Origin: an uncultured bacterium
Lineage (GTDB): Bacteria > Abyssobacteria > SURF-5
Direction of reading: 5' to 3'
NCBI GenBank assembly: GCA_964510165.1
Contig: CAZEBC010000140.1
Span: 1-10,669 of the forward strand
Length of the DNA: 10,669 nt
Under the pieces are notes generated by a model that had not been told where the DNA came from, searched no databases, and worked only from the letters and a program-made list of their open reading frames with translations. Positions 1-10,669 of this stretch are shown here, one piece after another (positions within the stretch are counted from its first letter, which is position 1; the number at the start of each line of letters is the position of its first letter). The position numbers and the translations under genes are program-made.

Positions 1-74
1 AGGACGCCGTGGTTGCGCGGCGGCTGTATGAGACGGCGCTCGATTCCGGAATCGGCCGCTGGCTGCCGGCGTGA
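1..74 (+). CDS. 3' end of a gene entering from the left, probably ornithine cyclodeaminase/mu-crystallin family (partial)
   Basis: The frame starting at base 3 reads DAVVARRLYETALDSGIGRWLPA*, with TGA at 72-74. This resembles the usual OCD-family C-terminus (…[Q/E]Dx[A/V]xAxxxYExAxxxGxG). Only 23 codons are visible, and it is absent from the ORF track. Confidence 0.6.
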   Translation, partial: DAVVARRLYETALDSGIGRWLPA

Positions 75-124
75 GCGAATTGAGTCGCGGGTTGTTCGCT
101 CGAGCGCCGCACGTCCCCCGAAAT

Positions 125-186
125 CCGCAAATCACCGTCGTGAGCCTCGTACAGGCAAAGACGAGTTTCGACCCTTTGGTTTGCGG
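125..186. terminator. Long imperfect stem-loop between convergent genes, possible bidirectional terminator or stabiliser
   Basis: CCGCAAATCA (125-134) pairs with TGGTTTGCGG (177-186) with one G-U pair. The inner arms are GTCG/CGAC and CTCGT (146-150)/ACGAG (161-165). There is no clear U-tract. Confidence 0.4.
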
Positions 187-199
187 CTTCGCCTGTCCG

Positions 200-2563
200 T
201 CAAGAAGGGGTGAGTGTCAGCCGGACCGGACCGTCGGACTGGAGCGAGACGCGGGTTAACCTCTTTCCGGATTTCCATTTCAGCTTCGAGACAGCCCCGA
301 AACTCTTCACGGCCTTCACGTCTCCAATGCCGTGGAAGACGATATCATATTTCCTATTCGAGGATGAGATATTCATTTTGATGCTTCTGCCGCTTCTCGA
401 CGCCTCGAATCTCACCACAACGTTTCCATTACAAAGCGAGAACTCCGCGCGCGTATCCAGGTACATGCGAATCTGCAACTCAGCCCATGACTGCTGGTCC
501 ACAGACTGCGCCTCCGGGCCAAGCGGCAGGATCGAGTCGCCCCGCACAAAGATCGGCATGCTGTCGAGCGGCACATTAAGCTCAAGGAATTTCGGGCCTT
601 CATGCACAGCGCCCTGCCAAAACTCATACCACCTCCCCGGCGGCAGATACACGGTCACATCGCCCGCGTCGTTGAAAACGGGGGCAACAAGCAGCTCGCG
701 TCCGAGCAGGTACTCAAGCTCTTCGGACGGCGCATGCGGGTCGTCGGGGAATTCCAGATACACGGGACGCATCAGCGGCATGCCGGTCTGGCTGGCCTCG
801 TGCGCATATGAGTACAGGTACGGCACGAGCCGGATCCTCAGGAGCGCGAACTTGCGCACGATCTCGACCGCTGCCTTTCCGTACTCCCACGGCTCGCGCG
901 GACTCATCCCGTGGAATCGCGCGATCGGGCTGAGCAGGCCGAACTGCGCCCATCGAATGTATAAGGTAGGTGTCGGCGGCCGGTCGGGCTCGACGGTATT
1001 GACAAACCCGCCGATGTCGTGGCTCCACAGCGCGCCGCCGGACATGGCATAGCTGAGTCCGCCCTTCAACGCGCCCGCCATCCCGGCGTAGCTGCACTGC
1101 GAGTCGCCCGCCCACTGGATCGGATATCTTTGCGAGCCGGGCGCACCCGACCTTCCGAACACCACGGCCTCGCCTTGTTCTTCCTCGATAGCCTCGAAGA
1201 CCGCCTTGTTATAGAGTAGCGGATAGACATTGTGCATCTCGCGGCCGGTCTTGCCGTTATGAAAGATGACGTTCTCGGGAATGCTCTCGCCATAGTCGGT
1301 CTTGAACGCGGCGACACCCTGTCGCAGCAGCCGTTTGTGGATGTTCTTTACCCATTCGACGGCCTCCGGATTCGTATAATCGAAGATGCCCATATCGGCG
1401 CACATCGGATGGGTGGGCTCGGCTACTGAGCCGTCCGGATTCTTCACCAGGTATCCCTTCGTTCTTGCTTCCTCGTAGAAGTCGGTGTGGTCGGGCACGT
1501 ATGGATTCTCCCACAGGCACAGGCGCACATGGTTTTCACCGAGTGTGCGGATAAAGCCCTCGGGGTCGGGATACCGCTCCGTGTTCCACTCGAACTCGCA
1601 GCCCGGCTGTCTTCGCGTGTCCCATGCCTTGAGCCAGGCGGGGTCCACGTTGACGACATCGAGGGGGATATCAAGCGAGCGCATCCGCTTCACGACGGCC
1701 TCGACGGTGGGCCTCTCCATATAGATGCAGCGAGACATCCACACCCCGAACGCCCATTTCGGCGGAACCGCCGGCCTGCCGGTCAGCAGCGTGTAGCCCT
1801 TGAGTATCTCAGCGGGCGTCGCGCCGAGTATGAGGTAGTAATCCATGAGCGGCGAATCCACCCACACGCTGCCAGAGACAGTGGAATACGAACCCAACTC
1901 GAAGATGCTCTTCTCGCCGCAGTTCAAGAAGAAGCCGTAGCCACGGCTGCTCATGAAGAAGGGAATGCTGATGTAGGAAAGCTCGGTCGTGGTCGTGCCG
2001 CTGGTGTCCGCACACCACATTACCGCTCGCTCGCCGCGCTTGTTCACGCTCATGTATTTCGGTCCAAGCCCGAACAGGCATTCATCGGGCTCGAACGAGA
2101 ACGTCTCGTGCGCGCGAACGGCGCCGTCTGCGCTCTCCGAGTATCCGGTCGGATAGGTGACCAGAATCGTGAACCCGCGATCCAGCACTTCCTGTTGGAA
2201 GACCGTCTTGCCGCCTGATGAGACTGACATTTGCCAGGGCGATTTCCGAATGCGCACCGTCACCGCGCCAGCTTTCAGAACGTATGATTCCTTGTCTTCG
2301 GTAAGTCTTGTTCGAACCGGGGGCAGCGCGGGCGTCGAAGTGAACGGGGTCTCATGCTCCACAGCGCCTCCCGCGCCGTTGTATCGAATCCTGACAATCT
2401 GAGGAGTTATCGGCGTCACGACGAACGAAAGCGGCTGGCCGTGTTCGAGAACGGCGTCGAACACAACGCTCCCTGCTTCCTCCCGCGCCCCGCCGCATCT
2501 CACGGCGTAATGATGCATCCGGTCCATATGCGCGAATATTGGGGTGCTATCCGGCTGGAACAT
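200..2563 (-). CDS. Glycoside hydrolase family 31, YicI-like alpha-xylosidase/alpha-glucosidase, ~787 aa, no signal peptide
   Basis: GH31 motifs: PPKWAFGVWMSR, nucleophile motif FKTDYGE (YicI type FKTDFGE), MHNVYP, acid/base QWAGD, WSHDIGGF, YIRWAQFG, GMPLMRP, VYLPPGRW. The start was moved to ATG 2563 because AAGGAGG lies 8 nt upstream of it; the track's TTG at 2581 abuts that RBS. Confidence 0.92.
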   Translation of the reverse strand: MFQPDSTPIFAHMDRMHHYAVRCGGAREEAGSVVFDAVLEHGQPLSFVVTPITPQIVRIRYNGAGGAVEHETPFTSTPALPPVRTRLTEDKESYVLKAGAVTVRIRKSPWQMSVSSGGKTVFQQEVLDRGFTILVTYPTGYSESADGAVRAHETFSFEPDECLFGLGPKYMSVNKRGERAVMWCADTSGTTTTELSYISIPFFMSSRGYGFFLNCGEKSIFELGSYSTVSGSVWVDSPLMDYYLILGATPAEILKGYTLLTGRPAVPPKWAFGVWMSRCIYMERPTVEAVVKRMRSLDIPLDVVNVDPAWLKAWDTRRQPGCEFEWNTERYPDPEGFIRTLGENHVRLCLWENPYVPDHTDFYEEARTKGYLVKNPDGSVAEPTHPMCADMGIFDYTNPEAVEWVKNIHKRLLRQGVAAFKTDYGESIPENVIFHNGKTGREMHNVYPLLYNKAVFEAIEEEQGEAVVFGRSGAPGSQRYPIQWAGDSQCSYAGMAGALKGGLSYAMSGGALWSHDIGGFVNTVEPDRPPTPTLYIRWAQFGLLSPIARFHGMSPREPWEYGKAAVEIVRKFALLRIRLVPYLYSYAHEASQTGMPLMRPVYLEFPDDPHAPSEELEYLLGRELLVAPVFNDAGDVTVYLPPGRWYEFWQGAVHEGPKFLELNVPLDSMPIFVRGDSILPLGPEAQSVDQQSWAELQIRMYLDTRAEFSLCNGNVVVRFEASRSGRSIKMNISSSNRKYDIVFHGIGDVKAVKSFGAVSKLKWKSGKRLTRVSLQSDGPVRLTLTPS

Positions 2564-2590
2564 CGGTGTCGCCTCCTTCAAGGATTTATT

Positions 2591-4069
2591 TCATGAACGC
2601 GTCAGTTTCAGCAGTGTGACTGAATGAGCGGGAAACGCATACTTGAACCTGGATGATGCGCTCGAAAACGATTTCTCGACGGTCCTGACGGCATTCGGTT
2701 TCTCAAAGGAATTCTCTGCGTCCACGCCCGGGCCATTGATCTCGAAGACCGTCGCCGTTTTCTCAGGCTCGAAGCCGATGAGTTCGATTTCGGTCTTGAG
2801 GGCGTCGTCCTTGTGACGATTGATGACGGCGAGGTTCAGGCGGGAACCGGCTTCGTCAATCGTCGCGGAAACATCGAGATGTTGGACGGTCTCCACCGGC
2901 GCGCTCTCGCCAGAGGAGAACAGCGCATTAAACAGCTTTGCCTGAAACGTCGGCGATTCGACGAACGCGTTGAGCGAAACATCCAGGCTGTGGTCACGAT
3001 AAAGCTTCAGCGGGTGATAGATGGTCTGCAGCAACATGCGGTCCTTGCTCGTGGCGATGGGGGCGATCACGTTGACCATTTGCGCCAGATTGGCGAGTGT
3101 GACGCTGGCGCAGTTGCGGTGCATCACATGGATGAACCCGGCCACGGCCAGCGCGTCGGACAGATTGTAGCGCTCTTCCAGTCCCTCGCCGAAGGTGCGG
3201 TACCAGACGTTCCATTCGTCCATCGCTATCTCGGTCCTGGGCGTTTTCTTCTCGGCGAGCGCAACGGTTATCGTGGCGTTGAAGACGTCGATCAATCGCT
3301 GAGCCATAACGGGGGAGGCGACATTGCAGTAATAATCATAATTGCCGACATAGATGTGAAGCGCGATGTAATCCGCAAACCCGGCCAGCTTGTCCAGGAC
3401 CTTAAGATTCCATTCAGGCGTGTCCGATTGAAAGAGGTAGCCGACCGCGACGAGCTTTATGGAGGGGTCCACCCAGCGCATCATCTTGGCGGCCTCAAGC
3501 GCCACCTTCGCATAATCCTCCGCGTTCCTGGCGCATATCTGCCAGAATCCGCCCATCTCGTTGCCAAGTCCCCAATACCGCACGTCGTACGGCTCGGGGT
3601 GGCCGTTCGCTCGGCGCATGTTGGCGTAATACGAATCGTCCGTGCTGTTGCAGTATTCGACCCAGGCCGCCGCCTCCTCCGGCGTGCCCGTGCCCAGGTT
3701 AACGCACAGGAACGGTTCAGTCCCAATGGCGCGGCAGTATTCAATGAACTCGTCAGTGCCGAACCGGTTCGATTCCACCGTTCCCCATGCGAGATCCTTC
3801 TTCCTGGGCCGGTTCTCCTTCGGGCCGACGCCGTCGAGCCAGTGATAGCCGGAGACGAAGTTGCCGCCCGGATAGCGCAGGTTCGGCAGCCGAAGCGATT
3901 TCATCGCCTCGAGCACGTCCTTGCGGAAGCCGCGCTCATCGGACAAGGGAGAACCTTCTTCATAGATTCCGCCGTAAATGCACCGGCCCAGGTGTTCGAT
4001 GAAGCCGCCATAAATGTTGGGGTTGATGGTTCCGATTCTGCGGTCAAGGTCTATCTTTATCTTCGCCAT
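2591..4069 (-). CDS. abfA: Alpha-L-arabinofuranosidase, glycoside hydrolase family 51 (AbfA-like), ~492 aa, no signal peptide
   Basis: GH51 motifs: IYGGFIEHLGRCIYGG, RYPGGNF, acid/base LGNEM, nucleophile DEWNVWY, ANLAQMVNVI, C-terminal FPAHSVT. The start is ATG 4069 (MAKIKID), preceded by GGGAGAG. The track start at 4114 would overlap the upstream SDR. Confidence 0.93.
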   Translation of the reverse strand: MAKIKIDLDRRIGTINPNIYGGFIEHLGRCIYGGIYEEGSPLSDERGFRKDVLEAMKSLRLPNLRYPGGNFVSGYHWLDGVGPKENRPRKKDLAWGTVESNRFGTDEFIEYCRAIGTEPFLCVNLGTGTPEEAAAWVEYCNSTDDSYYANMRRANGHPEPYDVRYWGLGNEMGGFWQICARNAEDYAKVALEAAKMMRWVDPSIKLVAVGYLFQSDTPEWNLKVLDKLAGFADYIALHIYVGNYDYYCNVASPVMAQRLIDVFNATITVALAEKKTPRTEIAMDEWNVWYRTFGEGLEERYNLSDALAVAGFIHVMHRNCASVTLANLAQMVNVIAPIATSKDRMLLQTIYHPLKLYRDHSLDVSLNAFVESPTFQAKLFNALFSSGESAPVETVQHLDVSATIDEAGSRLNLAVINRHKDDALKTEIELIGFEPEKTATVFEINGPGVDAENSFEKPNAVRTVEKSFSSASSRFKYAFPAHSVTLLKLTRS

Positions 4070-4085
4070 TTCATTCTCTCCCGTT

Positions 4086-4853
4086 CTAACCCGCATGCCT
4101 CGCGCCGCCGTCAATGACTATCGTCTCTCCCGTCATGAAGGCCGACGCATCGGAGGCTAGATACAGCGCGGCCCCCACGATGTCATCGGTCTCACCCAGC
4201 CTCGGTATGGGAAAAGCCTTCGAACGTTCTTGAAACAAATCGCTCGTCCAGACCGCCTTGCTCATGTCGGTCTTGATGAAGCCGGGCGCTATTGCGTTCA
4301 CCCGGATGTTGTACGCGCCGAGTTCAGCGGCCAGCACCTGCGTGAGCATGATGAGCGCGGCCTTCGTGACGCAGTACGCGCCCGTCATGGGAGCGGGCCT
4401 CAGCCCGGCGACCGACGCCATGTTGATGACCACACCGCCGTGCTCGCGCATCCATTTGTTGAAGGCGAGTTGGGTGAGGAAGAACACGCCGTCCAGGTTC
4501 ACCTCGAACGTCTTGTCCCACGCGCCCCGCTCGATGTCCATGATGTGGCCGAAATGGGGATTCGTGCCCGCGTTGTTGACCAGGATATCGAGCTTGCCGA
4601 AGCCCCTGAGCGTTTCATCCATGAGGCGCTCGAGTTGATCGGGCTTGCCGGTGTGAGCCGCGACGGCGAGCGAGCGCCGGCCAAGCTTTTTTATTTCGGA
4701 GGCAACGGCCTGGCAGGCGTCCAGCTTACGGCTCGCGACGACGACATCGGCGCCGGCGTTTGCAAACTCCAGCGCGATCGCGCGGCCTATGCCGCGACTG
4801 CCGCCGGTGACGACCGCCACCTTTCCCTCAAGTGAGAAACGCTTGTCGGACAT
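4086..4853 (-). CDS. Classical short-chain dehydrogenase/reductase, DHRS4/carbonyl-reductase-like, probably NADP(H)-preferring, 255 aa
   Basis: TGGSRGIG Rossmann motif, ASRK after beta2, NNAGTNP, NLDG, catalytic Ser (MASVAG), YCVTK, IAPG, C-terminal IDGG. An AGGGGG RBS is present. Confidence 0.9.
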   Translation of the reverse strand: MSDKRFSLEGKVAVVTGGSRGIGRAIALEFANAGADVVVASRKLDACQAVASEIKKLGRRSLAVAAHTGKPDQLERLMDETLRGFGKLDILVNNAGTNPHFGHIMDIERGAWDKTFEVNLDGVFFLTQLAFNKWMREHGGVVINMASVAGLRPAPMTGAYCVTKAALIMLTQVLAAELGAYNIRVNAIAPGFIKTDMSKAVWTSDLFQERSKAFPIPRLGETDDIVGAALYLASDASAFMTGETIVIDGGARHAG

Positions 4854-4907
4854 TGCGTACCCCCTATGGCACTCAACCTGAAAATCGCAAATTCCTGTCG
4901 CGTTTTA

Positions 4908-4952
4908 CCCTCGCCCCAAACCGCTCCCACTGGGAGAGGGAAGGGAGAGGGG
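4908..4952. repeat. BoxC/potential-intrastrand-triplex-like intergenic repeat (single hairpin with C-rich and G-rich tails)
   Basis: CCCTCGCCCCAAACCGCTCCC-ACT-GGGAGAGGGAAGGGAGAGGGG. The core CTCCC-N3-GGGAG is shared with the copies at 5825-5905. Confidence 0.7.
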
Positions 4953-4974
4953 CTTCGGTTGCGGCTGTGCCGAT

Positions 4975-5745
4975 TCACGCCGTGGCGTAGCCGCCGTTGA
5001 CGCTGATGGCCTGGCCGGTGATCCACGAGGCGCGGTCTGAGGCGAGGAAGACGACCAGGTTCGCGATGTCCTTGGGTTCGCCGAGACGGCGCAACGGATA
5101 CGCCTTGACCACCTTCTTCTCGAAGTCTTCCGAGAGCATGCCCTTGACGGCCTCGGTTTTGGTCATGCTGGGGCAGACGGCGTTCACATTGACGCCGTAG
5201 CGGCCTGCCTCCTTCGCAATGGATTTCGTGAACGAGATGATGGCGCCCTTGGCGCCCGCATACACGGCCTGGCGCGGCTCGCCCACCTTGCCCGCGTCCG
5301 AGGCGAGATTGACAATCTTGCCGTAGCCGCGCTCGTACATGCCCTCGATGACGGCCGCCGTGCAGTTGACCGTTCCGTGGTAACAGACCTCGACGACTTT
5401 GCCCCAATACTCATCCCGCTGGCCGCTGTTTTTTTCCTCAACAAACGTGAGGAACGCGGGCAGCTTGGCGGCGTTGTTCACCAATACCTGAACCGGTCCG
5501 AGTTCGGCCTCGACCCGCGTGACCATGGCCTCGACGCTCGCCGGGCCGGTGACATCGGTCTTCACGGCGATGGATTTGACCCCGAGCTTTCGAACTTCTC
5601 CGGCGGCTTTCTGGGCGGTTTCCTCGTCGATCTCGGCGATCGCCACGTGCGCGCCCTCTTCGGCCAGGCTTGCCGCGATGGCCAGGCCGATCCCCCGGCC
5701 GCCGCCCGTCACGATTGCCACTTTATCCTTGAGTTGCAGGTCCAT
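4975..5745 (-). CDS. Classical SDR resembling BadH/FabG-like hydroxyacyl-CoA dehydrogenases, probably NAD(H)-preferring, 256 aa
   Basis: TGGGRGIG, acidic AEID after beta2, NNAA, LASDAGKVG, YAGAK, VCPSMTKT, PLRRLG, SVNGG. An AAGGGAG RBS is present. Confidence 0.88.
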   Translation of the reverse strand: MDLQLKDKVAIVTGGGRGIGLAIAASLAEEGAHVAIAEIDEETAQKAAGEVRKLGVKSIAVKTDVTGPASVEAMVTRVEAELGPVQVLVNNAAKLPAFLTFVEEKNSGQRDEYWGKVVEVCYHGTVNCTAAVIEGMYERGYGKIVNLASDAGKVGEPRQAVYAGAKGAIISFTKSIAKEAGRYGVNVNAVCPSMTKTEAVKGMLSEDFEKKVVKAYPLRRLGEPKDIANLVVFLASDRASWITGQAISVNGGYATA

Positions 5746-5824
5746 TGGGTTATCTCCCTTCCACGTTCAGTAAGGCTTGGATCTTGCGCTTAAACTGAGC
5801 CTTGAGTTTCCGCTGTGTCGTTCT

Positions 5825-5905
5825 CTCTCACCCCAACCCTCTCCCACCGAAAGAGGGCGCCAATCCGGTTGTCCCTCTCCCACCGGGAGAGGGCAGGGTG
5901 AGGGG
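5825..5905. repeat. Inverted pair of BoxC/PIT-like REP elements
   Basis: Unit 1 is CTCTCACCCCAACCCTCTCCC-ACC-GAAAGAGGG (5825-5857). Unit 2 is CCCTCTCCC-ACC-GGGAGAGGG-CAGGGTGAGGGG (5873-5905) and has a perfect 9-bp stem. The two units are near reverse complements. Confidence 0.8.
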
Positions 5906-5921
5906 CATTCCGTGACGCCGG

Positions 5922-6449
5922 TCAGCCCGATTTCTTGCTCGCCTCCTCATACCTCGCCAGCGTGAACAACAAATCCGCCAGGCGGTTGAAATACTGCAAT
6001 ATTTCCGGATTTTTGACCTCGCCCTCGTCGACAAGTTTCACGACTCGGCGTTCGGCCCGGCGCACAATAGAGCGGGCCAGGTCGAGCGCTCCCGAGGCGA
6101 CGGTCTCTCCCGGCGTCACGAATGCTTTAGGCATTTCGAACAGGGTTTCATGGTTTTCGATCAAACGCTCCAGCTTCAGAACGTGCTCCCTCGAGATTCG
6201 GACTTTCAGCCTGCCAGCTTCGTCCGGGAGGGCGGCCAGCTCTGCGCCCACCGTGAAAAGGTCTCTTTGGATGTCGAGCACGATGCCTTTGATCTCTTTG
6301 TCGTTAAGAAGGGCCCGGGCCAGCCCGAGCGCACTATTCGCCTCGTCGACGACTCCATATGCCTCCGGCCGCGGCGAATGTTTGGGGACACTGTGCCCGA
6401 AAAGCAGCCTGGTTGTTCCCGCGTCGCCTTTCTTGTTAAACGATTTCAT
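5922..6449 (-). CDS. ATP:cob(I)alamin adenosyltransferase, PduO/MMAB type, ~175 aa
   Basis: N-terminal KGDAGTT, EAYGVVDEANSALG, IQRDLFTVGAELA, FVTPG, ARSIVRRAERR, YFNRLADLLF. The start is ATG 6449, with GGAGG 11 nt upstream. Confidence 0.9.
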   Translation of the reverse strand: MKSFNKKGDAGTTRLLFGHSVPKHSPRPEAYGVVDEANSALGLARALLNDKEIKGIVLDIQRDLFTVGAELAALPDEAGRLKVRISREHVLKLERLIENHETLFEMPKAFVTPGETVASGALDLARSIVRRAERRVVKLVDEGEVKNPEILQYFNRLADLLFTLARYEEASKKSG

Positions 6450-6539
6450 GACGTGCATTGCCTCCGTAAAGTCGCATGTCACCCGGAAATCAAGGGACAG
6501 GGAGGATAGAGACAAGGTCTCAATGAAAGATCCAGAGCA

Positions 6540-6569
6540 TTTGTATCATTTGGCGTTTGGCCGTGTCAA
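6540..6569 (-). promoter_or_regulatory. Candidate sigma70 promoter for the leftward operon
   Basis: The minus strand reads TTGACA (6569-6564), an 18-nt spacer ending in TGA (extended -10-like), then TACAAA (6545-6540). It lies about 90 nt upstream of the adenosyltransferase start. Confidence 0.45.
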
Positions 6570-6800
6570 GAACATTTTGAGTAATCGCCTTACAATTTTC
6601 GGCGCGCATCTGCTACTCGATGAAACCGGTCGCATGATTACCCTGCCGCTTTTCTTTCGGTTCAGGTGGACAGAGAGGATTCGCACGTGTTCGTTTGTTG
6701 TTTATAAGACCAATCTCTACAGGTGGTTATAGATGGACAATCCTGAGCCCGACGATGGGAGCGAAAACAGGGTCCTTGCCGTGGCATGGGGTGCGTGAAA

Positions 6801-6816
6801 TGGCATGGGCTTTGCT
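6801..6816 (+). promoter_or_regulatory. Sigma54 (RpoN) -24/-12 promoter
   Basis: TGGCATGGGCTTTGCT matches the consensus TGGCACG-N4-TTGCW with exact GG-N10-GC spacing and one mismatch. It lies 71 nt upstream of ATG 6888 in the correct orientation. Confidence 0.75.
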
Positions 6817-6887
6817 CGTTGGTGACCGAATGACTATCGTGCGATGGGTGTGTCTTGATGTGAGGGGAATGACCGAGAGGGAGCTTT

Positions 6888-7817
6888 ATGGAAAAGCCGA
6901 AGATGTTCGTTGCGAAATACTTCGAGGAAATAACGGTATGCGTGGTGCTGGTGAGCGTTATCTGCATCACCTACACAGTTGACGAGAAGATGATGATGCT
7001 CAACTTCTACTACCTGCCGGTATTGATGGCGGGATATTTCATCGGCAAACGAGCATCGGTGCTTGTGGCCATTTTCAGTGTTCTGGCAGTCATGTTCTTC
7101 GCGGTCGTGAAGGCCGACGCGTACGCCGCGGGCAGAGGTCCCGGCTATCTGATAAGCAGCCTGTGCGGGTGGGCCGGTTTTCTGTTGCTGACGAGCGGAG
7201 TCGTCGGCACGCTGTATGAACAAAAGCAGAAGCGGATCGAAGAACTCCAGCAGGCGTATGTCGGCATACTCGAAATACTGGTAAAGTATCTGGAATCAAC
7301 CGACCGCTACACCAAGGGCCATTCACAGCGAGTTGCCGATCTTGCAGCGGATATCGCCATGGAGATGGAGTTGCCGCAGTCGGAGGTTGAGAACATACGC
7401 GTCGCCGCATTGCTGCACGACATCGGCAAGGTGGAAATCAGCGCCAACCTTATCGGCAAGGCCGCCAGCCTGACTCAGGACGAAATGATTCAAGTGGCCC
7501 AGCATACCGAGAAGGGCGCCAGGATTCTGCATTCGGTCGGGAGCGTCCTCAAGGAGGCAATCCCCATCGTGCTTGAGCATCACAAGTATTTCGCTGGCGC
7601 GAACGGTAACGGCAAGAACAACGGGGCCTCGCTCGGCACCAGCATCGTGGCGGTCGCCGACTCCTTCGACGCGATGACCTCGGATCGGCCTTACCGCAAG
7701 GGAATGCAGCCGTGGCAAGCGATGGAGGAACTCAGGCGGTGCAGCGGCGAGCAGTTCGACCCCAAAGTGGTTGATGTCTTCGAATCGGTGCTCAGTCACA
7801 GGCTGGAGACGGTGTAG
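6888..7817 (+). CDS. Membrane-anchored HD-GYP-like metal-dependent phosphohydrolase lacking the GYP motif, 309 aa
   Basis: About four hydrophobic segments in residues 15-108, then a helical linker. These are followed by YTKGHSQRVA, ALLHDIGK, QHTEKG, LEHH and VADSFDAMTSDRPYRKG…FDPKVV. A GAGGGAG RBS is present. Confidence 0.88.
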   Translation: MEKPKMFVAKYFEEITVCVVLVSVICITYTVDEKMMMLNFYYLPVLMAGYFIGKRASVLVAIFSVLAVMFFAVVKADAYAAGRGPGYLISSLCGWAGFLLLTSGVVGTLYEQKQKRIEELQQAYVGILEILVKYLESTDRYTKGHSQRVADLAADIAMEMELPQSEVENIRVAALLHDIGKVEISANLIGKAASLTQDEMIQVAQHTEKGARILHSVGSVLKEAIPIVLEHHKYFAGANGNGKNNGASLGTSIVAVADSFDAMTSDRPYRKGMQPWQAMEELRRCSGEQFDPKVVDVFESVLSHRLETV

Positions 7818-7960
7818 CAAGTCGGCCTCATCGCTCCTCAATCTCTCACGAGGGAACGCTTTTCTTCATGTCCGCATCGGTTGTCGCCTTCGCACATAGG
7901 TAGTACCTCCCATTTTTCGATATGACTCATCTCCTGCCATGCTCCTCTATTGCCCGCAAG

Positions 7961-7997
7961 ATTTCATTTTGACATATTATTGTGAATAGTTTAGGGC
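7961..7997 (+). promoter_or_regulatory. AT-rich putative promoter region for the copper-protein pair
   Basis: A perfect TTGACA (7969-7974) sits in an AT-rich island upstream of the RBS GGAGG (8031-8035). The -10 at 17-nt spacing (TAGGGC) is poor. Confidence 0.3.
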
Positions 7998-8043
7998 GGG
8001 AAACTTTCAAAACCGCTGTCTATTCCAAAGGGAGGGTTTGACC

Positions 8044-9255
8044 ATGAGGAGACGCACATTTATCAAAGTGGGCATGACCGGCCTCGCCTGGATCACGGCG
8101 GGGTCGGTCATTCGTTGCGGGGGGCCGCGTTCGTTTCACCGGCGCCACCTGCCCGAGGGCGAACTCAGGGCATGGCCGCACAAAATGGATGACCCGCCAG
8201 CCGGCGCCCTCCTCGGGTTCGACATGTCCATGGAGGAGGTCGAATTCGAAATGGTGGACAGGATTCCGGTTTACCACTGGGCCTTCAACGATTCCGTGAA
8301 CGGTCTGCGAATACCGGGTTCTGTAATTGTAGCTTTGGAGGGTGACAGGATCGAGATCAACGTGACCAACAATCTTCCCGGCGGCGTCCATTCGTTCGCG
8401 ATCCCTGGCGTGGTGCAGAGCCCGATCATCGCGAAGGGTCAGACTGTGAGGGTGGCATTCGCCGCGCCTCGTGCCGGCACCTACATATACCTGGACCCCG
8501 AGAACGCGCCGATGAACCGGGTGATGGGACTCAACGGAGTCCTGGTGGTTCTGCCGGACCCGCAAAGGAGCAACACGCCGTACAGCGACAACACGCCGGC
8601 TGTCCAACAACTGTTTGATATGTTGGGCACAACCGAGATTTTCCCTGGCGACCCGTGGGCGCTCGAAAAGCGTGAGTGGCTATGGGTGTTCCATGGTCTG
8701 GATTCCAGCAAGAATGAACTGGTCAGGCGGAATCCGGAGTTGACGGCGGAGGAGTTCTTGGACGGCGCCCTGACCGATTATCACTTGATCAGCGGCAAGA
8801 GCGGGTTTTTCGCCGCTCATGATCCCAATATCTTCCCGCATGGCAACATCGGGCAGCCCGCGTTGATCCGGTCGGTGGGCACGGGACTGGTTACGCAATC
8901 GCCGCATATCCACGGGAATCACGTGTATCAGGTTGCGGTGGACGGCGTGGTGCAGGACAATCCTTTCTCCCTTGATACCTGGACAGTCAGGCCGATGAGC
9001 CGGGTGGACGTGCTGCTGCCGTTCGAGACGCCGCCCGACGCGCATCCGTGGCCGCCGAGCAACATACGTGAGTTCCCGATGCCGTTCACGATGCATTGCC
9101 ACATTGAGATGTCGCAGACTGCCGCGGGCGGCAACTATCCGCAAGGATCCGTTACCGACTGGGAAATCACAAGCCCGCAGGTGGGTGGTCCCGAGGCGCC
9201 CGAAGAGGAGTTCCCATTCTTCCGTGGCATGGACCCGGACCTGTTCAGGGCATAG
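8044..9255 (+). CDS. Two-domain multicopper-oxidase-like protein A, Tat signal, copper histidines only in domain 2, ~403 aa
   Basis: MRRRTFIK followed by a hydrophobic stretch (twin-arginine signal). Domain 1 is cupredoxin-like (IPGSVIVALEGDRIEINVTNNL…AGTYIYLDP…MGLNGVLVV). Domain 2 has SPHIHGNH (8905-8922) and MHCH (9091-9102). GGAGG lies 8 nt before ATG 8044. Confidence 0.85.
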   Translation: MRRRTFIKVGMTGLAWITAGSVIRCGGPRSFHRRHLPEGELRAWPHKMDDPPAGALLGFDMSMEEVEFEMVDRIPVYHWAFNDSVNGLRIPGSVIVALEGDRIEINVTNNLPGGVHSFAIPGVVQSPIIAKGQTVRVAFAAPRAGTYIYLDPENAPMNRVMGLNGVLVVLPDPQRSNTPYSDNTPAVQQLFDMLGTTEIFPGDPWALEKREWLWVFHGLDSSKNELVRRNPELTAEEFLDGALTDYHLISGKSGFFAAHDPNIFPHGNIGQPALIRSVGTGLVTQSPHIHGNHVYQVAVDGVVQDNPFSLDTWTVRPMSRVDVLLPFETPPDAHPWPPSNIREFPMPFTMHCHIEMSQTAAGGNYPQGSVTDWEITSPQVGGPEAPEEEFPFFRGMDPDLFRA

Positions 9256-9311
9256 GGGGCGATGCCAAGTAGGGGCGCACGGCGTGCGCTCTTTTGGAAA
9301 GGAGCAACACC

Positions 9312-10520
9312 ATGGGCGCAAGACAGAATCAATCCCCGGGAGCGGGGCTGCCCCGCATACCGCGTGATCTGGGCAGGCCCTTCGATCCGGAGCACATAAT
9401 GTTCGAGGGGGTCCGCGGCCCTGTAACCGAGCAGACGATGTTTGACAGATTCGCGTGCGATATGCCGAACGAAAGCCCGGCGACACCGGACCGCGTCGAA
9501 CCGGACGAAGTGCACGAGCGGGAGTTCTTCGAGGAAAATCTTGCGTTGGGCGGCGAGGGCGGCCCTGTCGTACGAATCTTCGGATTCAAGATTCCTGGCC
9601 AGCCCGCCGCATTCCCGAACCCCACGCTCCGCTTTGTCGAGGGCAATGTCGTGCACTCCGTCGTTAAGGTTGCGAAGAACACGCATACCATTCATCACCA
9701 CGGCATTGAACCAACGAACTTCAACGACGGCGTAGGCCATACGGCCTTCGAGGTCAATTCCGAGTACACGTATCAGTTTCGGCCCGCGATCGCGGGTACG
9801 TACTTATACCACTGTCACAAGAACACCGTGTTGCACTTCGAGATGGGGATGTACGGTTTCATGATCGTGGACCCGCGCAAACCGGCGGGCACGCGGGGAC
9901 CCGAGGCGCCGTATCGAGATGGGGGCCCCGGCTTTGTGCGCAGGATGAACGACATCGTGCCTTACGACGTCGAGGCGTTGTGGGCGGTGGACGAGATAGA
10001 CACCCGGTTCCACACCCTCGATCATCAGGCCGGGCAGGCCTGCCCGTTCTTCAATGTTGATGAAAACGGGGAACCGACCGGCGCGACAAACCCGAGGATG
10101 AACGATTTCAGGCCGGACATCTTTGTGATCTCGGGGATTCCCATCAATAACTTCGATCCGAAGGCGACCGACCGCCAGCCCATCACTCACCCGAATGTCG
10201 CCGTGACGATGGGTGTGGGGCAGACACTGCTCATCCGTTTGCTCAACGCCGGCTACACTATACAAAGGTATACGCTCGGGCTGGACGCCGAGGTCATTGA
10301 CGTAGACGGCAGGCCGTTGGGGCACGCGCCGGAGAGTGCGATGACCCGCCCGTTTGTGATCCCGGCGAACACGCCGTTCGAGCTTTCAACCGCCCGGCGG
10401 TACACGATGCTGGTCAGGCCGACCCAACCGGGCGTGTTCCACTTCAAGGCGGAGCACACCGACTGGCACGAGTTCAAGGGAGTGATCGGGGTAACTGAGA
10501 CGATAATAGCGGTGAGGTGA
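9312..10520 (+). CDS. Two-domain multicopper-oxidase-like protein B, type-1 site and histidine pairs only in domain 1, no signal peptide, ~402 aa
   Basis: FPNPTLRFVEG, HTIHHHG (9684-9704), GTYLYHCHKNTVLHFEMGMYG (HCH at 9810-9818). Domain 2 (LLIRLLNAGY…VIDVDGRP…RRYTMLVRP…PGVFHF) has no HxH or HCH. AAAGGAG lies 7 nt before ATG 9312. Confidence 0.88.
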   Translation: MGARQNQSPGAGLPRIPRDLGRPFDPEHIMFEGVRGPVTEQTMFDRFACDMPNESPATPDRVEPDEVHEREFFEENLALGGEGGPVVRIFGFKIPGQPAAFPNPTLRFVEGNVVHSVVKVAKNTHTIHHHGIEPTNFNDGVGHTAFEVNSEYTYQFRPAIAGTYLYHCHKNTVLHFEMGMYGFMIVDPRKPAGTRGPEAPYRDGGPGFVRRMNDIVPYDVEALWAVDEIDTRFHTLDHQAGQACPFFNVDENGEPTGATNPRMNDFRPDIFVISGIPINNFDPKATDRQPITHPNVAVTMGVGQTLLIRLLNAGYTIQRYTLGLDAEVIDVDGRPLGHAPESAMTRPFVIPANTPFELSTARRYTMLVRPTQPGVFHFKAEHTDWHEFKGVIGVTETIIAVR

Positions 10521-10560
10521 CAGGGGCACACCAGCACCGGCTGAGCCGCCCCTTCGTCGG

Positions 10561-10578
10561 GAGCCCGTGTGCGGGCTC
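10561..10578 (+). terminator. GC-rich hairpin downstream of the copper-protein pair
   Basis: GAGCCCG-TGTG-CGGGCTC forms a perfect 7-bp stem 40 nt after the stop codon. There is no adjacent U-tract, so its function is uncertain. Confidence 0.35.
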
Positions 10579-10634
10579 GAGAGGTTCGAGAAGGCTAGTG
10601 TTTTGTGCCATGTCCGGCGTGTTGCCCAAATCCG

Positions 10635-10669
10635 TTTATTTTTTGCTTGACATCTCCGCAGGGATGTAT
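10635..10669 (+). promoter_or_regulatory. Possible sigma70 -35 element with T-rich upstream tract for a gene beyond the window
   Basis: TTTATTTTTTGC is followed by TTGACA (10647-10652). A -10 at 17-nt spacing would begin at 10670, just outside the window. Confidence 0.3.

Follow-up and report, generated by a model that had tools for sequence, protein, structure and literature searches.

The window, the whole stretch of 10,669 nucleotides that was analysed, carries two adjacent genes on the same strand, here called A and B, each encoding a protein with two cupredoxin domains (Table 1). Gene A starts at an ATG with the Shine-Dalgarno sequence AAGGGAGG just 5′ of it and ends with a TAG stop codon at 9253–9255. 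The start of gene B is likely the ATG at 9312, located seven nucleotides 3′ of the ribosome-binding site GGAAAGGAG; a TTG at 9294 was rejected as the start in favour of this ATG. The RNA of the spacer between the genes folds at −21.7 kcal/mol, and 13 of 200 shuffled sequences fold as well. Its stem-loop was considered as a terminator and rejected, with no call from a consensus scan and a fold z-score of only −1.8.

Both proteins score above the Pfam cut-off for Cu-oxidase_3, A with 30.9 bits at residues 86–172 and B with 47.8 bits, and Cu-oxidase_2 is also found on domain 1 of B. The solved chains closest to A are 2zwn and 3g5w. The same two chains and 9cck are closest to B, with 9cck the best by sequence (E 3e-14). 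The sequence profile of A matches both NirK-like chains and type-C multicopper oxidases (MCOs).

Table 1. Features of the A-B locus, with positions in the window
Feature	Positions	Strand	Basis
Gene A, Tat-signal subunit, two cupredoxin domains, 403 aa	8044..9255	+	ORF, Pfam
A twin-arginine (Tat) signal peptide, MRRRTFIKVGMTGLAWITAGSVIRCGG	8044..8124	+	RR motif and hydrophobic stretch
A domain 1 (residues ~58-174), degenerate, without HxH pairs	8215..8565	+	Alignment, family conservation
A domain 2 (residues ~238-371), four predicted cluster histidines	8755..9156	+	Alignment to domain 2 of 2zwn and 3g5w
A H288-I-H290, first HxH of domain 2	8905..8913	+	Family counts; both in modelled interface
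A H351-C-H353, second HxH of domain 2	9094..9102	+	Family counts; H353 in modelled interface
A-B spacer, 56 nt, with GC-rich stem-loop (~9272-9292) and ribosome-binding site GGAAAGGAG (9296-9304)	9256..9311	+	
Gene B, signal-less, proposed catalytic subunit, two cupredoxin domains, 402 aa	9312..10520	+	ORF, Pfam
B N-terminal arm (residues 12-24), PRIPRDLGRPF; family motif I-P/S-R-G/D	9345..9383	+	Conserved at B N-termini
B H125-T-I-H128-H-H130, predicted blue-copper His and first HxH	9684..9701	+	Family counts
B H167-C168-H169 ... H175 ... M180	9810..9851	+	Family counts
B domain 2 (residues ~265-402), without conserved histidines at motif positions	10100..10517	+	Conservation, complex model

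Complementary ligands in A and B

An earlier note on this DNA, made from its letters without database searches, had singled out the motifs VHSFAIPG, GTYIYLDP, SPHIHGNH and MHCHIEMSQ in A, and HTIHHHG, YHCHKNTVLHFEMGM, YTIQRYTLG and GVFHFKAE in B. All eight are present, and they lie at canonical ligand positions according to an alignment to the type-C two-domain MCO 2zwn and to an A-versus-B profile alignment. In the latter, A H116 corresponds to B H125, A A119 and P121 to B H128 and H130, and A L150-D151-P152 to B H167-C168-H169. This collinear match fits the duplication origin that the note had proposed and marks A and B as paralogues.

The family numbers 268 cluster representatives at E ≤ 1e-30, and its range includes Geobacter, Brocadia, Nitrospirae, alphaproteobacterial, actinobacterial and other genome records. 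The four histidines of A domain 2 are found in 76–78 of 78 A sequences (H288 in all, H290 in 77, H351 and H353 in 76 each), and the cysteine between the last two in only 47. In B domain 1, the ligand histidines and cysteine are found in 82–83 of 83 sequences, with H125, H128, H167, C168, H169 and H175 in all of them and H130 in 82. The H167/H169 pair flanks the blue-copper cysteine C168 and is followed by the blue-copper histidine H175 and the axial M180, a position occupied by Met in 62 sequences and Leu in 21. Among these 78 A and 83 B sequences, no conserved HxH pairs were found in A domain 1 or B domain 2. What A domain 1 conserves at the former blue-copper and cluster positions is H116 (His in 61 of 78), D151 (Asp in 66, Glu in 11) and R159 (kept in 77). 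The residue three before the first HxH of A domain 2 is His in 67 of 78 sequences and Gln in the A of the window, which is without two residues usual in A proteins, the histidines at 164 and 285. This family histidine and the cysteine inside the second HxH are a vestige of a second blue-copper site.

Across the family, the ligand positions bear out the claim that neither protein has a full trinuclear set and that B domain 1 and A domain 2 together hold exactly one. The split is not a chance occurrence: the 78 A-type and 83 B-type sequences that keep it come from many phyla, and two further pairs of the same genome have it as well. With respect to the features that define an MCO, A and B both have the cupredoxin-fold/Cu-oxidase profile. 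The type-1 His/Cys/His set with an axial Met or Leu is complete in B and incomplete in A, and eight histidines in four HxH motifs are present in neither polypeptide alone, only across A and B.

Pairing, fusion and export signals

Gene A is located directly upstream of B in all 75 assessable B-centred loci. Out of 80 such genome loci, 74 have A on the same strand immediately upstream and one more has a frameshifted A, with the other five cut at a contig edge. In the reverse direction, 66 A-centred metagenome loci extend 300 nt or more past A, and B follows in all of them: 63 have B, one is an A-B fusion and two have an N-terminal B fragment only, detected by tblastn (E 1.6e-21 at L152; E 3e-8 at L094, where a gap of ~435 nt precedes the weak match). 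The earlier note had made constant adjacency with the same motif losses a check of its reading; synteny holds in both directions and the split is kept family-wide.

The genome of the window has three A-B pairs and no unpaired copies. Within its phylum, two of 11 genomes have A, and the same two have B. Among 151 genomes from the order of G014, the Geobacter metagenome-assembled genome (MAG) behind locus L027, A was found in 17 and B in 16, all 16 having equal copy numbers of the two. One genome (G156) appears to have A without B at the threshold used. Pairwise distances of A and B are correlated (Mantel r 0.72, reached by none of 999 permutations), which shows co-inheritance only. In 16 of 74 loci the two genes share one reading frame with a single stop codon between them. 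All five ‘longer’ A homologues are A-then-B fusions with a Tat signal; five of the top 150 cluster representatives listed are fused, and A and B are fused at L114 and L137.

The Tat motif of A passes a strict pattern in 70 of the 78 sequences. Three of the other eight are cut at contig ends, one has masked bases, and four have the RR pair with a weaker hydrophobic region; R3 and R4 are invariant in alignment A2. No signal-like region was found in B after any plausible start, including the B forms with cell-wall-binding (CWB2) or Ig-like domains. These surface domains are located at the C-terminus of some B variants, and those with CWB2 begin with MPIKTIPRG or MPIPIIPRG. The sequences of the pair thus have the pattern of a Tat hitch-hiker, with the signal on one subunit and a partner that is signal-less yet apparently extracytoplasmic, from which we infer that B is co-exported with A.

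Clustering of neighbouring genes over 80 loci revealed no conserved third component and gave subset associations only. The SCO1/SenC (copper chaperone) family occurs in 19 of 80 loci, with 16 of its 20 ORFs on the same strand downstream of B. Two-component regulators are found beside the pair in 22 of 80 loci, and a Big_5 + di-haem CCP/MauG protein in eight of 80. Eight alphaproteobacterial loci have an animal-haem-peroxidase/RTX protein, and these also carry type II secretion genes.

Structural models and the proposed enzyme

The complex model of A with B reached an ipSAE of 0.94 (0.93, 0.94 and 0.95 in the runs) while the best of three controls scored 0.00. Part of this pass may come from remembered homotrimers, since solved two-domain MCOs and nitrite reductases have the same domain 1/domain 2 interface. 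Among 157 solved complexes 116 reach that ipSAE mark, and among 215 mismatched pairs 2 do; these calibration counts hold only roughly because our own alignments were used as input. At least 85% of contacts are common to the runs, and the partner pLDDT is at least 88. The two histidine sets are placed in contact in the model. The modelled interface joins A residues 288, 290–293 and 353–367, the last a conserved loop, with B residues 128, 130–139, 155–160 and 171–177, and thereby includes B H128 and H130; A H351 and B H167/H169 are absent from the listed contact set. Domain 2 of B is predicted to pack mainly on A domain 2, with its invariant Y315 and D332 facing that domain and D332 touched by A H293 and A 311–312, and A domain 1 to hold the N-terminal arm of B through residues 64–75. 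Conservation is only modestly higher at the interface than elsewhere (0.61 versus 0.53 in A, p 0.013; 0.55 versus 0.49 in B, p 0.058).

With the ligand halves on two genes, constant pairing and fusions, and a signal on A only, the two proteins most likely form one exported two-subunit enzyme. We consider it probable that A and B associate 1:1 as a heteromeric MCO of four domains, its one trinuclear site lying at the interface of B domain 1 and A domain 2, and that B is exported via the Tat signal of A. B would be the redox subunit, holding the type-1 (blue) copper in domain 1 via H125, C168, H175 and M180. The same domain would give half of the cluster ligands (H128, H130, H167 and H169), with a His-Cys-His wire between cluster and blue copper. 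A domain 2 would supply the other four cluster histidines (H288, H290, H351 and H353), and A would provide the sole export signal. Joined 1:1 into four domains, with their one trinuclear copper site across the modelled interface, the subunits would reach the periplasm or cell surface, B carried on the Tat signal of A. Copper binding and O2 reduction by A and B are predicted from the sequences: single electrons would enter at the blue copper, and O2 would presumably be reduced to water at the interface cluster. The obligate heteromer proposed in the earlier note is supported by two-way synteny, equal copy numbers, fusions, the A-only signal and the complex model. Fusions and models favour a 1:1 ratio, and a trimer like that of the small laccases (SLAC) is not supported.

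For the fusions, a mixed MAFFT alignment of fused and separate A and B rows stacked A rows on the B half, and we replaced it with a 12-row fusion-only alignment. The AlphaFold2 model of one fusion, P0125, has a pTM of 0.81 and a mean pLDDT of 74. It superposes on residues 1–697 of ceruloplasmin (Z 21.6, rmsd 4.3 Å, 506 aligned), and six-domain MCO folds give a TMq of 0.50–0.56 versus ~0.31 for three-domain laccases. The best whole-model structural matches are ceruloplasmin (4enz, 1kcw) and other six-domain MCO folds such as MnxG (9bxa). Only the B half (residues ~401–707) matched two-domain MCO and NirK chains (Z 22–25), the A half being covered only within the ceruloplasmin superposition. The fused homologue is thus modelled like four consecutive ceruloplasmin domains. 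This fills four of six ring positions, so that a further partner or another stoichiometry may exist. The two empty positions would be occupied in a closed six-domain ring (A2B, AB2, or AB plus a third two-domain subunit) that still has one functional trinuclear site per ring, and the solved two-domain MCOs and NirKs near A and B are all deposited as multi-chain entries. We nevertheless regard such a ring as improbable. Natural single-chain fusions fix the A-to-B ratio at 1:1, and in Pfam scans of the window's genome the only MCO-like genes are those of the three pairs and an unrelated one on C6, with no third subunit gene among them. Only L049 and L084 of the 80 B-centred loci and L118 of the 80 A-centred ones have extra adjoining MCO-like ORFs, which look like second pairs or weak matches.

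Relation to known copper proteins

The type-C MCOs, represented by the Nitrosomonas europaea blue copper oxidase (3g5w) and the metagenomic mgLAC (2zwn), rank first or close to first among the sequence matches of both A and B. They likewise have two cupredoxin domains per chain, and their cluster is built where domain 1 of one chain meets domain 2 of a second, as proposed for A and B. Their chains are identical and form a homotrimer with three clusters. All twelve ligands are present on every type-C chain, whereas here they are divided over two different chains, with an implied 1:1 ratio, one cluster and a signal peptide on one chain only. The blue-copper site in domain 1 that characterizes type-C enzymes is found in B, while A domain 1 keeps only the histidine equivalent, H116. 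In place of self-sufficient chains in homotrimers, A and B have incomplete ligand sets, and fusions and models point to a 1:1 assembly. In six-domain MCO folds, some cupredoxin domains are without cluster ligands and a single trinuclear site lies between two domains. Ceruloplasmin and MnxG are each one six-domain chain, in contrast to the two chains (or one fused chain) and four domains of A and B, with an identity of only 11–15%.

Nmar_1354 of Nitrosopumilus maritimus (9cck) shares the two-domain MCO core, in which the blue copper is wired to a trinuclear site at an interface, yet each of its chains is complete, unlike A and B. Its ‘heterotrimer’, as described in passages of PMC11761707, consists of a single protein from which one chain has lost an extra cupredoxin domain by proteolysis, not of the products of two genes, and it was rejected as a precedent on that account. 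According to the same passages Nmar_1354 consumes NH2OH, and the title of that paper names enzymatic nitroxyl. Together with its rank as the best solved sequence match of B, the NirK-like matches of the A profile and the presence of the pair in three Brocadia-type anammox loci (L011, L012 and L024), this could point to nitrogen-oxide chemistry at the interface copper in place of O2 reduction, with the pair acting as a nitrite reductase or hydroxylamine oxidizer like NirK or Nmar_1354. We find this distinctly improbable. All eight MCO-type trinuclear histidines are conserved, compared with the three-His type-2 site of NirK, and the NCBIfam NirK model TIGR02376 gives 48.0 bits for A and 25.1 bits for B against a cut-off of 296.3. 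In addition, the pair is spread across many lineages outside the nitrogen cycle, and neighbour clustering over 80 loci found no recurrent nitrogen-cycle genes beside it.

FtsP/SufI (2uxt) resembles A in being a Tat-exported MCO fold that lost copper ligands, but all of its sites are gone and it works without copper, while in A four cluster histidines are strictly conserved and B is always its partner. That FtsP/SufI has taken another role and is among the structural matches, and that A and B are paralogous, could suggest separate functions, with A a copper-poor exported scaffold, B a cytoplasmic blue-copper protein and their adjacency a relic of tandem duplication; we give this almost no credence in view of the exactly complementary conserved ligands, the two-way synteny, equal copy numbers and fusions, the signal-less B variants with cell-wall-binding domains, the strong complex model, and the retention of the A domain 2 histidines by purifying selection, unexpected if no metal is bound there.

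The preferred 1:1 enzyme would export B as known Tat hitch-hiker pairs do, in which one subunit has the twin-arginine signal and the partner, with no signal of its own, is presumed to cross the membrane in complex with it. The small and large subunits of hydrogenase are one such pair, and the known pairs are molybdo- or Ni-Fe enzymes, while A and B are of the copper type. A passage of PMC3578206 discusses NxrA/NxrB as a hitch-hiker pair; concerning NxrAB, it was rejected as an MCO precedent. No MCO exported by Tat hitch-hiking turned up in the full-text searches. A preprint (bioRxiv 10.64898/2026.07.28.741245) was also rejected as a precedent, since its type-B MCO is complete and carries a fused HAO domain. 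The full-text searches, with most subscription journals outside their scope, gave no published account of a two-domain MCO that is heteromeric or split. To our knowledge, the full ligand set of every characterised MCO sits in one polypeptide: in some the chain has three or six domains, in others two-domain chains of one kind form a trimer.

A more far-reaching reading, which we offer as speculation and think rather unlikely in full, is that the pair represents an obligate two-chain, four-domain ‘open-ring’ MCO, a living evolutionary intermediate with one heteromeric O2-reducing cluster left after duplication and complementary loss. The vestigial half-sites of A domain 1 (His116, Asp151, Arg159) and B domain 2 would then be freed as a new substrate- or metal-binding surface, and in Brocadia-type anammox lineages the pair could be an unrecognised nitrogen-oxide or metal redox enzyme.

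The annotation ‘multicopper oxidase domain-containing protein’ masks the probable mutual dependence of A and B, which is relevant to single-gene expression and to counts of ‘laccases’ in metagenomes. If the proposed 1:1 enzyme is correct, a textbook enzyme class would gain a new quaternary architecture, in which the cluster can be built only between two gene products, and a copper enzyme would join the list of Tat hitch-hikers. It would also be a natural case of the duplication and complementary loss that is assumed to have led from two-domain ancestors to laccases and ceruloplasmin.

Copper ligands divided between two adjacent chains

The two genes at the 3' end of the window are co-directional, with 149 nt between the end of B and the contig end. 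Their products, A and B, both score above the cut-off of the Pfam multicopper oxidase (MCO) profiles. Matches to the NCBIfam models for NirK, CopA, ascorbate oxidase and CueO were all far sub-threshold, and A and B therefore lie outside any curated family; the closest solved structures by sequence are the type-C MCOs 2zwn and 3g5w, the Nitrosopumilus two-domain MCO 9cck and copper nitrite reductases. In the first cupredoxin domain (d1) of A, the canonical HxxHxHG position reads H116-S-F-A-I-P-G and the HCH position L150-D151-P152. The second domain (d2) keeps H288-I-H290 and H351-C-H353, which align with HSH and HDH of 2zwn. B d1 contains H125-T-I-H128-H-H130-G and H167-C168-H169-x5-H175-x4-M180, a full blue-copper site plus two trinuclear-cluster histidine pairs (HxH), and in B d2 His is absent at the corresponding motif positions of both the sequence and the family alignment. 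The ligand-position equivalences were confirmed when the A and B family profiles were aligned with each other (probability 99.7%, E 1.7e-26, 230 collinear columns), which also revealed common linker motifs. The division of copper ligands claimed in the earlier note, one set on A d2 and one on B d1, is borne out by these motifs and this alignment, and the collinear match and common linkers fit its proposal that the pair arose by duplication, probably in tandem from one two-domain ancestor.

B homologues number more than 1,100 at E <= 1e-5 in a large protein collection; most of those that have a name are annotated as 'multicopper oxidase domain-containing protein' or 'FtsP/CotA-like multicopper oxidase'. 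Conservation was assessed in 78 A-type and 83 B-type sequences from this genome and 80 genome loci covering Geobacter, Desulfuromonadales, Brocadia, Nitrospirae, Acidobacteriota, many Alphaproteobacteria, Actinomycetota, Thiogranum, Chloroflexi and Planctomycetota. The same motif losses, which the earlier note had proposed to look for in homologues, were found across this set, and the ligand split is a property of the whole family. The B d1 ligands are present in 82-83 of 83 sequences, with an axial Met in 62 and Leu in 21, and the A d2 histidines 288, 290, 351 and 353 in 78, 77, 76 and 76 of 78, respectively. The middle residue of the second HxH of A is Cys in only 47/78, and the residue three ahead of the first is His in 67/78 (Gln in the window); most A proteins therefore carry a vestigial second blue-copper site, in which the second His and the Met are missing. 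At the former copper-site positions of A d1, H116 is found in 61/78, position 151 is Asp in 66 and Glu in 11, and R159 is kept in 77/78.

Gene layout, pairing and export

The contig (10,669 bp) belongs to a 4.17-Mb draft genome of 97% estimated completeness, and its remainder (200-7817) is unrelated to copper. The 56-nt spacer between A and B contains a GC-rich 9-bp stem-loop at 9272-9292 (-21.7 kcal/mol, z -1.8) followed by UCUUUU just ahead of the B ribosome-binding site; this stem-loop may influence the A:B ratio or the stability of the mRNA, or have no significance. Between the dehydrogenase and cobalamin adenosyltransferase genes (~5815-5910) lies a GC-rich repeat of ~85 bp, one frame of which reads ...PSPTGRGQGEG...; blastn gave 121 matches at 75-97% identity, in both orientations and on many contigs of this genome, including copies adjoining the MCO pairs on contigs C143 and C239, and it has the appearance of an intergenic element of the REP/MITE type.

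Genes on the window (contig C140) and the two further A-B pairs of the same genome
Contig	Feature	Position	Strand	Remarks
C140	GH31 glycosidase	200-2581	minus	
C140	alpha-L-arabinofuranosidase	2591-4114	minus	
C140	short-chain dehydrogenase (SDR), first	4086-4853	minus	
C140	short-chain dehydrogenase (SDR), second	4975-5745	minus	
C140	PduO-type cobalamin adenosyltransferase	5922-6515	minus	
C140	membrane-anchored HD_5/HD-domain protein	6888-7817	plus	
C140	gene A	8044-9255	plus	ORF; AAGGGAGG ahead of ATG; stop TAG 9253-9255
C140	gene B	9312-10520	plus	ORF; ATG 9312 most likely start, 7 nt past GGAAAGGAG
C143	A'	4623-6203		second pair
C143	B'	6224-7525		second pair
C239	A''	3960-5252	minus	third pair
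C239	B''	2445-3956	minus	third pair

All three pairs of this genome show the same motif pattern, and its sole further MCO, on contig C6, is unrelated. A' has HDH in place of HCH and a C-terminal extension of ~130 aa, and downstream of B' lies an ORF of 985 aa containing two CxxCH motifs; A'' includes a masked run of N, and the axial blue-copper position of B'' is Leu, not Met.

The consistent adjacency of A and B that the earlier note had suggested examining was found from both sides. Seen from B, an A-type ORF lies directly upstream on the same strand in 75 of 80 loci (74, plus L086 with a frameshifted A), and the other five are cut at a contig edge. Of 80 A-centred metagenome loci, 66 extend 300 nt or more beyond A, and all 66 show the partner: B downstream in 63, an in-frame fusion in one (L114), and only an N-terminal B piece by tblastn in L152 (E 1.6e-21) and L094 (E 3e-8, past a ~435-nt gap). 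Frequent homologues without a partner, named in the earlier note as evidence against its reading, were not seen in the assessable loci of either set. Of 11 species-level genomes of the phylum, the same two contain both genes (3+3 and 1+1 copies), a patchy distribution that suggests possibly horizontal acquisition. In the order of G014, the Geobacter MAG behind locus L027, A was found in 17 and B in 16 of 151 genomes searched; the 16 coincide with equal copy numbers, G156 being the apparent exception. Pairwise distances of A and B are correlated (Mantel r 0.72, reached by 0 of 999 permutations), which shows co-inheritance and nothing more.

All five 'longer' A homologues (707-934 aa) turned out to be fusions, with A before B, that have a Tat signal at the N-terminus and show the motif split of the separate genes; L114 and L137 are further fusions. 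An exhaustive search with one fusion as query returned 268 cluster representatives at E <= 1e-30, the best 150 of which comprise 65 A-type, 80 B-type and 5 fused proteins. In 16/74 loci B is in frame with A and separated from it by only one stop codon, and this explains the origin of fusions.

The A N-terminus is a twin-arginine signal (MRRRTFIKVGMTGLAWITAG...). A strict pattern of twin-arginine motif plus hydrophobic stretch is matched by 70 of 78 A sequences; the other eight are cut at contig ends (3), contain masked bases (1) or have RR with a weaker h-region (4). No signal-like region was found downstream of any plausible start in the B sequences; their N-termini share a short conserved arm, M-x-I/L-P-I-I-P/S-R-G/D. 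The start MPIKTIPRG... persists even in some B proteins that have, at the C-terminus, three CWB2 cell-wall-binding domains or Ig-like surface domains, and these proteins must exit the cytoplasm without their own signal. Judging from these sequences, export bound to A via Tat would be the simplest route.

Modelled assembly of A and B

The complex of A 30-403 with B was modelled using our own alignments of 70 and 69 rows. The ipSAE values were 0.93, 0.94 and 0.95 (median 0.94), the best of three controls giving 0.00; the ipSAE mark is reached by 116/157 solved complexes versus 2/215 mismatched pairs, counts that hold roughly for these alignments. Runs agreed in at least 85% of contacts, with partner pLDDT of at least 88. 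In this model, proposed in the earlier note, the His-bearing surfaces of A d2 and B d1 are in contact (A 288, 290-293 and 353-367 with B 128, 130-139, 155-160 and 171-177). A second part of the confident interface joins A d2 (283-286, 293, 306-314) to B d2 (315-317, 331-334, 357-362, 385-388) and contains the invariant A H293 with the invariant B D332, and a third places the N-terminal arm of B (12-24) against A d1 (64-75). B residues 47-49 also fall inside the modelled interface; C49 (nt ~9456-9458), the Cys of an FxxFxC motif upstream of d1, is kept in about 90% of B proteins and may serve in a disulfide, in copper hand-over or in the structure. An interface of this d1/d2 kind is also used by relatives solved as homotrimers, so part of this result may be memory, and the model shows likeness, not binding.

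Independently, the naturally fused 707-aa protein P0125 was folded by AlphaFold2 from an alignment of just 12 fusions (pTM 0.81, mean pLDDT 74). Six-domain MCO-fold chains (ceruloplasmin, MnxG, factors V/VIII) ranked top in Foldseek (TMq 0.50-0.56), and three-domain laccases reached only about 0.31. VIA-align placed residues 29-707 of the model on ceruloplasmin 1-697 (Z 21.6, rmsd 4.3 A, 506 aligned). From this superposition and ranking, A-B is therefore modelled like four consecutive positions of a six-domain ring, an arrangement equivalent to two adjacent protomers in the trimer of a two-domain MCO. The natural fusions and the models favour a 1:1 ratio of A to B.

Neighbourhood and possible function

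The A-B pair alone is universal across the 80 loci, and all other neighbours occur in subsets. Two-component regulators lie near the pair in 22 loci and SCO1/SenC copper chaperones in 19; 16/20 of the latter ORFs follow B in the same orientation. The SCO1 link is consistent with extracytoplasmic assembly of a copper enzyme. A Big_5 + di-haem CCP/MauG-type protein is found in 8 loci, among them the Brocadia loci L011, L012 and L024. Eight alphaproteobacterial loci (L036, L037, L039, L044, L046, L050, L052 and L060) have a large animal-haem-peroxidase protein with RTX repeats near the pair, together with type II secretion genes. MopA-type manganese-oxidising peroxidases are built in the same way, a hint that the pair's setting in that clade is one of metal oxidation; no substrate is indicated by the neighbour genes of the 80 loci.

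By analogy, the pair would work like a type-C two-domain MCO, with a one-electron donor oxidised at the blue copper of B and O2 reduced at a trinuclear cluster on the A-B interface. A role in nitrogen-oxide chemistry is a minority alternative; such a role is attributed to the two-domain MCO 9cck in PMC11761707. Type-C chains are by definition self-sufficient, whereas A and B each lack a full ligand set. Like ceruloplasmin, the putative oxidase surrounds one cluster with ligand-free domains; unlike ceruloplasmin, it consists of two chains and four domains. A full-text literature search, with most subscription journals outside its scope, found no description of a heteromeric MCO of this kind. 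Comparative genomics and modelling support the interpretation of A and B as a heteromeric split-site MCO, a pair relevant to copper-enzyme biochemistry and evolution.
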